Shown here: one piece after another, positions 1 through 64,000 of the stretch
Position numbering within the stretch: the stretch's first letter is position 1
Layout: each line of letters begins with the position of its first letter
Source: a virus
Length of the DNA: 64,000 nt
IMG/VR virus record: IMGVR_UViG_3300032286_000925
Coordinates: 31,386 to 95,385 of that record
Reading direction: 5' to 3' (one strand)
The notes under the pieces: model-generated
The model's database searches: none
What the model saw: the letters and a program-made list of their open reading frames with translations, nothing else
Told to the model about the DNA's origin: nothing
Translations under genes and position numbers: made by a program

Positions 1-72
1 GTTAGCGGCTTGTGAAATGTCGGACTCTAGCTGCTGAGCTAGATGAGTTGCGTTCGTTAAAAGTTCGTTCAT
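1..72 (-). CDS. 5' end of a gene running off the window (MNELLTNATHLAQQLESDISQAAN...)
   Basis: ATG at 72-70 overlaps the TGA of the upstream gene (ATGA coupling); frame open to base 1. Confidence 0.6.
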   Translation of the reverse strand, partial: MNELLTNATHLAQQLESDISQAAN

Positions 73-1091
73 TCTTTGCCTGGATCTTTCTCTAGCTTCT
101 CATCAACGTCCGTTACAACTTCGGCATCTATTATATCTTTTTCGGCTTCGACTCGAACGCCCATCTCGGCCAGCTTTGCTGCTGCATCTGTTGCGTTGAT
201 GGCAAGTCTGTTCAATCTTTCAGCGATGACGCTGGCGGCAGGACGTACATCGATGTTGACGTTCGTGTCAAGTTCAACACCTCCACGGATCCCGGCCCTG
301 TCCAAAATCTCCGTTGCAGCTTTTAGTTTCACTTGCTCGGATTCTGCTTCGGTCATCATCTCTTCGAGAACGTCGACGGCGTAAGGAGCTGCCTGGGTTA
401 ACTTTGCACGAGCTCGTTCGATGTCATCACCAGGCCGATGCTTCAGACTCCTGAGGTGAATGCGGCACAAGCCGTCATCTTGGATTCGACCACTCGTCCA
501 AAGTTGACAACGGATCCCGTCATCCTTGACGGCTGCGCAGCGGGCCGGCAAAGAAGCTGGCTTCCGCTTCGAACTTTTAACGGGGTCCGTTTGTTCTTTG
601 ATCCAGGCCCTAGTAGCTCCGATGACCCAAGGTGGAACGAGGTAGTCCGTTGCTTCTTCAGCGATGAGATCGTATCCAGTTATATAATCAGAGTTTCGAT
701 TGGTCGGTTCGACCAGGAGTGGCTTCTTCTCTGAGAGAGACATGATTCTCTTCTCGGTTGCCATCTCTGGACTGATAGCCATGATAAGTCCAGTAGGGAT
801 ACCGTTAGACGCATAGACGGGTAACCAGTTTAGTTTTGCTCGACGTAATACAGAACGGTTCTCGTATGTGTCTTCGCAAACACCCTTATCGGTTTCTTCA
901 ATACCAAGAAGTGAAAGGTCTGGACGTATGTCCAACGTAGCGTTGATTTCTATAATAGGTTTCTCTGCTTCAGGCTTTCCAAAAACGTCATCGGTTAATA
1001 TACCTGGGGCACTACTTACGGGCCGCTCTTCTTTTAACGAGCCTCCGTTAGAAGTTACTGAAGGTGAGGAAGAGGGATCTGAGCTAGTCAC
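69..1091 (-). CDS. Terminase small subunit-like protein
   Basis: RCxA...RC...LCRIH Zn motif followed by the helical AESEQVKLKAATEILDRAG segment, an arrangement typical of actinophage TerS-like proteins. Confidence 0.5.
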   Translation of the reverse strand: MTSSDPSSSPSVTSNGGSLKEERPVSSAPGILTDDVFGKPEAEKPIIEINATLDIRPDLSLLGIEETDKGVCEDTYENRSVLRRAKLNWLPVYASNGIPTGLIMAISPEMATEKRIMSLSEKKPLLVEPTNRNSDYITGYDLIAEEATDYLVPPWVIGATRAWIKEQTDPVKSSKRKPASLPARCAAVKDDGIRCQLWTSGRIQDDGLCRIHLRSLKHRPGDDIERARAKLTQAAPYAVDVLEEMMTEAESEQVKLKAATEILDRAGIRGGVELDTNVNIDVRPAASVIAERLNRLAINATDAAAKLAEMGVRVEAEKDIIDAEVVTDVDEKLEKDPGKE

Positions 1092-1120
1092 TTTTAATCA
1101 ACGTCCATTCAAACTTTAGA

Positions 1121-1167
1121 GGGCCGAGCCGACGAAACTGGGGAGAGACTGTCCGTCGACCCGACCC
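1121..1167 (-). other. Stable 5'-UTR hairpin with UCUCUCCC loop
   Basis: GGGUCGGGUCGACG/CGUCGGCUCGGCCC pairs fully only on the minus strand (G-U pairs). Confidence 0.6.
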
Positions 1168-1312
1168 GTTTCGTTGCATTTATATAATGCAGTTAAGGGC
1201 GTCTCTTCCAGCAAACTTCTTTATAGAAGTCTGATAGTCCTATGTTAAATCATGTACGAAAAAGTTTTTTTGCGAATTCGGTGAGAGACGACAGGTTTTC
1301 TATTTACAAACA

Positions 1313-1356
1313 AAGAAAAAACCCTGTAAAATCAAGGGATTTGATTTTAGCAGGGT
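1313..1356 (-). terminator. Intrinsic terminator
   Basis: ACCCTG-TAAAATCAA/TTGATTTTA-CAGGGT hairpin followed by a U-tract on the minus strand, just after the ORF ending at 1381. Confidence 0.7.
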
Positions 1357-1380
1357 AGTCTCTAAAAGTGCTTTGACTTT

Positions 1381-1830
1381 TTACGGTTTAACTGGTAAAA
1401 ACCAGCCTCGCCTATCTTTCTTTCGGTTGAGTGCAAGTTCTCTTAAGCGAGGTTTTCTGCTCTCAATTCTTTGGTCAATGAGTTTCGGTTGAGCCAAAAC
1501 TTCATCTTTATCCACAAGATAGTGGTGGCTATTTCCAAGAACATAATATCTCTTAATGTAGCCTTTACTCGCATAGTACGAGATTTCTTGTTCGGAAACC
1601 CAAAGCAAGTCTGCGGCTTCCTGACGAGTAATCAGGTTTTTTGGCTGACTATCTATCAGGCCTGCACGACCTTTAGAGGCAAAAATAACTTCATCTAAAT
1701 CAACTAGATAGTTATATTTGTTTCCTTGGGTGTAGTGCTTTTTCACCAAGCCTCTGTTAATCCAATACACAATCATTGCACGACTAACAAAGACGGAGCT
1801 GGCAGCTTGCTTTGGAGTTACGAGAGTCAT
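1381..1830 (-). CDS. Tandem MerR/excisionase-like HTH DNA-binding protein
   Basis: Two internal repeats LVTPKQAA...YLVDLDEV and LITRQEAA...YLVDKDEV. Confidence 0.65.
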   Translation of the reverse strand: MTLVTPKQAASSVFVSRAMIVYWINRGLVKKHYTQGNKYNYLVDLDEVIFASKGRAGLIDSQPKNLITRQEAADLLWVSEQEISYYASKGYIKRYYVLGNSHHYLVDKDEVLAQPKLIDQRIESRKPRLRELALNRKKDRRGWFLPVKP

Positions 1831-2117
1831 TACTTCTTCTTAGGTGCTGACTTTTTTGTTGCAGTTGTCTTTTTTGCTGTTGGCTTCTTTTCTGTCGGCT
1901 CTACTGTCTTAACAACCACTTTTTTAACAGTTACTACGCTTGAAGAACTTGGCTTTTTTGTTCCAGTAGGGTTGACTTTTTTGTTAGGTGCGTGTGGTGA
2001 CTCTTCGATTCGCTCCTTAAAGGACTCGATAATCTTACGGAACTCTTGTTCAGCTACGACATCAATTTCCTGTTTCTTTTTCTTCTTGCTCTTGAATAGG
2101 TTCGTTAACCACTTCAT
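1830..2117 (-). CDS. Lys-rich hypothetical protein
   Basis: Part of ORF 1830..2156; likely start MKWLTNLF; histone-like KKT/KKS tail. Confidence 0.55.
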   Translation of the reverse strand: MKWLTNLFKSKKKKKQEIDVVAEQEFRKIIESFKERIEESPHAPNKKVNPTGTKKPSSSSVVTVKKVVVKTVEPTEKKPTAKKTTATKKSAPKKK

Positions 2118-2244
2118 TTGTCTTTTCTTCTTTCTCTTGCGTCTTGCAAGTTTCACAGTAGCAGTACCACACTTTGTCGTACCACCTTATTTCTGGTCTA
2201 CATTTGTCATGTGTGCCAGTTACACAGAATCCACAGATTCTCAT
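2062..2244 (-). CDS. Small Cys-rich protein
   Basis: CGFC..H..C and CYCETC; ATGA overlap with upstream gene. Confidence 0.55.
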   Translation of the reverse strand: MRICGFCVTGTHDKCRPEIRWYDKVWYCYCETCKTQEKEEKTNEVVNEPIQEQEEKETGN

Positions 2245-2906
2245 GCAGGTCTCATTCTATACACGATTCCTTTGTGATGGGCTACCCTGACACTCGGGTG
2301 TACAAAAACTTTAAATCCACTCTCTCTGGCATTTAGGCACCATGAGTAATCTTCCCCAATATCTATTCCGACTGGGTATTGCTCCCATTTTAAGTTTCTA
2401 ATCTTAAACCACGGTCTAGACATATTTTCAAAAACTCCGGACTTTATGGCAACAAAGCCGAACCCTACTCCAAGCATTTCGGTTGGTCCTTTGGTTGTAA
2501 AGTCTTTATCGTAAACAGGTCTTGGTAGTCCGTTTTTTCCAAAATCAGCGCAGGCTACTTTCCCGGAGAGGTCCACTATATACAAGCCACTTACTATATC
2601 TAGTTCAGATTGATAGAGTTTCCTAAAATCTTCGACAGTCCATTCGATATCTGAATCTATCCAAAATATTTTGTCGTAGGTGTATTGACCTCCGCCAACC
2701 TCCTGATTTGACCAGTCTTCGGTTTCCATATCCAAGGCAACCTGCTCTCTTAGGGTAGGAATAAAAGACGATGCTCGATTAAGAAACTTGTAAGTAAGGT
2801 TTTGTTCGGTTAGCCATTTGATTGTCTCTATCAAACTGGAAACGTAAGCTCCGTGAAGTAATCCACCGGGGGTAGCAATTAAAACATTGTAATGCGGTTT
2901 AGTCAT
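2241..2906 (-). CDS. Glycosyltransferase (GT-A fold)
   Basis: IATP start, WIDSD (DxD), GFGFVAI, GEDYSWC, terminal H. Confidence 0.85.
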   Translation of the reverse strand: MTKPHYNVLIATPGGLLHGAYVSSLIETIKWLTEQNLTYKFLNRASSFIPTLREQVALDMETEDWSNQEVGGGQYTYDKIFWIDSDIEWTVEDFRKLYQSELDIVSGLYIVDLSGKVACADFGKNGLPRPVYDKDFTTKGPTEMLGVGFGFVAIKSGVFENMSRPWFKIRNLKWEQYPVGIDIGEDYSWCLNARESGFKVFVHPSVRVAHHKGIVYRMRPA

Positions 2907-3366
2907 TTAACATGCTTTCATAAGTAATAATTTTTTCGCCCTTGCAAAGTTTGCAATCGTCTTTAGTTGCGGTTGTGCAGTTTTTACACCAAATTCCGTC
3001 GGGGTACTCTAAATCAATTTCACCGAAGGCGTAGGTAAACTTGTTTCTAAAAGTTTCATTTAGTTGTCTTTCTATAAACTTGATGTTTTTCATACTCCAA
3101 GTTTTATCTGAATCTGGGACAAACATGGTGACGGTATATCTGGTTAGTGGTCTGCGATCGGTTGTGAAGTTTGTCAAGTCAGAATCTCCTGAAGACCATT
3201 CAACATAAAAATCTGCACTTGGGTAGTTTTCAGCAATAACATCTGAAAGGGCCTCGGTTGCATCACTCCATAGGTCTTTACCTACTGAGATGTTCCATCC
3301 GTTATCTGTCTTTTCGTATCTGTCGCTGTGTAACCCGAATACTAGGGTTGCTTTAATCATCTCCAC
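2899..3366 (-). CDS. Hypothetical protein with C-terminal Zn finger
   Basis: CKNC...CKLCKG; coupled to neighbours. Confidence 0.6.
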   Translation of the reverse strand: MEMIKATLVFGLHSDRYEKTDNGWNISVGKDLWSDATEALSDVIAENYPSADFYVEWSSGDSDLTNFTTDRRPLTRYTVTMFVPDSDKTWSMKNIKFIERQLNETFRNKFTYAFGEIDLEYPDGIWCKNCTTATKDDCKLCKGEKIITYESMLND

Positions 3367-3544
3367 CTATCTCAAACCAACCATCTCCACCGCATGTTTT
3401 GCAGATGAAGAAGTCTTGAGAGTCTTTGCATTCGCAGTCATACCCATCACTACATAAGTGGTCTGGGTCGTATGTCAGGTTTTTGGTTTGACCGGCACCT
3501 TCACACTCTTCGCATTGTGCCCATGATTGATCGAACTCTTCCAC
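3353..3544 (-). CDS. Small DnaJ-type Zn-finger protein
   Basis: CEECEGAG and CKTCGGDG. Confidence 0.6.
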   Translation of the reverse strand: MEEFDQSWAQCEECEGAGQTKNLTYDPDHLCSDGYDCECKDSQDFFICKTCGGDGWFEIGGDD

Positions 3545-3553
3545 GATAATCTC

Positions 3554-3865
3554 CTAATTTTCATCCATTGGGCCACCACTTAAAGATAGCCACTGATGTA
3601 TCATAGCATTCAAATGTTTCACTGGTAGTGTATTAATTTTATCCCACTGCTTTGGGTCCACTAGACAAGTCTCCATAAGTGCCATCACCGAACTTAGTTT
3701 TTCTTCAACCGGGGCTTTCATAAAAGATGCCATTTTGCTGTGAGGTAACTCTTCCATAGATATAAGCTCGATTGGCCCGAAGGGGGTTTGTATCTTTACT
3801 ATATCAATGGCCTGTAGGCTTTCTTCAATAAACTTTTTGCCTTTGTTTTCTTCGCGCTTTCCCAT
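3554..3865 (-). CDS. Hypothetical protein
   Basis: 103-aa ORF in a tightly packed operon. Confidence 0.6.
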   Translation of the reverse strand: MGKREENKGKKFIEESLQAIDIVKIQTPFGPIELISMEELPHSKMASFMKAPVEEKLSSVMALMETCLVDPKQWDKINTLPVKHLNAMIHQWLSLSGGPMDEN

Positions 3866-4089
3866 TAGTTTTCCTCTACATCAAAAATATCTTCGGGGTC
3901 ATTCTCCCAGCATACTCCTTCGCCACCACAGGTGTCAACATCAAGATAACATTCTCCACAGATATCCCCCTGTCCAACACACACTTTGCACTCGATAACG
4001 TAGTCACTTAAGATTGGGTCCCATACTAGTCCTTTGATGTCGCATTCTGGGCACTTGATTAGTCTTTCATATTTTCCAGGCTTAGACAT
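3865..4089 (-). CDS. Small Cys-rich Zn-binding protein
   Basis: CPEC, CKVCVGQG, CGEC, CGGEG; TAATG coupling. Confidence 0.6.
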   Translation of the reverse strand: MSKPGKYERLIKCPECDIKGLVWDPILSDYVIECKVCVGQGDICGECYLDVDTCGGEGVCWENDPEDIFDVEEN

Positions 4090-4553
4090 TAAATCTCGTC
4101 TCTACATTTACGACACAAAAGTGCATCGTGTCCTGTTGCCTCTTCGGACTCTGAACCGTATTGGGTTACGGGGACTGGGGATATCTGACCGGGGGTGTTG
4201 CATCTATCACAAACCATTTCGACCATCCACTTAATCCAATGTCCTTTTTCAGTTGAGGCTAGGATACCACGACCAAGAGCATGCAGTGGTCCCGCACCAA
4301 TGGTTTTTCTCAAGAAATCTCTGACATCTTCTGCCTCTAAAACTGCTCTGGAACTTTTACAGAGACAGTCCATTTTCGATGGCTTACAATAGACCATTCC
4401 CGAATATGTTGAGTGTCTAGACATAGGATGTCCACAAGCGCAGATTCGACCGTCTCGATCTAATCTTCTTCCAGCTCCTGCTAGTTGCTCTTCAGCTGCC
4501 TTAGATTCCTCAACACCAAAATCCAAAAACTCGTACGGATTTTCCATACTCAT
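4089..4553 (-). CDS. Cys/His-rich hypothetical protein
   Basis: CACGH..H, C..C.C, CDRC, CRKC. Confidence 0.65.
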   Translation of the reverse strand: MSMENPYEFLDFGVEESKAAEEQLAGAGRRLDRDGRICACGHPMSRHSTYSGMVYCKPSKMDCLCKSSRAVLEAEDVRDFLRKTIGAGPLHALGRGILASTEKGHWIKWMVEMVCDRCNTPGQISPVPVTQYGSESEEATGHDALLCRKCRDEI

Positions 4554-4600
4554 ACCTTACCAACTTTCTTTTTTTATTTTAAGGTCATAAACATCTTAGC

Positions 4601-4730
4601 ATGAATGTCAACCTTTTTTTATGAATGTAAATGAATATTTGAATGTCAACTATATTTTCAGCCCCCCCTAACGCTCACACATACGCGTATAGAAATATTA
4701 GTTGACATTCGTATATTAGTTGACATTCAT
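4601..4730. repeat. Direct and inverted GAATGTCAAC repeat array, candidate replication origin or operator array
   Basis: GAATGTCAAC at 4603 and 4641, GTTGACATTC at 4701 and 4719, degenerate copies at 4621 and 4631, palindrome ATACGCGTAT at 4681-4690. Confidence 0.7.
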
Positions 4731-4869
4731 AAGACATACTATACGATTTTAGGTAAATATTTTTCCTATTTTGTGTTGGTATCTGGAAAGTTCAAATTTG
4801 GACATTTTTACCCATTTCTGTATAGTATGTAACATAACTTCAAAAAATAGTACATTAAGGAGTATCACC

Positions 4870-5076
4870 ATGGCATTTGCTTTTTTTCTTTTTGCCCCAT
4901 TTTACCTGTGGCCAGCGTTCATTTTCTTCGGTCTAAAGTCCAAAACTGGAGCAGCTTTTCCTATTCTTTTACTCCTAATTTTACTCCCGATAGCCTACTT
5001 TTTCGATTGCTACGAGACGATTGGAATATATGTAGGGATACTTTGCCTACTAGCTTTTATCTTTGTTGGGATGTAA
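4870..5076 (+). CDS. Small membrane protein
   Basis: AAGGAG RBS before ATG 4870; almost entirely hydrophobic. Confidence 0.6.
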   Translation: MAFAFFLFAPFYLWPAFIFFGLKSKTGAAFPILLLLILLPIAYFFDCYETIGIYVGILCLLAFIFVGM

Positions 5077-5085
5077 CCAAAACAA

Positions 5086-5655
5086 CTAGACCTTATTGAT
5101 TTGTATCAAAATGTCGTCAGACCTGTCCTTAAAACTTCGTAAATCATAGACAACTGCTTCACAACCAGTAATACTGAATATGTCGCTTACAAGAGTCTGA
5201 GCCACCTCAATATCAACTACATCTTCAATGAAATACTTACCACCAACATTTAGATACCCCCACAAGTTACGCAAACCAGCAACCTGCTCCTCATATCTAT
5301 GGGAACCATCGTCAATAATATAATCAAAACTACTGCCACCAAGTACACCATCAATTTGAACAGCATCAGTAGCATCACACAAAAATACCTGAGATTTTAG
5401 CGATTCCCACCCCAATCTTGACAAATCTATATCAAGTCCAACGACCCTAGATTCAGGTAGATACTCATTCCACATATTTATCGAGTGACCCTCGTAAACA
5501 CCCACTTCAAGCAGACTTTTTCCAGTTTCAGCCGGTATCTGCTCACCATATATGTCAATGTAGCTGTGCGCAGTGCCTTTGTCGCCCCTACCATCAGAAA
5601 AACTGTGATTTTCATACACTTCTTGTAAAGATTTCACATTAGCCTTTCGGTCCAT
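5086..5655 (-). CDS. Class I SAM-dependent methyltransferase (probable sugar O-methyltransferase)
   Basis: LLEVGVYEG, GLDID, IIDDGSH, YFIED. Confidence 0.85.
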   Translation of the reverse strand: MDRKANVKSLQEVYENHSFSDGRGDKGTAHSYIDIYGEQIPAETGKSLLEVGVYEGHSINMWNEYLPESRVVGLDIDLSRLGWESLKSQVFLCDATDAVQIDGVLGGSSFDYIIDDGSHRYEEQVAGLRNLWGYLNVGGKYFIEDVVDIEVAQTLVSDIFSITGCEAVVYDLRSFKDRSDDILIQINKV

Positions 5656-6644
5656 GTTTTTGGGGTCAAATTTGATTTAATTTCAACTGGTAAATGATAC
5701 TCAAAGTCCTTCACCCGAGGTCTAACCCAATCAACCAAATCATAAAGTCCTTTTTCTAATGAAACAGTAGTTTTGTAGTCCAAAAGTTCACGACTCTTGT
5801 TGCTAGAACACAAGGCTACATGGACTTCTTGAGGTCTTCCCGGCATGTAGATAGGGTCAAGTTCAAATCCAATAATTGACGCTAACAACTCAGCTAAATG
5901 TTTAATAGTTATTGGAGATTCATCAGGTCCGATGTTTATAACCTGACCCACAGCCTCTGGCAGATAACTAGCCCTATAGATTGGCTCAACTACATCTTCA
6001 ATAAAACTAAAACAACGTTGCTGAGAACCGTCACCATAAATAATTGGCTGTTTACCCTGCAACATACGATTAGTCATAATGCTCGCAACATTCCTAAACG
6101 GATCATCAAACTTCTGTCTAGCCCCAACAATGTTATGAGGAACAAGAATCACCAAATCAACACTATGAACATCAGCAAGATTCTTCAATACCCGCTCAGC
6201 AGCTAGTTTACTTATCCCATATGGGTCTTGAGGCTTACAAACTAAAGACTCATCAAATAGGTTGCCACCATTATCCCCATACCTAGCCATACTTGACATA
6301 TAAATAAACTTAGGAACGTTTGCTTGAATACTTGCAGTCATAGCATTCACACTAATCTGCATAGTATTACGAACAACTAATGCTGGACTAAAGACACTCA
6401 AACCTTCATACGCTGTACACGCAGCATGGATAACCAAATCTGCACCAACAAAAACAGGGGTAATGCTGTCTAAGTCATCTAAATCAAGATTATAAAACTC
6501 CACACCCTCAGGAATATTGTCTAAACTACCTCCAATAAGGTTATCTATGCCACGCACCTTCCAACCCTCAGACATGTACTTATCAGCAAGATGAGACCCA
6601 AGGAACCCAGCTACACCAGTAATAACAACTATCTTCATAAACAC
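5634..6644 (-). CDS. NAD-dependent epimerase/dehydratase
   Basis: TGVAGFLG Rossmann motif, SS, YGISK (YxxxK), GDGSQQRCF. Confidence 0.92.
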   Translation of the reverse strand: MFMKIVVITGVAGFLGSHLADKYMSEGWKVRGIDNLIGGSLDNIPEGVEFYNLDLDDLDSITPVFVGADLVIHAACTAYEGLSVFSPALVVRNTMQISVNAMTASIQANVPKFIYMSSMARYGDNGGNLFDESLVCKPQDPYGISKLAAERVLKNLADVHSVDLVILVPHNIVGARQKFDDPFRNVASIMTNRMLQGKQPIIYGDGSQQRCFSFIEDVVEPIYRASYLPEAVGQVINIGPDESPITIKHLAELLASIIGFELDPIYMPGRPQEVHVALCSSNKSRELLDYKTTVSLEKGLYDLVDWVRPRVKDFEYHLPVEIKSNLTPKTWTERLM

Positions 6645-6651
6645 ATCATCC

Positions 6652-7275
6652 TTAAAAATTCTCTCCTAGGACTTCTAAAATCCCATGATAGTTTGTTTCC
6701 CCATCTGGAAGATAGGCACACATAGAAGTGTAAATATACCCATCTGAGTCATACCTCTTGTCTTTCCAGAATCCATACTCTTTCCACACATCCCTGTGAG
6801 CAACCACTTGTAACGCATCTGTTTTGTGGAATACAGGTCTATGACCACTAACGACCGCCCCAATGACATGATGAATAATTGAAAAGAGAAAAATGTTTTT
6901 AGTTGTTTTATCTATTTCATCGTTTAAATACTCTAAAGCGTTTTTATAAAGTAAGTTATCAATATTAAACTGAATGTAATACTCTCCAAGATTATTTTCA
7001 TATGCGTATTTCATAGCTAAATCTCTGGAAGAATGCCCCCAATCATTCATTCTTTTTTCAGTATTGATTAAGATTGGCTCTATACCCAGAGCTTTAAAAT
7101 CAATACCTTCTTCTTCATATGTTTTTTCTTTTGGTCCGTCGTGGCAAATAACAATATTAAAATCTCTGAATGTCTGATTTGCAATGGACTGTAGTCCGGT
7201 TTGAATAGACGGAGTTTTACCAGTTCTAGGAACATGATGCTCATAATCAACTGCAACAATACAAAACTTTTTCAT
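6652..7275 (-). CDS. Glycosyltransferase family 2-like
   Basis: QSIANQTFRDFNIVICHDG, WGHSSR, FNIDN. Confidence 0.8.
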   Translation of the reverse strand: MKKFCIVAVDYEHHVPRTGKTPSIQTGLQSIANQTFRDFNIVICHDGPKEKTYEEEGIDFKALGIEPILINTEKRMNDWGHSSRDLAMKYAYENNLGEYYIQFNIDNLLYKNALEYLNDEIDKTTKNIFLFSIIHHVIGAVVSGHRPVFHKTDALQVVAHRDVWKEYGFWKDKRYDSDGYIYTSMCAYLPDGETNYHGILEVLGENF

Positions 7276-7276
7276 G

Positions 7277-8098
7277 CTAAAAAATAAACCTTTCGTTGTC
7301 ATCTAGGTTTAAATAAACCTGAGACACCACCAACGGTTCCTTTGTTACAACTTTTCTATACATTAGATTTAGCACATCTGCCATTTTGTTCGGGTCAATA
7401 CCGATATGCTCCGCATATCCTAAAGATTTCTGAGTGATCATTCTCATCTCAACCATTGCTTTACCGTGGTCATAGTCAGTAGCAGAAGTATGTCCTACAA
7501 CACAACCCCAGTCCCTATAGACTTTTTTATTTAAACATATTGCTAAAGCGCAATACACAGAGTCAATACCCCAACCTAGATTTACTTTTTCAAACCCTCT
7601 ATCAAAATCCCCGGTTTCAAACATCCACTCGTAGAAGTCAAAAATAACCTCAGCTAACTTTCTGGACGTCGCTACCCATATACCATTGGTGTGTGTAGAC
7701 AAAACTAATCCAGGATGTTGCGTCGACCTTTCAATGGATGACCCATCCCAAGACCAAACATCTGCATCTGAAAAACAAGGAGCGTAAGCCCAGCAATCTG
7801 GATCCGATTCAAATAACGTTTCTACTTTTCTAGTTAGCCCCGCGTAATCTTTAAAAACGCCATCTCCGGCATTGAAAATAAAAACCGAATGATCTGTAGT
7901 TAAGAAATCTTTTATAGCATTATAAAAATGCCCTAGATACCAGACTCTATTAGCACGAATCCACCTCTCGTTTACATCCGAGTAACTCGAGTCGTTATAC
8001 ATTAAATAGTCAAGACCAGCGTTCGAGAGTTGTGTATCTATATCTAAAGAGTTTTGATATACCCTATTCCAAGATACACAGTAAGTTTTTGATGTCAT
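7277..8098 (-). CDS. Putative glycosyltransferase
   Basis: FIFNAGD, LGWGID, terminal H; leaderless start 7 nt after TAGAAT. Confidence 0.55.
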   Translation of the reverse strand: MTSKTYCVSWNRVYQNSLDIDTQLSNAGLDYLMYNDSSYSDVNERWIRANRVWYLGHFYNAIKDFLTTDHSVFIFNAGDGVFKDYAGLTRKVETLFESDPDCWAYAPCFSDADVWSWDGSSIERSTQHPGLVLSTHTNGIWVATSRKLAEVIFDFYEWMFETGDFDRGFEKVNLGWGIDSVYCALAICLNKKVYRDWGCVVGHTSATDYDHGKAMVEMRMITQKSLGYAEHIGIDPNKMADVLNLMYRKVVTKEPLVVSQVYLNLDDNERFIF

Positions 8099-8182
8099 AG
8101 TACCAATTCTATCTAAAGTCAAAAAGACCTATTTACTGTAAAATAGAGGTACATACCAACTTTTATAGAAGGAATTAAGTAA

Positions 8183-11113
8183 GTGTCACGCCCTAAAAAG
8201 GGTGTGGGAGAGCACTCAAAACATAGACTTAGTAAAAAAGGACCGCTGTTACTCACAACGGCCTTTCTTGTTTTTTACCCAGTTTGCTTAACGCAAGCAG
8301 CTACTTCTTCTTTTCATCAAAAGAGTCAAGCAACTTCTTTGTCTTACGAGCAGCAGCTAGGTTTGCAAAAATACCCAGCACAAACAGCGCTAGGACTCCA
8401 GCACCAAAGCCTACCCAAAAACTATCAAGGTTTACAGTTATTAGCACAGTCATCTCCTTCAGTTGATGATTTCAATACTCTTAATACTACACTATCTAAG
8501 TACCAAACTCAACTTCAAACACTTATATCTAAAAAAGATACAAATCCGTCTTCGGAGCTTGATAAAGCCATTACTGACGTCGAAGCTAAGATATCTGACC
8601 TAGAAGAGAAGATAGCCAAGTTCACCCAAACCATCAATAGCGTCAAAAATGCCCAAACTACCCTTGCTAAAGCCTTACAAACCCTCTTAGAGAATCAAAA
8701 CAGCTTAAAAACGGCTCAAAACACCTTAGACAACGCTAAATCTAGTCTTTCAATAGCCACCAACGCTAAAAATACTCAAGACGCCATCACGACGGCATCA
8801 AAAGCAACTTTAGACTCTGCACAAGCAATCTATCAAGAGTCTTTAACTGAAAAAGAACTATCTGACGCATCTCTGACGCACCAGCAGACTATAACAGCAC
8901 AAGCACAACAAGGCGTCAATCAGGCACAAGCATCAGTTGACAATGCAACGGCAAACACCTTGGCGGCCCAAGCAACTTTAAACGAAGCGTCATCAAAAGT
9001 TGCAGCAGCCTCTGGAAATCTCATCAAAGCATCTATAAAGAAATCACAAGCACAGCAAGATCTAGAAGTTGCCTCATCCAAACTTCAAACGAAGCAGTCA
9101 GAAGTATCTGCTGCCAGGGAAACTTACAACCAAGTCACTATACAATACAACGAAACTTTAGACACATACACAACGGTCTATAACGAGTACCTGGATGCGC
9201 AAGAGACTGTAAACATTACACGAATCAACCTCCAAGAAGCGACTAACCAGCTCAACCAAGCACAGTCAGACTATGACAATCTACTTATTCCTGACCCAAC
9301 GTGGACTCCACTTACTTACGAACAAGAGCACGAACGCTTAGTTCCAACCACCACCATTGTTCCAGTTACAACCACAACCCTTACAGGCGGCCTAACCGCT
9401 GACGTATTCAACCGAAATGGTTACAATAACGCTCCACCACTACCTACCTCAAACGAACGACCTATCTACACAACCATAGTTCCAGACATCAACTTCAACT
9501 GGGGTTCAGGACAGGTCTTCAACTCAGGTAGAAGCGAAGATGTCATTGTACGTTTCACGGGAAACATTTCATTCCCGACCTCTGGCAACTACCAGTTCTA
9601 CTCACCAGCAGATGACGGAACTATTCTCCAAATCGACGGAGTTCAGATTATCAGCGACTGGCGAGACAAAGGTGGAGGCGGTTCTACCTCTGCACCAGTT
9701 TATTTTGAAGGCGGTTCTACCCACAGCATCACCCTTTACTACTACGAGAATGGTGGCGGAGCTAACGTCTGGCTTTATTACTACACCCCACAGACAGGTT
9801 ATGTTCTAGTTCCGCCATCTTACCTAGGTACAACATCTACCACTACAACTACCTACGTTGAACAAACTGTTTGGGACTACGAAACCTACTACACCACAGA
9901 GGTAGTCCCTGGACAAGTCCACCCACTAATCCACGACCCTGCTCTACTGCCTAACCTACGGAACGCACAAATCTATTACGACGCAACCGTTCTTGCTAAC
10001 CAGCAAGCAGAAGAAGACTGGCAGATAGCACAAGACAATCAACAGCAAGCAGCCCAAGATTCCCTAGCAGCCTATTACCTACTTATAGATACTGCCACCA
10101 CTCTTAACGCCCTTTCTTCAGAACTGGACGTCGACCAAAACGCATTCAATCAAGCTCAGTCAGCTTATAACCAAGCAGACTCTGAGAATGAGGTGGCTCA
10201 AACTAACTTAGATAGCGCTGTAAATGTGAAATCAGTAGCTCAGCAAACTTTTAACGAAGCCGATTCAAACTTAAACACAGCAAACTCCCAGCTTCAGGCA
10301 GCTCAAAGTACTTATAGCACAGAAAGCAGGAAAAGTCAAGAGAATCAAACTTCAAACGAACAAGTTTCATTAAAAGTTATATCTAATAAGACTATTTTAG
10401 ATAACCAACAAGAAGAATATAATAAAAACACTATAGCTTTGGAGTTAGCAACTTCTAACGAAGCTTCAGCGCAAGGTGTAGTTCAGAGCTCTCAAGATGC
10501 AGTCAACCAAGCTCAGATTCTTGTAGACACAAGCGTCCAAGAAAAAGCAACGGCAGAAACGGATCTACAGGCAGCTGAAACTTCTAACGAAACCTCATTC
10601 AACAATGCCCAAGAGGTAGCCTCAGGACTCCCAACTTTGCTTGACACAGCCGATACCATACTAAACACACCTAGAGGTTCTCAGGAGATTCCTACTGACC
10701 TTACAGCAGATAACCTTATAGACGTCGACCTAACGCAAGTTGACCCTACAGAGCTAACAGAAGCACAAGCAGAGCAACTTGTAGAAGCTGCCCTTGTTGT
10801 CTTTGAAACAGCCACAGAAGGCTCAGCAGAGTACGAACAAGCTCTTGACGCACTTGCACTTGCAGCTCAACAGGACGACATTGTTGTTGACGAAGCTCTA
10901 GCATCCATCCCAGGTGTTGGACAAGCAGCACAAGCAGCAGTAGCAGTATTGAACGCTATTGGAAACTTAGGTGCTGACATCTCACCAAAGAAGCGTAAGC
11001 AGGCTCAGAACCTAGTTGTAACCACCCTTGTTGTTGGACAAATTGCCCAGACAGCAGCCCTAGCTACCGCCAGTGCAGGCGGTTCATCTAATAGAACTAC
11101 AAGGAGAAAATAA
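8183..11113 (+). CDS. Long coiled-coil exported/membrane protein with central PA14 domain
   Basis: N-terminal hydrophobic segment; Q/A/T heptads on both sides of INFNWG...VRFTG...ADDG...YYENGGGA (PA14); hydrophobic C-terminus. Confidence 0.8.
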   Translation: MSRPKKGVGEHSKHRLSKKGPLLLTTAFLVFYPVCLTQAATSSFHQKSQATSLSYEQQLGLQKYPAQTALGLQHQSLPKNYQGLQLLAQSSPSVDDFNTLNTTLSKYQTQLQTLISKKDTNPSSELDKAITDVEAKISDLEEKIAKFTQTINSVKNAQTTLAKALQTLLENQNSLKTAQNTLDNAKSSLSIATNAKNTQDAITTASKATLDSAQAIYQESLTEKELSDASLTHQQTITAQAQQGVNQAQASVDNATANTLAAQATLNEASSKVAAASGNLIKASIKKSQAQQDLEVASSKLQTKQSEVSAARETYNQVTIQYNETLDTYTTVYNEYLDAQETVNITRINLQEATNQLNQAQSDYDNLLIPDPTWTPLTYEQEHERLVPTTTIVPVTTTTLTGGLTADVFNRNGYNNAPPLPTSNERPIYTTIVPDINFNWGSGQVFNSGRSEDVIVRFTGNISFPTSGNYQFYSPADDGTILQIDGVQIISDWRDKGGGGSTSAPVYFEGGSTHSITLYYYENGGGANVWLYYYTPQTGYVLVPPSYLGTTSTTTTTYVEQTVWDYETYYTTEVVPGQVHPLIHDPALLPNLRNAQIYYDATVLANQQAEEDWQIAQDNQQQAAQDSLAAYYLLIDTATTLNALSSELDVDQNAFNQAQSAYNQADSENEVAQTNLDSAVNVKSVAQQTFNEADSNLNTANSQLQAAQSTYSTESRKSQENQTSNEQVSLKVISNKTILDNQQEEYNKNTIALELATSNEASAQGVVQSSQDAVNQAQILVDTSVQEKATAETDLQAAETSNETSFNNAQEVASGLPTLLDTADTILNTPRGSQEIPTDLTADNLIDVDLTQVDPTELTEAQAEQLVEAALVVFETATEGSAEYEQALDALALAAQQDDIVVDEALASIPGVGQAAQAAVAVLNAIGNLGADISPKKRKQAQNLVVTTLVVGQIAQTAALATASAGGSSNRTTRRK

Positions 11114-11409
11114 TGAAATTATTCGCAAACGTAATACTACGAGTAGTAGCCACATTCGTAGCGTCTGCACTAGGCGTTATCGGTGCTGGCTCTGTTGCTG
11201 GCTCTGTAAGCGGTGTTGATATCCCAATCTGGTTTAGCGCAATCATGGGAGGAATCATGGCGGTTGCTAAGGTTGTCGAGCTTCTCTCTCTAGCGTTCCT
11301 AGAAGATGGAAAACTCAGCCGAGAAGAAATCAACGCTGCTTTTCGCCAGACCACCAAAATCAAAGACATTGACGAAACCACTTCAACAAGCAAGAAAGAG
11401 AAAGAATAA
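11113..11409 (+). CDS. Holin-like membrane protein
   Basis: Two TM helices then DGKLSREEI; lies upstream of M23 peptidase. Confidence 0.6.
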   Translation: MKLFANVILRVVATFVASALGVIGAGSVAGSVSGVDIPIWFSAIMGGIMAVAKVVELLSLAFLEDGKLSREEINAAFRQTTKIKDIDETTSTSKKEKE

Positions 11410-11603
11410 TGAAGAAAATAACAAAGTTCCTAGGGGAACTTTTCAAAGACCTACTTGACCAAGCGTGGACCCTACTAGGTCTAGCGTTGGGTTGGGTGCT
11501 TCTAGAAGGTTCTGCCAGAGATATCGTAGGTAAGTTGATTGGAATTACCCTACTTATTTGGGTTCTGACCTTCCCTATCCGTCGTGGCAAAGACGACGAA
11601 TAA
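11409..11603 (+). CDS. Small two-TM membrane protein
   Basis: Hydrophobic; TAATG coupling. Confidence 0.65.
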   Translation: MKKITKFLGELFKDLLDQAWTLLGLALGWVLLEGSARDIVGKLIGITLLIWVLTFPIRRGKDDE

Positions 11604-11636
11604 ATCAGCAAATTCTAATGGTCTTACAATAGAACT

Positions 11637-12707
11637 ATGCCTAATTTGAATCCAGAAGAGCGCGACCTCGCTAATGCGTTGATTCTACTCGCTGACAAGT
11701 ACGGGAAGTTTAATGAAGACGAGACTGGCATCTGGGCTGGCTACGAGTCAGCCGAAGCAAACGAAGTTGCAGGTATTGGCGTAAAGTGCTCCAACTGCGT
11801 TCTTTACAGAGGTGGCTCTGAATGCGCTATTATCTCAGCAGAAGTAGAGCCAGACGGTAAGTGTCGATTTGCTGTTATCCCTGATGGCGTAGTTGTTGTT
11901 GCAACAGCAGGCTCAAAGCCATCACCTAAAAAAGATCAAATAAAAGGTTCTGACAAGAACAAAGAAGGCTCTGCCGATACAGGCAAAGGAGTTACTTTTA
12001 CTCCAGAGATTACTAAGGCTCTTGAGAAGAAAGTTGCTGACCACAACGCCAAGGCAAAGAATGGCCGCAAGGTTACGCTTGCAAAACTAAAAGCAGTTTA
12101 CCGTCGTGGAGCAGGTGCATTCTCTTCAAGCCACCGCCCAGACCAGAACCGCAACTCATGGGCTATGGCTCGCGTCAATGCTTTCTTAAAGCTTGTTCGC
12201 TCAGGTAAACCTAACAACCCTAAGTATGTTCAGGACAACGACTTACTACCTAAACTTCATCCTCGTAGCACCGAAACTGCCACAATGAATCCATTACTGG
12301 CGTCTATGGTATTCGCTCTAGACGATGACTCTTGTCCACCAGCTACCCAAGACATTGCTGTAAACCTTGCTAATAGAGAAAAGGCAATAGAAACTGCTGG
12401 CTATGGGCCACTAAATCCTAATGAACCAAATGAAGAGTTTTGGCAAGATAAGGCTGATCGCTGGTCAATCCCTGTCACCGAAGCAAAGAAAAGTGTGTGC
12501 GGCAACTGCGTAATGTTTATTCGCACACCAAAGATGTTGGACTGTATTGAAGGCGGAATCTCTGCCGGCGACTCTGGTCAGCAAAACGCATGGGACGCTA
12601 TCGATCAAGCAGAGCTTGGCTATTGTGAAGCATTTGATTTTAAATGTGCTTCATCAAGAACTTGTAATGCATGGGTTGTTGGTGGTCCAATCACCGAAGA
12701 AAACTAA
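11637..12707 (+). CDS. Multi-domain protein with two four-Cys modules
   Basis: CSNC..C..C and CGNC..C..C..C flanking an AVYRRGAGAF...WAMARVNAFL domain; leaderless start. Confidence 0.7.
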   Translation: MPNLNPEERDLANALILLADKYGKFNEDETGIWAGYESAEANEVAGIGVKCSNCVLYRGGSECAIISAEVEPDGKCRFAVIPDGVVVVATAGSKPSPKKDQIKGSDKNKEGSADTGKGVTFTPEITKALEKKVADHNAKAKNGRKVTLAKLKAVYRRGAGAFSSSHRPDQNRNSWAMARVNAFLKLVRSGKPNNPKYVQDNDLLPKLHPRSTETATMNPLLASMVFALDDDSCPPATQDIAVNLANREKAIETAGYGPLNPNEPNEEFWQDKADRWSIPVTEAKKSVCGNCVMFIRTPKMLDCIEGGISAGDSGQQNAWDAIDQAELGYCEAFDFKCASSRTCNAWVVGGPITEEN

Positions 12708-12731
12708 TCAACTAACTAAGGAAAAACATTT

Positions 12732-13229
12732 ATGTCAGAAAAAACTGTAGTTTACATTGAGCCATTCCCAAAGAACAAGCGTGGAGATGGATTCAAGAAC
12801 TTTGCTTCATACCGTACTAACCCACACCGTGGCGTTGACTGGTCAGTTGCTGGCGGTCTTAAGATTAAGGCTATTACAAGCGGAACAGTTATGGAAGTTG
12901 GCGAGACTAAGGTTTTGGGTAACTACCTAATCCAGTCTACATACGATGGTCACTTCATCCTTTACGCACACTTCCAGGTTCCATCAACTCTAAAGCAGGG
13001 TGAAAAGGTCGAGGCTGGAAAGACCATTGTTGGTCTAGTAGGAACAACCGGAACCGCAAGTACCGGAAACCACCTTCACGTCACCTATGGTGTTAAGAAG
13101 AACCTTATCACTGCTGGTATCGAAGACCTACGCGACTTGTTCGCAGTACTTGACGCAGCACCTAAGAAGTCTGTTGTATCTAAGGTTGCGTCAGCAGTAA
13201 AGAAGGTAGTGCCTACCAAGAAGGCATAA
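12732..13229 (+). CDS. M23 family peptidase (endolysin-like)
   Basis: HRGVD, YAH, GTTGTASTGNHLH. Confidence 0.9.
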   Translation: MSEKTVVYIEPFPKNKRGDGFKNFASYRTNPHRGVDWSVAGGLKIKAITSGTVMEVGETKVLGNYLIQSTYDGHFILYAHFQVPSTLKQGEKVEAGKTIVGLVGTTGTASTGNHLHVTYGVKKNLITAGIEDLRDLFAVLDAAPKKSVVSKVASAVKKVVPTKKA

Positions 13230-13283
13230 TAAGCTAGCCCGGAGATAAAGGTGTATTTGAACACGTAATAAACCTGACCGGTA

Positions 13284-13323
13284 GAAAGAAACCCCCATCT
13301 GACGAGGTTGGGGGTTTTCTTTA
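13284..13323. terminator. Bidirectional intrinsic terminator
   Basis: AAAGAAACCCCCA...TGGGGGTTTTCTTT between convergent genes. Confidence 0.8.
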
Positions 13324-13324
13324 T

Positions 13325-13993
13325 TTATTGATATTTAAAAGCAGACTTTGCTTGTAGGTATGCTTCTTTTATACGTTCATCTAGCATCCCCTTGGGGCAT
13401 GAGTAAACCCAATTAGAAGAAGAGTGGTATTCATAAGCACTTCCACCATTAGTCCCAATATTAGACATTACTCTGTAGTTATCAAAAGTAAACCTATTCC
13501 AAACTTCTGTCACATTTACGGTATTGTTGAGTACAGGCTTATCATTCACCATTTGAAACTCAGAGATTTCAACAACTGGATTTCGGTAGCCATACTTTTT
13601 TTGATAGAGTATGTGACTTAAATTCATATACCCATCATGGTGTCCAAAATTTGGTAGATTTCCCAAGAATAATAATCCACTAGAGTTAGGTTCAATATTA
13701 TAAGATTGAGTTTTTACTGGCAACAGATTAGAAGCAAAAATCTTACGGATAAGCTCATGTTCTTCTTCAGAATACTCATGCTTGACTTCTACCCAAGTAT
13801 CAAAATCTTTAAGATAAAAATCAGGCAAATAAGATAGTTCTTCTTCTTCAAATATAGTGGAGAATCTTTCATACTCGTATTCCCATCTGATGTCTAAAGC
13901 ATCAAAGAATACCGCCCATCTAGCTTCTAATCTAGACCTAAATAATACTCCAGAATATTCAGTAGGTTTAACATTCAAAGAATACTTAGCCAT
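13325..13993 (-). CDS. PD-(D/E)XK endonuclease
   Basis: FRSRLEARWA, YLPDFYL, WVEVK. Confidence 0.8.
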   Translation of the reverse strand: MAKYSLNVKPTEYSGVLFRSRLEARWAVFFDALDIRWEYEYERFSTIFEEEELSYLPDFYLKDFDTWVEVKHEYSEEEHELIRKIFASNLLPVKTQSYNIEPNSSGLLFLGNLPNFGHHDGYMNLSHILYQKKYGYRNPVVEISEFQMVNDKPVLNNTVNVTEVWNRFTFDNYRVMSNIGTNGGSAYEYHSSSNWVYSCPKGMLDERIKEAYLQAKSAFKYQ

Positions 13994-14315
13994 TCTTAGG
14001 TCCCCCAATCATACTGCTAACGCTACTACTAAATGGCTTATATATGTTATGCATCATAGCATCATAAGTCCCATCGTCAGGTATAGGTTGTATAGCTAAA
14101 ATAGCCGAGTACGGAATAAACACAAAACCATCTTCCCACTCCTCAACTATGTTATTAGTTTCTGTTTCAATCTCCATACCATTTGACGTAGACACACCAA
14201 CTAAGTCAAGAAAGTCTACAGTTGCAACGTAATAAGTTTTACGCCCAGGTAAGAGAATAGTTATTTTACTGCCTTCAGGAAATAGGTCCTGAACCTTTTT
14301 GTTTTGAATCACCAT
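13986..14315 (-). CDS. Hypothetical protein
   Basis: AGAAAGGA RBS; beta-rich with FIPYSAILAI. Confidence 0.65.
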   Translation of the reverse strand: MVIQNKKVQDLFPEGSKITILLPGRKTYYVATVDFLDLVGVSTSNGMEIETETNNIVEEWEDGFVFIPYSAILAIQPIPDDGTYDAMMHNIYKPFSSSVSSMIGGPKNG

Positions 14316-14327
14316 GATTCCTTTCTA

Positions 14328-14732
14328 TTAGTCTTCCGACCCATTTTCTAGGGCCCATCTTATATCTTGCCAATCAAAGTATATCGAATTAGCATCCGGA
14401 AATACTAAACTATGCATCGTTTGGAAGTAGTGGAGGTTGCCCTCGGTATCAATAATTCCTAGCGGACTTACATCTCGAATCTCAACTAAAGTACATAACT
14501 CTTCATCGTAGTCGTCAGACACTCCATCAAGCTCATCTTCATCAGGAAGATTAAACTGGTTAACATATACCGACTTATTAACTTCAAAGTACGGAGATAG
14601 TATCTTGCTAAAGACATTAAACTTTAGTGGCCTCCAACTGTCATAGAACTCGTCCTTGCGTGTCTTATCGAAATCTTCCCAATCATCAGGGTTGATTACC
14701 ACAATGTCTCTGTGTAATGGTTTAAATGTCAT
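14328..14732 (-). CDS. Acidic hypothetical protein
   Basis: 134-aa ORF in operon. Confidence 0.6.
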   Translation of the reverse strand: MTFKPLHRDIVVINPDDWEDFDKTRKDEFYDSWRPLKFNVFSKILSPYFEVNKSVYVNQFNLPDEDELDGVSDDYDEELCTLVEIRDVSPLGIIDTEGNLHYFQTMHSLVFPDANSIYFDWQDIRWALENGSED

Positions 14733-14740
14733 TATGTCTC

Positions 14741-15217
14741 TTAACTAACGTGCGTTACCCAATAGTAGTTACACTTCTCACAACAAGGTTCATTGTCCGG
14801 GTCTTCCAATGAATCGAAGAACTGGAAGTAGTAAACTGGATCTTTTTTGTAAAGGTTTGCTTTGTGTGTAGCCATAACTCTAAAACTCTTTTCGTGGTCA
14901 TGGAACCAGTTAGGTAACCCATCACCCCACGACTCAGTGTTAGCGAGGAATAGTTTTGTGATGTTGGCAACATTATTCTCTGTCTTTATGCCACGTTTAT
15001 TTGCTTCATCAACGCAAGCCATTACGTAAGACAGCAACGCCTTCTCGTGACCTCTCCACATCTTTACTGCAGGGTGATTGCGCCATCCGGCTTTAGGGTC
15101 GTCATTACTAAGGACGTTGAGGATTTGATATCCCTCAAGGATTTGCTTGTTGAGGCGTTTGTTATCTAGCACCTCTGCGGACTTGTTGAAGTCCTTGTAC
15201 GGTAGAAATGTTTGCAT
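14741..15217 (-). CDS. Pyrimidine-dimer DNA glycosylase-like (MSMEG_6728 family)
   Basis: MQTFLPY...LDNKRLNKQ.LE...HPAVKMWRG...HKANL.KKDP. Confidence 0.85.
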   Translation of the reverse strand: MQTFLPYKDFNKSAEVLDNKRLNKQILEGYQILNVLSNDDPKAGWRNHPAVKMWRGHEKALLSYVMACVDEANKRGIKTENNVANITKLFLANTESWGDGLPNWFHDHEKSFRVMATHKANLYKKDPVYYFQFFDSLEDPDNEPCCEKCNYYWVTHVS

Positions 15218-15252
15218 ACTTATACCTTACTGACGTCGACGATTCTTGTCAA
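15218..15252 (-). promoter_or_regulatory. Sigma-A type promoter for a leaderless mRNA
   Basis: TTGACA-17-TAAGGT-6-ATG. Confidence 0.8.
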
Positions 15253-15264
15253 GTCCAAAATCGG

Positions 15265-15351
15265 AAAAACCCCCGAACCGAAGTCCGAGGGTTTCTCCTA
15301 GAAAGGAATTACAAATGTGAAACAACACACAGCACGGGAACCACTCCGTAC
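15265..15351 (-). ncRNA. Candidate small RNA with anti-SD segment and terminator
   Basis: TAGAAT at 15363-15358, 5' hairpin GTACGG/CCGTGC, AATTCCTTTCT, UUCG-capped terminator. Confidence 0.5.
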
Positions 15352-15379
15352 ATTTATATTCTACTACAAAAACACAAGA

Positions 15380-15698
15380 CTACAGGAAGTTTTGCACTTC
15401 TTTAACAAGTCCAGGCTTTGGTTTTGCACCAATGATTGTATTGACAATCTCACCATTTTTGTATATAAGAATAGTTGGAATAGAAGAGATGCCAAATCTT
15501 TCCAAAAGAAGAGGCTCTTCATCAGCATTAACTTTTACAATCTTTAGCTGCCCAGCATACTCTTCAGCAAGTTCATTAAGGATTGGAGCAACCATCCGAC
15601 AAGGACCACACCAAGTAGCCCAGAAATCGACAAGTACCAACCCAGAAGCATTAACCACTTCTTCAGTGTATTCATCAGTTTTTATGTCCTTAATCATT
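15380..15698 (-). CDS. trxA: Thioredoxin
   Basis: VDFWATWCGPC, SIPT, GAKPK; likely start MIKDIK (start coordinate approximate). Confidence 0.95.
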
Positions 15699-15896
15699 TT
15701 CGTGCCAATCTCTATCCATTTTTGTCTGGCTACCAAATGTCAAAGCAACCATAAGCATAGATACAAGTATAACAAACGGTTGAAAATACCACCAGTTCAC
15801 CCCGGTACCAGACGACACAATACTTGCGATTGTCTCGTGATACCCAAACCAAAACAAAAAGGCAAACAAAGCATCTTTATTTATTTTTCCCATGCG
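15690..15896 (-). CDS. Small membrane protein
   Basis: Hydrophobic; likely start MGKINK (start coordinate approximate). Confidence 0.5.
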   Translation of the reverse strand, partial: RMGKINKDALFAFLFWFGYHETIASIVSSGTGVNWWYFQPFVILVSMLMVALTFGSQTKMDRDWHEND

Positions 15897-16028
15897 CACA
15901 CGCTTTCTGAGTGACTTCCACTCAAATCTTGATAAGTAACAACACCACACTTGTAGTGCTGAATTGCATACATTAATCCAATAAGACTAATGAATATTAC
16001 CATAGTAGTGATTACCATCTTAGCCTCA

Positions 16029-16238
16029 CTACTCACCTTCACCCACACCCTCACACATCTGAATAGCAGTCTCTTCCCCAGCGTCTTTATATTGTTCCCA
16101 ACAGGAGACAGGGGTAGGAGTAGGTGCCGGATTCTGCTTTCCCTTAAGCAAGAAGAATCCATAAGCTAAGCACCCAAGCATTGCAACAACAATTAGCGCA
16201 AATGCAGCAATCTCTTTTTTAGTTATCTCTTCATTCAT
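16029..16238 (-). CDS. Small membrane-anchored protein
   Basis: MNEEITKKE, TM helix, PAPTPTP linker, two Cys. Confidence 0.55.
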   Translation of the reverse strand: MNEEITKKEIAAFALIVVAMLGCLAYGFFLLKGKQNPAPTPTPVSCWEQYKDAGEETAIQMCEGVGEGE

Positions 16239-16458
16239 TAGATTCTCCTTTAATAAGTTCAACAGCCTCGCAAAAACAATAGCCAAGTTGATTATGCCCA
16301 CCATCCAAAGTGCATTTGCTATTCTCTGCTAGCAGTTTGATGATGCGATTACGTTCTTCTGTTTTAATAAAGCTTTCATATGAAGCTTGCTGTTGACGAA
16401 CAATTCCTCGTCTAATATCAATAGCTTCTTGCTCCGGGTCATGCGGGTAGTCATTCAT
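16231..16458 (-). CDS. ERxRII-motif hypothetical protein
   Basis: EERNRIIKLL; AAGGAG RBS. Confidence 0.6.
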   Translation of the reverse strand: MNDYPHDPEQEAIDIRRGIVRQQQASYESFIKTEERNRIIKLLAENSKCTLDGGHNQLGYCFCEAVELIKGESNE

Positions 16459-16642
16459 TCGTCTCTCCTTTGATAAGGTCAATAGCAGTCTCAAGACCGT
16501 CTAGGTACTCACGGTCAACAAGCATTGGATTGCTTACTCTTTCAATCTCTGCCTTTAGCAGTTCAATAATGCGTTCACGCTCACGCTCAACAGCACGAGC
16601 TCTACCCTTTAGGGAATCCTCTACTGTAATCCATTTACTCAT
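16451..16642 (-). CDS. ERxRII-motif hypothetical protein
   Basis: ERERIIELL. Confidence 0.6.
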   Translation of the reverse strand: MSKWITVEDSLKGRARAVERERERIIELLKAEIERVSNPMLVDREYLDGLETAIDLIKGETNE

Positions 16643-16839
16643 TACGTCATTCTTTCTATTAGTTCGATATGCTCACGAACAGCTCTACAACGAGCATGGG
16701 TCCGCATTATTTTTGCATTTCTGCAGTATTCATAGTCACACGCAAGGTTATTAAGTGCCTCAATGATTCGAGTACGTTCCTCACGTCGACCAACTTCTTC
16801 TCCAGCCATCCAGATGATTCTAGCCTCTTCATCATCCAT
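16642..16839 (-). CDS. ERxRII-motif hypothetical protein
   Basis: EERTRIIEAL; GGAGG RBS. Confidence 0.6.
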   Translation of the reverse strand: MDDEEARIIWMAGEEVGRREERTRIIEALNNLACDYEYCRNAKIMRTHARCRAVREHIELIERMT

Positions 16840-16840
16840 A

Positions 16841-17449
16841 CTACTCCGCTACCTCCAATGAGTCAATAGCATCTTGCAGAATAGCAAGACCAGTCTCTGG
16901 GTGTACGCAGTTACGCAAAATCTGTCTTTTGTTGGAGAGTTTGTACTTACTTAGGTCTATACCATGAAGTTTTTGTAGCCCTGGAATCTGTAAATCTCTC
17001 AGGTTCTCTACAACCTTAGGTAACTCATTAATAGTAAAACTTGCCCAGTAAAGGTGCCTGTTTATCTTCTGAGGGTCCATCATTGCAGGATAGTAAGGAA
17101 CAACATTCTCTACAACCCATAAAGCTTTTGAGTGATACTTCAAGAACACAATCTCTTCATAAAGAGTCATGTCTGGATACTTAGGCTCAGTGCCACGGAA
17201 TCTTACACCAATGTTGTATCTAAAAGACGAGTGGCTTTGACAGGGAGGAGAAGACCAAATAAAGTCAAACTCTTCATGGTGCTCCAATAAGAACTGATGC
17301 GCATCCCCCACAACTACGGTGTCATTTGGGTACAAGTCTGCATAGACAGCAGCTATATCGGGGTTGTACTCAACAGCAGTGACTTCATGCTCGTCACCCC
17401 AAAGTCTTCGGTTGCCACCAATACCAGCGTATAAGTTTAAAATCTTCAT
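16841..17449 (-). CDS. Short C5-cytosine DNA methyltransferase
   Basis: LYAGIGG (motif I), SPPCQ (IV), ENV (VI), RNCV (X). Confidence 0.88.
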   Translation of the reverse strand: MKILNLYAGIGGNRRLWGDEHEVTAVEYNPDIAAVYADLYPNDTVVVGDAHQFLLEHHEEFDFIWSSPPCQSHSSFRYNIGVRFRGTEPKYPDMTLYEEIVFLKYHSKALWVVENVVPYYPAMMDPQKINRHLYWASFTINELPKVVENLRDLQIPGLQKLHGIDLSKYKLSNKRQILRNCVHPETGLAILQDAIDSLEVAE

Positions 17450-17456
17450 AAGTTCC

Positions 17457-17660
17457 TTAATAAACTATGTTCGGTTCTTCGAGCACACCGTGACGTTTTC
17501 TAGCAGCCATACACCCAGCCTCCCAAAGATGTCTAGCGTATTGGCCGTTAACCCCACCACTCCAAAGCTCAATGTTTTTAGTTCCATCTGCATTTCTTGC
17601 AAGGTTTTTCTTAGGAACCTCAAGATTACAGTTTGCACAGATGTAGTTATCAGTAGACAA
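17457..17660 (-). CDS. Small Zn-binding protein ending EEPNIVY
   Basis: CANC...H...C; shared C-terminal motif. Confidence 0.65.
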   Translation of the reverse strand: MSTDNYICANCNLEVPKKNLARNADGTKNIELWSGGVNGQYARHLWEAGCMAARKRHGVLEEPNIVY

Positions 17661-17937
17661 TGTCTGGCTCTTCTCTAGGTGCTAATCCAGATTCTTTAAT
17701 CCAACGCTCAGCAAGGTCTACCTGAACCCCTTGGGTCAAAGTCAGGAAGTCAGTACTACCATCAAGAACGTTGTTATTAAAAAGGTGAATAAGTATTCTA
17801 GCATTTGAATAAGGGTCTCCAGGACCATCCTTCTTACTCTCCCATAGGTTCCTGTCATAGCTAGGAATACTGTAGTAGTTAGTGAGTCTGTACTTAAAGA
17901 CTCCAGAATGCGAGACTTCTACTTCATTAATAGACAA
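17650..17937 (-). CDS. Small protein ending EEPDIVY
   Basis: ORF track; shared C-terminal motif. Confidence 0.65.
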   Translation of the reverse strand: MSINEVEVSHSGVFKYRLTNYYSIPSYDRNLWESKKDGPGDPYSNARILIHLFNNNVLDGSTDFLTLTQGVQVDLAERWIKESGLAPREEPDIVY

Positions 17938-18220
17938 TGTTCCCCTCTTCCTTGTTCAACACTATCAGTTCCGATTGCTTATACCAAGCACTGGATAAAT
18001 ATAACTTTTCGGGCCCAGTAAGGGCATCAAATGCCATCTGATCCATACCAAACAAAGCAGACCTAAACATATGCACTAAGAGTATCTTTTTATCCTCTTC
18101 TAGAGCATTTTGATACCTATCTTGATTAGTAGTGCTAAGGCTAAAGAAGTTAGTGCAATCAAGAGTTTTACCTTTATACTTCATTCTCACTCTAGTAAAC
18201 AACATCTGGCTCCTCACCAT
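17927..18220 (-). CDS. Small protein ending EEGNIVY (true start probably later)
   Basis: ORF track; shared C-terminal motif. Confidence 0.65.
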   Translation of the reverse strand: MVRSQMLFTRVRMKYKGKTLDCTNFFSLSTTNQDRYQNALEEDKKILLVHMFRSALFGMDQMAFDALTGPEKLYLSSAWYKQSELIVLNKEEGNIVY

Positions 18221-18374
18221 CCCAAAGACTCGGTCTTATCCCAGCCTTCTTAACTTCATCCAAAAACGTATTCAAATGCTCTAAGCTACAAAAATCTCCC
18301 CAATGCGTAGTTGGGTACTTAGGCATATTACTGGCAATAGTTTCGCCACATTCGTTGCAAATAGGTTCTTTCAT
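18192..18374 (-). CDS. Treble-clef-like Zn-finger protein ending EEPDVVY
   Basis: CNEC...FCSLEH; leaderless start. Confidence 0.7.
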   Translation of the reverse strand: MKEPICNECGETIASNMPKYPTTHWGDFCSLEHLNTFLDEVKKAGIRPSLWDGEEPDVVY

Positions 18375-18409
18375 ACTCTAACCTTACCGACGTCGACGAC
18401 ATTTGTCAA
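18375..18409 (-). promoter_or_regulatory. Sigma-A type promoter for a leaderless mRNA
   Basis: TTGACA-17-TAAGGT-6-ATG with the same spacer motif as 15218-15252. Confidence 0.8.
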
Positions 18410-18413
18410 CTTC

Positions 18414-18608
18414 TTAATAGACAATATCTTCTTCTTCTGCATTATCAAAAGCTAGCTCACACTGCCCGGAACAGACAGCCACAGTGTCCTCTGGAAAAGT
18501 GTCCCAATCGTACTCAGACAACCACCTAGCACAGAACCCACAGCGAATCCGCTTAATGTCCCAACTAAGGTCTTTGCTAACAAAACTCTTTCTAGTTCTA
18601 CGAAACAT
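18414..18608 (-). CDS. Treble-clef-like Zn-finger protein ending EEEDIVY
   Basis: CGFC...VCSGQC; shared C-terminal motif. Confidence 0.65.
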   Translation of the reverse strand: MFRRTRKSFVSKDLSWDIKRIRCGFCARWLSEYDWDTFPEDTVAVCSGQCELAFDNAEEEDIVY

Positions 18609-18717
18609 TTTTAATCTTTCTTTGAGCTCTTTTAGCCTGTTCGTACAGACGCTTCTTTTGCATCTGGCGATTGAAGCGAATCTCTTTCATGAGTTTTTCA
18701 TATTCTTCATTTGTCAT
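18598..18717 (-). CDS. Small basic protein (39 aa, MTNEEYEKLMKEIRFNRQ...)
   Basis: Manual translation; fills the gap between the tRNA and the next gene. Confidence 0.45.
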   Translation of the reverse strand: MTNEEYEKLMKEIRFNRQMQKKRLYEQAKRAQRKIKNVS

Positions 18718-18740
18718 TTGTCATTCTTTCTTTATGGACG

Positions 18741-18814
18741 TCGAGGATGTCGGACTTGAACCGACGACCGAACGATTATGAGTCGTTTGCTCTAACCTGC
18801 TGAGCTAATCCTCG
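18741..18814 (-). tRNA. tRNA with CAT anticodon (elongator Met or Ile2)
   Basis: CGAGGAT/ATCCTCG acceptor, AACGA-CTCATAA-TCGTT anticodon arm, GGTTCAAGTCC T arm; CCA not encoded. Confidence 0.92.
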
Positions 18815-19152
18815 CTTATAAGCCACTCTATCAGTTCTGGATTATCTCGCATAACCATAATCAACGAGTTCTCCCATACACCAATAAAATAATGCTCCCA
18901 AGCTTCAAAATCATCCGATTTCTTTGGCTTGACAGAGTTATCAAAAATCATCCTAGCTGCGTGGAGGACTTCGTGCATAACAGTCACTTTCTTCTTGCTT
19001 ACATGCATCTGAGAGTCTATCACGATGATATTCTGTGTGTCAATAGTATAACCATAACTACCGTCATTTAACATACCATCTTGCTTTTGGGTACGCTCGA
19101 TGATCTCGAAGACTTGCACTCCGATTTTAACGCTTTTAGGGAACTCAGCCAT
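18805..19152 (-). CDS. Zincin-like HExxH metallopeptidase domain protein
   Basis: VMHEVLHA; GGAGG RBS. Confidence 0.75.
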   Translation of the reverse strand: MAEFPKSVKIGVQVFEIIERTQKQDGMLNDGSYGYTIDTQNIIVIDSQMHVSKKKVTVMHEVLHAARMIFDNSVKPKKSDDFEAWEHYFIGVWENSLIMVMRDNPELIEWLISED

Positions 19153-19202
19153 TTCTCCTCCACCTACATTTTACTACAGGTAAACACAGGGCACAATGAA
19201 GG

Positions 19203-19278
19203 AGTTATATAATAATGTATCACTTTTGTACACACATATTTTAGAGGGGGCGTATAACTTTAAAACTAAGTTTATACA
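19203..19278 (-). promoter_or_regulatory. res-like bipartite site A (inverted copy of 34201-34279)
   Basis: 30-bp element 29/30 identical to the reverse complement of 34250-34279, plus a 28-bp imperfect palindrome. Confidence 0.7.
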
Positions 19279-19285
19279 AGATTTT

Positions 19286-19534
19286 TTAGAAAACCTGGTC
19301 TTTATCCAGTAGATTGATTAAATCAGTTGCTGTAAGAAAAACTTCATCAAATACTAGATTTCCCTCAGAATCTAAGTGCTGGAGACTATTCTCCAAGATT
19401 AGTTGCTTAATCCTGTCTCTCTCAAACCTGATGCCTATTTCAGCTCCAGCCATCATTCCATTATCAAAAGCTTCTTCAGTCGACCACCAAAAAAGCCAAC
19501 CTATAAACTTTTTAACTAAATAATTAGACTTCAT
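19286..19534 (-). CDS. ERxRI-motif hypothetical protein
   Basis: GIRFERDRIKQLI; likely start MKSNYL. Confidence 0.55.
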   Translation of the reverse strand: MKSNYLVKKFIGWLFWWSTEEAFDNGMMAGAEIGIRFERDRIKQLILENSLQHLDSEGNLVFDEVFLTATDLINLLDKDQVF

Positions 19535-20078
19535 TTCCCCAAACATCCCAGCCACTCATCGGCCTACGAGCAAACATTTCAAGTTTTGATTGGTCTGGGT
19601 ACAGACGCTCAATCCTTCGGTGGATTTCGTCTGGCTTCCTCGAGTGCTCCATCTTTGCAGCAAGAACCACATGGGGAACACCCTCGTCCGCAAGGGGTAG
19701 GGGTCGGCCCTTGGTAACGTTTGAAGCAACAATAACAAACTCCGTTGTCGGTTTTACGATGCTCGGGCGGACGCCTTGCGCGCCGATTGGAGTTAGGCCG
19801 TCCTTGCGAGTCTTCACCCATGTAAATGCAACTCCTCTATATGTAAGTCCCCATGCTCGGAGAAGATCGATGGCAAAGTCCAGACGAGGTGAAGTTACCC
19901 ACATGAATACAACGCCCGGCTTGTTTAAGACACTTTGTATATCCATCGCTATCAAATCTTCATCTGACATGGTTGGGTAGAACTTTGCAGCGGCACCCAT
20001 TTTGTCCTGAGCACCATAGTAAGACCATGGCGGATCCATCAGGATAACGTCATACTTCTTATCTGGAAGTGATGTCAT
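19524..20078 (-). CDS. MT-A70 family N6-adenine methyltransferase
   Basis: DPPW, FTWVK, EHSRKP, LEMFAR..GWDVWGNE. Confidence 0.92.
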   Translation of the reverse strand: MTSLPDKKYDVILMDPPWSYYGAQDKMGAAAKFYPTMSDEDLIAMDIQSVLNKPGVVFMWVTSPRLDFAIDLLRAWGLTYRGVAFTWVKTRKDGLTPIGAQGVRPSIVKPTTEFVIVASNVTKGRPLPLADEGVPHVVLAAKMEHSRKPDEIHRRIERLYPDQSKLEMFARRPMSGWDVWGNEV

Positions 20079-20148
20079 GTTGTATTTTTTGTCTCCGTAA
20101 TAAGGGGGATTATAGAGACAGTCTACACCACATATTGATAATTAATTT

Positions 20149-20278
20149 GGAAGACCTAGTACTGACTTTCCCCAAGTTTGGACCTTGGTTCCAGAGGTTC
20201 CCACTTACATTTCTGTAAGTCGTCTCAAGCATTTCTGCTCTGCTGGTTGGTCTTGTGGACTCAGCAGTAAAGAGCCTA
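20149..20278 (-). ncRNA. Unassigned structured RNA with two CAGAAAUG-capped hairpins
   Basis: AGCAGAAATGCT and ACTTACAGAAATGTAAGT hairpins; AAGACC/GGTCTT long-range complement; non-coding. Confidence 0.5.
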
Positions 20279-20283
20279 TAGAG

Positions 20284-20356
20284 TGACCCTGTAGGAGTCG
20301 AACCTACGACCTGTGCGATCTAATTGCACCGCTCTTGCCAACTGAGCTAAGGGGCC
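20284..20356 (-). tRNA. Atypical tRNA: apparent UAG (Leu) anticodon on a short-variable-loop body
   Basis: GGCCCCT/AGGGTC-A acceptor, canonical D and T arms, anticodon arm GTGCA-ATTAGAT-CGCAC. Confidence 0.75.
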
Positions 20357-20413
20357 AACCAGATGCGCTCTGGCGGGCGGTCTACATTTTCTTGCGACGG
20401 CGAAACACACCAG

Positions 20414-20484
20414 TGGACTGTGTAGATTTGCACTACCGACTACTACTTCCGCGTCGACTCGTAGCACCTTGGCTACGCCAGTCC
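20414..20484 (-). ncRNA. tRNA-like RNA 1 (no anticodon loop)
   Basis: GGACTG/CAGTCC-A, CGTAGC/GCTACG arm, GGAA-capped arm, GTAG-TGCAAAT-CTAC T arm. Confidence 0.6.
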
Positions 20485-20542
20485 TTAGAGATTCCGTTGC
20501 CTAGGACGGGTAGACCGCTTTACGCTCTTTTGTCTACAAGCG

Positions 20543-20625
20543 TGGACTGCGAGGAATCGCACCTCGGAAACTCCTTACGAAGCACCTCTAGCTAATTTAT
20601 CCATGGTAGTCAATTAGCACAGCCC
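20543..20625 (-). ncRNA. tRNA-like RNA 2 (no anticodon loop, G3-U70)
   Basis: GGGCTG/CAGTCC-A, GCTAATT/AATTAGC arm, GTAA-capped arm, CGAGG-TGCGATT-CCTCG T arm. Confidence 0.65.
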
Positions 20626-20762
20626 TAATCAGTAAGTCCCGTAGGAAGGCTACTTCGCCCAGTAATCTGGGTATTCCCGGGTGCGGTTTACTGAGTTGCA
20701 ACTACTCCCAAAGACGAAACAGTGGGCGGAGTTATCTACGCCTAGTTGCCATAACGTAGCAG

Positions 20763-21105
20763 TGGAGATGCGGGGAATCGAACCCCGGTCCAGTTAAGGA
20801 TCTATTGTTCTTCTACAAGCTTAGGTAGTTTATGTTACGGCTTAGATGTGTGACCTACCAGACCATCTAGTCGTTACCACTCTTTAAAGTCTTGTGGGAG
20901 AGACTTTTGTTTTGTCCTACTTATTTAAAACCTGACTGCCCACCTAGAACTAGTGCTTTGTCAGGGGCCTAAGCGTTGCGATTAAATCACGCGGCTAGAG
21001 CGTATGCAGATGTATTAGCATTTATTGTTTTGACAGATTCAAGAGATACTGTCATCTCTGCTTGCTTCACCAATTTCAGAATAACTGTCGAAACCAGTCA
21101 TCCCC
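20763..21105 (-). ncRNA. ssrA: tmRNA; tag peptide ANTSAYALAA (21019-20987)
   Basis: 5' GGGGATGACTGGTTTCGAC, 3' GGACCGGGGTTCGATTCCCCGCATCTCCA, G3-U70, ATAAAT-GCT resume context. Confidence 0.97.
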
Positions 21106-21135
21106 TCAATATTTAGTTATAAGTAAATTATAAGG

Positions 21136-21270
21136 CTAATCTACCTTGTTTACAAGCTTACGCTTGATTTTATCAAAAATCTTAGGACGTTTTTTAGACG
21201 CCTTACCATTCTGTCTTCCAGAACTTTTTACTTCCGAGACTGGCTTTCCGCCAGGCTTACCTTTTGCCAT
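21136..21270 (-). CDS. 44-aa Lys/Arg-rich protein
   Basis: AAAGGAG RBS; MAKGKPGGKPVSEVKSSGRQNGKASKKRPKIFDKIKRKLVNKVD. Confidence 0.65.
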   Translation of the reverse strand: MAKGKPGGKPVSEVKSSGRQNGKASKKRPKIFDKIKRKLVNKVD

Positions 21271-21374
21271 TTAATCTCCTTTGTTGAATATAAATATATT
21301 AGCAGATAATTTTGTGTTGCGCAACTCAATATAATTCATTATAATGGAACTACGTCTAAACATAAGGAGACAAA

Positions 21375-21848
21375 ATGACAACTAATCTGGTAGAAGAATA
21401 CTCAGAAAAAATAGAGCCACTATTAGAGCTGGCAAAGAAAGCCTACGGCTCTAGAAGCACTGCATCCCCACAACATGACGCATCTAGAAAGTACACCGAT
21501 TTGCTGGTCGAGTATTATGGCAAAGGCGGAAGCTTGTTAGATTTAGCTAGCAAACTAAAAGTAACTTATGCAGGCATGCGTAGAAGAATTATTACCTCTG
21601 AACTTCCATCTACAAAAAAGAGAACTAGAAGTAAAGCTACCGTAGTAGATGTTTCTACCGCTGCCGAGATGTTAAAAACACTCCAACAAACAGGACATAC
21701 AGAAGAATATCACAACGCTGTTTATAGAGTGTATGAAGAGCAAGGTATATCCTTAGGTAAGTTAGCAAAAGCAATGGGACTAAGTTCATCAAACCCTCTC
21801 TACTATGCAGTAGCTAAAGCTAGAATAGCAAAATCTGAACTAGTTTAA
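21375..21848 (+). CDS. Tandem HTH DNA-binding protein
   Basis: GGSLLDLASKLKVTYAGMRRRI and GISLGKLAKAMGLSSSNPLYY; AAGGAG RBS. Confidence 0.7.
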   Translation: MTTNLVEEYSEKIEPLLELAKKAYGSRSTASPQHDASRKYTDLLVEYYGKGGSLLDLASKLKVTYAGMRRRIITSELPSTKKRTRSKATVVDVSTAAEMLKTLQQTGHTEEYHNAVYRVYEEQGISLGKLAKAMGLSSSNPLYYAVAKARIAKSELV

Positions 21849-21854
21849 GGTTAA

Positions 21855-21891
21855 TAAAAAAGCCCCTGATTTCTCAGGGGCCTTTTTATTT
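21855..21891. terminator. Bidirectional terminator
   Basis: AAAAAAGCCCCTGA...TCAGGGGCCTTTTT. Confidence 0.85.
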
Positions 21892-21897
21892 ATTCAG

Positions 21898-22167
21898 TTA
21901 TTCGCCTTTAGATGTTTTTTTGGTTTCAGCCAAAGCTGCCTCAGCTGAACTAGCAAACGCAATGTTAATTTCATCAGAGTCTAGTTTGCCATCTACAACA
22001 TAAGCACGAGCCAAAGACTCCGCAACTTCCATGATTCCAACAAAAGCAGCAATCAAAGCGGACTTCCATAGCTCGACGCCACCAATAGAACCAGCCGCTA
22101 AAACGGCACTGACTTTTAGAATTACAAGAGCAATTGTTCTTTTAAAGATTGTTAATACGAGTTTCAT
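21898..22167 (-). CDS. Holin-like membrane protein, paralogue of 11113..11409
   Basis: Same layout, DGKLDSDEINIAF. Confidence 0.65.
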   Translation of the reverse strand: MKLVLTIFKRTIALVILKVSAVLAAGSIGGVELWKSALIAAFVGIMEVAESLARAYVVDGKLDSDEINIAFASSAEAALAETKKTSKGE

Positions 22168-22224
22168 AATTTCTTCCAGGAGTAGGTAGGTTAATGCTTC
22201 TCTCTCCCAAGAACTACTTCAATT

Positions 22225-22551
22225 CTACCGCTTTATTCTAACTTCTATTTGACTAAGGGTAGTTCCCGATTTAATAGCTCTTCTAATGGATTTTCTCTCG
22301 GAGTCCGTGGTCCCACCCCAAATACCCATCTCATTGTTCTCAACAGCATAAACTAGACAGCGCATCATATAAGGACACTCTCTACATACAGCTTTTGCAC
22401 CGGCTTCATTATAATACTTGCTAGTCCCAGCTCCACCAGCAAAATCATTTAAATCCACTGGATAAAATGCATCAGGGTCAACTTCAGCGCAAGGCGCTAC
22501 ACCAAACTCACCAAAATCGGGGTAGTTCTCTATATTTAAATTAAAAATCAT
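22225..22551 (-). CDS. whiB: WhiB family Fe-S transcription factor
   Basis: C..DPDAFYP...AKAVCRECP....C...GIWGG. Confidence 0.92.
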   Translation of the reverse strand: MIFNLNIENYPDFGEFGVAPCAEVDPDAFYPVDLNDFAGGAGTSKYYNEAGAKAVCRECPYMMRCLVYAVENNEMGIWGGTTDSERKSIRRAIKSGTTLSQIEVRIKR

Positions 22552-22573
22552 TTGTCATTCCGTATCTATTTAA

Positions 22574-22771
22574 TTATCCTCTTTTAGCACTAAAACCTAT
22601 ACCATTAAAAATAATAGGTGGAGCACCAAAGATCCTTAGTAGTTTACCACCACAGCCTTCAATTTTGCAAATTGGATCTTCCGGAGTGGGATCATTCATT
22701 AAACGAGTTTCCTCATATTCATGATTTTTATCTTCAGGGTGGTCAGAGCATTTGTATTGGTATGTAGGCAT
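22574..22771 (-). CDS. FmdB-like zinc-ribbon protein
   Basis: MPTYQYKC...C..CGG.L.RIF..P.IIFNG.GF. Confidence 0.8.
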   Translation of the reverse strand: MPTYQYKCSDHPEDKNHEYEETRLMNDPTPEDPICKIEGCGGKLLRIFGAPPIIFNGIGFSAKRG

Positions 22772-22776
22772 TTAAA

Positions 22777-24816
22777 TTACTTATCTTTAAGATTTTCAGT
22801 AATTAGCTTAACCTCACAGGCATCCGTAGTGCAGTAAGCGTCACCAATAGCCTCTAGACCCATACCTTGGTAAATTCCATCAAGAGAGATAGGGAATAGC
22901 TTTTCAGTTGCAGCTAAATACTCTTCCTCAGTGATTTGTGTGTACGGCATCTGAGGATAAGTCATGTTGCCTGAAGGCAAGAATGACACAGTCTTCAGCT
23001 GACCGTCGTACATATGCAGAACTGACTCGATGTGCTTTGACTCAGTCTCAGGGTCAAACGAGATGGTTACAGATACAGAGTTATCTGACCAATAACGCTG
23101 GGCTGTCGCAGCAAGTGCCATCTTTTCAAAGATAGTTACGTCGCGTTCTGCACGTTCCGCAAGAGACTTGATTGGGAAGTAGACAACAGTCGTGTGATCC
23201 GGATTAGATACGTCCGGCTCAACTGTGTAGTTAGCCATCTTGAATAACGCTAACATAGGGTCATCATTTCCAAAACGAATTGCACGGTTGAAGAACTTAC
23301 CTCCTGGGGTCCAGTGAACACCCGGGCTCTCACCGGCCAAGATAGATACAGTTCCTGATGGCTTTACAGTCGTGGTCTTGATTGACTCACGGATACCCAG
23401 CCACTCAGAATAAGTAACGTCATACTTCTTTACTACTGCGTATCCCTCGTCCATCCAAGTACGTAGCTCTGGTAGACCCTTACGGTCAGCAAAGTTAGCA
23501 ATACCAGACATGGAGGTTCCGATACGACGGTTTCTCTGCATGATTGCGTTGGTCTCTTCCCAGTGTGTAGGAAGAAGAGTTACGGTCTTAGCATAAAGGT
23601 AGGCAAACTTTAAAGTACGAAGATAGTCTTCCTTGCTTTCGTGGCGGTTCAGGTAAGTCTCAACAAGAGTACACATTTCGTAGCTCTCCAAAGACTGCTC
23701 TGCACAAGGGTTGTAGCCCATGATTCGGTGGTCCTTGTTGTTGATTGGGTCACCTAGACGACCATATGCCTTCGAGACGTCTTCCCAGATAACGCCAGGT
23801 TCACCGTTAAGAATGATTCCATCCACAATTTTTGAGAAATCAGTTCCAACGTTTACCATGACGGAGTTGTTTGACATCCAACCCCAACCAGGGTTCTCGG
23901 AGTCATAAGAGTTACGCTCAGGGAACTTTTCAGCGTTCTTTAGGTTTAGGAAGTTGTCATCATCAATGCGACCAATCAACAACTCAGCAGAACGACGAAC
24001 GTTACCAGATACAACACAACGGCCAATTAGGTTACCAATGTCAGCAATATCAATAGTAGTTAAAAGCTCACCAGCACGACCATTAAAAATATCACGAATT
24101 TTGTCGTGTAGTGCAATCAATGGGTCTGGACCAGATGCAGTACCACCAAAGGTAGCAATAGGAGTGCCATAAGGACGAATTTCGCTGTAGTCAAACTCTA
24201 GGCTTGCTTGCTCTGGCTTCAGGTATGAGTTGATTAGAGCAACAGTGCTCTCCTGCCAACCTTCACGAGTATCTGGAATAGCGTAGGTCTGAGTAGCACC
24301 CGGAGCATAAATCTCAAAGCTCTTGTCTGCACCCTTGTCGTCAAACCCAACGCCCACACCGAGCATCGATGCTTCCATAAGGAATGCGAATGGCTTACCT
24401 GGGTTCTGCTTGGTCATTTCCAAAGTAGATACAAAAGCACAGTTCTGTAAAGCAGCTGAGTTTTTCTGGACGTTTACGATGTTGGTTCCCATAACCCAAA
24501 GTCCACGCCCTGGAGGAGACCACTTTAGATTAAATAGAGAGTCAAAAAACTCTTTAGCCGAGGCGGCAGCCTTAGCGTCTGACCATGGCAAACGGTTCTG
24601 CTTAGCGTGGTCTTTTTGGATTGAGTATGTACCATTGGTAACACGCTCACAAACTTCAGCCCAAGTTTCCTTGGTGCCATCTTCTTTTTTGCGTGAGTAC
24701 GTGCGCAAGAATGTAATCTCGCCTACAGAGTTGCCAGCGGCATCTTTGTAACCAAAAGGGGATTCTTTTTGCTTGTACTCCGCTACGAACTCTTCATTTA
24801 GCTTAAATGAGAACAT
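22777..24816 (-). CDS. nrdJ: Class II (B12-dependent) monomeric ribonucleoside-triphosphate reductase
   Basis: RTYSR, PPGRGLW, NCAF, GNVRRSA, NPCAE, TVKPSGT, C-terminal CTTDAC. Confidence 0.95.
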   Translation of the reverse strand: MFSFKLNEEFVAEYKQKESPFGYKDAAGNSVGEITFLRTYSRKKEDGTKETWAEVCERVTNGTYSIQKDHAKQNRLPWSDAKAAASAKEFFDSLFNLKWSPPGRGLWVMGTNIVNVQKNSAALQNCAFVSTLEMTKQNPGKPFAFLMEASMLGVGVGFDDKGADKSFEIYAPGATQTYAIPDTREGWQESTVALINSYLKPEQASLEFDYSEIRPYGTPIATFGGTASGPDPLIALHDKIRDIFNGRAGELLTTIDIADIGNLIGRCVVSGNVRRSAELLIGRIDDDNFLNLKNAEKFPERNSYDSENPGWGWMSNNSVMVNVGTDFSKIVDGIILNGEPGVIWEDVSKAYGRLGDPINNKDHRIMGYNPCAEQSLESYEMCTLVETYLNRHESKEDYLRTLKFAYLYAKTVTLLPTHWEETNAIMQRNRRIGTSMSGIANFADRKGLPELRTWMDEGYAVVKKYDVTYSEWLGIRESIKTTTVKPSGTVSILAGESPGVHWTPGGKFFNRAIRFGNDDPMLALFKMANYTVEPDVSNPDHTTVVYFPIKSLAERAERDVTIFEKMALAATAQRYWSDNSVSVTISFDPETESKHIESVLHMYDGQLKTVSFLPSGNMTYPQMPYTQITEEEYLAATEKLFPISLDGIYQGMGLEAIGDAYCTTDACEVKLITENLKDK

Positions 24817-24890
24817 ATTTAGTTATACCTTCTTCTTTGGGGGAGTATTTAATGTTTTACTAGTATACCCCATATAAAGAATTGGGAGTA

Positions 24891-25118
24891 TTAGTCGTGA
24901 TTTAAATATAGTGCATCAACAATAGATTTGCAAATTGGACAGATCCTTAGTTTTAAAGGGTCTCTATAAGGCACAAACTCTATCCCGCATAAGGCTATTA
25001 CTGGAGTTCCCATAACATATCCCTCAGTAACCTTCGCAGCTTCTGCGTAATGTGCAAAATCCTTTGAATCATCGGTATCAGAAGTTATTGGCAAATCTAG
25101 AACATTAACGTTGTTCAT
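24891..25118 (-). CDS. DUF3039 family protein
   Basis: FAHY...GTPVIALCG..FVP.RDP...CPICK. Confidence 0.85.
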   Translation of the reverse strand: MNNVNVLDLPITSDTDDSKDFAHYAEAAKVTEGYVMGTPVIALCGIEFVPYRDPLKLRICPICKSIVDALYLNHD

Positions 25119-26073
25119 TAGGCATATCCTTTAGTATAGACAGAACTTTTTCTTTTGAAATTTTTGCAATATGCGACGAGGCATCTTGCTTTCCAAAACT
25201 TATTATTAACTGACCCCCATGTTCAACCATTCCGGCAGCAAACTCTACTCCCGGAGAAATAAATTGAAAAGGCTCCGTGTATTGAATAATTTCACCATAC
25301 CAGTTATACCTGACAAAACAATGAGAGTAGTTTCTAATAACTCCTTGAAGCACCCCAAAAGACTCCGGTTGATACCAGCTATACGGAGCCATGTAGTTTC
25401 TGTGAACTACAGCCAAGTATGTACTATCTCCCAAATCAAGTAGGCAAGAACCGCCTCTAAACTTGTACTCAGGAGTTTTCTGGTCTACAACAATGATGTC
25501 ATCCTTAGTTGCGACCCCACACTCATATATAAAATCAAAGTTTGGGTTTTCTTTATAAGGTAGCATCCAATTTTTTTCAACAGCTTTTTCACCTTTAGGA
25601 GATCTATATATATGGATAAATTTAGCTTCTTTTTTATCTTTATTATATTTAAACAGCCCTACTCTTGGATAACTCATGTAGCCAACCTCATAGACTACAC
25701 CTAGCATCCACCAAGAGTTATCCCGCCAAAACAATCTAAAGTCTTCTATCCCTCTTTTTATTGGAAAAGGACAATTCACTATAGATATTTCTGAAAAATT
25801 TTTAAACGTTCTTAAATCAGCATCTAATTCTGCAAAATAAACCCTATTTTTAACAAGATTGCCAGTAGTAATTTTTAGATGGTATTGAGGAAAATCTAAA
25901 ATTAAGTTGCTAGATCTAAAAACAACAGCGTACAATCCACTATCATCAACCCCAATAGATGGATTACATAGGGACCAAAGGGGGTCTTTTAGTTGATTTT
26001 TATCAGCTAAAAGGTAAGTTTCTCCCCCTAAATCTTTAAATAAAGGGTGCGGAGGGAAGGTGACATCAGACAT
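25105..26073 (-). CDS. Five-bladed beta-propeller glycosidase-like protein
   Basis: NPSI, GIEDFRLF, EKNW, RGGS, VEFAAG, SFGKQD. Confidence 0.7.
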   Translation of the reverse strand: MSDVTFPPHPLFKDLGGETYLLADKNQLKDPLWSLCNPSIGVDDSGLYAVVFRSSNLILDFPQYHLKITTGNLVKNRVYFAELDADLRTFKNFSEISIVNCPFPIKRGIEDFRLFWRDNSWWMLGVVYEVGYMSYPRVGLFKYNKDKKEAKFIHIYRSPKGEKAVEKNWMLPYKENPNFDFIYECGVATKDDIIVVDQKTPEYKFRGGSCLLDLGDSTYLAVVHRNYMAPYSWYQPESFGVLQGVIRNYSHCFVRYNWYGEIIQYTEPFQFISPGVEFAAGMVEHGGQLIISFGKQDASSHIAKISKEKVLSILKDMPNEQR

Positions 26074-26148
26074 ATATCTTATTCTATCTCAACTTTTAAT
26101 AAATGCTGTAAAATTAAGGATGACTACCCTTCCCGAAATTAGGCTCTT

Positions 26149-26508
26149 ATGAGTAATAGTATAGCTGGAACTTACAATATAACGTGCGATCAAGGCGCGA
26201 CATTTAAGCGTACCCTGACTTGGACCAATCAGGCTAGAGTTGCCTATAATCTCACCGGTTACACAGCTAGAATGCAGGTAAGAGAGACAGCAACAGCTAG
26301 TGGCATTATATTAGAACTAACTACTGCAAACAGCAGGATAACCCTTGGTGGCACGGCAGGCACGGTTAATTTACTAGTTGCAGCAAACGTAACTGCCGCC
26401 CTTACCCCCGGACTTTATGTATACGATTTAGAACTAGTTTCTGGCGGCGGTGAGGTGACTCGCCTTATTGAAGGCAACTTTAAAGTCAAAGCAGAGGTAA
26501 CTCGTTAA
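26149..26508 (+). CDS. Virion structural protein (fibre adaptor-like)
   Basis: DQGATF...[11 protein letters not shown]...YVYDLEL...EVTR. Confidence 0.75.
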
Positions 26509-26948
26509 TGGCCTTAGAATTTGAAGATAAAGCGAATAAAGTTATTGTAAATCCACAAGACATAACCAAAGTTATAGTACAAGAAGAAGTAATCAAAGTT
26601 GACGTTAGTTTTGGTGGACCTCAAGGAATTCCAGGCCCAACAGGCCCAACCGGAGCAACCGGAAGCACAGGCCCAACCGGAGCAACCGGAAGCACAGGCC
26701 CAACCGGCCCAGCTGGACCAACTGGCCCCCAAGGTCCAGCAGGTGCAACCCAAGTAGTCGCTTATACCCATACCCAAAATGCGGTATCATTGAGTTGGGT
26801 AATTACGCATAATCTAGGCTTTTACCCAAACGTTGTAGTTACGGATTCAGCTGGAACTGTAGTCGAAGGAGACATCTCATTTCAGTCTGTTAATCAACTT
26901 ACTATAACACTAACACACGCTATAAGCGGATATGCTTATTTATCATAG
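26508..26948 (+). CDS. Collagen-repeat fibre protein
   Basis: (Gly-X-Y)n; [11 protein letters not shown]; 27-bp tandem DNA repeat at 26640-26707. Confidence 0.85.
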
Positions 26949-26959
26949 GAAAGTAAACA

Positions 26960-29482
26960 ATGGCACGTAAATTCTTAACACCAATCGACCTCAATAAAAA
27001 TGAGTTGCAAAACGTTGCTATTCAAAACCTAGCAAGCGACCCAGCAAGCCCAGCCACAGGTCAAATATACTACAACACTGGTGGAAGTCTAAAATACTAC
27101 AATGGTTCTGCCTGGAAGATAGTTACCACAGGAGTAATTACTGCACTTACCTTTAAGAATGACGGTACCGGAGCAGCAGCAAATTCAACCTTTGATGGAT
27201 CAACTGCTGTATCTATATCATATAACTCAATCGGCGCAGCCCCTACAGTTAACGCAACTTTCACCGGAACACTAACTACACCTCTAAATACAGCTGGACT
27301 AGTTGTAACAAATGCTACCGGCGTGCTCTCTAGCACAGCAACAATCGCTGACTCGTACCTAGCAAATATCACTACAGTGGGTAAGGTTCAAAACTCTGCA
27401 ACTACCGCATCCTCCGCAAATGGTGCATCAACAATTGTTTCTCGCGATGGAAATGGTAACTTTGCTGCTAACACAATTACTGCTACTCTTTCAGGAAATA
27501 TCAGCGGGTCTGCTGCATCTCTATCTGCTGCATCTGCACTACCTGATGGAACAACTGCAACTACCCAAGCGGCAGCAAACAACTCAACAAGAGTTGCAAC
27601 TACCGCTTATGTAGACACAGCTGTATTCAACGGTCAAGCTGGATTCAACGTACACGCTGCTGTTGCAGCAGCATCTACTACAAACATCTCTGGCACATAC
27701 ACTGCTGGTTCTGCCGACAACTCACAGGGTACGGGTGTCGGTGCGACATTCGTATTCACTACAGCCACTGTAGATGGTGTAACTCTATCTGCAGGCATGC
27801 GTGTTCTTCTAAAGAACCAGACTACTGCAACTCAAAATGGTGTCTATACAGTAACTGGAACCCCTGGAGCAAACGTTACACTTACTCGTGCAACTGACTT
27901 TGATAACAGCGTTGCTGGTGAAGTCTTTAACGGTGACTTGATTTACATTGGTGGTACAGGCGGGCAAGCTGGAACCACATGGGTGATGAACTCTCCAGGA
28001 ACTGCCACAACTCCATCTGGTGCAGTTAGAATCGGCACTGACAACATCAACTGGGTACAGTTTGCTGGTGCTGGGACCTACACAGGCTCAAACGGTGTAA
28101 GCGTAACAGGAACCGCCATTGCTGGTGTAGACGCAACCACAGGAGCTAAGGGTGTTGCTTCATTCCCATCAGCTCAGTTTACAGTTGCTTCAGGTGCAGT
28201 AACCGTTGCAAACCTATCTGCTGCAGTTATTTTAAGCGGTACATTATCTGCTGCTCGTGGTGGTACAGGTGTAGACAACGGTTCAAACACTCTAACACTT
28301 GCTGGAAACGTAAGTCACGCAGGTTCATTTACCCAGACATTTACAGCAACTGCCAATACTTCCCTTACTTTACCTACTACAGGTACGCTTGCTACTCTTG
28401 CTGGTTCAGAAGCACTAACTAACAAAACCTACAATGCTCTGACTCTAACTGCAGCTTCTACAGGTTTTACAATTGCTGGTGGAACAACTAGCAAGACTCT
28501 TACTGTAAGCAACACCATAGCTCTTGCGGGTACCGACTCAACAACGATGACGTTCCCAAGCACAAGCAGCACAGTTATGACCCTGGCTCAACCAGGAACG
28601 CTGACTGGAACTCTCACACTTCGTGCAGGTACTGCAACTGCCGGAACTGCCCCTCTATATCTAACTTCTGGTACTAACCTAACTGCAGCCGCAGCTGGAG
28701 CAGTGGAGTTCGATGGTACTAACCTATTCTTCACTCCAAGCAGCACACGCAAGACTATCGCGTTTACTGACTCAGCAATGTCTGGAAACACAACCGGTTC
28801 TGCCGCAACTCTAACCAATACTCGCTCACTTTGGGGCCAGAGCTTCAACGGTTCTGCCCTTGTCACTGGGATTATTAGTGGTGCAACTCAAGTTATTGGT
28901 ACTGCTGGCACAAACTTTGTCTTAAAAGGCAGTGATTTTAATGCGACCACTGGTACCGCACCCGGCACTTACATATATGGTAGCGAGGCCACAGCCGCTA
29001 CTGGAAACGCTCAGGCTGGTAGCGTCTACATCTACTCTGGTGCAAGTGGAAGCGGTAGCGGTACAGCAGGTAGCATCAACATTGGTTCTGGTGAGGTTAT
29101 AAACCTGGGTGGCGGCACTACAAACATTGCAGGAACCGTAAAACTTACCTCACTTGGTAATTCTGGTTTTGTAAAACTAAGCACTGGCGGAGCCTTAATT
29201 CAAGACACCAATACCTACCTCACTTCTACATCCGCTACATCCGCAGGATTTGCAAAGAAGTACGCAGAAAACAATGGAGCTCTTACTGCAACCTCAGGTG
29301 CAGTTACTTGGACAGTCACTCACAACTTGAATACCTCAAACGTTACAGTTCAGACATATCAAAACTCAACCAACGCTTCAGTTGAAGTTGATGTTGTAAC
29401 CACAAACGCCAACGTCGTGACTCTTACTTTTAACTCAGCAACACTGACAGGTAGCGAATATCGCGTAGTTGTTATTGGTTAA
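26960..29482 (+). CDS. Tail fibre protein
   Basis: T/A/G/S-rich; [16 protein letters not shown]...QNGVY...LTRATD, VTHNLNT. Confidence 0.85.
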
Positions 29483-29501
29483 TAAGTGGTAGTATAAGCT
29501 T

Positions 29502-30776
29502 ATGGCTAGATTATTTAAAACACCAGTAACTGTTGAAGGTGTAATCTCTACAAATAACGTCATAGCGTCCACCCAATCTTCCGGTGACGAAGGCGGTCAA
29601 ATTGACCTTACTAAAGCAGCAACCAATACAACGCTTACTACTGGTGTAACACTGGACGTCTTCCAAAATAGACTTCGTATCTTTGAAACTGGCGGAACTA
29701 ACCGCGGGTACTACCTTGATATTTCCGCAGGTGGAACCTCTGCAGCAACCAACATAATCGGCACTGCATCGGCAGTTTCTAATACAGTTACAGGAACTAA
29801 CTCCGCAGACCTTGTTTACGGAAACATGGCTGACAACGACCAGTTCAGAATTCGTGTTGGTGGTACTGCCACAAACGCAGGTTTCGTAGAGATTGCAACC
29901 GCAGACGATGGCACCGAGCCAATCTATGTGAGACAGTATACTGGCGTATTCACCACACTGGCTAGAACTGCAACTATTCTTGATGGTTCTGGAAATACCT
30001 CTTTTCCTGGAACAGTAACTGGAACTACCTTTTCTGGTTCAGGTGCATCGCTTACTAGCATTCCAGCTGCAAACGTAACTGGAACTCTCACCTCAACAGT
30101 TCTTGGAAACTCATCTGTATTTATCGGTACAACTTCTGTTGCTCTAAACCGTACTAGTGCAAACCTAGCTCTTACTGGAATATCAAGCATAACACTTCCA
30201 GGTTCTACATCTGGAACAGCTCAAATTATTCCTACTGCCGCAGCTGGAACTGGAACAGTAATTACACTTCCAGCAACAACTGGAACCGTAGCATTAACTG
30301 CAAATAAATTATCAGTATTTGCTGCAACAACATCTTCAGAACTTCTTGGAGTCATTTCTGATGAAACAGGCTCTGGTGCCTTAGTTTTTGGTACAACTCC
30401 AACTATCACTCCAGCAGATGCTGTCGCTGCTACTTCAGCAACTACTGCTGGATTTATGGGTATGCCACAGAATGCTAAAACTGCATCTTATACACTTGTA
30501 GCATCAGATGCTGGCAAGCATATTTATTTTTCTGGAAGCACCGCTTCTCAAACAATAACTATTCCTGCAAATGGTAGCGTTGGTTACCAAATTGGTACAG
30601 CAATTACGTTTATAAATTTAGCAACCGTATCTGTTAGCATTGCAATTACGACTGACACTATGTATTTAGCAGGTCCCGGAACTACAGGAACTAGAACTTT
30701 AGCTGCTTACGGTATGGCAACAGCTGTAAAAATCACTGCAACTTCATGGATTATTAGCGGTAACGGTCTTACATAA
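29502..30776 (+). CDS. Tail fibre protein
   Basis: DETGSGALVF, YTLVASDAGK, WIISGNGL; leaderless start. Confidence 0.8.
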   Translation: MARLFKTPVTVEGVISTNNVIASTQSSGDEGGQIDLTKAATNTTLTTGVTLDVFQNRLRIFETGGTNRGYYLDISAGGTSAATNIIGTASAVSNTVTGTNSADLVYGNMADNDQFRIRVGGTATNAGFVEIATADDGTEPIYVRQYTGVFTTLARTATILDGSGNTSFPGTVTGTTFSGSGASLTSIPAANVTGTLTSTVLGNSSVFIGTTSVALNRTSANLALTGISSITLPGSTSGTAQIIPTAAAGTGTVITLPATTGTVALTANKLSVFAATTSSELLGVISDETGSGALVFGTTPTITPADAVAATSATTAGFMGMPQNAKTASYTLVASDAGKHIYFSGSTASQTITIPANGSVGYQIGTAITFINLATVSVSIAITTDTMYLAGPGTTGTRTLAAYGMATAVKITATSWIISGNGLT

Positions 30777-32176
30777 TGACTGGCATTCTTGGAGGTCTAA
30801 TTGGAAGTTTTAAGACTGCTGTAGCGGGTGTAGTCACTAAATATTTTGCATCCGTACAGAGCAGCACCCCAAAACACGCGTTAGTTTCGGTGGCAACCGA
30901 TTCTAATCAAAACACTTATTATGCAACCAAGTCTGGGTCTACAAGTAGAGCAGGTTTTTTGCTAATAAAAAAGGCAAAAGACGGCTCCATAGTCTGGGTT
31001 AAAAACATATCCACTGGTTATACAACAACAAATGTTGGAGATTCTCCAAACGGCATAAGAGTTATTGGAAGCGACCTATGGGCATGGGGCGTAATGAGGC
31101 AAAATATAGGAGTTACTTCAGGAAATAACTCTTGGCTGATTAAGTTTGATTTAAATGGAAATATAGTTTCACAGTGGTATCAAAATTGGTCTACAAGTTC
31201 ACTTAATAGCGAGATAATTAGGTTTAATATAGACTCTTCCGGATATTTTCACATGACCTTTTTTGATACCTATGATAAAAGCGTCAACTATTATGATTTA
31301 ATATTTAATTCAAGTTTAGTTGCAGTTAAACAGAGGTATTACAGCTACGGTCAATCACTTGACATTAAATCTCGACCATCCGATGGCACTGTGTTTTACT
31401 TTGTTCAAAACGATGGATTTGGGTTCAATCTAGTAACACCAGGAACTGCCCCAACAACCGACACAAGGTATAAATACACAACTTCAGAGACTCCTATAAA
31501 TTCTTTTAATTCTTCTGGTTTTACTTTTGATTCAAGCGGAAATATTTATGTTACAAGTTTCACAGTAGGAACTAACGGCTATACTTCTGCAATTCTTCTC
31601 AGCAAATTTAATACAAGTCTTACTCATCAATGGACAAGAAGAATTACTACAGGAACAACGGTTATTCGAGATACTTATCTTGCGTCGTTAACGATAGACA
31701 GCTCAGACAATCTTTATCTATCACTCAGATACGCATTCTACTCTACAATTTTTAAGTATAACTCATCTGGCACTTTACAGTGGAAGTCTAGAATCGTATT
31801 CACCTCTGGCGCAAATACAGCCACCGAAATGGCTCCGTATCTTTACATAGACTCAAACAATGATTTAGTTATGATTGCCTCTCAGTATCAATATTTTCCT
31901 GACGGAATAGCCTTAAAAATTAAATCAGACGGCTCTATGGCAGACAACTCGCTGAGAACAATACCAGGAACTTCCCCTGCCCTTGCAGTTAGGATAACCG
32001 CAGACACTACTTATACCGATGCTGCTTATTCGTATGTAACAGCCTTTTCTGCCCCACCTTCTGGGTATATAACGTACCAAAACTATACAGCGGCTTTTAC
32101 AACTACTATGCCATACACAGTAACAAACACAGACATAACTGCAAGCTACACCGAAAATCAATACCTAACTACGTAA
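30776..32176 (+). CDS. Beta-propeller receptor-binding-like protein
   Basis: Repeated DSSGNIYV / KYNSSGTLQW blades. Confidence 0.75.
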   Translation: MTGILGGLIGSFKTAVAGVVTKYFASVQSSTPKHALVSVATDSNQNTYYATKSGSTSRAGFLLIKKAKDGSIVWVKNISTGYTTTNVGDSPNGIRVIGSDLWAWGVMRQNIGVTSGNNSWLIKFDLNGNIVSQWYQNWSTSSLNSEIIRFNIDSSGYFHMTFFDTYDKSVNYYDLIFNSSLVAVKQRYYSYGQSLDIKSRPSDGTVFYFVQNDGFGFNLVTPGTAPTTDTRYKYTTSETPINSFNSSGFTFDSSGNIYVTSFTVGTNGYTSAILLSKFNTSLTHQWTRRITTGTTVIRDTYLASLTIDSSDNLYLSLRYAFYSTIFKYNSSGTLQWKSRIVFTSGANTATEMAPYLYIDSNNDLVMIASQYQYFPDGIALKIKSDGSMADNSLRTIPGTSPALAVRITADTTYTDAAYSYVTAFSAPPSGYITYQNYTAAFTTTMPYTVTNTDITASYTENQYLTT

Positions 32177-32183
32177 GGAACAT

Positions 32184-33029
32184 ATGAGTAAAAAACTGTA
32201 TATGCTACACATACCGAAGTGCGGAGGACTTTCAATAAGTCTTATAAAAAAAGTTTTACCAAGAAACATAAACGTTTATCCAAATGAAAGATTTGATGAT
32301 TTTACAGATTTTAATAACTACGATTATGTACATTGGCACTTTGGCTCGACTTTAATAGACGACCCAAACTGCGACACAGTTTGCATAGTTAGAGACCCAG
32401 TAGATAGGGCTATCAGCAATTTTCTTTGGCTAAAGCAGCAGAACAGCCTAATCGAATCGACTGTATACACTGACGATACTTCATTGCTAGACCAACTAAA
32501 ATATTATCTTTTTGAAGACAAGAACTACTTCTCACATAGAAACCTACAAGCAAAATTTCTATCAAATGGAATTTCAAATGATATTTTAGAAGCAGTGTAT
32601 AAAAAAATTCCAAATGAGAAATATTCTATAGACGACGTGGTACCTCTTCTATCTAAGCCAATAAGAATGAAAGATTGGTACATTGAAGATAACAACACCT
32701 CCTTTGAAAACGCAGTAGCAACCCTAGACAAGTGCATTAGCTATCAAACCTTAGAGAATCATTCGGTACTTCTAGAGAGAATTTTTACTTGGTTTAAGGA
32801 AAATAGAGATATAGATGTAAAAAACTCCTACGAGGAGATGTACTCAAATCTTTTAGAAGTAAGAGAAATCCCTTATTACAATTATTCTAGCTACACTGAC
32901 AGTAGTGGTGCGACCTACACCACCACACAAGTTAGACAGCTACTATCCGCTGAAGAAACAAATGAGATATATAATCTTAATAGCATTGACAAACAAATAT
33001 ACGACTATGTGAAAGACAACCCAAAATGA
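32184..33029 (+). CDS. Sulfotransferase
   Basis: LHIPKCGGLS (5'-PSB), RDPVDRAIS (3'-PB), NSIDKQIYD. Confidence 0.85.
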   Translation: MSKKLYMLHIPKCGGLSISLIKKVLPRNINVYPNERFDDFTDFNNYDYVHWHFGSTLIDDPNCDTVCIVRDPVDRAISNFLWLKQQNSLIESTVYTDDTSLLDQLKYYLFEDKNYFSHRNLQAKFLSNGISNDILEAVYKKIPNEKYSIDDVVPLLSKPIRMKDWYIEDNNTSFENAVATLDKCISYQTLENHSVLLERIFTWFKENRDIDVKNSYEEMYSNLLEVREIPYYNYSSYTDSSGATYTTTQVRQLLSAEETNEIYNLNSIDKQIYDYVKDNPK

Positions 33030-33781
33030 TTATCCAAATTCTAGGATTGCCAGGCTCGGGCAAGACGACCCTAGCCGAAGCCCTAAAAGAGCGACTAAAT
33101 GCTATTCATCTCAATGCAGACGAGGTTCGCTCCACCCTAAACTCCGACCTAGGATTTAGCGAGAAAGACAGAGCAGAAAATGCTCGTCGCCTCGGCGAAA
33201 TGGCTCGCTTGCTATCTAAGCAAGGACACACTGTTATCGTCGACTTTATCTGCCCAACTAAAAACACTCGTGAAGCTTTCGGCACTCCCGACATCAAGAT
33301 TGTGATGAACACTATTGCCTCTAGTCGCTTTGCCGACACCGACGCTATGTGGATTCCAGTAATTGACGCTGACCACACTTTTTACGAGTGGAGGTCAGAC
33401 AAAGAGATGGCTGATGAGGTTATTAAAAAGTTTGATTTGTTTGACTGGTCTGCCCCCACTACTCTCATGCTTGGTCGTTATCAACCTTGGCACGAGGGTC
33501 ATCAAGCACTAAAAGAACAAGCACAAGAACGCACAGAGCAAGTTCTTGTTGGTATTCGTAATACTTATGGCACTTCCAAAAAAGACCCTTTTACTTTTCA
33601 GCAAGTAACTGAGTTTATTCCAGACGAACCAGACACCCTAAAGTTGCGACTGCCAAATATTACTAATATTGTTTATGGGCGTGATGTTGGTTATAAGATT
33701 GAGCATATTGAATTAAGCCCAGAACTTCAAGCTATTTCTGCTACTAAAAAGCGAGCTGAACTTGAGCAAAATAAAAATTAG
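33026..33781 (+). CDS. cysC: Adenylylsulfate kinase fused to HxGH nucleotidyltransferase domain
   Basis: GLPGSGKTT, DEVR..LNSDLGFS.KDR.EN.RR; GRYQPWHEGH, ISATKKR. Confidence 0.85.
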   Translation: MIIQILGLPGSGKTTLAEALKERLNAIHLNADEVRSTLNSDLGFSEKDRAENARRLGEMARLLSKQGHTVIVDFICPTKNTREAFGTPDIKIVMNTIASSRFADTDAMWIPVIDADHTFYEWRSDKEMADEVIKKFDLFDWSAPTTLMLGRYQPWHEGHQALKEQAQERTEQVLVGIRNTYGTSKKDPFTFQQVTEFIPDEPDTLKLRLPNITNIVYGRDVGYKIEHIELSPELQAISATKKRAELEQNKN

Positions 33782-33980
33782 ATTTAATACCAAAGACACC
33801 GATGGATCTTTTCCTTGGCGTATTTTTATAGATGATAAAGAGTTTTTAGCATCTGATATAGAAATTAAAGGGACGGCTGTCGGAGAAAAATCTATAGAAA
33901 ATGATGTAGTTAAGTGGAATATAGTTTGCATCGGTACGGTCGTATGGGACAACAATAAAATTACAATATATTCTAAATAA
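33762..33980 (+). CDS. Hypothetical protein
   Basis: IRFNT...WRIF..D small beta protein. Confidence 0.55.
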   Translation: MSKIKIRFNTKDTDGSFPWRIFIDDKEFLASDIEIKGTAVGEKSIENDVVKWNIVCIGTVVWDNNKITIYSK

Positions 33981-34136
33981 TTAATTAGATTTTTTAGGCC
34001 TAGGCTCTTGTCTAGGGTCTCTAACAAATACAACCCCTTCATGCTTCATTTCGCAACATCTAGCTAACCGGATCACTACAAACCATTCGCCACAAACCTT
34101 ACACACATTTGATTGACTTGGCGGAGGCTTATTCAT
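33981..34136 (-). CDS. 51-aa Zn-finger protein
   Basis: Manual translation MNKPPPSQSNVCKVCGEWF...RCCEMKH; AGGA RBS. Confidence 0.5.
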   Translation of the reverse strand: MNKPPPSQSNVCKVCGEWFVVIRLARCCEMKHEGVVFVRDPRQEPRPKKSN

Positions 34137-34200
34137 GGGATCCTAAACACATAGTGAAGTTGTGTACCAATTATCCCACACTGTGTAGTAAACTACCTGA

Positions 34201-34279
34201 TGTATAGATTTAAGTTTAAGTTTATACAGCTTTTTTTGCTCATTTTTTCTGTACAAAAATGATACATTATTATATAACT
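34201..34279 (+). promoter_or_regulatory. res-like bipartite site B overlapping the promoter of the dNMP kinase-recombinase operon
   Basis: TGTATAGATTTA-AGTT-TAAGTTTATACA plus TGTACAAAAATGATACATTATTATATAACT. Confidence 0.7.
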
Positions 34280-34289
34280 TAGGAGAAGT

Positions 34290-34850
34290 ATGAAGGATTG
34301 GATAGCATTGTCCGGCTGGGCTAGGTCTGGAAAAGATAGCATAGCCGAATATTTAGTTAAAGAGCATGGATACACAAGAGTTTCTTTTGCAGATCCCATG
34401 AGAGAAGCATTGGTGGCTTTAAACCCTCAAATTAGATATTTTGAAACTAATCTTCCATTAGCCACAGCAGTAAGAATTATTGGGTGGGAAGAATTAAAAG
34501 AAAATAGTGAAGATGTACGAGAGCTTTTACAAAGAATGGGTACAGAAGTTGGAAGAAATCTCTTTGGAAAAAATTTTTGGGTAGATTTAGCAATTAAAGA
34601 AGCAAAAAAACACAAAAAAGTGGTGTTTTCTGACTGCAGATATTTAAATGAAGCAGAGGCTGTACGAAAGCGCGGGGGTAGGGTTTGGAGAATAACAAGA
34701 CCTGGAGTAAGACCAGCTAATACACATACTTCAGAAAAAGATTTAGACGATTACGAGTTTGATGCCCTAGTAATTAATGACTCCACCTTACTAAAACTTC
34801 ATAAAAAAGTGGATCAGATTTTGGAGTGGGCATGGCTGAATCGGGCTTAG
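34290..34850 (+). CDS. Deoxynucleoside monophosphate kinase
   Basis: GWARSGKD, FADP, RELLQRMGTE, SDCRYLNE, HTSE. Confidence 0.92.
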   Translation: MKDWIALSGWARSGKDSIAEYLVKEHGYTRVSFADPMREALVALNPQIRYFETNLPLATAVRIIGWEELKENSEDVRELLQRMGTEVGRNLFGKNFWVDLAIKEAKKHKKVVFSDCRYLNEAEAVRKRGGRVWRITRPGVRPANTHTSEKDLDDYEFDALVINDSTLLKLHKKVDQILEWAWLNRA

Positions 34851-35488
34851 CACTTTTATATGCCAGAGTATCTACCCAACTCCAGGTAAACGATGGTGTG
34901 TCACTAGATGTCCAAGAACGCCAACTTCAAAACGCGGCTGAACTAGCTGGATACACCGAGTTTGAGTTAGTAAGAGAGGAAGGACGCTCAGGTAAGTCAA
35001 TTTCAGGCCGTCCGGCCCTTACAGAGGCTTTGAAGAGATTAGACAGTGGAGAAGCAGAAGCTCTTTTTGTGACGCGTATTGACCGCCTAGCCCGCTCTAC
35101 GAAGGATTTTTTGAGCATTATAGACCGAGCAAATGCTAATAAATGGCGTTTAGTTATGCTTGATTTAAACCTAGATACAGCCAGCTATCAGGGTCGTTTC
35201 GTGGTCACCATCATGTCTGCCTTGGCTGAGATGGAACGTGGGATCATTGCAGAACGTCAAAAAGACGTTCATAAAGATAGAAGAGCCCGAGGAATTGTCT
35301 GGGGAGTAGATATGGGACCCAAGAACAAAACCCCCGAAGAAATCAAACAAAGAATTTTGTCTGAAAGAGCTTCAGGGGCTTCATACAAAAAAATTGCAGA
35401 TGGACTTAATCGAGATTCTGTTCCGACTCAGAATGGTCGTCAGTGGTATCCCACAACAGTAAAGAATCTCGTTGACTCAATTGAGTAG
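34826..35488 (+). CDS. Small serine recombinase (resolvase/invertase)
   Basis: YARVST..Q, SG..RPAL, RIDRLARS, LAEMER..I.ER; C-terminal HTH. Confidence 0.93.
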   Translation: MGMAESGLALLYARVSTQLQVNDGVSLDVQERQLQNAAELAGYTEFELVREEGRSGKSISGRPALTEALKRLDSGEAEALFVTRIDRLARSTKDFLSIIDRANANKWRLVMLDLNLDTASYQGRFVVTIMSALAEMERGIIAERQKDVHKDRRARGIVWGVDMGPKNKTPEEIKQRILSERASGASYKKIADGLNRDSVPTQNGRQWYPTTVKNLVDSIE

Positions 35489-36236
35489 GTTGATCCCCCT
35501 TTAGCTGCTCATTTCTTAGGACAATGTCATGAAAAAAGCTACCAGAGAATCCGTAGTCTCCAGCATGAATAATATTCACCCATGGAGCTGCCCAGACTTC
35601 TCCTCCAAGTTCACGCCACTTTTCACAAAAATAATAGTCTTCCGACAACAAAATATTGTCATCAGTCACTTCTGTTTTAAAATACTCGGTTACAAGATCA
35701 TTCATGTCAAAAGACCCATCACTTTGATTTAGAGCGTATGATTTACAAGTAGGTTTCATATCCTCAAAGACTTTACGAGTAATAAACATCATTCCAGTAC
35801 CAATCTGAGTCACCTGAAACGGCTCATTAAAGTTAATTTCTGTCTTCTCGGACAAAACATTTACAGCAAAAAATCCAGAATAGTCAGATAGATTTTCTTT
35901 TCCAGCTAACACGGCTTGACGAACCTGATCCCAGTTAATGTTCTTCATAGGGTAAATACCACCAATAAGATCTTTACCAGCATTTACCATCCTTGTAACG
36001 TCCTCATGGTTGAAACCCTCATCCGCATCTATAAATAACAAAGCATCAGCATCACTTTTGATAAACTCGTGAACAAGATTATTACGAGCTCTAGTGATTA
36101 GACTTTCATTGTAGACCTTTGACATCGAAACTTCGTGACCATTACGGATAAGTTCAAAGACTAAATTAAAAAGACTGTCTAGGTAGATACCTTTACAGTT
36201 TCCCCCATACATAGGGGTAGCGATACGTACATGCAT
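35406..36236 (-). CDS. Glycosyltransferase (GT-A fold)
   Basis: IATPMYGG, NESLITRARN, FIDAD, GTGMM, SEDYYFC. Confidence 0.85.
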   Translation of the reverse strand: MHVRIATPMYGGNCKGIYLDSLFNLVFELIRNGHEVSMSKVYNESLITRARNNLVHEFIKSDADALLFIDADEGFNHEDVTRMVNAGKDLIGGIYPMKNINWDQVRQAVLAGKENLSDYSGFFAVNVLSEKTEINFNEPFQVTQIGTGMMFITRKVFEDMKPTCKSYALNQSDGSFDMNDLVTEYFKTEVTDDNILLSEDYYFCEKWRELGGEVWAAPWVNIIHAGDYGFSGSFFHDIVLRNEQLKGDQPTQLSQRDSLLLWDTTDDHSESEQNLD

Positions 36237-36261
36237 ATTTTCTCCTGTAGAAATTTAATTT

Positions 36262-36289
36262 AGAGGGGCCGAAAATTATCGACCCCTCA
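36262..36289 (-). terminator. Hairpin (terminator-like)
   Basis: GAGGGGTCGA-TAATT-TTCGGCCCCTC. Confidence 0.65.
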
Positions 36290-36330
36290 GCGCCTCTCTC
36301 CCGATACGCGCAGTTATATTCTATACCATG

Positions 36331-38982
36331 TTAGGAACTAAAGTTGGGCACAGACGCAATATAATCTGATGACCAATCCACCGTCTTAGGTACTGGTGCC
36401 GATTGAGGCACCATGCTCATATTTTTAATTTCAGCTTTAGAGCCTTGTCCCTCCACAGTGAGACCTCTATCTTGAAGCTTACGCTGGAACTTGGTCTGAG
36501 CTAAAGGACGCTCACCGCGATCCTCACACCAACGACGGTATGAAACATATATCTCTTTAATCAGTAGTGAAGCGCCTACATTGTCTTTTACTTGCTCATT
36601 TAAGAACAAACCAATGCGATCTTCATTTTCGCGATATTTAGATGAAGCTTCAGCAACAGCCGTACACCAACCAAGAGCATCATTAGCAGAAGAGTTTAAG
36701 TACTTAATAGCACCCTCTACAGCCCACGCTAAGACACCTGGTAAGCCACCATTAGGGTCAAATAAAAATTCTTTTAGCCCCGGGTTTGGTTTTTCTGGAA
36801 CATGTGACCAAGGAATTGCCCTGATACGACGCCACATAGCTTCATCATTAATAGTAGGCCTGTGGTTTGTTGTAATCCATAGTTTAGCCTGAGCATTAAA
36901 TGTGAAAGGTTTTTCACCTGGAGAACGAGCAGAGATTTCAGATGAACCAGTCAACTTTTTGACGGCATTTTCTTTCAGCTTTTCAGACTCTGGCAACTCA
37001 TCAACCCAAACCATACGCTTGCCACGAAGCTCTGCCCAGTGGTATAGGTCGGTGTTACTAGAAGAGCCACCGTTATCAGCAAGAATGCTTGAATCCATAG
37101 GCCAAGAATATTGCTGAGTACCCAAAGCTTTAACAATAGCTTCTACAAATGTATTTTTACCAGAGCCTGGAGGACCATAGACCATAAACAAAACATCTTG
37201 ATCTTTTTTACCAGTTAGAGTGTAGCCAACCGCTCTTTGAATCCAATCTTGAAGCTCTTTATCTCCACCGGTAGCAAAATTAATAAAATCGGTCCACTGT
37301 GTACCGCCCATACCCTCGCTATAGTTGAGAGGGATGCGTTTAGTAATGTGTAAGTCTGGTCTGCCCTTAAGCAGTTTTCCAGTCTTTAAATCAATCACAC
37401 CATTCATTACACCTAGTAGGTTATCATTACTGTCCCAAGAATCTACAGAAGTGACTAGACGTGCATCAGAATTTGCGCTTTCAATAGCAGCATTTAAGCG
37501 AGAGTTAGTTCTAGTTTTTGTAGCCCAACTTAGAATTTTATCTTTTTGATCTTGATCTTCATATTGAATAACTTCTGCTGCAATAATAGAAGGTATACGT
37601 TTAGATATTTCTTGAACACCCAAACTTTCCGCATCCATTTTCCAATACCAGCCATCCCAAATAAACCAGCCAATACCGGGAGTGTAACGGATGTGAGAAC
37701 CAAAGGAGTCTCCCATACGACGACCATTACCGATATCAGTTAAAGAACGTCTACCCGGAGTTCCTCCTTCAGCCTCTGACAAAGAATCAGGGTCTTTAGG
37801 TACACTAACATTTCCAGTAGTGAAAGCACCACTAACCGATAAACCGCTATGTGCAGCATTTGAAATTGCATTTCCAATAAATCCAAGTTCAGAAACATTT
37901 TCAAGGCTATACACTGTCGGATAATCTACAACATCAGTGGTCTCGGGCTGAACGCTAGTGGTTGCCACCCTAGTCTGCACCTGATTATTCTGAGCCCATT
38001 CCATTGCTCCCGGCCAAAGCTTATCCCCAACAGGGTTGTTAGCAACAAAGTCAATTGCACGACGAACGTGCATCAGTAGGCCACCTTGACCCTCAAGTTC
38101 TAAAGGCGGACGAACTTTTTCGTGATTGAACCGGATCATAAGAGTTTCAACAGCAAGTTTACCTGACTCCGAATCAACACCTAGTTTATTTGCAATAGCG
38201 CAAGTAAGCCTGTAAATATCTACTGCACGAGAACCTTCAGCGATCCCATCTTGCAACATTTTATTGATGTCAACACGCTCACCGTCGTAGCTAAGATCTC
38301 CGAGCCAACTCCAATCACCTTGCCCAAGAGACGTGCCACTTCCAGCTCGGCTTTTTTTGCGAAGAGCTTGTAGTAAAAATTCTGGAGCGTCGGCTATAGG
38401 AGTCTGCCAAGGAGCTTTTCCATCAGCCCAGTCGTATGTAACACCAGAACCGTGCCGGCTAGGTGCAACCAAAACGTATCCATTATGTTTAATATCAATA
38501 CCGTCTAATCCAGCGCCTTTTAAATTTCCAACAAGCTGCTCACCCTCTGGAACTCTGAAATAAATATGGCGACCGCGGTACGTTTGTCCTTGATATGTAT
38601 AAGTACCTGTTTGAGTTTCAGCGGTTATAGGAAGTTCTTGACCTAAAAGTTCTTTAAATTTTTCATAAGACTCGTTACCACCCGAACGCGGGTCAATATC
38701 AATAACAATGAACCCAGATGGCTCACAGTGAACTGCAATATTGTTTTCTGGATTTCGAGTCCACCAATCAGTGACAGTGCTAATATCATCGGTAGAGCGT
38801 TTTTGCCACTCACCAATCATAGGATGCTTACCAACATCTTTTGGCTCAGCATGAGAGCCATTACAAGTACAGCGGCCACCATCAGTAATACCAAAACATG
38901 GAAGAAGTTTCCATCCTTGACCGGCATACCAAGCAACAGCTCTAGAAATCTTTTCAGTGTGCGTCATTTGGTTAGAAGACAT
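36331..38982 (-). CDS. Bifunctional primase-polymerase fused to D5/P4-type SF3 helicase
   Basis: VIDIDPR, GRHIYF, DIK..GYVLVAPS; GPPGSGKNT, KKLTG, LWITTNHRP; likely start MSSNQ. Confidence 0.93.
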   Translation of the reverse strand: MSSNQMTHTEKISRAVAWYAGQGWKLLPCFGITDGGRCTCNGSHAEPKDVGKHPMIGEWQKRSTDDISTVTDWWTRNPENNIAVHCEPSGFIVIDIDPRSGGNESYEKFKELLGQELPITAETQTGTYTYQGQTYRGRHIYFRVPEGEQLVGNLKGAGLDGIDIKHNGYVLVAPSRHGSGVTYDWADGKAPWQTPIADAPEFLLQALRKKSRAGSGTSLGQGDWSWLGDLSYDGERVDINKMLQDGIAEGSRAVDIYRLTCAIANKLGVDSESGKLAVETLMIRFNHEKVRPPLELEGQGGLLMHVRRAIDFVANNPVGDKLWPGAMEWAQNNQVQTRVATTSVQPETTDVVDYPTVYSLENVSELGFIGNAISNAAHSGLSVSGAFTTGNVSVPKDPDSLSEAEGGTPGRRSLTDIGNGRRMGDSFGSHIRYTPGIGWFIWDGWYWKMDAESLGVQEISKRIPSIIAAEVIQYEDQDQKDKILSWATKTRTNSRLNAAIESANSDARLVTSVDSWDSNDNLLGVMNGVIDLKTGKLLKGRPDLHITKRIPLNYSEGMGGTQWTDFINFATGGDKELQDWIQRAVGYTLTGKKDQDVLFMVYGPPGSGKNTFVEAIVKALGTQQYSWPMDSSILADNGGSSSNTDLYHWAELRGKRMVWVDELPESEKLKENAVKKLTGSSEISARSPGEKPFTFNAQAKLWITTNHRPTINDEAMWRRIRAIPWSHVPEKPNPGLKEFLFDPNGGLPGVLAWAVEGAIKYLNSSANDALGWCTAVAEASSKYRENEDRIGLFLNEQVKDNVGASLLIKEIYVSYRRWCEDRGERPLAQTKFQRKLQDRGLTVEGQGSKAEIKNMSMVPQSAPVPKTVDWSSDYIASVPNFSS

Positions 38983-39162
38983 AAAGACCTTTCTATAGAT
39001 AATAAATACATTACACCCTAGGCATGGGAATAGCAAATCTAATTGCAAAATACACGGGTTATTGAAGACCTATAGTGTAGCACGCCTAGGGCTAATCACT
39101 AAGAACAGGTTGAGGTACAATTATACATAAACCGTACATCGCCTATTTTGCATTGGAAAACC

Positions 39163-39495
39163 ATGACATTCGATATAGTTTTTACAACTTCTGCCGTAAT
39201 AACAGCCATTGGCGTCATTGTAGGCGGAATTATTGCTATCTACAGAGTAACACAAAAAATTCAAAAATCCATCGGTTTAGACTCAAAAGGCAGAACAATT
39301 TCTGAAAGACTAGATCGAGTAGAGCATCAGCTGTGGGAAAATGGTGGTAGTTCTTTAGCCGACCGAGTTAACACAATCGAAACCCATGTCATAAAAACTA
39401 CAGCTGAAGTAGAATTAATAAAGAATTTTGTGGTAGGATCTAATGTACAACAACCTGCTACAGTAAAAAAGACTCGCCTAAAAAAAGTCATATAA
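39163..39495 (+). CDS. Single-TM coiled-coil protein
   Basis: N-terminal TM, NGGSSLADRV..IE motif common in actinophage membrane proteins. Confidence 0.65.
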   Translation: MTFDIVFTTSAVITAIGVIVGGIIAIYRVTQKIQKSIGLDSKGRTISERLDRVEHQLWENGGSSLADRVNTIETHVIKTTAEVELIKNFVVGSNVQQPATVKKTRLKKVI

Positions 39496-39566
39496 CTTGC
39501 CATAAACTACAAAAAACACTATAAAATACTAAATGACACATATGACGTACGAAGGAGACACAATTA

Positions 39567-39836
39567 ATGTCACTGTCAGACCGACTTTCCAGTGCACAAT
39601 TGGATGCAAAAAATTTATTTTGTAAAATAGGAAATCTTCTTCAAGGAGACAACCTGTCAGCAAAAGATAGAGAGCAATTAGAAACCGCCCTCAACACACC
39701 ACTAACCGACTCAAAAAGAATAACAAACGCTGCTCTAGCTCGTCTTCTTAGGGAAGAGGGCTATGATATATCAGACAGTTCAATGGATAGACATCGACGA
39801 AAAGACTGCAGTTGCTATAGAAAGGCATCTAAATAA
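39567..39836 (+). CDS. Small Zn/HTH hypothetical protein
   Basis: C...LARLLREEGYDIS...RHRRKDCSC; GAAGGAG RBS. Confidence 0.65.
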   Translation: MSLSDRLSSAQLDAKNLFCKIGNLLQGDNLSAKDREQLETALNTPLTDSKRITNAALARLLREEGYDISDSSMDRHRRKDCSCYRKASK

Positions 39837-41032
39837 TGAGTTTAAGTGACAAACTAGAAAATCTAGCAAGCCCAGGTAAATCTGGATCAGACACAAGAGC
39901 ATTAAATACTCCAGAAAATTGGAAACCTCGTTTAGAAGTAGACGAGAATGGTGGATATTTAATATCAACTCCTAGGCCCGCTGGGGAAGTCCCTGACTCC
40001 GCAGATATCCTAAAAGAATTCGATCTAGACCCAACATCGTGGTCAGTCACATCTCTTCGCAAGTCGCGATGGCAAACTCATAACGGCGAGTGGTTAGAAG
40101 CAGTTAGAGTTAATCTAGCTCCATCATCCGCGGTGATAGCTGAGCATTTAGACGCAGAAAAATTAATTGACGAAATTAAAAAATGGCGTCCAGAAAAAGG
40201 CATTAAGCAGTCAACTGGAGAAGGTGCATTTACTGTAGTACCTAGCGACCAACAGATTGGTAAAAAAGCTAATGGTCAAGGCACCCAACAATCAATTGAT
40301 AGACTTTTACATTTAACTGAAGCTTCGGTATCTAGATTTAATCAGCTAAAAAAAGCAGGATTAAATCTAGGAACCATGGTATTGGCACTCCCAGGAGACC
40401 ATGTTGAAGGTCTTACAAGTCAGAATGGACGTCTACAAGGTCAGGCTGCATCAGATCTAGGACTAACCGAGCAAGTACGCGTTGCGCGTCGTCTGCTTAT
40501 GGCTCAGATTAAAGCTTTGGCACCACTAACAGAACGCATGATTGTTCCAGTGGTAAATGGAAACCATGATGAAGTTACTCGTCAAGTTGCAGCTGACCCT
40601 GCCGATGGTTGGAATGTAGAGATTGCATCGGCAGTACAAGACGCTTGCGCGGAAAATCCAGCACTACAGCACATAGAGTTTAGATTCCCCGCATCAGGTC
40701 ATCAAACACTAACGGTTGACATAAATGGGACTCTACTGGGCTTGTTTCACGGACATCAAGTTGGTAGAGATGTTCTTAAGTATCTTGCTAATCAAGCAGC
40801 CGGACAGACTGCATTAGGAAATGCTGACGTTTGGATTTCAGGACACTTCCACAACTTTAAGTGCATGGACATAGGCCACAGACTTTGGATTCAGTGCCCA
40901 ACAACGGACCCAGGATCAGAGTGGTTTAGAGATCGAGCTGGGATGGAATCTAAGCCAGGTCTACTTACACTAGTTCTTGGTGGAGACTATAGCCCTCGTG
41001 AACACATTAGTGTGTTACCAGTAAGACTGTGA
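39836..41032 (+). CDS. Calcineurin-like metallophosphoesterase
   Basis: SDQQIG, GDHVEG, GNHD, HGH, GHFH. Confidence 0.88.
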   Translation: MSLSDKLENLASPGKSGSDTRALNTPENWKPRLEVDENGGYLISTPRPAGEVPDSADILKEFDLDPTSWSVTSLRKSRWQTHNGEWLEAVRVNLAPSSAVIAEHLDAEKLIDEIKKWRPEKGIKQSTGEGAFTVVPSDQQIGKKANGQGTQQSIDRLLHLTEASVSRFNQLKKAGLNLGTMVLALPGDHVEGLTSQNGRLQGQAASDLGLTEQVRVARRLLMAQIKALAPLTERMIVPVVNGNHDEVTRQVAADPADGWNVEIASAVQDACAENPALQHIEFRFPASGHQTLTVDINGTLLGLFHGHQVGRDVLKYLANQAAGQTALGNADVWISGHFHNFKCMDIGHRLWIQCPTTDPGSEWFRDRAGMESKPGLLTLVLGGDYSPREHISVLPVRL

Positions 41033-41518
41033 TTAGTTTTGTTTTTTAATCTTTTTCTCTGAAAGATTTGCATAATATGCATTTACAGCATTGGAGCTGG
41101 TTCTACTTCTCCATGTAAAATCGCAATCTAGGCATTTAACTAAGCGAACTGTTTTCCAACGTCCTCCGTCAGGATTATTTGCAATAATAGTTTGTAGTCT
41201 ACTAGTCCTAGCACCACAAGACAGACACTGAGGATACCTATCTCGTCTAATTTCAGCACCGTCGGCATTCACCGATAGGGTGCGACGAATCTCTTGCTCA
41301 TCTTTTCCACCCCAAATACCCCAAATAGTGTTACTTTCTAGTGCCCATTTAACACAATCTCTTCGAACAGGGCAAGAAAAACAAAGCTGCTTAGCTTCAG
41401 CTTTTTCTAGAGGATTCTCTGAAAAAAATAGTTCCATTTTAGATCTATTTTCAAATTTTCCGCATTCGCCTTTTTCTTGCCAATCCATATTGTCGCTAGG
41501 AGTCCAGTTAGTATCCAA
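41033..41518 (-). CDS. whiB: WhiB family protein with C-terminal zinc ribbon
   Basis: WQ..G.C...FF...AKQLCFSCPVRRDC...GIWGG then CLSC...CLDC. Confidence 0.9.
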   Translation of the reverse strand: MDTNWTPSDNMDWQEKGECGKFENRSKMELFFSENPLEKAEAKQLCFSCPVRRDCVKWALESNTIWGIWGGKDEQEIRRTLSVNADGAEIRRDRYPQCLSCGARTSRLQTIIANNPDGGRWKTVRLVKCLDCDFTWRSRTSSNAVNAYYANLSEKKIKKQN

Positions 41519-41855
41519 TTTCCACCCATGTAGTTTCTAAAATTATGTCGACTTGGTTCCCATAATACGTTTCCCCATTTTGATCACTCTTAGTTAAGTT
41601 ATAGTCTCCATCTACATAACCAGAGTATCCATGAGTTATAACTCCAGACTCAACACTTCTATAACCTTCCCCCAGAGAAATAACAACGCCATCTCTTTGA
41701 AGAGCAGAAGCTAGAGCCCTCTTGATAACATCGATATCCAAATCAACATGATCGTGAGTATAGAACACAATTGAAGAAGGTCTGGAGGGAACGAATCCTT
41801 CTCCAGACCACTCAACCCAAAGGCACTCGCCAGCTCGTGAATCTTTCAATTTCAT
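41508..41855 (-). CDS. Hypothetical protein
   Basis: 115-aa ORF, AGAAAG RBS. Confidence 0.6.
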   Translation of the reverse strand: MKLKDSRAGECLWVEWSGEGFVPSRPSSIVFYTHDHVDLDIDVIKRALASALQRDGVVISLGEGYRSVESGVITHGYSGYVDGDYNLTKSDQNGETYYGNQVDIILETTWVEIGY

Positions 41856-41935
41856 ACTTTCTGTATGAAATAATTCTATCGCTATATTTTAATAAATCAA
41901 TGGCTAGGTCCAGATGTTTTGATTATAATTGTTAA

Positions 41936-42142
41936 TCAGTTTTTTAGTTTTACATAAGCAGTAACTTTAAACTCAAATGAGCTTTCTCCGTTTGAATCAG
42001 TTACCACAACATCCATGTCAACAGAATCCATAACCGAACCATCTTCATTACCCAAAAACTCATTTAGTTTTTTAGATATACTAGACAATGCATTATTGTA
42101 GTTGTCTGCGTGCACAACGAGTTCAAACTTTGTTTTTATCAT
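41936..42142 (-). CDS. Hypothetical protein
   Basis: TAATG-coupled ORF. Confidence 0.55.
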   Translation of the reverse strand: MIKTKFELVVHADNYNNALSSISKKLNEFLGNEDGSVMDSVDMDVVVTDSNGESSFEFKVTAYVKLKN

Positions 42143-42564
42143 TATCGAACTCTCTTTTGCAGACGCTCTGGGGAATAGTGAGCACCTTCAATTTTTGGAA
42201 GCATGTCATCTGTTGAATTAAAAATGATATCTCCAGAACGGATTGCCACAACAACACCGCGACGTCCATTGTGTATGTACGCTAGTTCACCGTCATAAGC
42301 ACTGTGAGAGACTCTTACGATATCTCCCACACTTAGTTGACCTCTTTTAGCATCTAACCAAACTTCTTCCGTAGCTATAGGTACTAAAGCGTATCCTAGG
42401 GCTACTTGGCTAAAGATATCTAAAACTTGTTTTGATTTTTCAGGATCCATTTCAATAGTTTCCCAAGTCTTGAGCAATTGTAAAACAGCTTTTCCTACAC
42501 CTACTCTGGTTTTTGATCGAGCAAACTGGTCTTTTACCCAGTCATAATTTATTTTTCTTGCCAT
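42142..42564 (-). CDS. Hypothetical protein with SH3/KOW-like C-terminus
   Basis: VGDIVRV...HNGRRGVVVAIRSG. Confidence 0.6.
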   Translation of the reverse strand: MARKINYDWVKDQFARSKTRVGVGKAVLQLLKTWETIEMDPEKSKQVLDIFSQVALGYALVPIATEEVWLDAKRGQLSVGDIVRVSHSAYDGELAYIHNGRRGVVVAIRSGDIIFNSTDDMLPKIEGAHYSPERLQKRVR

Positions 42565-42565
42565 A

Positions 42566-43585
42566 TTATTCTTTCTTAGAGATTTTTAAAATCTCTTCTA
42601 GTTTGTTTGTTTCAGTTTTAAAACTGTTTAAAGCACTAAAATATGCTTCTTTTTGTCTATCTGAAAAAATAGTTCTTTCAGAAATATCTAAATCTTCAAT
42701 AGCCGATGCTAAAAAGTTCCAAGCATTTCCAAGGATTCCGGTCTCTTTCCAGTCAGTGTAAATTGGAGTTTTTGCGTTAAAAGCTTGTACATATCTATAC
42801 GACCACCAACTACCATCTCCCCGATGGGTAGATATTATAGCGCCCACTGACCTAAGCATTTGATCAAAAACCTGAAAATCTGAAACCCCTTTATTCCATC
42901 TCATAGGAGATGTCGGAGATGACAGAGTTTCTATAAGTTTTGTAGTTTCTTTGTGTGAATAACTATCTACCACCCACTTACTTCGTTTTTCATCAGAATA
43001 CGTAAAATCTAGTAATAAAATTTCATCGAAGTTTAAGCCAATAAAATTAGAATAAATGTTTTTAGGATTTAAAAATCTAATATCATTATCCGATTTCCAA
43101 GGTAGTTTGGGATATATAGTAGTAGGCCACCGCTCGTTTGTAAGCTTTGTGACCGCGCTATATATGTTGCTAGACAATGAAATATCAGAAAGTACGTCTT
43201 TATACCCTTTTCTATATGAATAGAATTGCTTTAGCAAAGAAGTTGGGTTCAACTCCAAGGATTTAAGACTAGCCGAGATTTGATATGTGCCAGGAGCATC
43301 TACAAATAGAGTTAATTTGTCCGAGCCCCATAGAAGATTAATTATATTTAAAGCACCGTAGACTCTATTGGCACTAAGACTACTTATTGGACTAACACCA
43401 ACTAAAACTGAATCAAATGAAGATAAAGACTCTGTATTATAAGAAAGCTCTGGGTCAGCCCATATAACCTCGTGACCTAGACGAGTGAGCACCCTATGTA
43501 AAACTCCAGCAAACTGTAGGTTTTTGTTATTTGCAGACGGAGAGGCCTGAGCAGCCGTCATCCCAGTTAATAAAATTTTTGACAT
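42566..43585 (-). CDS. Putative GT-B fold glycosyltransferase
   Basis: KILLTG...LTRLGHEV..FDSVLVG; WWSYRYVQA...PIYTD. Confidence 0.5.
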   Translation of the reverse strand: MSKILLTGMTAAQASPSANNKNLQFAGVLHRVLTRLGHEVIWADPELSYNTESLSSFDSVLVGVSPISSLSANRVYGALNIINLLWGSDKLTLFVDAPGTYQISASLKSLELNPTSLLKQFYSYRKGYKDVLSDISLSSNIYSAVTKLTNERWPTTIYPKLPWKSDNDIRFLNPKNIYSNFIGLNFDEILLLDFTYSDEKRSKWVVDSYSHKETTKLIETLSSPTSPMRWNKGVSDFQVFDQMLRSVGAIISTHRGDGSWWSYRYVQAFNAKTPIYTDWKETGILGNAWNFLASAIEDLDISERTIFSDRQKEAYFSALNSFKTETNKLEEILKISKKE

Positions 43586-43605
43586 ATATCCTTAATCAGT
43601 AAATA

Positions 43606-43633
43606 GGGGCACCGCCCTTTCGAGCGATGCCCC
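43606..43633 (-). terminator. Hairpin terminator after SSB gene
   Basis: GGGGCATCGCTC-GAAA-GGGCGGTGCCCC then TATTT. Confidence 0.7.
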
Positions 43634-43644
43634 GCTAACCATTA

Positions 43645-44181
43645 CTAGAACGGTGCGTCTGCAGGGGCAGACAGTGGCACTCCAGGGCCGCTAGGGGCCG
43701 GAGGAGGAGGTGGCACAGCAGCACCCGCAGTTGTAGCCTGAGGGGCTACAGCAGGCGCTGAAGGGCTTACAGACCCAACGTAGTAACGGCCAATCTTGTT
43801 CTTTTTAGCACCCTGATACACTTCTGAAGAGATCTGAGCGCGGAAAGATTTACCAGCCAAAGCTGCTTCAATCTGGGCGTTTGATGGGTTGTTATTCGTG
43901 AAGAACTCACGAGGGATACCTAGGGCAGCCATCTTAGAGAAAAAGATACCAAGGGCATTCTTGTTCTCAGGTGAGATGGTAATGTTGTCCCAGATAAAGC
44001 GATTAGCGTAAGGTCCAGTAACTACCTTTGCCTTTAGCTTGAACATGGTCTTACCAGTGCTGGTAGTACCTGCTGGAGCCTCTACCACCTGAAGATCGTA
44101 ATCTCCATCTGGTAGTGGCTCGTAGTTGCCGGTGGCCTCGCCGGCGTCTTTTACAAGATCGGCCCAATTCAGTGAACTCAC
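43645..44181 (-). CDS. Single-stranded DNA-binding protein (DUF669-like)
   Basis: YEPLPDGDY, TSTGKTM, Pro-rich linker, terminal DAPF. Confidence 0.8.
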   Translation of the reverse strand: MSSLNWADLVKDAGEATGNYEPLPDGDYDLQVVEAPAGTTSTGKTMFKLKAKVVTGPYANRFIWDNITISPENKNALGIFFSKMAALGIPREFFTNNNPSNAQIEAALAGKSFRAQISSEVYQGAKKNKIGRYYVGSVSPSAPAVAPQATTAGAAVPPPPPAPSGPGVPLSAPADAPF

Positions 44182-44221
44182 TGTATTATTTCCTTAACTG
44201 TTAGGGGTGGGTTGAGAAGTC

Positions 44222-44980
44222 CTAAGACTTCTTCTTCTCGGTTTTTACACCGAAAATCATGTCGAGCATACGCTCAATTCCAAGGTCACCTTGTTCGACA
44301 ATTTTGCCGAGACGACCCTGAACACGTTCTCCAGCTTCAACCTGATCTGTACGTTCCACATACATACGACGCGCCTTGTAGGGCAACTGGGTTGGGTCTG
44401 GATTTGGGATGGTCTCATTAGCAATGTAACCAAGAACATCATAAAAGTATGGTGCTTGGATTGCAAGTTGACCCTGTAGGTAAGGATGCATAATATTATC
44501 CTGACCCCTACGAGCCATAGCTGTGAGAACAACAGCCTCAATAGGCTGAGTTGGGTGCATTGTAAGGTCACGCAAGTCGCGAAGTAGAGCACCCATGTGG
44601 CGAAGTAGTTCGCCCCACTGTTGCATCTTCATCTGCTCGGTGCCAGCAATGTTGTCCATACACTTAACCTGCAACTCGGAAATCGAGTCAATGATTAAGG
44701 ATTTGAACTGGTGCTTACCGCTTTGAAGCCATTGGAATGCCTTCATAACGACGTCGTAGTCACGAACCTGAACTACAACTGTGTCCCAAGTGCCGTCGGC
44801 CACTGGTGGCTCCTCGCGCATTGGATCCCAATACTTCACATTGATTGGGAGGAATCTATGTCCGCCCTCAACGTCAAGCATTAGGCGTGGATATGGTGCA
44901 GTGACCGCAAAGGTGGACTTTCCAACTTTTGATTCACCGTAGACCATGATAGTCAAAGAACGTTGTACGTCTGACATCAC
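44222..44980 (-). CDS. Sak4-like AAA ssDNA-annealing ATPase
   Basis: YGESKVGKST, LDVEGG, IIDSISELQ. Confidence 0.85.
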   Translation of the reverse strand: MMSDVQRSLTIMVYGESKVGKSTFAVTAPYPRLMLDVEGGHRFLPINVKYWDPMREEPPVADGTWDTVVVQVRDYDVVMKAFQWLQSGKHQFKSLIIDSISELQVKCMDNIAGTEQMKMQQWGELLRHMGALLRDLRDLTMHPTQPIEAVVLTAMARRGQDNIMHPYLQGQLAIQAPYFYDVLGYIANETIPNPDPTQLPYKARRMYVERTDQVEAGERVQGRLGKIVEQGDLGIERMLDMIFGVKTEKKKS

Positions 44981-45939
44981 TCACTACCTTTCTTCTCTTC
45001 ATCTTTACCGTAATAACCGTATGGGTCAGAAACCACATACATCTGTTCAATAGCAGCTTCAGCAGCACTACCGTCATCGATTAGAGGACAGATAGTGTAG
45101 AACTGACACTTCCATTTGCAGTCTTTAGTTGGGCGTGGGTACGCCACATAGTTAGGATCTGCACCAGAGTCAAGAGACTTCTTGACACTCATTAGATCAC
45201 TAATAGTACCATGAATGCGTTGCCAAAACGAACGCATAGTGAAAACATTATGGCGAACTTCAAGTTGCTCATAGAAAGGCGGTTTCGCATTAGCTGTGCG
45301 CTTTACTTTTTTAAGCATGGTAAAAATACCACCCTCAGAACGTTCGCCAGGTTCTTTGTTCTGAGCAGATTCTAGTAGCATGTAAGTTAAAATCTGCTCA
45401 TTCATTTGAGCCTGATTAGCAAAGTCAGAGAACGATCCGCCAACAGTTTTAAAGTCACGGAACATACGAACGCCATCTATCTTGCGACGAACACGCATAT
45501 CCAGCTTACCCTGAAGAATAACTTCTCCATCCATCATTGGCATTTCAATAATCTCTTCAGTAGAAATCATATCGAGCTCAGCATCAATACCTTCATCTTC
45601 TATCCACTGTAGATAGCCTTCAAGCATGATACGACCAAGTTCAGCTTCTGATTCCAAGTCAGAGGTGTCTCTGTATTCTTTTACTAGAGTTTCCATGTCC
45701 TTTTTTACAAGGTTAGCATGAGCATCCAACAAACCAACTTCACCGTTAGACGAGTAGTATTGGTCTAATGCCTCGTGGATACGAGAGCCAAGAGCAAGAG
45801 CACCTGTATAGTCCTTTTGCTTTGGCTGTAGGCGACGGTAGTAGTTTAGCCACCACTTACGTCGGCAATCCTTGAATACCTGAATCTCTGAGTTAGAGAG
45901 TCTGTATGGTAGTACTTCTTTTGTAGTTTCGTCATTCAT
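44977..45939 (-). CDS. Cas4/RecB-like PD-(D/E)XK exonuclease
   Basis: LSNS...CRRKWW, GSRIHEAL, GKLD, DFKT, CKWKCQFYTIC. Confidence 0.88.
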   Translation of the reverse strand: MNDETTKEVLPYRLSNSEIQVFKDCRRKWWLNYYRRLQPKQKDYTGALALGSRIHEALDQYYSSNGEVGLLDAHANLVKKDMETLVKEYRDTSDLESEAELGRIMLEGYLQWIEDEGIDAELDMISTEEIIEMPMMDGEVILQGKLDMRVRRKIDGVRMFRDFKTVGGSFSDFANQAQMNEQILTYMLLESAQNKEPGERSEGGIFTMLKKVKRTANAKPPFYEQLEVRHNVFTMRSFWQRIHGTISDLMSVKKSLDSGADPNYVAYPRPTKDCKWKCQFYTICPLIDDGSAAEAAIEQMYVVSDPYGYYGKDEEKKGSE

Positions 45940-45941
45940 AG

Positions 45942-47756
45942 TTATAGCTTACCTGCCTTATCGTCTTTTAGCAACTGCAATAGTTTATCTTTGTCACGGA
46001 CAATCTGCTCAAAGTTGTCCGCTTTAGTTTCTAGAACTTGGATCACGCGCTCCTCGATAGTACCTTCGGTCACATAGTCCATAATAATTACTGAGTCATG
46101 GATTTCAGAACCAATGCGGTGGATACGATCAAGAGCTTGTTTGTGGTCAACAAGTGACCATGGTCTTTGTAGCATAACAAGTCTGCGAGCTGCTGTCAAG
46201 GTGACACCCACACCACCCGCCTGTGCAGTAAATAAAATCCACTTAGTCTTACCAGATTGAAAATCATCGATAGACTTCTGACGCTCGTCTTCCGACTGGG
46301 CACCGGTGATTAGACCGTGAGCAATACCTTCTTTAGTTAGGCGTGCACTCAACAATTCAATGAGCTGACGAGATACGGCACAAACAGCAACACTATCATC
46401 TCCGAAGTCGCCCTCTTTAATATCATCCATAACAGCATCTACCTTACAGGATGGCTCTGACAAAATAGCTTTAGGTTCACCAGTAGTTTCATCGACTGTC
46501 ATTTCAGCAAATGAACTAGCAAACTGAGATAGACGAATGGTCTGAGTCAAAACACTAGGGGCTACAACTGTACCCCCGTTCTCAAGTTCTGCAATCATAT
46601 TGTCACGCATATCCTTATAAGCTTTAGCCTGCTTAGCTGACATCTCAACGTCGCGACGCTCAAACATCATTTCCGGTAGCCATGGAAGTACACGCGCCTT
46701 TAACATCCTACGCATGCGAGGATGGATGGAAGAATAGAACTCCTGCTCCATATGAGGCTTTACACCTAAAACCATCATTCCACCAAAAGCATTCAGCATT
46801 GTATCAACCATACGGTCAATCCACTTACCCTTGCTAGGCCATTCCTGAGGAGAAATCCAGTGAAGAATAGACCACATATCTAAAACATTGTTTGCAACTG
46901 GAGTACCAGTTAAGGCAAAACGAATCTCTGCATCTCCAGTAGCTGCCCATAGAGCACGAGTCTGCTTAGACTTAGGCTCTTTAGAACGGTGCATCTCGTC
47001 AGCAATAACCGATTTAAAGTCGATAGTGTTCAACTCACGTTGATGAACTTCGCACCTAGCTTCAGTAACTTTGTCATCCAAACCCTTACACTCAGGGCAA
47101 CGAGCTAAAGCAACAGAGCCATAAGGTGCTAATCGTGAGTGAGACCTTAAAGACTCCCAGTTGATAACGTACACGTCAGCCTCTTCTTCAAACTGCTTAC
47201 GACGCTGAGCAGCAGTCCCTTTAATAACTTGAATATTTAAACCAGATTCTGGCCACCACTTAGCGAACTCACGTTGCCAGTTCTTTTTAAGAGTATTCGG
47301 GCAAACAATCAAGGCTGGAAATACAGCTTCACCTTGATCCTGTAGTGCTTTTAGAGCACGGATTGCCTGAGCAGTCTTACCAAGACCCGGCTCGTCAGCA
47401 AGCAGGGCACGCTTAGCTGTGGCCAGAAATTTAACTCCCGCACGCTGGTGTGGGAAAAGATCTTGATCGCCCTCGCCATCTGGAAGTTCTTCCAGATCGC
47501 GTAGAGCATTGGATGGGTCTATCCTATCTAGTTTTTCTTTAGCAGCCCACTTTGATAGAGCAGGGCCTATAACAAGTTCATCTCTAAACGTTGACCTTAA
47601 AGCCAAGCAAGAAGACCAAGAAGTTGGCACTCTCCATAGTTGAGTTTTAGAGTCATAGGAAGCTCCAGGTAAGCTTTTACATAGTTCTTTAAATCGCCAA
47701 TCGGCTGTAATTAAAATGTGTGTGTTGGTTTGGTCTAGTTCAACACTGATAGGCAT
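45942..47756 (-). CDS. SNF2-family helicase
   Basis: LLADEPGLGKT, DEMH, LTGTP, QALDRIHRIG. Confidence 0.93.
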   Translation of the reverse strand: MPISVELDQTNTHILITADWRFKELCKSLPGASYDSKTQLWRVPTSWSSCLALRSTFRDELVIGPALSKWAAKEKLDRIDPSNALRDLEELPDGEGDQDLFPHQRAGVKFLATAKRALLADEPGLGKTAQAIRALKALQDQGEAVFPALIVCPNTLKKNWQREFAKWWPESGLNIQVIKGTAAQRRKQFEEEADVYVINWESLRSHSRLAPYGSVALARCPECKGLDDKVTEARCEVHQRELNTIDFKSVIADEMHRSKEPKSKQTRALWAATGDAEIRFALTGTPVANNVLDMWSILHWISPQEWPSKGKWIDRMVDTMLNAFGGMMVLGVKPHMEQEFYSSIHPRMRRMLKARVLPWLPEMMFERRDVEMSAKQAKAYKDMRDNMIAELENGGTVVAPSVLTQTIRLSQFASSFAEMTVDETTGEPKAILSEPSCKVDAVMDDIKEGDFGDDSVAVCAVSRQLIELLSARLTKEGIAHGLITGAQSEDERQKSIDDFQSGKTKWILFTAQAGGVGVTLTAARRLVMLQRPWSLVDHKQALDRIHRIGSEIHDSVIIMDYVTEGTIEERVIQVLETKADNFEQIVRDKDKLLQLLKDDKAGKL

Positions 47757-47833
47757 AATGCCATCCTTTCGTCATTACATACATACTAACACAAAAAAGG
47801 AAATATTATTCCCAAAAATGTATAGTATCTACA

Positions 47834-48301
47834 TTATTTTAGTAATTTCCTTGGAATCCAGCCACTTTTAGCTAATCTTAGTAGGGCGTGTCGTATTGCA
47901 TCAAGTGCATGACCCTCTCCACCACGGTGCCAATAGTCCAAGATTCTAATCTTTTCATTGTTAAACATAGCTTTAGCATCAGCTGGAGTTTGAAAATAGA
48001 TATCTTCTGGGGCTCTACCGTAATCCAGCATAACTTGCTTTAAGATTCCAATTTGCTCTAGTGAATACGGAGCCTGAGAGTTTCTTACTGTTTGAGCATT
48101 AATAGTAAATCTTTCGCAGACTACTTCTAATCTAGTCTCTGTCCCCCTAGCATATAAAAAAGCTCTACGTATAGGGTCTGCGTACTCGTGTTGCTGGTAC
48201 TCTCCAGACCAGAGCATTTCAGGTTCTTTATCATCTTCCCATTTAAATAGGCAAACTCCACTAGCCTTGCCAGGATCTACTGAAAGTATTAAACGTGTCA
48301 T
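47834..48301 (-). CDS. RuvC-like Holliday junction resolvase
   Basis: LSVDPGKASG, VCERF, HALDAIRH. Confidence 0.75.
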   Translation of the reverse strand: MTRLILSVDPGKASGVCLFKWEDDKEPEMLWSGEYQQHEYADPIRRAFLYARGTETRLEVVCERFTINAQTVRNSQAPYSLEQIGILKQVMLDYGRAPEDIYFQTPADAKAMFNNEKIRILDYWHRGGEGHALDAIRHALLRLAKSGWIPRKLLK

Positions 48302-50121
48302 TAGCGGTATTTTTCTCCCCAGTTCTCTAGCGGTCCATCAGCATCAGCAGTTAGGGGTACTGCCCATCCCTCAGTAGTAGTCATACATTGACGTACAAGT
48401 TGTTTTATTTCTTCTGCATCTTCGCGCGGAGCATTCAATACAATTTCGTCATGAACTGGGACAATCAAAAGTTCAGTTAAATCTGCCTTATCTAGTTTAA
48501 CTAGATTTGCTTTAAACACTTCGGCCGCACCACCTTGAATTAAATAGTTAACAAGAGTATACACTCTGTCTTCATCACAAGGCAAGCGACGTCCAGTCCA
48601 AGTATTCACATAACCCTGACCCTCAGCACGAAGCCTGCGCATACCGATATCTTCCACTTCTTTTTGAAACAGAGTCATGCCGGGAAAACGTAAATCAAAT
48701 GCATCAGACACAGAACGCATCTGATCCTCTGGAACACCAGCAGTTAGTGCTTGCTTAGCCACTCCAGCCCCATAAAGACGTCCGTAGACTACTCCCTTAA
48801 TAAGACTACGTCTCTTGTCAGACTTCATCATTGACGGGTCTTGGTAAATCTCACGGCCGATTTCAGTAAACGGATCTGAGCCGGTTGCATCAGCAAGGTT
48901 GAATAGAGAGATTAGGTTTGGATCTTTTGATAGAGATGCGAACATTCGGAACTCTACTTGGTCAAGGTCCGAAGTAATAATGACATGATTGTCATCCTTA
49001 GGCAAGAACGCACGACGCACAGTATCATCACCCTTAGGAAGAGTCTGTAGAGCAGGGGCAGTGATTGACATACGGCCAGTACGAGCACCTAGAGTTTTTA
49101 CCGACGGATGAACAAAACCATTTACATTATCTTCAATAAAGTTCTTAAAGTATGTGTTAGCCAACTTATCTGCTTTACGTTGTTTTAGCACAACATCGGC
49201 TAGTTGCTTAACCTCTGGAGAACCATCGATAAGGAGTTTTTTCATCTGATCTGCTGATGCAGACTTTTGACCAGACGGGGTAAACTCCGTAATTTCAGCA
49301 CCAAGATTTTCTAAAATTTTAACTAGCTGAATATTACTAGTGATAGATAACCCATACTGAGCCCTACCCCAATCTTTAACTTGCTCTGTGTATTGAACAA
49401 GTTCGTCGTATTTCTTTTTAGAATAGTCTAAATCTATACGAGCACCATTTAGTTCCATCCTAGTAACAACTTTACGAGCAGCCATCTCAAGCTCATAAGC
49501 TTGATTGTAAGGCATTCCAGGACCGCACTTTTCCCAAAACTGTTCAAAAAGTTTCATAGTAAGGACAGTATCGAGAGCACCATAAGCCCAATATGGCTCA
49601 AAATTTGTTGGCACAGTTCCCCATGTCCAACCATTTTTAGCCAGCTCCTGATCTAATACAGACTGCAACTGAGCAGCTTTTTGATCCACATATTGAGATG
49701 TAAGTTTTTTTAATGCACCAGACCCTAGAGGGTCAATAATTTGAGCCATGATCATAGTGTCATGGGATCTATGCCAGGGAATGTCCCAGCGAGACTGAAC
49801 ATCAAACCAGCGAGCTTCAAATGCAATGTTGTGGCACACAATAGGTCCATCAAATCTATTCATGGCTTCATAAAAAACACCAGACCACTCATCCCAAGGG
49901 ATAGACCACCCAGTCTGTCCGTCGCCAACCTGCACAAGGCGTAGGCGTCCATGCCAAGGTGATAGCGCATCGGCACGAGGTCTGCCCGGAAGCTCACCCG
50001 TTTCCGTGTCAATTGCAATAGCATCGTGTGGTCTACGCTCACCTAACCAAGAAATAAATTTCTCAGCTTCGGCTACGCTATTTATTAGATTTAGCTGTAC
50101 GTTTCCTAAACCAGTTGTCAT
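48301..50121 (-). CDS. polA: Family A DNA polymerase with 3'-5' exonuclease
   Basis: DTET, HNIAFE, YGALD; TGRMS..P.LQ, DLDQVEFR, KGVVYGRLYG, VHDE. Confidence 0.95.
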   Translation of the reverse strand: MTTGLGNVQLNLINSVAEAEKFISWLGERRPHDAIAIDTETGELPGRPRADALSPWHGRLRLVQVGDGQTGWSIPWDEWSGVFYEAMNRFDGPIVCHNIAFEARWFDVQSRWDIPWHRSHDTMIMAQIIDPLGSGALKKLTSQYVDQKAAQLQSVLDQELAKNGWTWGTVPTNFEPYWAYGALDTVLTMKLFEQFWEKCGPGMPYNQAYELEMAARKVVTRMELNGARIDLDYSKKKYDELVQYTEQVKDWGRAQYGLSITSNIQLVKILENLGAEITEFTPSGQKSASADQMKKLLIDGSPEVKQLADVVLKQRKADKLANTYFKNFIEDNVNGFVHPSVKTLGARTGRMSITAPALQTLPKGDDTVRRAFLPKDDNHVIITSDLDQVEFRMFASLSKDPNLISLFNLADATGSDPFTEIGREIYQDPSMMKSDKRRSLIKGVVYGRLYGAGVAKQALTAGVPEDQMRSVSDAFDLRFPGMTLFQKEVEDIGMRRLRAEGQGYVNTWTGRRLPCDEDRVYTLVNYLIQGGAAEVFKANLVKLDKADLTELLIVPVHDEIVLNAPREDAEEIKQLVRQCMTTTEGWAVPLTADADGPLENWGEKYR

Positions 50122-50143
50122 TTTCGTCCTTAAAAGTTATTAC

Positions 50144-50386
50144 TTAGGTCAGTGAATCAAAATCTCCGTCATCATCACCTATGTCATTAAACTCTGAGTC
50201 ATCATATTTATATGGTGCCATAGCTCCAGAGAATACTGTAACTCCAATTATATAGAGAGCTTCCTTTTTGTCAAATCCAGCACGTTGAAGAGCAATATAG
50301 ACTTCATGAAGTTCGACTCCAGCGATGTCCATACTAGTAAATCCAGAGTCCAAAGACAGGGGTTGATTATCGCCTTGATCTTCCAT
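50144..50386 (-). CDS. Hypothetical protein
   Basis: LHEVY.AL.RAGF...EAL motif common in phages. Confidence 0.65.
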   Translation of the reverse strand: MEDQGDNQPLSLDSGFTSMDIAGVELHEVYIALQRAGFDKKEALYIIGVTVFSGAMAPYKYDDSEFNDIGDDDGDFDSLT

Positions 50387-50398
50387 ATATACTTTCTT

Positions 50399-50869
50399 TT
50401 AAGGGATTATCTCTATTCTGTACACAGATTCTATACCAGAATCTACGTCAGACGCATCTTCAAGAAGCCTTTGGGCAACCTTTGTTAGATACCTAGCTCC
50501 ACCTTCATCAAATTTATAAAGGGCATCTAATACAGCAACAGGTTCATCGCTAACTTGGGACCAGTATCTACTTTTTTCAGGAAAGACTATATTAGCGTCT
50601 TTGGTGGCACCGCAATCTTCACATGAAACAGAATTTTTATGTAAACCAGTGCTTACCACTTCTTGTAGGCCATATCGTTTAACCAGAGCACATGAAGCAG
50701 TGTGGTACACCAAAGATACACCAATCCTAGACAGTATATAGGAACCACTCTCAGTTTTATAAAGTGTAAACTCAATCCAACGAGTAGAACCTTTTCTCCA
50801 AGAGGTGGATTCACTTAGTAGAACACCGTTAAACTGTAGTGTTCTGGATCCATCTCTAACTTCAAACAT
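50399..50869 (-). CDS. Hypothetical protein
   Basis: RTLQFNGVLL...RWIEFTLYKTESG.YIL. Confidence 0.65.
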   Translation of the reverse strand: MFEVRDGSRTLQFNGVLLSESTSWRKGSTRWIEFTLYKTESGSYILSRIGVSLVYHTASCALVKRYGLQEVVSTGLHKNSVSCEDCGATKDANIVFPEKSRYWSQVSDEPVAVLDALYKFDEGGARYLTKVAQRLLEDASDVDSGIESVYRIEIIP

Positions 50870-50870
50870 T

Positions 50871-51062
50871 TTATTTATCTGACTTTTTTGAATCGCTAGC
50901 AGTTAGCTCAGCAACGGTGTTTTCTAGTTCTTTAGTTTTAGCCTGCTCCATAGCCAAAAGGGCCTCTAGTTCAGCATTCAGATTCATAGACCTAGCTAGC
51001 TGGTCACGAGTAATTGTTAATACGTTATTTAGAACGGCAATTTGATTCTGCTCTTCTGTCAT
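50871..51062 (-). CDS. Small coiled-coil protein
   Basis: AAGGAG RBS; heptad pattern. Confidence 0.65.
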   Translation of the reverse strand: MTEEQNQIAVLNNVLTITRDQLARSMNLNAELEALLAMEQAKTKELENTVAELTASDSKKSDK

Positions 51063-51124
51063 TTTTTCTCCTTGTTATGTGTAGTTACGTATAGTAGAAT
51101 TCTACACTATTTTTAAGCCATTAA

Positions 51125-51259
51125 TTATCTTAAAGTTTGGGCAGTATCAAGGGCTTCTTGATATGTTTGATGAGTGGATACTGTAGCTCCAGTTATCATA
51201 TCAACAACTAAAAACTCGAAAGATCCGTCTTCTTTATCTAATTTTATTATATTGTACAT
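51125..51259 (-). CDS. 44-aa hypothetical protein
   Basis: Manual translation MYNIIKLDKEDG...; AGGA RBS directly after the tail gene. Confidence 0.45.
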   Translation of the reverse strand: MYNIIKLDKEDGSFEFLVVDMITGATVSTHQTYQEALDTAQTLR

Positions 51260-51265
51260 ATTTTC

Positions 51266-54200
51266 CTAGCTTATTGGTACGATTGCAATCATTCTATCAG
51301 CTGCTGTAGCAGTGTAGGATGCGCTATTAGATTGAATTAAAAATAATATTCTATATAAGGTATTTGGTTGTCCAGTAAATAAGAACATGGTTGCGGCAGT
51401 GCTAGCCACAGTTCCACTGCACTGAGCAGAGTTAGTTATAGAAGCTTCTCGTCTAACCGTTCCAACAGTAGTCACTACACCATTAGAATCCAGCCCATCT
51501 CTAATTCTTATAGACCCATAAATAGATCCAGCAGCGTTTGAGCTAAGGCCTCGCAAAGAGAAATAAATCATAGATGCCCCGGAGGCGGGGGTTCTAAAAT
51601 ACCCCGATAACCCTACAGAACCGTTACCCATAGTTGTGCTAGTTGTTGTAGAATTATCACTAGAGAACATGTGTCCGGCATGAATAGCAGTGTCGGGGTC
51701 ATTGTCAATAAGAGTTTTTCGATTATCAATAGTATACCCAGTAGAAAAACTAGGATTATCCTGATAATCCCTAAATACAGTTTTGTCTGCTAAAACATCG
51801 AAAGTAGCTTGATTCGAAGAATCTACCCAAACTCCAGCACTAGCGATTCTAGATAGAGAGTCTGGGTCGGTTCCGTCAGAAGATCTGGCATACACTTTTG
51901 ATGCAACAATGTCATATCCAACTGCTGAATCTGAGGCTATATGTTGAGTTTTAGATTCAGTAGTCCAAGAACCATCAAACACGGAAAGCTTATATCTACC
52001 ACTGGATGCAATAAGAGAACTATAGTCACCAAAAGACTTGTTAAAAGTTATAGCACTTGCCTTTGATGTACCATATGATGAAAACATATTTCCGTAGATA
52101 TCTAAAGCAGATAGACTAGTTAGAGTTCCGACAACAGGATTAGATATCAACGGTTGACCGCTATTAGGAGTGTAAGAGATAGCATCCATATATGACATAG
52201 TTGCTTTTTGAGTGTCTAGGTTTATATCTATCCATTTTTTAGGGGTATATATGGAATATGAAGCTCCAGGAGTTCCGGACCAAGCCGACAAAGATGTCAA
52301 TGAGTTGCTTAAGCTAGAAGACGAAGTGTCTCCATAAAAAAACTGAGTTTGACTAGAGAACATAAAGTTATCTAAAGTCAGACCAACAAATTGAGTCGAA
52401 GACGGCGTTGTGTATATGCTAGAACTTACAGTCTGAATGGGAGATATACTTTCAGTATAAGAGTTTTCATATAAATATGGATAAACTCTCAAGTAAATTG
52501 GGCTAGCTGCAGTGTATCCAGTAGAATCTAAAGATTGATACTGAGACATAAGTTTGCTTGAATCCACTTCAATAGGGTCAAATGTGTAAGAGCTAGCACC
52601 AGTTAGAGCTAGGTTTGAATCAAAATTACCTTCAATATCATTGAAACAGTATTCATTATAAGGCTGAGCCGTATTTGCCCAAGCAGAAAGAGTGGCTGCA
52701 GAAACGACATTTTCTATAGCAGTCGTTGCCCCATTAGAAAATTCAATTTTCAGATTTCTAAGATTATATGCAGCATCTACTATTTTATATGCTGCAATTG
52801 GCCTAGATACTCCTGAAGAAGATCTACTATAGACAGTCAATGAAGATGTAGATGGTTGTCTATTTTTTCCATTTTTTAAATAAATAGTAGATCCAACTAT
52901 ATTATATATTTTAAATATACGAAAATATGGACTTAAATAATTAATAGTCCAGTACTGGTCAAATTGATCGACATCCAGAGCACTAAAATCTAAATAAACT
53001 TTATCTCCGGTAGTAAATCTGTGATTTGTTGCCGTCATTTTTAATTGGGAAACAGTTGCAGTTGGAGTATCGCTACTGCCCGAAATAAATGTCCCAGTTA
53101 CGCCATTAGTTATCGTAAATGTGGTGCCGTTGGCTGTAGCAATCTTAACATCTGTAAGATTATAGACAGCTGGATACACTCCAGTAATAGATACAACATC
53201 ATTCGCAGCAAAAGTATTAGCAGCTGTATAAGTAACTGTAGTTCCATTGCCAGTGACGTTAGTGATATCGGCAGTTTTATATATCGCTTCTAGTGCAGAA
53301 ACTTTTTGACCTAAGTTTTTTCTGTATATAGCTTTAGGCCTATCTGTCCCATCACTGTATGTTTTAGCTCCAACGGCTAAAGAACCGGTAGGAGCAACGT
53401 TTCTAGTGTTGTCTAGCCATATAGTTGTATTGTTTGGGGTGTTTAGAACAGTGTGGGTAGTATCTTTTGTGCCAGACCCAGTTGCAAAATCAACAGAAGC
53501 CGAGTCCAATAAACTTAAATCTAAATATACAATATCGCCAGTGGTAATATTGGTATAAGTAGCAGTTGTAGTGACGACAAGGGTCGTAGCATTTGCTGTA
53601 ACGCTTTGCACCAGCGGTCCCTGACCTTCAAAAACATTCTCAAAATATAAATCCCCAGAAAGATACATATTTTTACCAGCAGCTAGGTGGCCATTATTTA
53701 CCGCGGACTCATAATCAATTGCAACCTTTGCATAGTAAGAACTATCAAAAGCTGTGTTAGCAGAAGAGTACGATAATCCATATGTGCTATGGCTAGCATA
53801 AGTAAGCACTTGACCCTTAAAATCAAACCCTTCATAAACTCTTCCAGAGCTTCCTGACGTTCCGGCAAAGCTCCAGCTAGCTGTGTTGTATACGGAAGTT
53901 ACTCCAGTCTCAAAGCTAGGATTTAGTACATAATTTACAGGAGATGCTGAAGAATACGCGATGCCCTCTGTAGAAAAATATCCATAATCTAAGATTTGCT
54001 TTCCATAATCTCTAATATATAGACCAGCTATGTCTTTATTAGATAAAGAAACGTAGCCAGTATCATTAACAGGAGTTTTTGTGAGCACATCACCAATATT
54101 AGAACCAGAACTAACAAAAGAGATGGTATCAGAGGATACAGAGATAATTCTAAAAGATGTAGGAGAATTTAAACTAGTGTTTGTCGTTACAGAAACAAAT

Positions 54201-54730
54201 ACATAATCACCTAGCTGGTATGTATGATTAGGGCACGTTATTGTAGCCACATTGTTTTCCCTATAAACATCGGTTATTGCAGTTGGAGTGTCTGTGTACG
54301 ATTTAAAAAGACCGACGTAAGTTCCAGAAGTTATATTTTTATCAGTTCCACCAAAGTCAGAACTTTCTAAGAATGTACCAAAAAGCCTACTGGACCCCAC
54401 ATAACGCTCAACGGCTGGATTACTTATGTTCCAATAACCAATAGTTCCAGTCTCAGCATTAATGTTTCCTCTAACAAAAACATTGGCAAATTCTGCCGTC
54501 CCATAACCATTTATAGACCAACCAACTTCTCCAGGAATATAGTCACTACTCCGAATAGAATTAGTGACTAGCTGAACAGTGGACGACAACTTATCGCCAG
54601 TAATAGAAGAATCGGCTATTGAAGATAATTTATTTCTATTTTTTAAGTCAATAATGTCCTGATTAGCTGCAGCAATATATGCTGAAAAATCTGCATTTCT
54701 TCTTACTCTTTTATTCGCCAATTTTGTCAA
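51266..54730 (-). CDS. Minor tail / tail-tip protein
   Basis: GWSINGYGTAEFANVFVRGNI.A..G.IG.W motif; NPSFE; beta-sandwich repeats. Confidence 0.8.
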   Translation of the reverse strand: MTKLANKRVRRNADFSAYIAAANQDIIDLKNRNKLSSIADSSITGDKLSSTVQLVTNSIRSSDYIPGEVGWSINGYGTAEFANVFVRGNINAETGTIGYWNISNPAVERYVGSSRLFGTFLESSDFGGTDKNITSGTYVGLFKSYTDTPTAITDVYRENNVATITCPNHTYQLGDYVFVSVTTNTSLNSPTSFRIISVSSDTISFVSSGSNIGDVLTKTPVNDTGYVSLSNKDIAGLYIRDYGKQILDYGYFSTEGIAYSSASPVNYVLNPSFETGVTSVYNTASWSFAGTSGSSGRVYEGFDFKGQVLTYASHSTYGLSYSSANTAFDSSYYAKVAIDYESAVNNGHLAAGKNMYLSGDLYFENVFEGQGPLVQSVTANATTLVVTTTATYTNITTGDIVYLDLSLLDSASVDFATGSGTKDTTHTVLNTPNNTTIWLDNTRNVAPTGSLAVGAKTYSDGTDRPKAIYRKNLGQKVSALEAIYKTADITNVTGNGTTVTYTAANTFAANDVVSITGVYPAVYNLTDVKIATANGTTFTITNGVTGTFISGSSDTPTATVSQLKMTATNHRFTTGDKVYLDFSALDVDQFDQYWTINYLSPYFRIFKIYNIVGSTIYLKNGKNRQPSTSSLTVYSRSSSGVSRPIAAYKIVDAAYNLRNLKIEFSNGATTAIENVVSAATLSAWANTAQPYNEYCFNDIEGNFDSNLALTGASSYTFDPIEVDSSKLMSQYQSLDSTGYTAASPIYLRVYPYLYENSYTESISPIQTVSSSIYTTPSSTQFVGLTLDNFMFSSQTQFFYGDTSSSSLSNSLTSLSAWSGTPGASYSIYTPKKWIDINLDTQKATMSYMDAISYTPNSGQPLISNPVVGTLTSLSALDIYGNMFSSYGTSKASAITFNKSFGDYSSLIASSGRYKLSVFDGSWTTESKTQHIASDSAVGYDIVASKVYARSSDGTDPDSLSRIASAGVWVDSSNQATFDVLADKTVFRDYQDNPSFSTGYTIDNRKTLIDNDPDTAIHAGHMFSSDNSTTTSTTMGNGSVGLSGYFRTPASGASMIYFSLRGLSSNAAGSIYGSIRIRDGLDSNGVVTTVGTVRREASITNSAQCSGTVASTAATMFLFTGQPNTLYRILFLIQSNSASYTATAADRMIAIVPIS

Positions 54731-57700
54731 CCTGCCAATCTGTAACTAAAGATAACTCTATCTGCTCAGGGAATGCCGGGTTATTTGGAACAGAAACTCG
54801 TATAGAATCAATTTTTCTAACAATCACATCTTTTCTAGGCTCAAGCGAGCTAGCTAATCTAGATTTAATATATTTATCCGTTACGTTGATAGTGCACCAT
54901 TGCCCTGGTTTATACGAACCTACAACAGGATTTAAAGAACCATTTACAGTGATAATAAAATTACCAATTGGGGGTCTAGACTCAGCTACATATTTTTTAG
55001 CTGATGTATAGAAATCAATCTCAGCATCAAACTGACCCCATTTGTCCACATTTATAACTGTCGGATCGGTAATAGGCCAATCTACTTTTTCCGTCCTATC
55101 GTAAATAGGCCAACCAGCTCTTAGCAAATCTTCAGACACTGCAGCGGCATATTTAGCATCTCCACCTAAAGCCTCAGAGTTTCCAGATACAAATATTCTT
55201 GTTGCAGAACTTTCAGCATTTTCAGCTAGATTTATATTTTGAATATTTCCAGGATATTCAAATACAACTTTATTGGCTCCTAAAATACTAGGGTCTACAA
55301 CCTGTCCAGGAGCCAACTTATGAACCACCTGTCTAGTCAATGGATCGGTTTGAGCCGGTAGAGATTCTAAATAATCAGTTAAAGTTGGAGGAGTAATTGG
55401 AATTATTGTAAAAGTTTTTGTAAACTGCTTTACCCCACCAATCTCAGACAATCCGCACTCAATACGGTAATCAAAACCGTCTACAAAATTTGTATACCTT
55501 TCCAATAAATCAGCAACATTTACTAAGTCGCTACCCCTAATAATCTCAGTCCTAAGTTTGATTGAACTATGAGCATTATCATCAAATCCTATACCTATAT
55601 TTGAATTATTGGAATATTCTCCATAAGTTCTTGCATACACAGTAGGAGACCTAACAACCATAGGAGCTGGAACAACAACACCAGTGACATCCGAATCAAA
55701 AGCAACTGGCGTAGCTAAAGTTAATGTGCCAGAATTACTTAGTGTATATTTTCCTTTTGCATATGTAACCGAAAAAGAAACACTATTTGGCCCAGAGCCA
55801 GTTATTGTTTTTGTACCCGTAAAGGCTGAATTGTAGGGAGATGGAAAACTACTAAGAGTTACGGTATCTCCAATAAAAAACGGATTAGATTTTGTTTTAT
55901 CAAAATAAACAGTAGCAATGTTAGAAACAACTTCAATATATCCGGTGTCCACCGGACTACTCCCACCAATGGTGTATGTAAAAGTGTTGCTATCTGGCAC
56001 AGAATTAACTTTAACTTGACTGTTTGAAGAATTTAGTGCTGCTCCTTGTTTGCTATGAATCCACAAAGTAATGTAGTCTCCAACATCCAAGCCATGGTCA
56101 ATTGCCGTAGCCGTGATATTCCTAGAATTTGATACAGATCTAGTTATATGAGTAACATCTTTAATATTAGGAGTAGTAGGTTTATAGTCCATGTACACTT
56201 GCCCAGCGGGAATAGAGTTTGGTATGCTTATGTAAGGGCTATTACTTAGGGTGTATGAAGTAAAACTATACTCAGAGCCGTCTTTTTTAGTAAACGGACT
56301 AACTATACTAAATACCGAGTCTGAAGTTACGGAAGTGACTTTGTACGCAGTGTCGTTAAGAGTTTCAAAAGGCACATTTCCACCATAGCTAGGGACTTTT
56401 TCATTTATAAAGTTTTTAAATGTAACTAAATCTCCAACCGCTAACCCATGCTTAGATGTTGCAGTTATAAATCCTTTAAGTGCCGCAGAGGCAGAAACTG
56501 AAGTGGCACCAAAAACACCGGTATGGGCAGGTAAACTGATTGTAAAATGCGTAGCATCTACAATTGATGCAACAGTTGCTTCTATGTTAAATACTCCTAC
56601 GTTAGGAACATTATATGTCGTTAAAGTTTTTGCCGGGCAAGCTATGGTTCCTGATGCTCCCGTTATGGATTTCCAAAAAGTAGTATTAGTTCCAGTTTTA
56701 TACTGTAAATGAAGAGTTCTATTGTCTGGAACTTCCTTGACAGTTATCCCAGAACCATTAAACTTTGTAAGTTTTTGATAGTTTCCGTTATAAGTACCAG
56801 AAACAAGACCAGCGACAGTTACAACTGATCCCACATCTGGAGAGTTATGATTTGTTGCTAGTTTGACAACTAGCGTTCCAGTTTTATCGTTATAGGTTAT
56901 AGACGAAATGTTTGGGGTGACAGCAGCGGCTGTGGTGGTAGTAGTTGACGATGGAGTAAATCCAGATAGAGTTACTTTCTCACCGACAGTGGCATTATGA
57001 TTAGTTGTAGTTTGGAATACCGGAAGCGATGGGTTAGAAGACGTTACAGAGTTTATAGATACCGTCCTAGCTACGGACACAGACTCAGAGACAGAAGCAG
57101 TAGTAAAAGTTAGAATAGGGTTAGAGTTACCATCCACCCCAGACACTACAGACCCTATAGTAGCTCCCTTTTGCGGCGGAAGAGTGGCTGTAGTTCTATA
57201 AGAAAAAGTATAGTCAGTACAATCAAAAACTTGAACTGGGGTTCCCCCATTCTCAAAAGCATCGTAATATGTACCGTTAAAAGAGATAACTACATAGTCA
57301 CCATCTATAAACGGGTTTCTACCCCCCGTAGTTATGGTTGCAACGGTGCCTTCGGTTTTTACAGACTGTATTGAGGCAGATCTTGTAACTATAGCACCTA
57401 TTTTAGTTTTAGTTCTAGTTACAGTGCCTGTCTGAGGAGAGCCAAAAAAATCTTTTTTGTCTTTTACTTCAGTTATTCTATATGAAAACTTATTAGCACC
57501 GGGATTGGTATTTGTAACGGTATAAGCCTTGTTAGGGGCATAGTGCGTTTGGGCGGATTTATCTGCATTAGTTGGATTTAATTTAATAGTTACTGTATCA
57601 CCAACACCGATATTATGCCTCTGTTTGGTAGTTATAGTTACAGTTGCAGTATTGTTTTTATCACTAGTGTAGTAGTCTTTACTTAGAATAGTGCTGACAG

Positions 57701-59570
57701 CATCTGGTTCTACATCAGTGTCTTGTTGTAGCTCATACGGACTGTAGAAATTAATCCAAGAATTTCCAGATTTAGTTACAGTAGCCGATCCACCAGCTAC
57801 GGCATATGCCACATCAGCCCCAGGTTTAGAGTATTCAATGTAATATAAACTAGAACGAGCTGGATCGGTTCCAGTATTTTCAATCATATACTCTCCATCA
57901 AAAGCTGTGCTAGGAAAATTTACCTCAATAGTGTCTCCAACTTTTAATTTAAAAGCATCAAAATTAGACGCTGAAAAATATAATCTAACGCTGTTATCAG
58001 CCTTACTACGAGCATAGATAGGGACATCTATTCCATCATCAACCTCATCTAAAGTTACATACCCGTTGTATAGAGGAGCAGTCCAATTTAATCCATCAAC
58101 GTTTGCAACTTTTATTTCATCTTTATTAGTAAATCCGTGAGAACCTTTTAGATATAATTTAAGTCTTTTAATGGGCACTGAAAGGGTGGCATAGTTTTTA
58201 GTGCTATCGCCAACTTTTGAACTCTCTTCTTTAATGTCGTATTTTGTGTCAGAATAGTTAGAGTCGGTTATTTGTATAGTTTTTTCATCAATAATGGCTG
58301 AAATAAAAGGCGCAACATCGTCAGTTTTATAGGAAACGGTATTAGTTTTTTTTGTGTCGGTGCTGTTAATTTTAAACATTACCGGGGCTTTGTCTTCAGT
58401 ATCTATGATTATTGAATACCCCATAGAAAAACCATGTGGATTAGAAAATTTAAGGGTAACTACTCCAGCAGCTCTACTTATGTTTGTAATATATTGCGGT
58501 GGCCAAGGCGCTATTTCTCTATATTGAATAAAGTTTTTTACTTCTGACATACTTGTAGTGGCAATATCCTTTAAATACACTGGAACTTTATTGCCATCTT
58601 TATCTATAGTTTGAGGATTAGACACATTAAATTTAAAAGTATACGGATTTAAAATCTCAGAGATTGTTTGAGTACCATTTAGAGTGGGGTCTATATTAGC
58701 TAGCTCTATTCTTTGACCGACTGCAAAGTTGTGACTTTCTGTCGTAGTTATGGTGGCCACTCCAGCTGTGCCATAGTTGTTTGCATCCTTATTTGACACT
58801 ACAAGATTTTTAGTGGAAGCAGTTACAGGAATTCTTACCCCTGCTTCGGCAAATTCATTAGCAAAATTTATATCAATATAGTCATTAAAAACATCACTTA
58901 GGATGTTTCTAATGTATTGATAAGTATCCACCTTAGCCGTTATGCTGACATTTTCGTAAACTCCATTAGGAAGAGACGGTATATTTAACCAGAACATTGT
59001 AGAACCAGGTTCAGTCGGATTGCTAGTTAAAGGGTAGTAGTCACTATATTTCATTTGAGCCGATGTAGTAAACTCTACGTACACATAGTTAATTTTATTG
59101 TCAGTGGCGACCTCCAAAGGTGTATCCATAGGCCTATCTAAAAGAACCAATGTGTTACTAGACAACTGTTTATTTTTAGTTAGCGTGGCAGAGTAAGAGT
59201 AAGATTTTGTTTTCCAAATTAGTCTATGAGATAAGTAGCTAGTAAACTCTGAAGCAGATATAGACAGACTTCTTCCAACCATATCATAAGTTCTTCCCCA
59301 AATAATGCCGCCCCAAACACACTGATCATCCCTTAGAACAAATAACGCAGTTTTACCGGGAAGTGTTGCATTATAGAGATTTAAATTATCAGTTTGCTCA
59401 GACACAGTAATTTTCCCATCAAAGATGCCGGCCTGCTTTAGAGCGAGCTCGTAATTTACATCTTCAAATGGCACTTCACCAATGATTTTATTGCTAAGTA
59501 TGTCCACAGTGTAGTACTTGTAGCGAGGAGCATTAGTGCTTGTAATGGGTACAAGATTTACTTCTGACAT
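54711..59570 (-). CDS. Tail hub (Tal-like) minor tail protein with many inserted beta-sandwich repeats
   Basis: VWGGIIW N-terminus; follows Dit; repeated ATITT...H.F.VGD.V.I motif. Confidence 0.8.
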   Translation of the reverse strand: MSEVNLVPITSTNAPRYKYYTVDILSNKIIGEVPFEDVNYELALKQAGIFDGKITVSEQTDNLNLYNATLPGKTALFVLRDDQCVWGGIIWGRTYDMVGRSLSISASEFTSYLSHRLIWKTKSYSYSATLTKNKQLSSNTLVLLDRPMDTPLEVATDNKINYVYVEFTTSAQMKYSDYYPLTSNPTEPGSTMFWLNIPSLPNGVYENVSITAKVDTYQYIRNILSDVFNDYIDINFANEFAEAGVRIPVTASTKNLVVSNKDANNYGTAGVATITTTESHNFAVGQRIELANIDPTLNGTQTISEILNPYTFKFNVSNPQTIDKDGNKVPVYLKDIATTSMSEVKNFIQYREIAPWPPQYITNISRAAGVVTLKFSNPHGFSMGYSIIIDTEDKAPVMFKINSTDTKKTNTVSYKTDDVAPFISAIIDEKTIQITDSNYSDTKYDIKEESSKVGDSTKNYATLSVPIKRLKLYLKGSHGFTNKDEIKVANVDGLNWTAPLYNGYVTLDEVDDGIDVPIYARSKADNSVRLYFSASNFDAFKLKVGDTIEVNFPSTAFDGEYMIENTGTDPARSSLYYIEYSKPGADVAYAVAGGSATVTKSGNSWINFYSPYELQQDTDVEPDAVSTILSKDYYTSDKNNTATVTITTKQRHNIGVGDTVTIKLNPTNADKSAQTHYAPNKAYTVTNTNPGANKFSYRITEVKDKKDFFGSPQTGTVTRTKTKIGAIVTRSASIQSVKTEGTVATITTGGRNPFIDGDYVVISFNGTYYDAFENGGTPVQVFDCTDYTFSYRTTATLPPQKGATIGSVVSGVDGNSNPILTFTTASVSESVSVARTVSINSVTSSNPSLPVFQTTTNHNATVGEKVTLSGFTPSSTTTTTAAAVTPNISSITYNDKTGTLVVKLATNHNSPDVGSVVTVAGLVSGTYNGNYQKLTKFNGSGITVKEVPDNRTLHLQYKTGTNTTFWKSITGASGTIACPAKTLTTYNVPNVGVFNIEATVASIVDATHFTISLPAHTGVFGATSVSASAALKGFITATSKHGLAVGDLVTFKNFINEKVPSYGGNVPFETLNDTAYKVTSVTSDSVFSIVSPFTKKDGSEYSFTSYTLSNSPYISIPNSIPAGQVYMDYKPTTPNIKDVTHITRSVSNSRNITATAIDHGLDVGDYITLWIHSKQGAALNSSNSQVKVNSVPDSNTFTYTIGGSSPVDTGYIEVVSNIATVYFDKTKSNPFFIGDTVTLSSFPSPYNSAFTGTKTITGSGPNSVSFSVTYAKGKYTLSNSGTLTLATPVAFDSDVTGVVVPAPMVVRSPTVYARTYGEYSNNSNIGIGFDDNAHSSIKLRTEIIRGSDLVNVADLLERYTNFVDGFDYRIECGLSEIGGVKQFTKTFTIIPITPPTLTDYLESLPAQTDPLTRQVVHKLAPGQVVDPSILGANKVVFEYPGNIQNINLAENAESSATRIFVSGNSEALGGDAKYAAAVSEDLLRAGWPIYDRTEKVDWPITDPTVINVDKWGQFDAEIDFYTSAKKYVAESRPPIGNFIITVNGSLNPVVGSYKPGQWCTINVTDKYIKSRLASSLEPRKDVIVRKIDSIRVSVPNNPAFPEQIELSLVTDWQVDKIGE

Positions 59571-59605
59571 TATATCATCACGTCCAATCGTCTCTAAAGA
59601 CTATT

Positions 59606-61108
59606 TTACCCTATCCAGCCAGATCTATATTTTACAGTTACTACAGGAGTTGTAGATGTGCCTGTTTGGGTGAACGTAAATATATTATTCCCTGGATTTA
59701 GCTTTATCCAAGAAATATTAGCATCTAATGTAGATCTAGAGCCATCCGGAATACCTCTATATAGTACGGTTGTATTGTATGTATCAAGTTCTAGGGTATC
59801 AGCAACACTTAGAGTGGCAATACTGGTAGCTGGGTTTGTAGCCGTGGACACTACTTGCTTAGAAATACTCCCACCATAATAAGTTCCAGACCCGCTGAGA
59901 CCGGTTGAAAAAGTAAACTTTTTATTGTCCCCACCAACTGACGCTAAAGCAACCGTCTGCTCGCCATTAAATGAGGCATTACCCGCACCAGAAATATACA
60001 CCTTGTCGGTTGTAGACAATCCGTGAGCCGCAGCGCACGTTACGGTAGCTACTCCAGCAGAAAGCGCAATACTAGTCACGGTGGTAATAGGATTTGCATA
60101 AGTAAATGAGTTAGTACTGACGGATGTTAGTGTGACAGGGCTAGTTTCATTAAAAACAGAATCGATTCCAGCTATAGTTACGGTATCACCTGCAAAAAAT
60201 CCATGATTAGGGGAAGTTAATGTTGCAAACCCGGCCAAGCATTGCTTATCGGTAATGGTGGTTCCAGCACTACTTGTGCTATACGTGTTTGATCTTAAAG
60301 ATTGAATAATCTTTATAGATTTACCAGTAGTTGTATTGGTAATGGTTGCTGGAGCGGTCATAGGGCCAGTTATTTTAAATATTGCGCCAACAGGGGTATT
60401 CCCCTGATTAACTATAGTATTATTTGATCCATCAAAAGTTAAGGGGTTTGTGACATCAGTAGATGATTTTATTGTGTAACCTATTTTTGTATCGTTTGTT
60501 GGATCAAAAGTTGGAGGCCAGCTAGTGTAGTTTTTATTGGTAGAGTTGTACCAATCAAACTTTATAGGGTTTACTGCTCGAAGGGTTACGCTAAAATCTA
60601 CTCTACCTCTAGCATTTCTTACTGTAAAATCTGGTTGACCTTCAAGTCTGATATAAGCAGCTTTTACAACACTCTCTTTGACAAACAACCAACCACCAGA
60701 GTACACTAAGTCAAACATCTTAGCAAGCTGATCACGCGCTGCAGGTAGGTATGACGGGTCTGGAGGAAGAATAGACCCTTGGAATGTAAGCTCACGGACA
60801 GTCCAGCGCCCACGTACATCGTATGAGCCATCATCAAGACCGCGAGGAATATCAGGCACCTCAGCGTTTGGAAGCTCCCACCAACCATCTATGTCGGTAC
60901 ACACCCAAACAACGTTGTTGCTCGGGTCAATGCTATTAAACAGAAGACTTGATATAGTTCCATCTAAATTTTGCTTTTGTATTTGAATATCACCGTCAAG
61001 TTTTAGTCCGGTAACGTACGGGTACGGCATAGGACGCAACGCGTCGTGTACCGATTTAGTCTCAAACGCTTGCGTGGTTTGACTTATTCCATTACTATAG
61101 TATGCCAT
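59606..61108 (-). CDS. Distal tail protein (Dit) with insertion
   Basis: GWW..P, RELTFQG, LRAVNPIK, N.GN.P, LNPGNN, YRSGW; directly after tape measure. Confidence 0.8.
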   Translation of the reverse strand: MAYYSNGISQTTQAFETKSVHDALRPMPYPYVTGLKLDGDIQIQKQNLDGTISSLLFNSIDPSNNVVWVCTDIDGWWELPNAEVPDIPRGLDDGSYDVRGRWTVRELTFQGSILPPDPSYLPAARDQLAKMFDLVYSGGWLFVKESVVKAAYIRLEGQPDFTVRNARGRVDFSVTLRAVNPIKFDWYNSTNKNYTSWPPTFDPTNDTKIGYTIKSSTDVTNPLTFDGSNNTIVNQGNTPVGAIFKITGPMTAPATITNTTTGKSIKIIQSLRSNTYSTSSAGTTITDKQCLAGFATLTSPNHGFFAGDTVTIAGIDSVFNETSPVTLTSVSTNSFTYANPITTVTSIALSAGVATVTCAAAHGLSTTDKVYISGAGNASFNGEQTVALASVGGDNKKFTFSTGLSGSGTYYGGSISKQVVSTATNPATSIATLSVADTLELDTYNTTVLYRGIPDGSRSTLDANISWIKLNPGNNIFTFTQTGTSTTPVVTVKYRSGWIG

Positions 61109-61122
61109 GTATGCCTCTTATT

Positions 61123-64000
61123 TTACCTATTTGCCCAAGCTAGTTTTAGTGCCTTGTTAACTTCTGTAAAGAAGTTCTTTTGTGCAGCTGTTGCATCTCC
61201 CTTAATGACAATCTGAGGTGCTGCTCTAGGATTATCTAAGTTTTTAGCATCTATGCTTTGAGCCTTTAGTACTGCTATCAGGTCTTTAAGAGGTACTGTC
61301 TTAGTATAGTCTATAGAACCGTCCCTAGGATCTCTGGCGTAGAAGTTCTCTTTATAGCCATACCCAGATGTAGCTAGTCTTCTATATTCTTGAGTAGAGC
61401 TTTGATATGCTCCAGATAGAATATCCTTAGCTAGCCCATACTGAGCATTTTGATAAGCAGCTCTATTGCCCTGTGAATCTCCTGAATCAGCATTAGCCGC
61501 AGCAATTCGTGCTTGTTGGAGATCGTAAGAGTTTACAAGAAGAGTTTGGAATACCTCTGCTTGTTTTTTATTTAATTCCGTCTGCGTACCTGTAGCATTT
61601 GTAACAACAATCCCTTTAATCTTACCTAAAGCAGCAGTTAATTTAGGGTCATTTTCAAGCATTCCGCTAATTTTGGTTATAATATTGGAAGCACTTTGCT
61701 GAACCGCCTGAATTGTATTTATTTTATAAAAACCCTGATTTTGTTGTTGCATAGCTATACCCAATCTAAGAATAACTGGGTATAAAGCTTTATTAGTTTT
61801 TATTGCTGCTAGTAGTGTAGTATCAGACGATAAAGAACCTTGAAGAGCTCCAACAAAATCTCTACCTTGACCACTATTTACAAATGTAGTTCCAGTCATT
61901 GCCTGAGCACCAGACAATAGCCCGGCATAGCCCGAACCGCCTGAATTGTATTTATTTACTAATCTTACAGCTTCTGAAACTCCTCCAACGGCCTCTTCAA
62001 GGTTAGCTACAGCTGCCGAACTATTTGTTTGATTAGCAACGTTAATAACGGCACTTTTAATTGCTAGTTGCTTAGCCTTTTCAGCGGCAGCATCCATAGA
62101 TTTACCGATTTGGCTAACTATAGCTGCACCAACCATAATTGGCACACCAACTTGCGGAGCAAACATGCTTACTGCACCACCGACTGCCATAAGAACGTCT
62201 CCAGTAGTAGATACTGCGCTTCGGTCGCCTGCAGTGGCTGCAGTTTGAGCCAATGCACCAAGGCCCGCAACAGCCCCCGAACCTCCACCTACAAGCTTTA
62301 AAGAGTTTCTTCCAATAAATCTAGCTGCAGTTCCTAGCCCTCTACCAGTTGCCCCTATTACTTGCATCGTTCTAGAAGGACTTGTTGCCTGATCCAAGGC
62401 TTGATTTATTCCAGAAGCATACGAAGCGGTCTGATAATTTTTACTTGCCCTGAAGAAAGTTTTAAATCTTCCAGTAAGCTTTTCAATTTTTTTACCTAAA
62501 TTAGCAATCCCGGTCTCCATAGGAGCAAAAGCCTTAACCACGGGGGATCCTGGACCGAATGCAGAGTGCATTGCAGTTTTAAGTTTTCCAAACGCCGATT
62601 GAGCAAGTTTTGAACTAGAAGTTATGTTTTTTAATTTAGTATTTACGGTATTAAGCCCCACAGCTATCAGGGAGTTTCCTTTTATACTAAAAGTATCTTT
62701 TAGTTTCTTTTTTAAATTAGTTAAAATTGGGGTTATTTTTGATACTATAGGTTGTAATTTATCTACAAGCTGGGAGTAGCTACTTAAAAATGAACCAGAG
62801 ACTTTTCCACCAACTGCTTTAAAAGCCGTAGCTAATTTTGAAAATCCAGTTTTTACTGCAGCCACCACTGAATTTATTTTAATAACAAACGAGTCTTTAA
62901 ATTTAACTAATCCGCTTATGATATTAGAATACCCAGTTACAGTCCCCGCTACAGCATTTCTACCTCGCAACATAAAAGCTTTAGATAGTTGTAGCAAAGC
63001 TGTTTTTACTGCTGTCGAAGCTTGTACGACTTTACTACTAATTCCACTAACTAACCTACCTAAAGCAGCTTTAAAAGAGTTGCCAATTTTGTCTAACATT
63101 GTCCAGTAACTAGTAGCAGCTTTCCAGAAAGTCATACCAACAAGAGCGGCTCGAAGTCTAGTAAGACCAGATTTAACAGCACCTACAGCTGAAGATACTT
63201 TAGATTTAAATGCCTCACTAAAACGAGTAAACCCGCTGGAAATTCCTCCTACAACGGACGATATTTTAGATTTAAATGCGTCTCTAAATCTAATTAGCCC
63301 TTCCAGTGTTTTAACGTACCCATTTAAGACTGAAGAAACTATGGACAATCCAGCTAATTTAACTCCAAGGAATGCTCTAGAAAGTTTTAGCATACCGGTT
63401 CTTATAACAGATACAACGGAGTTTATTTTGGATTTAAATGCATCTCTAAATTTAATAATTTTATCTAAAACGCTAACATAACCATTTATAAGTTTGGTAG
63501 CAACCGCTATAACTACCTTAGATACGTCTTTGATCATCATCTGCCCCAAAGAGAGCATACTTATTTTTATTGTTGCAGCTAATTGCTGGAAAGGGAACGC
63601 ATAACGCCTAAGCGCCATTTCCAACGGGCCCAGTGCATTTAAGATTTTTACGGCTATAGGAGCCATTTTTAAAATAAATGCGTTTTTTAATCTAGTCATA
63701 CCCGATTTGACAGAGTCAATCACTGAGGTTATTTTAGCTTTGAACGCATCTCTAAATTTAATTAAACCTTCAAGTACTTTTATATAACCATTTAGTATCC
63801 CTAGTGTAACTCTACCTTTGGCAATAATAAATGCGTTTTTTAATCTAGTCATACCCGATTTGACAGAGTCAATCACTGAGGTTATTTTAGCTTTGAACGC
63901 ATCTCTAAATTTAATTAAACCTTCAAGTACTTTTATATAACCATTTAATACGGCTAGTGTTACGTTGGCTTTAGCAATAACAAACGCTTTGGTAAGCTGA
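61123..64000 (-). CDS. Tape measure protein (C-terminal part, 5' truncated)
   Basis: Frame open to the window end; amphipathic F-spaced repeats; upstream of Dit. Confidence 0.88.
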   Translation of the reverse strand, partial: QLTKAFVIAKANVTLAVLNGYIKVLEGLIKFRDAFKAKITSVIDSVKSGMTRLKNAFIIAKGRVTLGILNGYIKVLEGLIKFRDAFKAKITSVIDSVKSGMTRLKNAFILKMAPIAVKILNALGPLEMALRRYAFPFQQLAATIKISMLSLGQMMIKDVSKVVIAVATKLINGYVSVLDKIIKFRDAFKSKINSVVSVIRTGMLKLSRAFLGVKLAGLSIVSSVLNGYVKTLEGLIRFRDAFKSKISSVVGGISSGFTRFSEAFKSKVSSAVGAVKSGLTRLRAALVGMTFWKAATSYWTMLDKIGNSFKAALGRLVSGISSKVVQASTAVKTALLQLSKAFMLRGRNAVAGTVTGYSNIISGLVKFKDSFVIKINSVVAAVKTGFSKLATAFKAVGGKVSGSFLSSYSQLVDKLQPIVSKITPILTNLKKKLKDTFSIKGNSLIAVGLNTVNTKLKNITSSSKLAQSAFGKLKTAMHSAFGPGSPVVKAFAPMETGIANLGKKIEKLTGRFKTFFRASKNYQTASYASGINQALDQATSPSRTMQVIGATGRGLGTAARFIGRNSLKLVGGGSGAVAGLGALAQTAATAGDRSAVSTTGDVLMAVGGAVSMFAPQVGVPIMVGAAIVSQIGKSMDAAAEKAKQLAIKSAVINVANQTNSSAAVANLEEAVGGVSEAVRLVNKYNSGGSGYAGLLSGAQAMTGTTFVNSGQGRDFVGALQGSLSSDTTLLAAIKTNKALYPVILRLGIAMQQQNQGFYKINTIQAVQQSASNIITKISGMLENDPKLTAALGKIKGIVVTNATGTQTELNKKQAEVFQTLLVNSYDLQQARIAAANADSGDSQGNRAAYQNAQYGLAKDILSGAYQSSTQEYRRLATSGYGYKENFYARDPRDGSIDYTKTVPLKDLIAVLKAQSIDAKNLDNPRAAPQIVIKGDATAAQKNFFTEVNKALKLAWANR
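63673..63947. repeat. Two identical 122-bp direct repeats, period 153 bp
   Basis: 63673-63794 matches 63826-63947. Confidence 0.9.

Follow-up and report, generated by a model that had tools for sequence, protein, structure and literature searches.

A shared C-terminal tail on mostly unrelated small phage proteins, putatively a docking tip of the SSB type

The window analysed here is a 64,000-nt stretch of the viral IMG/VR record IMGVR_UViG_3300032286_000925. Between positions 17457 and 18608 it carries five adjacent minus-strand open reading frames, all of which end in EE.[DN][IV]VY directly before the stop codon (Table 1). This common ending had been pointed out in an initial annotation of the window, and the ORF listing as well as direct reading of the sequence bear it out. 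The annotation had also stated that no other ORF in the window ends in this way, and a six-frame scan of the window for EE.[DN][IV]VY-stop indeed returned only these five, more bearers being found outside the window.

Table 1. Genes and junctions of the tail array and the second SSB-like gene, in window coordinates
Feature	Position	Strand	Description
Array-preceding gene	18598..18717	(-)	39 aa
Gene E	18414..18608	(-)	64 aa; zinc-ribbon-like CxxC...CxxxC; end EEEDIVY-TAA; first tail gene in the array
Gene D	18192..18374	(-)	60 aa; zinc-ribbon-like CxxC...CxxxH; end EEPDVVY-TAG
D/C junction	18192..18215	(-)	same dual-coding layout as B/A; GAGGAGCCAGATGTTGTTTACTAG
Gene C	17927..18202	(-)	91 aa, counted from a conserved TTG (18202); end EEGNIVY-TAA
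C/B junction	17927..17950	(-)	same dual-coding layout as B/A; GAAGAGGGGAACATTGTCTATTAA
Gene B	17650..17937	(-)	95 aa; TTG start within the C tail; end EEPDIVY-TGA
B/A junction	17650..17673	(-)	24 nt; EEPDIVY-stop of B plus TTG-TCT-ACT start of A one frame over; Shine-Dalgarno-like GAAGAG 7 nt upstream of the A start
Gene A	17457..17660	(-)	67 aa; zinc-ribbon-like; TTG start within the B tail; end EEPNIVY-TAA
Second SSB-like protein	43645..44181	(-)	178 aa; adjoins the Sak4 annealase gene; end ADAPF

As listed, the ORF of gene C spans 17927-18220, and its ATG at 18220 is not conserved; the TTG start (18202) sits within the final codons of gene D. Public gene callers likewise use TTG for the homologues of B, since many of these begin with a literal L. 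Genes E and D are separated by a gap of 39 nt, which contains TTGACA-17-TAAGGT immediately before the ATG of D. Gene A closes the array, and no start codon therefore overlaps its tail. In comparison with the relative L006, dN/dS amounts to 0.10-0.32 for A-D (0.10 for gene D), which indicates that these genes are real. No family was found for A-E in Pfam or PHROGs, and searches of the same two collections gave neither an SSB or OB-fold match nor a recognised DNA-metabolism domain for the five proteins. A nucleotide search of a phage collection returned a tRNA as its sole match. The proteins had been described as unrelated, which applies to A, D and E: they have nothing in common beyond the CxxC knuckle or the tail itself, and the alignment of D and E covers the tail only. 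It does not apply to B and C, which hhalign (probability 95%, E 3e-8) shows to be remote paralogues. The 39-aa gene that precedes the array marks the slot, as it is the sole member of the locus kept in the phages G000, G001, G004 and G006, whose arrays consist of entirely different tail genes; unrelated tailed genes occupy the same slot in different phages.

The tails follow the consensus EE[PEG][DN][IVL]VY, in which acidic residues are succeeded by hydrophobic ones and a terminal aromatic residue. In the A family, EEP[ND][ILV]VY ends 13/13 aligned sequences despite different downstream genes, the DNA of this tail in relatives reading ATAGTTTAT, CTAGTATAC or TTGGTGTAC; in the B family, the tail is kept in 36/36 homologues found. 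A loss of the tail in homologues, which the initial annotation had named as a refutation, was not seen in these two families. Both families retain it down to 30-50% identity, the tail of gene E is invariant at 52-56% identity, and in the B family the last seven residues hold 5 of the 10 invariant columns (Fisher p 8e-5). Moreover, EE.[DN][IV]VY is exactly C-terminal in 27 of its 28 occurrences on seven contigs. At the codon level, seven codons at position -3 and five at position -2 are found among the 17 tails that no start overlaps, and their EE codons are rich in GAA (26 GAA vs 3 GAG).

These observations support selection on the peptide; where the tyrosine form is concerned, they also support selection on its position at the free C-terminus. 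The initial annotation had assumed both, and the terminal position and the seven codons at position -3 agree with it; by contrast, some families can do without the carboxylate and the tyrosine. The end of one family is EEKEIVY in one phage and EEEDLLND in another, and some homologues end in EE.DLL followed by 1-7 extra residues and have no tyrosine, so that the terminal carboxylate is not universally required. Directly before the tail, indels are found in A and in SSB1 (see below), and the linker is flexible and poorly conserved. The tail itself is predicted to be disordered: an AF2 model of B comprises a folded alpha/beta domain (residues 1-85) followed by a disordered tail, with a pLDDT of 83.6 overall and below 50 at residues 90-94. 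A Foldseek search of this model against the PDB gave no fold match.

The tail is not confined to this array. Its DNA pattern occurs five times in the entire 95,385-bp record and not once in a reversed control, and such an ending is expected by chance at about 1.3e-7 per protein, or 2e-5 per genome. Outside the window, the same record holds a sixth gene, which encodes a 209-aa DUF1281-type protein ending in PEPDVVY, and near-terminal variants are found elsewhere in the same genome (QEPDLLYGNEA, PEQDVVYGGEA, EEEDLLND and EEQDLLDQ). Six further IMG/VR contigs carry arrays of tail genes, with up to eight genes each. Altogether, the tail is borne by about 20 BLAST-unrelated families, whose genes lie in early, non-structural regions adjoining methyltransferases, SSB and regulators. 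This supports the view, already put forward in the initial annotation, of the tail as a portable, modular add-on, which has been appended to some 20 mostly unrelated small early proteins. The DUF1281-like proteins illustrate this: only four among the best 150 representatives of 7,149 homologues have the tail, and the remaining representatives mostly stop soon after a conserved DDCP-type motif. The bearers belong to one clade of siphophages, which, judging from two WhiB genes and the names of the sources, appear to infect freshwater Actinobacteria. A scan of species genome contigs for the tail DNA gave 26 single matches and no clusters, so tail arrays were not found in the species genomes scanned; almost all of these matches are due to chance, with TGG instead of a stop codon or in ORFs of less than 60 aa.

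Besides a family A polymerase and Sak4, the phage encodes two SSBs. One of these, the SsbB-like SSB1 (PF00436), ends in PTEEPTIV and thus has the core E-P-x-hydrophobic-V in common with the tail, albeit in a tyrosine-less version; the likeness to the tails of SSB and T7 gp2.5 that the initial annotation had drawn is therefore apt. Orthologues of SSB1 keep E-P-x-[IV]-V after linkers of variable length, the ends within the clade being EEP[TA]IV, EEPEVV or EPEPEIV. Among the best 120 relatives of SSB1, those on phage-size contigs end in EPEPE[IMLV]V or EEP[ATV]IV, and those on contigs of 212-328 kb, named Actinomycetota MAGs by their sources, have EPELV plus a few residues; the relatives with EPELV near their ends are probably host homologues. 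In a sample of 32 actinobacterial SSBs, three end in EDEVVY or EDEVVF, and DDDIPF and DEEPPF are found among the other tips. The tail also co-occurs with SSB1: the related phage DSL-LC01, which has the replication module at 58-80% identity as well as a MoxR (66%) and a vWA gene (45%), possesses neither SSB1 nor any tail.

Two observations complicate this link. The second SSB, which adjoins Sak4 (Table 1), has a canonical SSB-tip end, which makes the EEPDIVY-type tail a separate code. This ADAPF-tipped protein may be the replisome SSB, in which case the role of SSB1 is itself ambiguous. Furthermore, counted from the carboxylate, the tip of SSB1 (..EIV) is shifted by one residue against the tail (..IVY), and a single pocket might therefore not accept both. 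Several searches concerned deposited relatives of SSB1 and the host of the phage. A tblastn search with SSB1 returned no deposited phage at E <=1e-15, and SSB1 is about equally distant from the sampled actinobacterial SSBs (27-37% identity). When P0178, the presumed host paralogue, was used as a query against 401 sampled genomes, the nearest SsbB-like genes were 47-53% identical to it and lacked the motif. A comparison of the phage tmRNA with 151 Actinomycetota genomes gave a match of 32 nt only.

Our best explanation, to which we give about as much belief as disbelief, sees in the tail a short linear motif that, like the tip of SSBs, would dock its bearers onto one common receptor. Its core, E-[EP]-x-[DNE]-hydrophobic-hydrophobic, is mostly followed by a C-terminal tyrosine and is located on a disordered end; it is of the same type as the tip of the clade's SsbB-like SSB and lies within the natural range of SSB tips (DDDIPF, EDEVVY/F). 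All bearers would then plug into one pocket that also accepts the SSB tip and that may be part of a host or phage genome-maintenance protein; their binding would either recruit the variable domains to this pocket or compete with SSB there. Both the binding and the partner are inferred; as precedents, SSB tips dock many partners (PMC5872125), and Sak4 is recruited by the six C-terminal residues of a phage SSB (PMC5928155). None of the genes common to the tail-bearing phages and absent from DSL-LC01 has a recognisable peptide-binding domain; one such family, phrog_1574, looks from its sequence like a glycosyltransferase and not like a clamp. Among the suggestions of the initial annotation, a protease, the proteasome, RNA polymerase and capsid loading found no support in this analysis.

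A different role for such a terminal, exposed and portable tag on many unrelated early proteins would be that of a degron, by which these proteins are handed to a host or phage protease for scheduled clearance. Such a tag would resemble ssrA-type tags in its logic, and a tmRNA is indeed encoded by the phage itself. However, the tag of this tmRNA has a non-polar ALAA end, unlike the acidic tail with its terminal tyrosine; moreover, an SSB, which is required in quantity, bears the same core, and no gene for a protease or an adaptor was found to accompany the tails. We thus consider a degron unlikely. It also seems improbable that the tail identifies its bearers as clients or adaptors of the phage's MoxR AAA+/vWA pair, the metal site of the vWA protein being bound by the carboxylate or an acidic residue. 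Although the MoxR and HExxH-vWA genes are directly followed by at least five genes with the motif in this genome and in all six relatives, DSL-LC01 keeps both genes without any tails, its downstream genes having no common ending, and the array in the window is situated about 23.5 kb from the pair.

The tail can also be considered at the level of its DNA, as 21 of the 38 distinct tails contain the TTG start of the next gene, with their GAG-rich, Shine-Dalgarno-like EE codons 7 nt before it. In these 21 tails, only ATT or GTT is found at position -3 and GT[CT] at position -2, the EE codons comprise 27 GAG vs 13 GAA, and the consensus of the junction is GARGARCCNGAYATTGTCTAYTRA. Furthermore, two extra cassettes in L006 and L009, X and Y, are flanked by the repeated junction. 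Inside the arrays, two constraints are therefore superimposed on the tail DNA: the codon choice is fixed by the start and the Shine-Dalgarno-like element, the peptide is not. One might go further and regard the conservation as purely nucleic-acid based, the peptide being a by-product of a start-associated junction that serves as Shine-Dalgarno element and TTG start, in coupling or as a recombination site. The initial annotation had named overlapping ribosome-binding sites and TTG starts as a finding that would speak against the peptide; they are present in the 21 tails described above, but the other 17 keep the peptide without a start and with varying synonymous codons. Junction DNA as the sole cause of conservation is refuted by these 17 tails. 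In addition, the A tail is conserved over 13 homologues with differing downstream genes, the DUF1281 family conserves the tail without any junction, and the motif is terminal in nearly all of its occurrences, so that we lend this reading little credence.

There is nonetheless a precedent for such junctions in the start-associated sequences (SAS) of Cluster K mycobacteriophages, which are conserved 13-bp sequences, GGGATAGGAGCCC, located mostly before ATG (PMC3203893). Like the junction, the SAS is a short conserved actinophage sequence with a Shine-Dalgarno core that directly precedes the starts of many non-structural genes from different families; unlike the SAS, for which no conserved peptide is reported (PMC3203893), the junction is read as a protein tail and persists without a following start. 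The 13-bp SAS consensus GGGATAGGAGCCC is not found in the junction consensus. Within the arrays, the 24 nt of the tail have a further task: their GAG-rich EE codons double as the Shine-Dalgarno-like element, and the TTG start of the next cassette comes from NTT-G in the Ile/Val-Val codons. The 24 nt thus shared may couple translation, and the short conserved junction may allow cassettes to be swapped.

Three further possibilities carry even less weight. A signal by which proteins are packaged into the capsid and then ejected into the host would agree with the general logic of a common tag on small accessory proteins, but we regard it as very improbable, given the early, non-structural surroundings of the genes, the presence of the core on an SSB and the absence of any structural gene that co-varies with the tails. 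Hardly credible, too, is an action of the tail as a nascent peptide that tunes termination at the stop codon and re-initiation on the coupled next gene: the next start does directly follow most tailed genes (by TTG overlap, as TAATG or after a gap of a few bases), but promoter-like gaps succeed some of them (E and the EEKEIVY genes of G004), the distance between motif and stop ranges from 0 to 8 residues across homologues, and the chemistry of the motif is that of protein docking tips. Finally, MftA, the mycofactocin precursor, ends in Val-Tyr like the tail, but that this end should be the substrate of a modifying enzyme deserves almost no credence, as the bearers are folded proteins of 60-250 aa rather than short precursors, and no radical-SAM gene (PF04055) was found in four phage records, the control being positive in 14/14 genomes.

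Among known systems, the C-terminus of SSB (DDDIPF) resembles the tail in its acidic run, hydrophobic residues, terminal aromatic residue and disordered end, and in a tip that is far better conserved than the rest of the tail. It differs in that there one ligand on one protein serves many receptors, whereas here one ligand is found on about 20 non-SSB proteins; furthermore, position -5 of the phage consensus is Pro and Tyr takes the place of Phe, and the five window proteins gave no OB-fold match, B having a different fold and only SSB1 carrying the tyrosine-less core. In phage T7, gp2.5 and gp4 have acidic, Phe-ended tails that share one site on the T7 DNA polymerase. These are unrelated phage proteins that reach one phage partner by a common acidic, aromatic-ended C-terminus; in HK620, the tail of SSB recruits Sak4 (PMC5928155). 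Yet only two or three replisome proteins are concerned there, compared to dozens of small accessory proteins in hypervariable arrays here, and the Sak4-adjacent SSB of this phage has another tip (ADAPF). A comparable case is T4, where gp43, gp33 and gp55 bind the sliding clamp with their C-terminal tails, and where one short C-terminal peptide is likewise found on functionally unrelated phage proteins and directed at a single hub, a putative one in our case. The phage motif differs from the clamp-binding consensus, and the clamp models PF00712 and PF02916, the latter without a positive control, had no match in four phage records that are 37-71% complete. Lastly, the HbYX tails of proteasome activators are also hydrophobic-Tyr docking motifs at C-termini in Actinobacteria. 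They need one residue after Tyr, whereas Tyr is the final and not the penultimate residue in 27 of the 28 phage occurrences.

Bacterial DNA metabolism owes its organisation to short C-terminal docking peptides, among them the SSB tip, and to our knowledge, those of the SSB-tip type have been known as one ligand on one protein. Here, one such ligand appears to have been placed on about 20 different proteins in a phage lineage, many of them in hypervariable arrays of early genes, which usually house genes for host takeover and counter-defence. The dual-coding junction illustrates clearly that one piece of DNA can be both cassette boundary and functional tag, and it offers a mechanism by which new genes may acquire the tag automatically. 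Tentatively, and with more doubt than belief, we envisage a viral tag-and-hub system, in which the tag copies the tip of an actinobacterial SsbB, spreads via the RBS/TTG junction and delivers accessory proteins to one SSB-binding pocket in the DNA-maintenance machinery of host or phage. If this is true, dozens of interchangeable proteins, such as zinc ribbons, DUF1281 proteins and novel folds, would hijack or saturate the SSB interactome. The receptor, once found, would be the common point of action for a whole set of orphan phage genes and, together with the tail peptide, would provide a pull-down handle in uncultured freshwater Actinomycetota.

Five back-to-back minus-strand ORFs, designated E, D, C, B and A in order of transcription, end in closely similar seven-residue tails of the type EE.[DN][IV]VY, as seen in the ORF listing and by direct reading (see table). 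The initial annotation had noted this common ending and its restriction to these genes, and a scan of the window indeed found it on no further ORF. In the whole source record (95,385 bp, estimated to be 71% complete, 42% G+C; the window comprises bases 31386-95385), a degenerate tail-DNA pattern has five matches and its reversed control none, while the chance expectation from phage amino-acid composition is 2e-5 such endings per genome. The five genes use all three kinds of stop codon, independent gene callers likewise start B at TTG, and dN/dS values of 0.10-0.32 against the close relative L006 indicate that A-D evolve as coding sequence. The proteins had also been described as mutually unrelated. 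This holds for A, D and E, which show no similarity to one another once their tails are removed, but not for B and C, which are remote paralogues (hhalign probability 95%), so that the array represents four independent families rather than five.

Features of the phage record and of its relatives (window coordinates unless a locus is named)
Feature	Coordinates	Strand	Length	C-terminus or remark
Tail array (E to A)	18608-17457	-		
Gene E		-	64 aa	EEEDIVY
Gene D		-	60 aa	EEPDVVY
Gene C		-	91 aa	EEGNIVY; counted from conserved TTG
Gene B		-	95 aa	EEPDIVY
Gene A		-	67 aa	EEPNIVY
E-D gap	18375-18413	-		TTGACA, 17 nt, TAAGGT, ~7 nt, ATG of D
tRNA-Met	18740-18814	-		near array
M78-like peptidase ORF	18805-19152			10-nt overlap with tRNA-Met gene
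tRNA-Leu	20283-20357	-		near array
tmRNA	20762-21105	-		near array; tag ANTSAYALAA; Rfam 134.5 bits
Small genes 3' of C5 methyltransferase	16451-16839	-		conserved ends ..IDLIKGETNE and ..IELIERMT; both recur in L006
Sak4-type annealase and adjoining second SSB-like protein	43645-44980	-		SSB-like protein ends ADAPF
phrog_1574 paralogues	2241-2906; 35406-36236	-		DxD-like motifs
Second motif cluster (own genome)	L012 10342-13281 (G000 22342-25281)			
DUF1281-type protein (second cluster)			209 aa	PEPDVVY
Two paralogous CxxC proteins (second cluster)				EEEDLLND and EEQDLLDQ
130-aa protein (second cluster)			130 aa	PEQDVVYGGEA
88-aa protein (second cluster)			88 aa	QEPDLLYGNEA
SSB1, beyond HTH gene and 72-aa ORF (second cluster)			140 aa	PTEEPTIV
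phrog_2355 protein (own genome)	L012 8229-8600	-	123 aa	conserved, with orthologues
Cassette X	L006 4284-4430		48 aa	QERVIVY
Cassette Y	L009 2994-3335		about 100 aa	QEPDIVY

Besides a tape-measure protein, this siphovirus encodes a class II ribonucleotide reductase, tRNAs and a tmRNA, and its two WhiB genes mark it as an actinophage. Freshwater or estuarine metagenomes are the source of its relatives, and a scan of 185,579 species genomes for the tail DNA yielded no arrays. The E-D gap resembles a leaderless-mRNA promoter, judging from its boxes, which are absent from the output of a promoter consensus scan; similar TTGACA boxes lie 3' of the stop codons of other tailed genes in G002 and G004.

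The tail is retained in homologues, as expected if selection acts on the peptide. All 13 aligned members of the A family, down to 50% identity, end in EEP[ND][ILV]VY, with indels immediately before the tail, and all 36 cluster representatives of the B family, down to about 30% identity, end in EEP[DNE][IV]VY. Only 10 of the 95 columns of the B alignment are invariant, and five of these fall within the last seven residues (Fisher p 8e-5). In an AlphaFold2 model of B (mean pLDDT 83.6), residues 1-85 form a small alpha/beta domain without a structural match in the PDB, followed by an unstructured stretch (residues 86-95; pLDDT < 50 at 90-94). Among all ORFs of seven contigs, the motif occurs 28 times, 27 times at the exact C-terminus and once eight residues before the end. 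Such high conservation, predicted disorder and fixed terminal position are hallmarks of a short linear docking motif, and the tail bears this signature, with a binding partner that we infer.

Conservation of the peptide could instead have been a by-product of overlapping ribosome-binding sites and TTG starts. We compared 38 distinct tails ending in tyrosine, taken from nine contigs; 21 of these tails overlap the TTG start of the next ORF, whereas 17 do not (array-final genes, members of the DUF1281 family, and genes followed by an ATG start or a promoter-like gap). In the overlapping tails, the -3 codon is always ATT or GTT and the -2 codon GTC or GTT; the base 3' of the -3 codon completes the TTG that opens the next ORF, whereby every downstream protein begins M-[SF]-[TI]. 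Their Glu-Glu codons (27 GAG, 13 GAA) make up a Shine-Dalgarno stretch of the GAGGAG type, 7 nt 5' of the TTG. By contrast, the non-overlapping tails use GTG, CTA, TTG, ATC, ATA, CTG and CTT at -3, five different codons at -2, and 26 GAA but 3 GAG for the glutamates, yet their peptide is identical in kind. Likewise, the tail of gene A is encoded by ATAGTTTAT in the window, CTAGTATAC in L006 and TTGGTGTAC in L011, with different genes downstream. Start-signal overlap thus accounts for codon choice within arrays, but not for conservation of the peptide; both constraints operate, and they are separable. Conserved start-associated sequences are known from Cluster K mycobacteriophages (PMC3203893).

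The motif extends well beyond the window. A second, syntenic cluster of motif-bearing genes lies directly 3' of the genes for a MoxR-type AAA+ protein and an HExxH-vWA protein in 7/7 related phage records. A tail-DNA scan of IMG/VR returned six additional contigs and a close relative already known from the B search, and two metagenome contigs retrieved with A also carry the array. In G004, the conserved 39-46-aa leader gene again marks the slot, which here contains eight consecutive tailed genes; these lack BLAST similarity to A-E, except for a B-like member seen by profile alignment only. L006 and L009 each carry a different extra cassette, X and Y, between B and A, both bordered by the repeated TTGTCTACT junction. 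In total, about 20 families bear the motif (BLASTP, E below 1e-5, at least 50% coverage).

Comparison of the DUF1281-type proteins identifies the tail as an add-on to its carriers. Among the best 150 representatives of 7,149 homologues from an exhaustive search, only four end in the tail and most others terminate soon after a conserved DDCP-type motif, past which the phage's own copy extends by NDQ-PEPDVVY. In the CxxC family, the endings vary (EEKEIVY, EEEDEVY, EAKEVIY, EEEDLLND, EEQDLLDQ, EEKDLLTT, EESDLLA, and EESDVVY plus eight residues), and the constant part is EE-x-[DE]-hydrophobic-hydrophobic. The proposed selection for a free C-terminus therefore stands only in part: many endings have the tyrosine and the free carboxylate, but neither is required. 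The tyrosine position rules out an HbYX motif. Separately, the phrog_2355 protein ends in G[DEK]-hydrophobic-hydrophobic-Y-G in all phages where it is found; with its HbYX-like penultimate tyrosine, this is a distinct terminal motif.

A possible clue to the binding partner is the phage's SsbB-like protein, SSB1 (PF00436, E 1.5e-15). In 7/7 phage records its OB domain is joined, by a linker that varies in length, to an end that is always E-P-x-[IV]-V (EEPTIV, EEPAIV, EEPEVV or EPEPEIV). Among its 120 best database matches, those on phage-size contigs end in EPEPE[IMLV]V or EEP[ATV]IV, and those on 212-328 kb contigs, which exceed the phage in size and are in some cases source-named Actinomycetota MAGs or freshwater metagenome, in EPELV or ERELV followed by GAGKRR, AAK or GSKS. 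Most of 32 sampled actinobacterial SSBs end in DEEPPF, DDDIPF or DDVPF, but three (L093, L100 and L104, from genomes G039, G069 and G084) end in EDEVVY or EDEVVF, so that an acidic-Val-Val-Tyr C-terminus is a natural SSB tip. To our knowledge, this variant of the usual PPF or IPF has not been described before. As the second SSB-like protein has a tip of the canonical type, two distinct tip codes appear to coexist in one phage. In phage HK620, the six C-terminal residues of the cognate SSB serve to recruit Sak4 (PMC5928155).

The nearest named phage, Actinomycetia phage DSL-LC01 (OQ999401, Dishui Lake, 129 kb), shares the family A polymerase and the SNF2-like helicase (77% identity each), the exonuclease (72%), Sak4 (80%), the second SSB (59%), the PrimPol-helicase (58%), MoxR (66%) and vWA (45%), but lacks SSB1 and the tail-bearing families, and none of its ORFs carries the tail, which indicates that tails and SSB1 were gained or lost together. 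Since the replisome persists without tails, its shared proteins are less likely to be dedicated receptors; a host protein or a clade-specific phage protein is possible. The genes common to tail-bearing phages and absent from DSL-LC01 include no recognisable peptide-binding domain. The two phrog_1574 paralogues, which have this distribution, look like glycosyltransferases, judged by sequence.

For other roles of the tail, we see no positive support beyond general logic. It is unlikely to be a degron, and still less likely a client tag for the MoxR-vWA pair, which DSL-LC01 retains without tails. General logic would also allow a clamp-binding tail; no clamp gene was found in four phage records (37-71% complete; models PF00712 and PF02916, the latter without a positive control). 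A packaging signal seems improbable, a nascent-peptide effect on termination slightly more so, and a substrate for modification can hardly be entertained, as the four phage records yielded no radical-SAM gene.

SSB-Ct, the ends of T7 gp2.5 and gp4, and the clamp-binding tails of T4 are familiar examples of acidic C-terminal docking tips with an aromatic end. The tail would be of this kind, but is spread over about 20 non-SSB phage families. In the literature, we found no description of one docking tip across so many non-SSB families in a phage, of its concentration in hypervariable cassette arrays, or of its merger with the signal that starts translation of the following gene.

Taken together, sequence comparison and modelling show a portable, exposed peptide on which purifying selection is strong; it has its core in common with the SSB tip of the clade and occurs together with that SSB. 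We propose that this peptide plugs its carriers into the SSB1-tip pocket of a genome-maintenance protein of host or phage origin. Docking there would either bring in the carriers' variable domains (zinc-ribbon-like in four families, a DUF1281 domain and a novel alpha/beta fold) or put them in competition with SSB. Within arrays, the tail DNA also provides the Shine-Dalgarno sequence and TTG start of the next gene and thereby couples translation. The junction of roughly 20 nt, repeated at every boundary, offers a possible site of cassette exchange, as the X and Y insertions suggest, and an ORF inserted between two junctions would acquire the tag.
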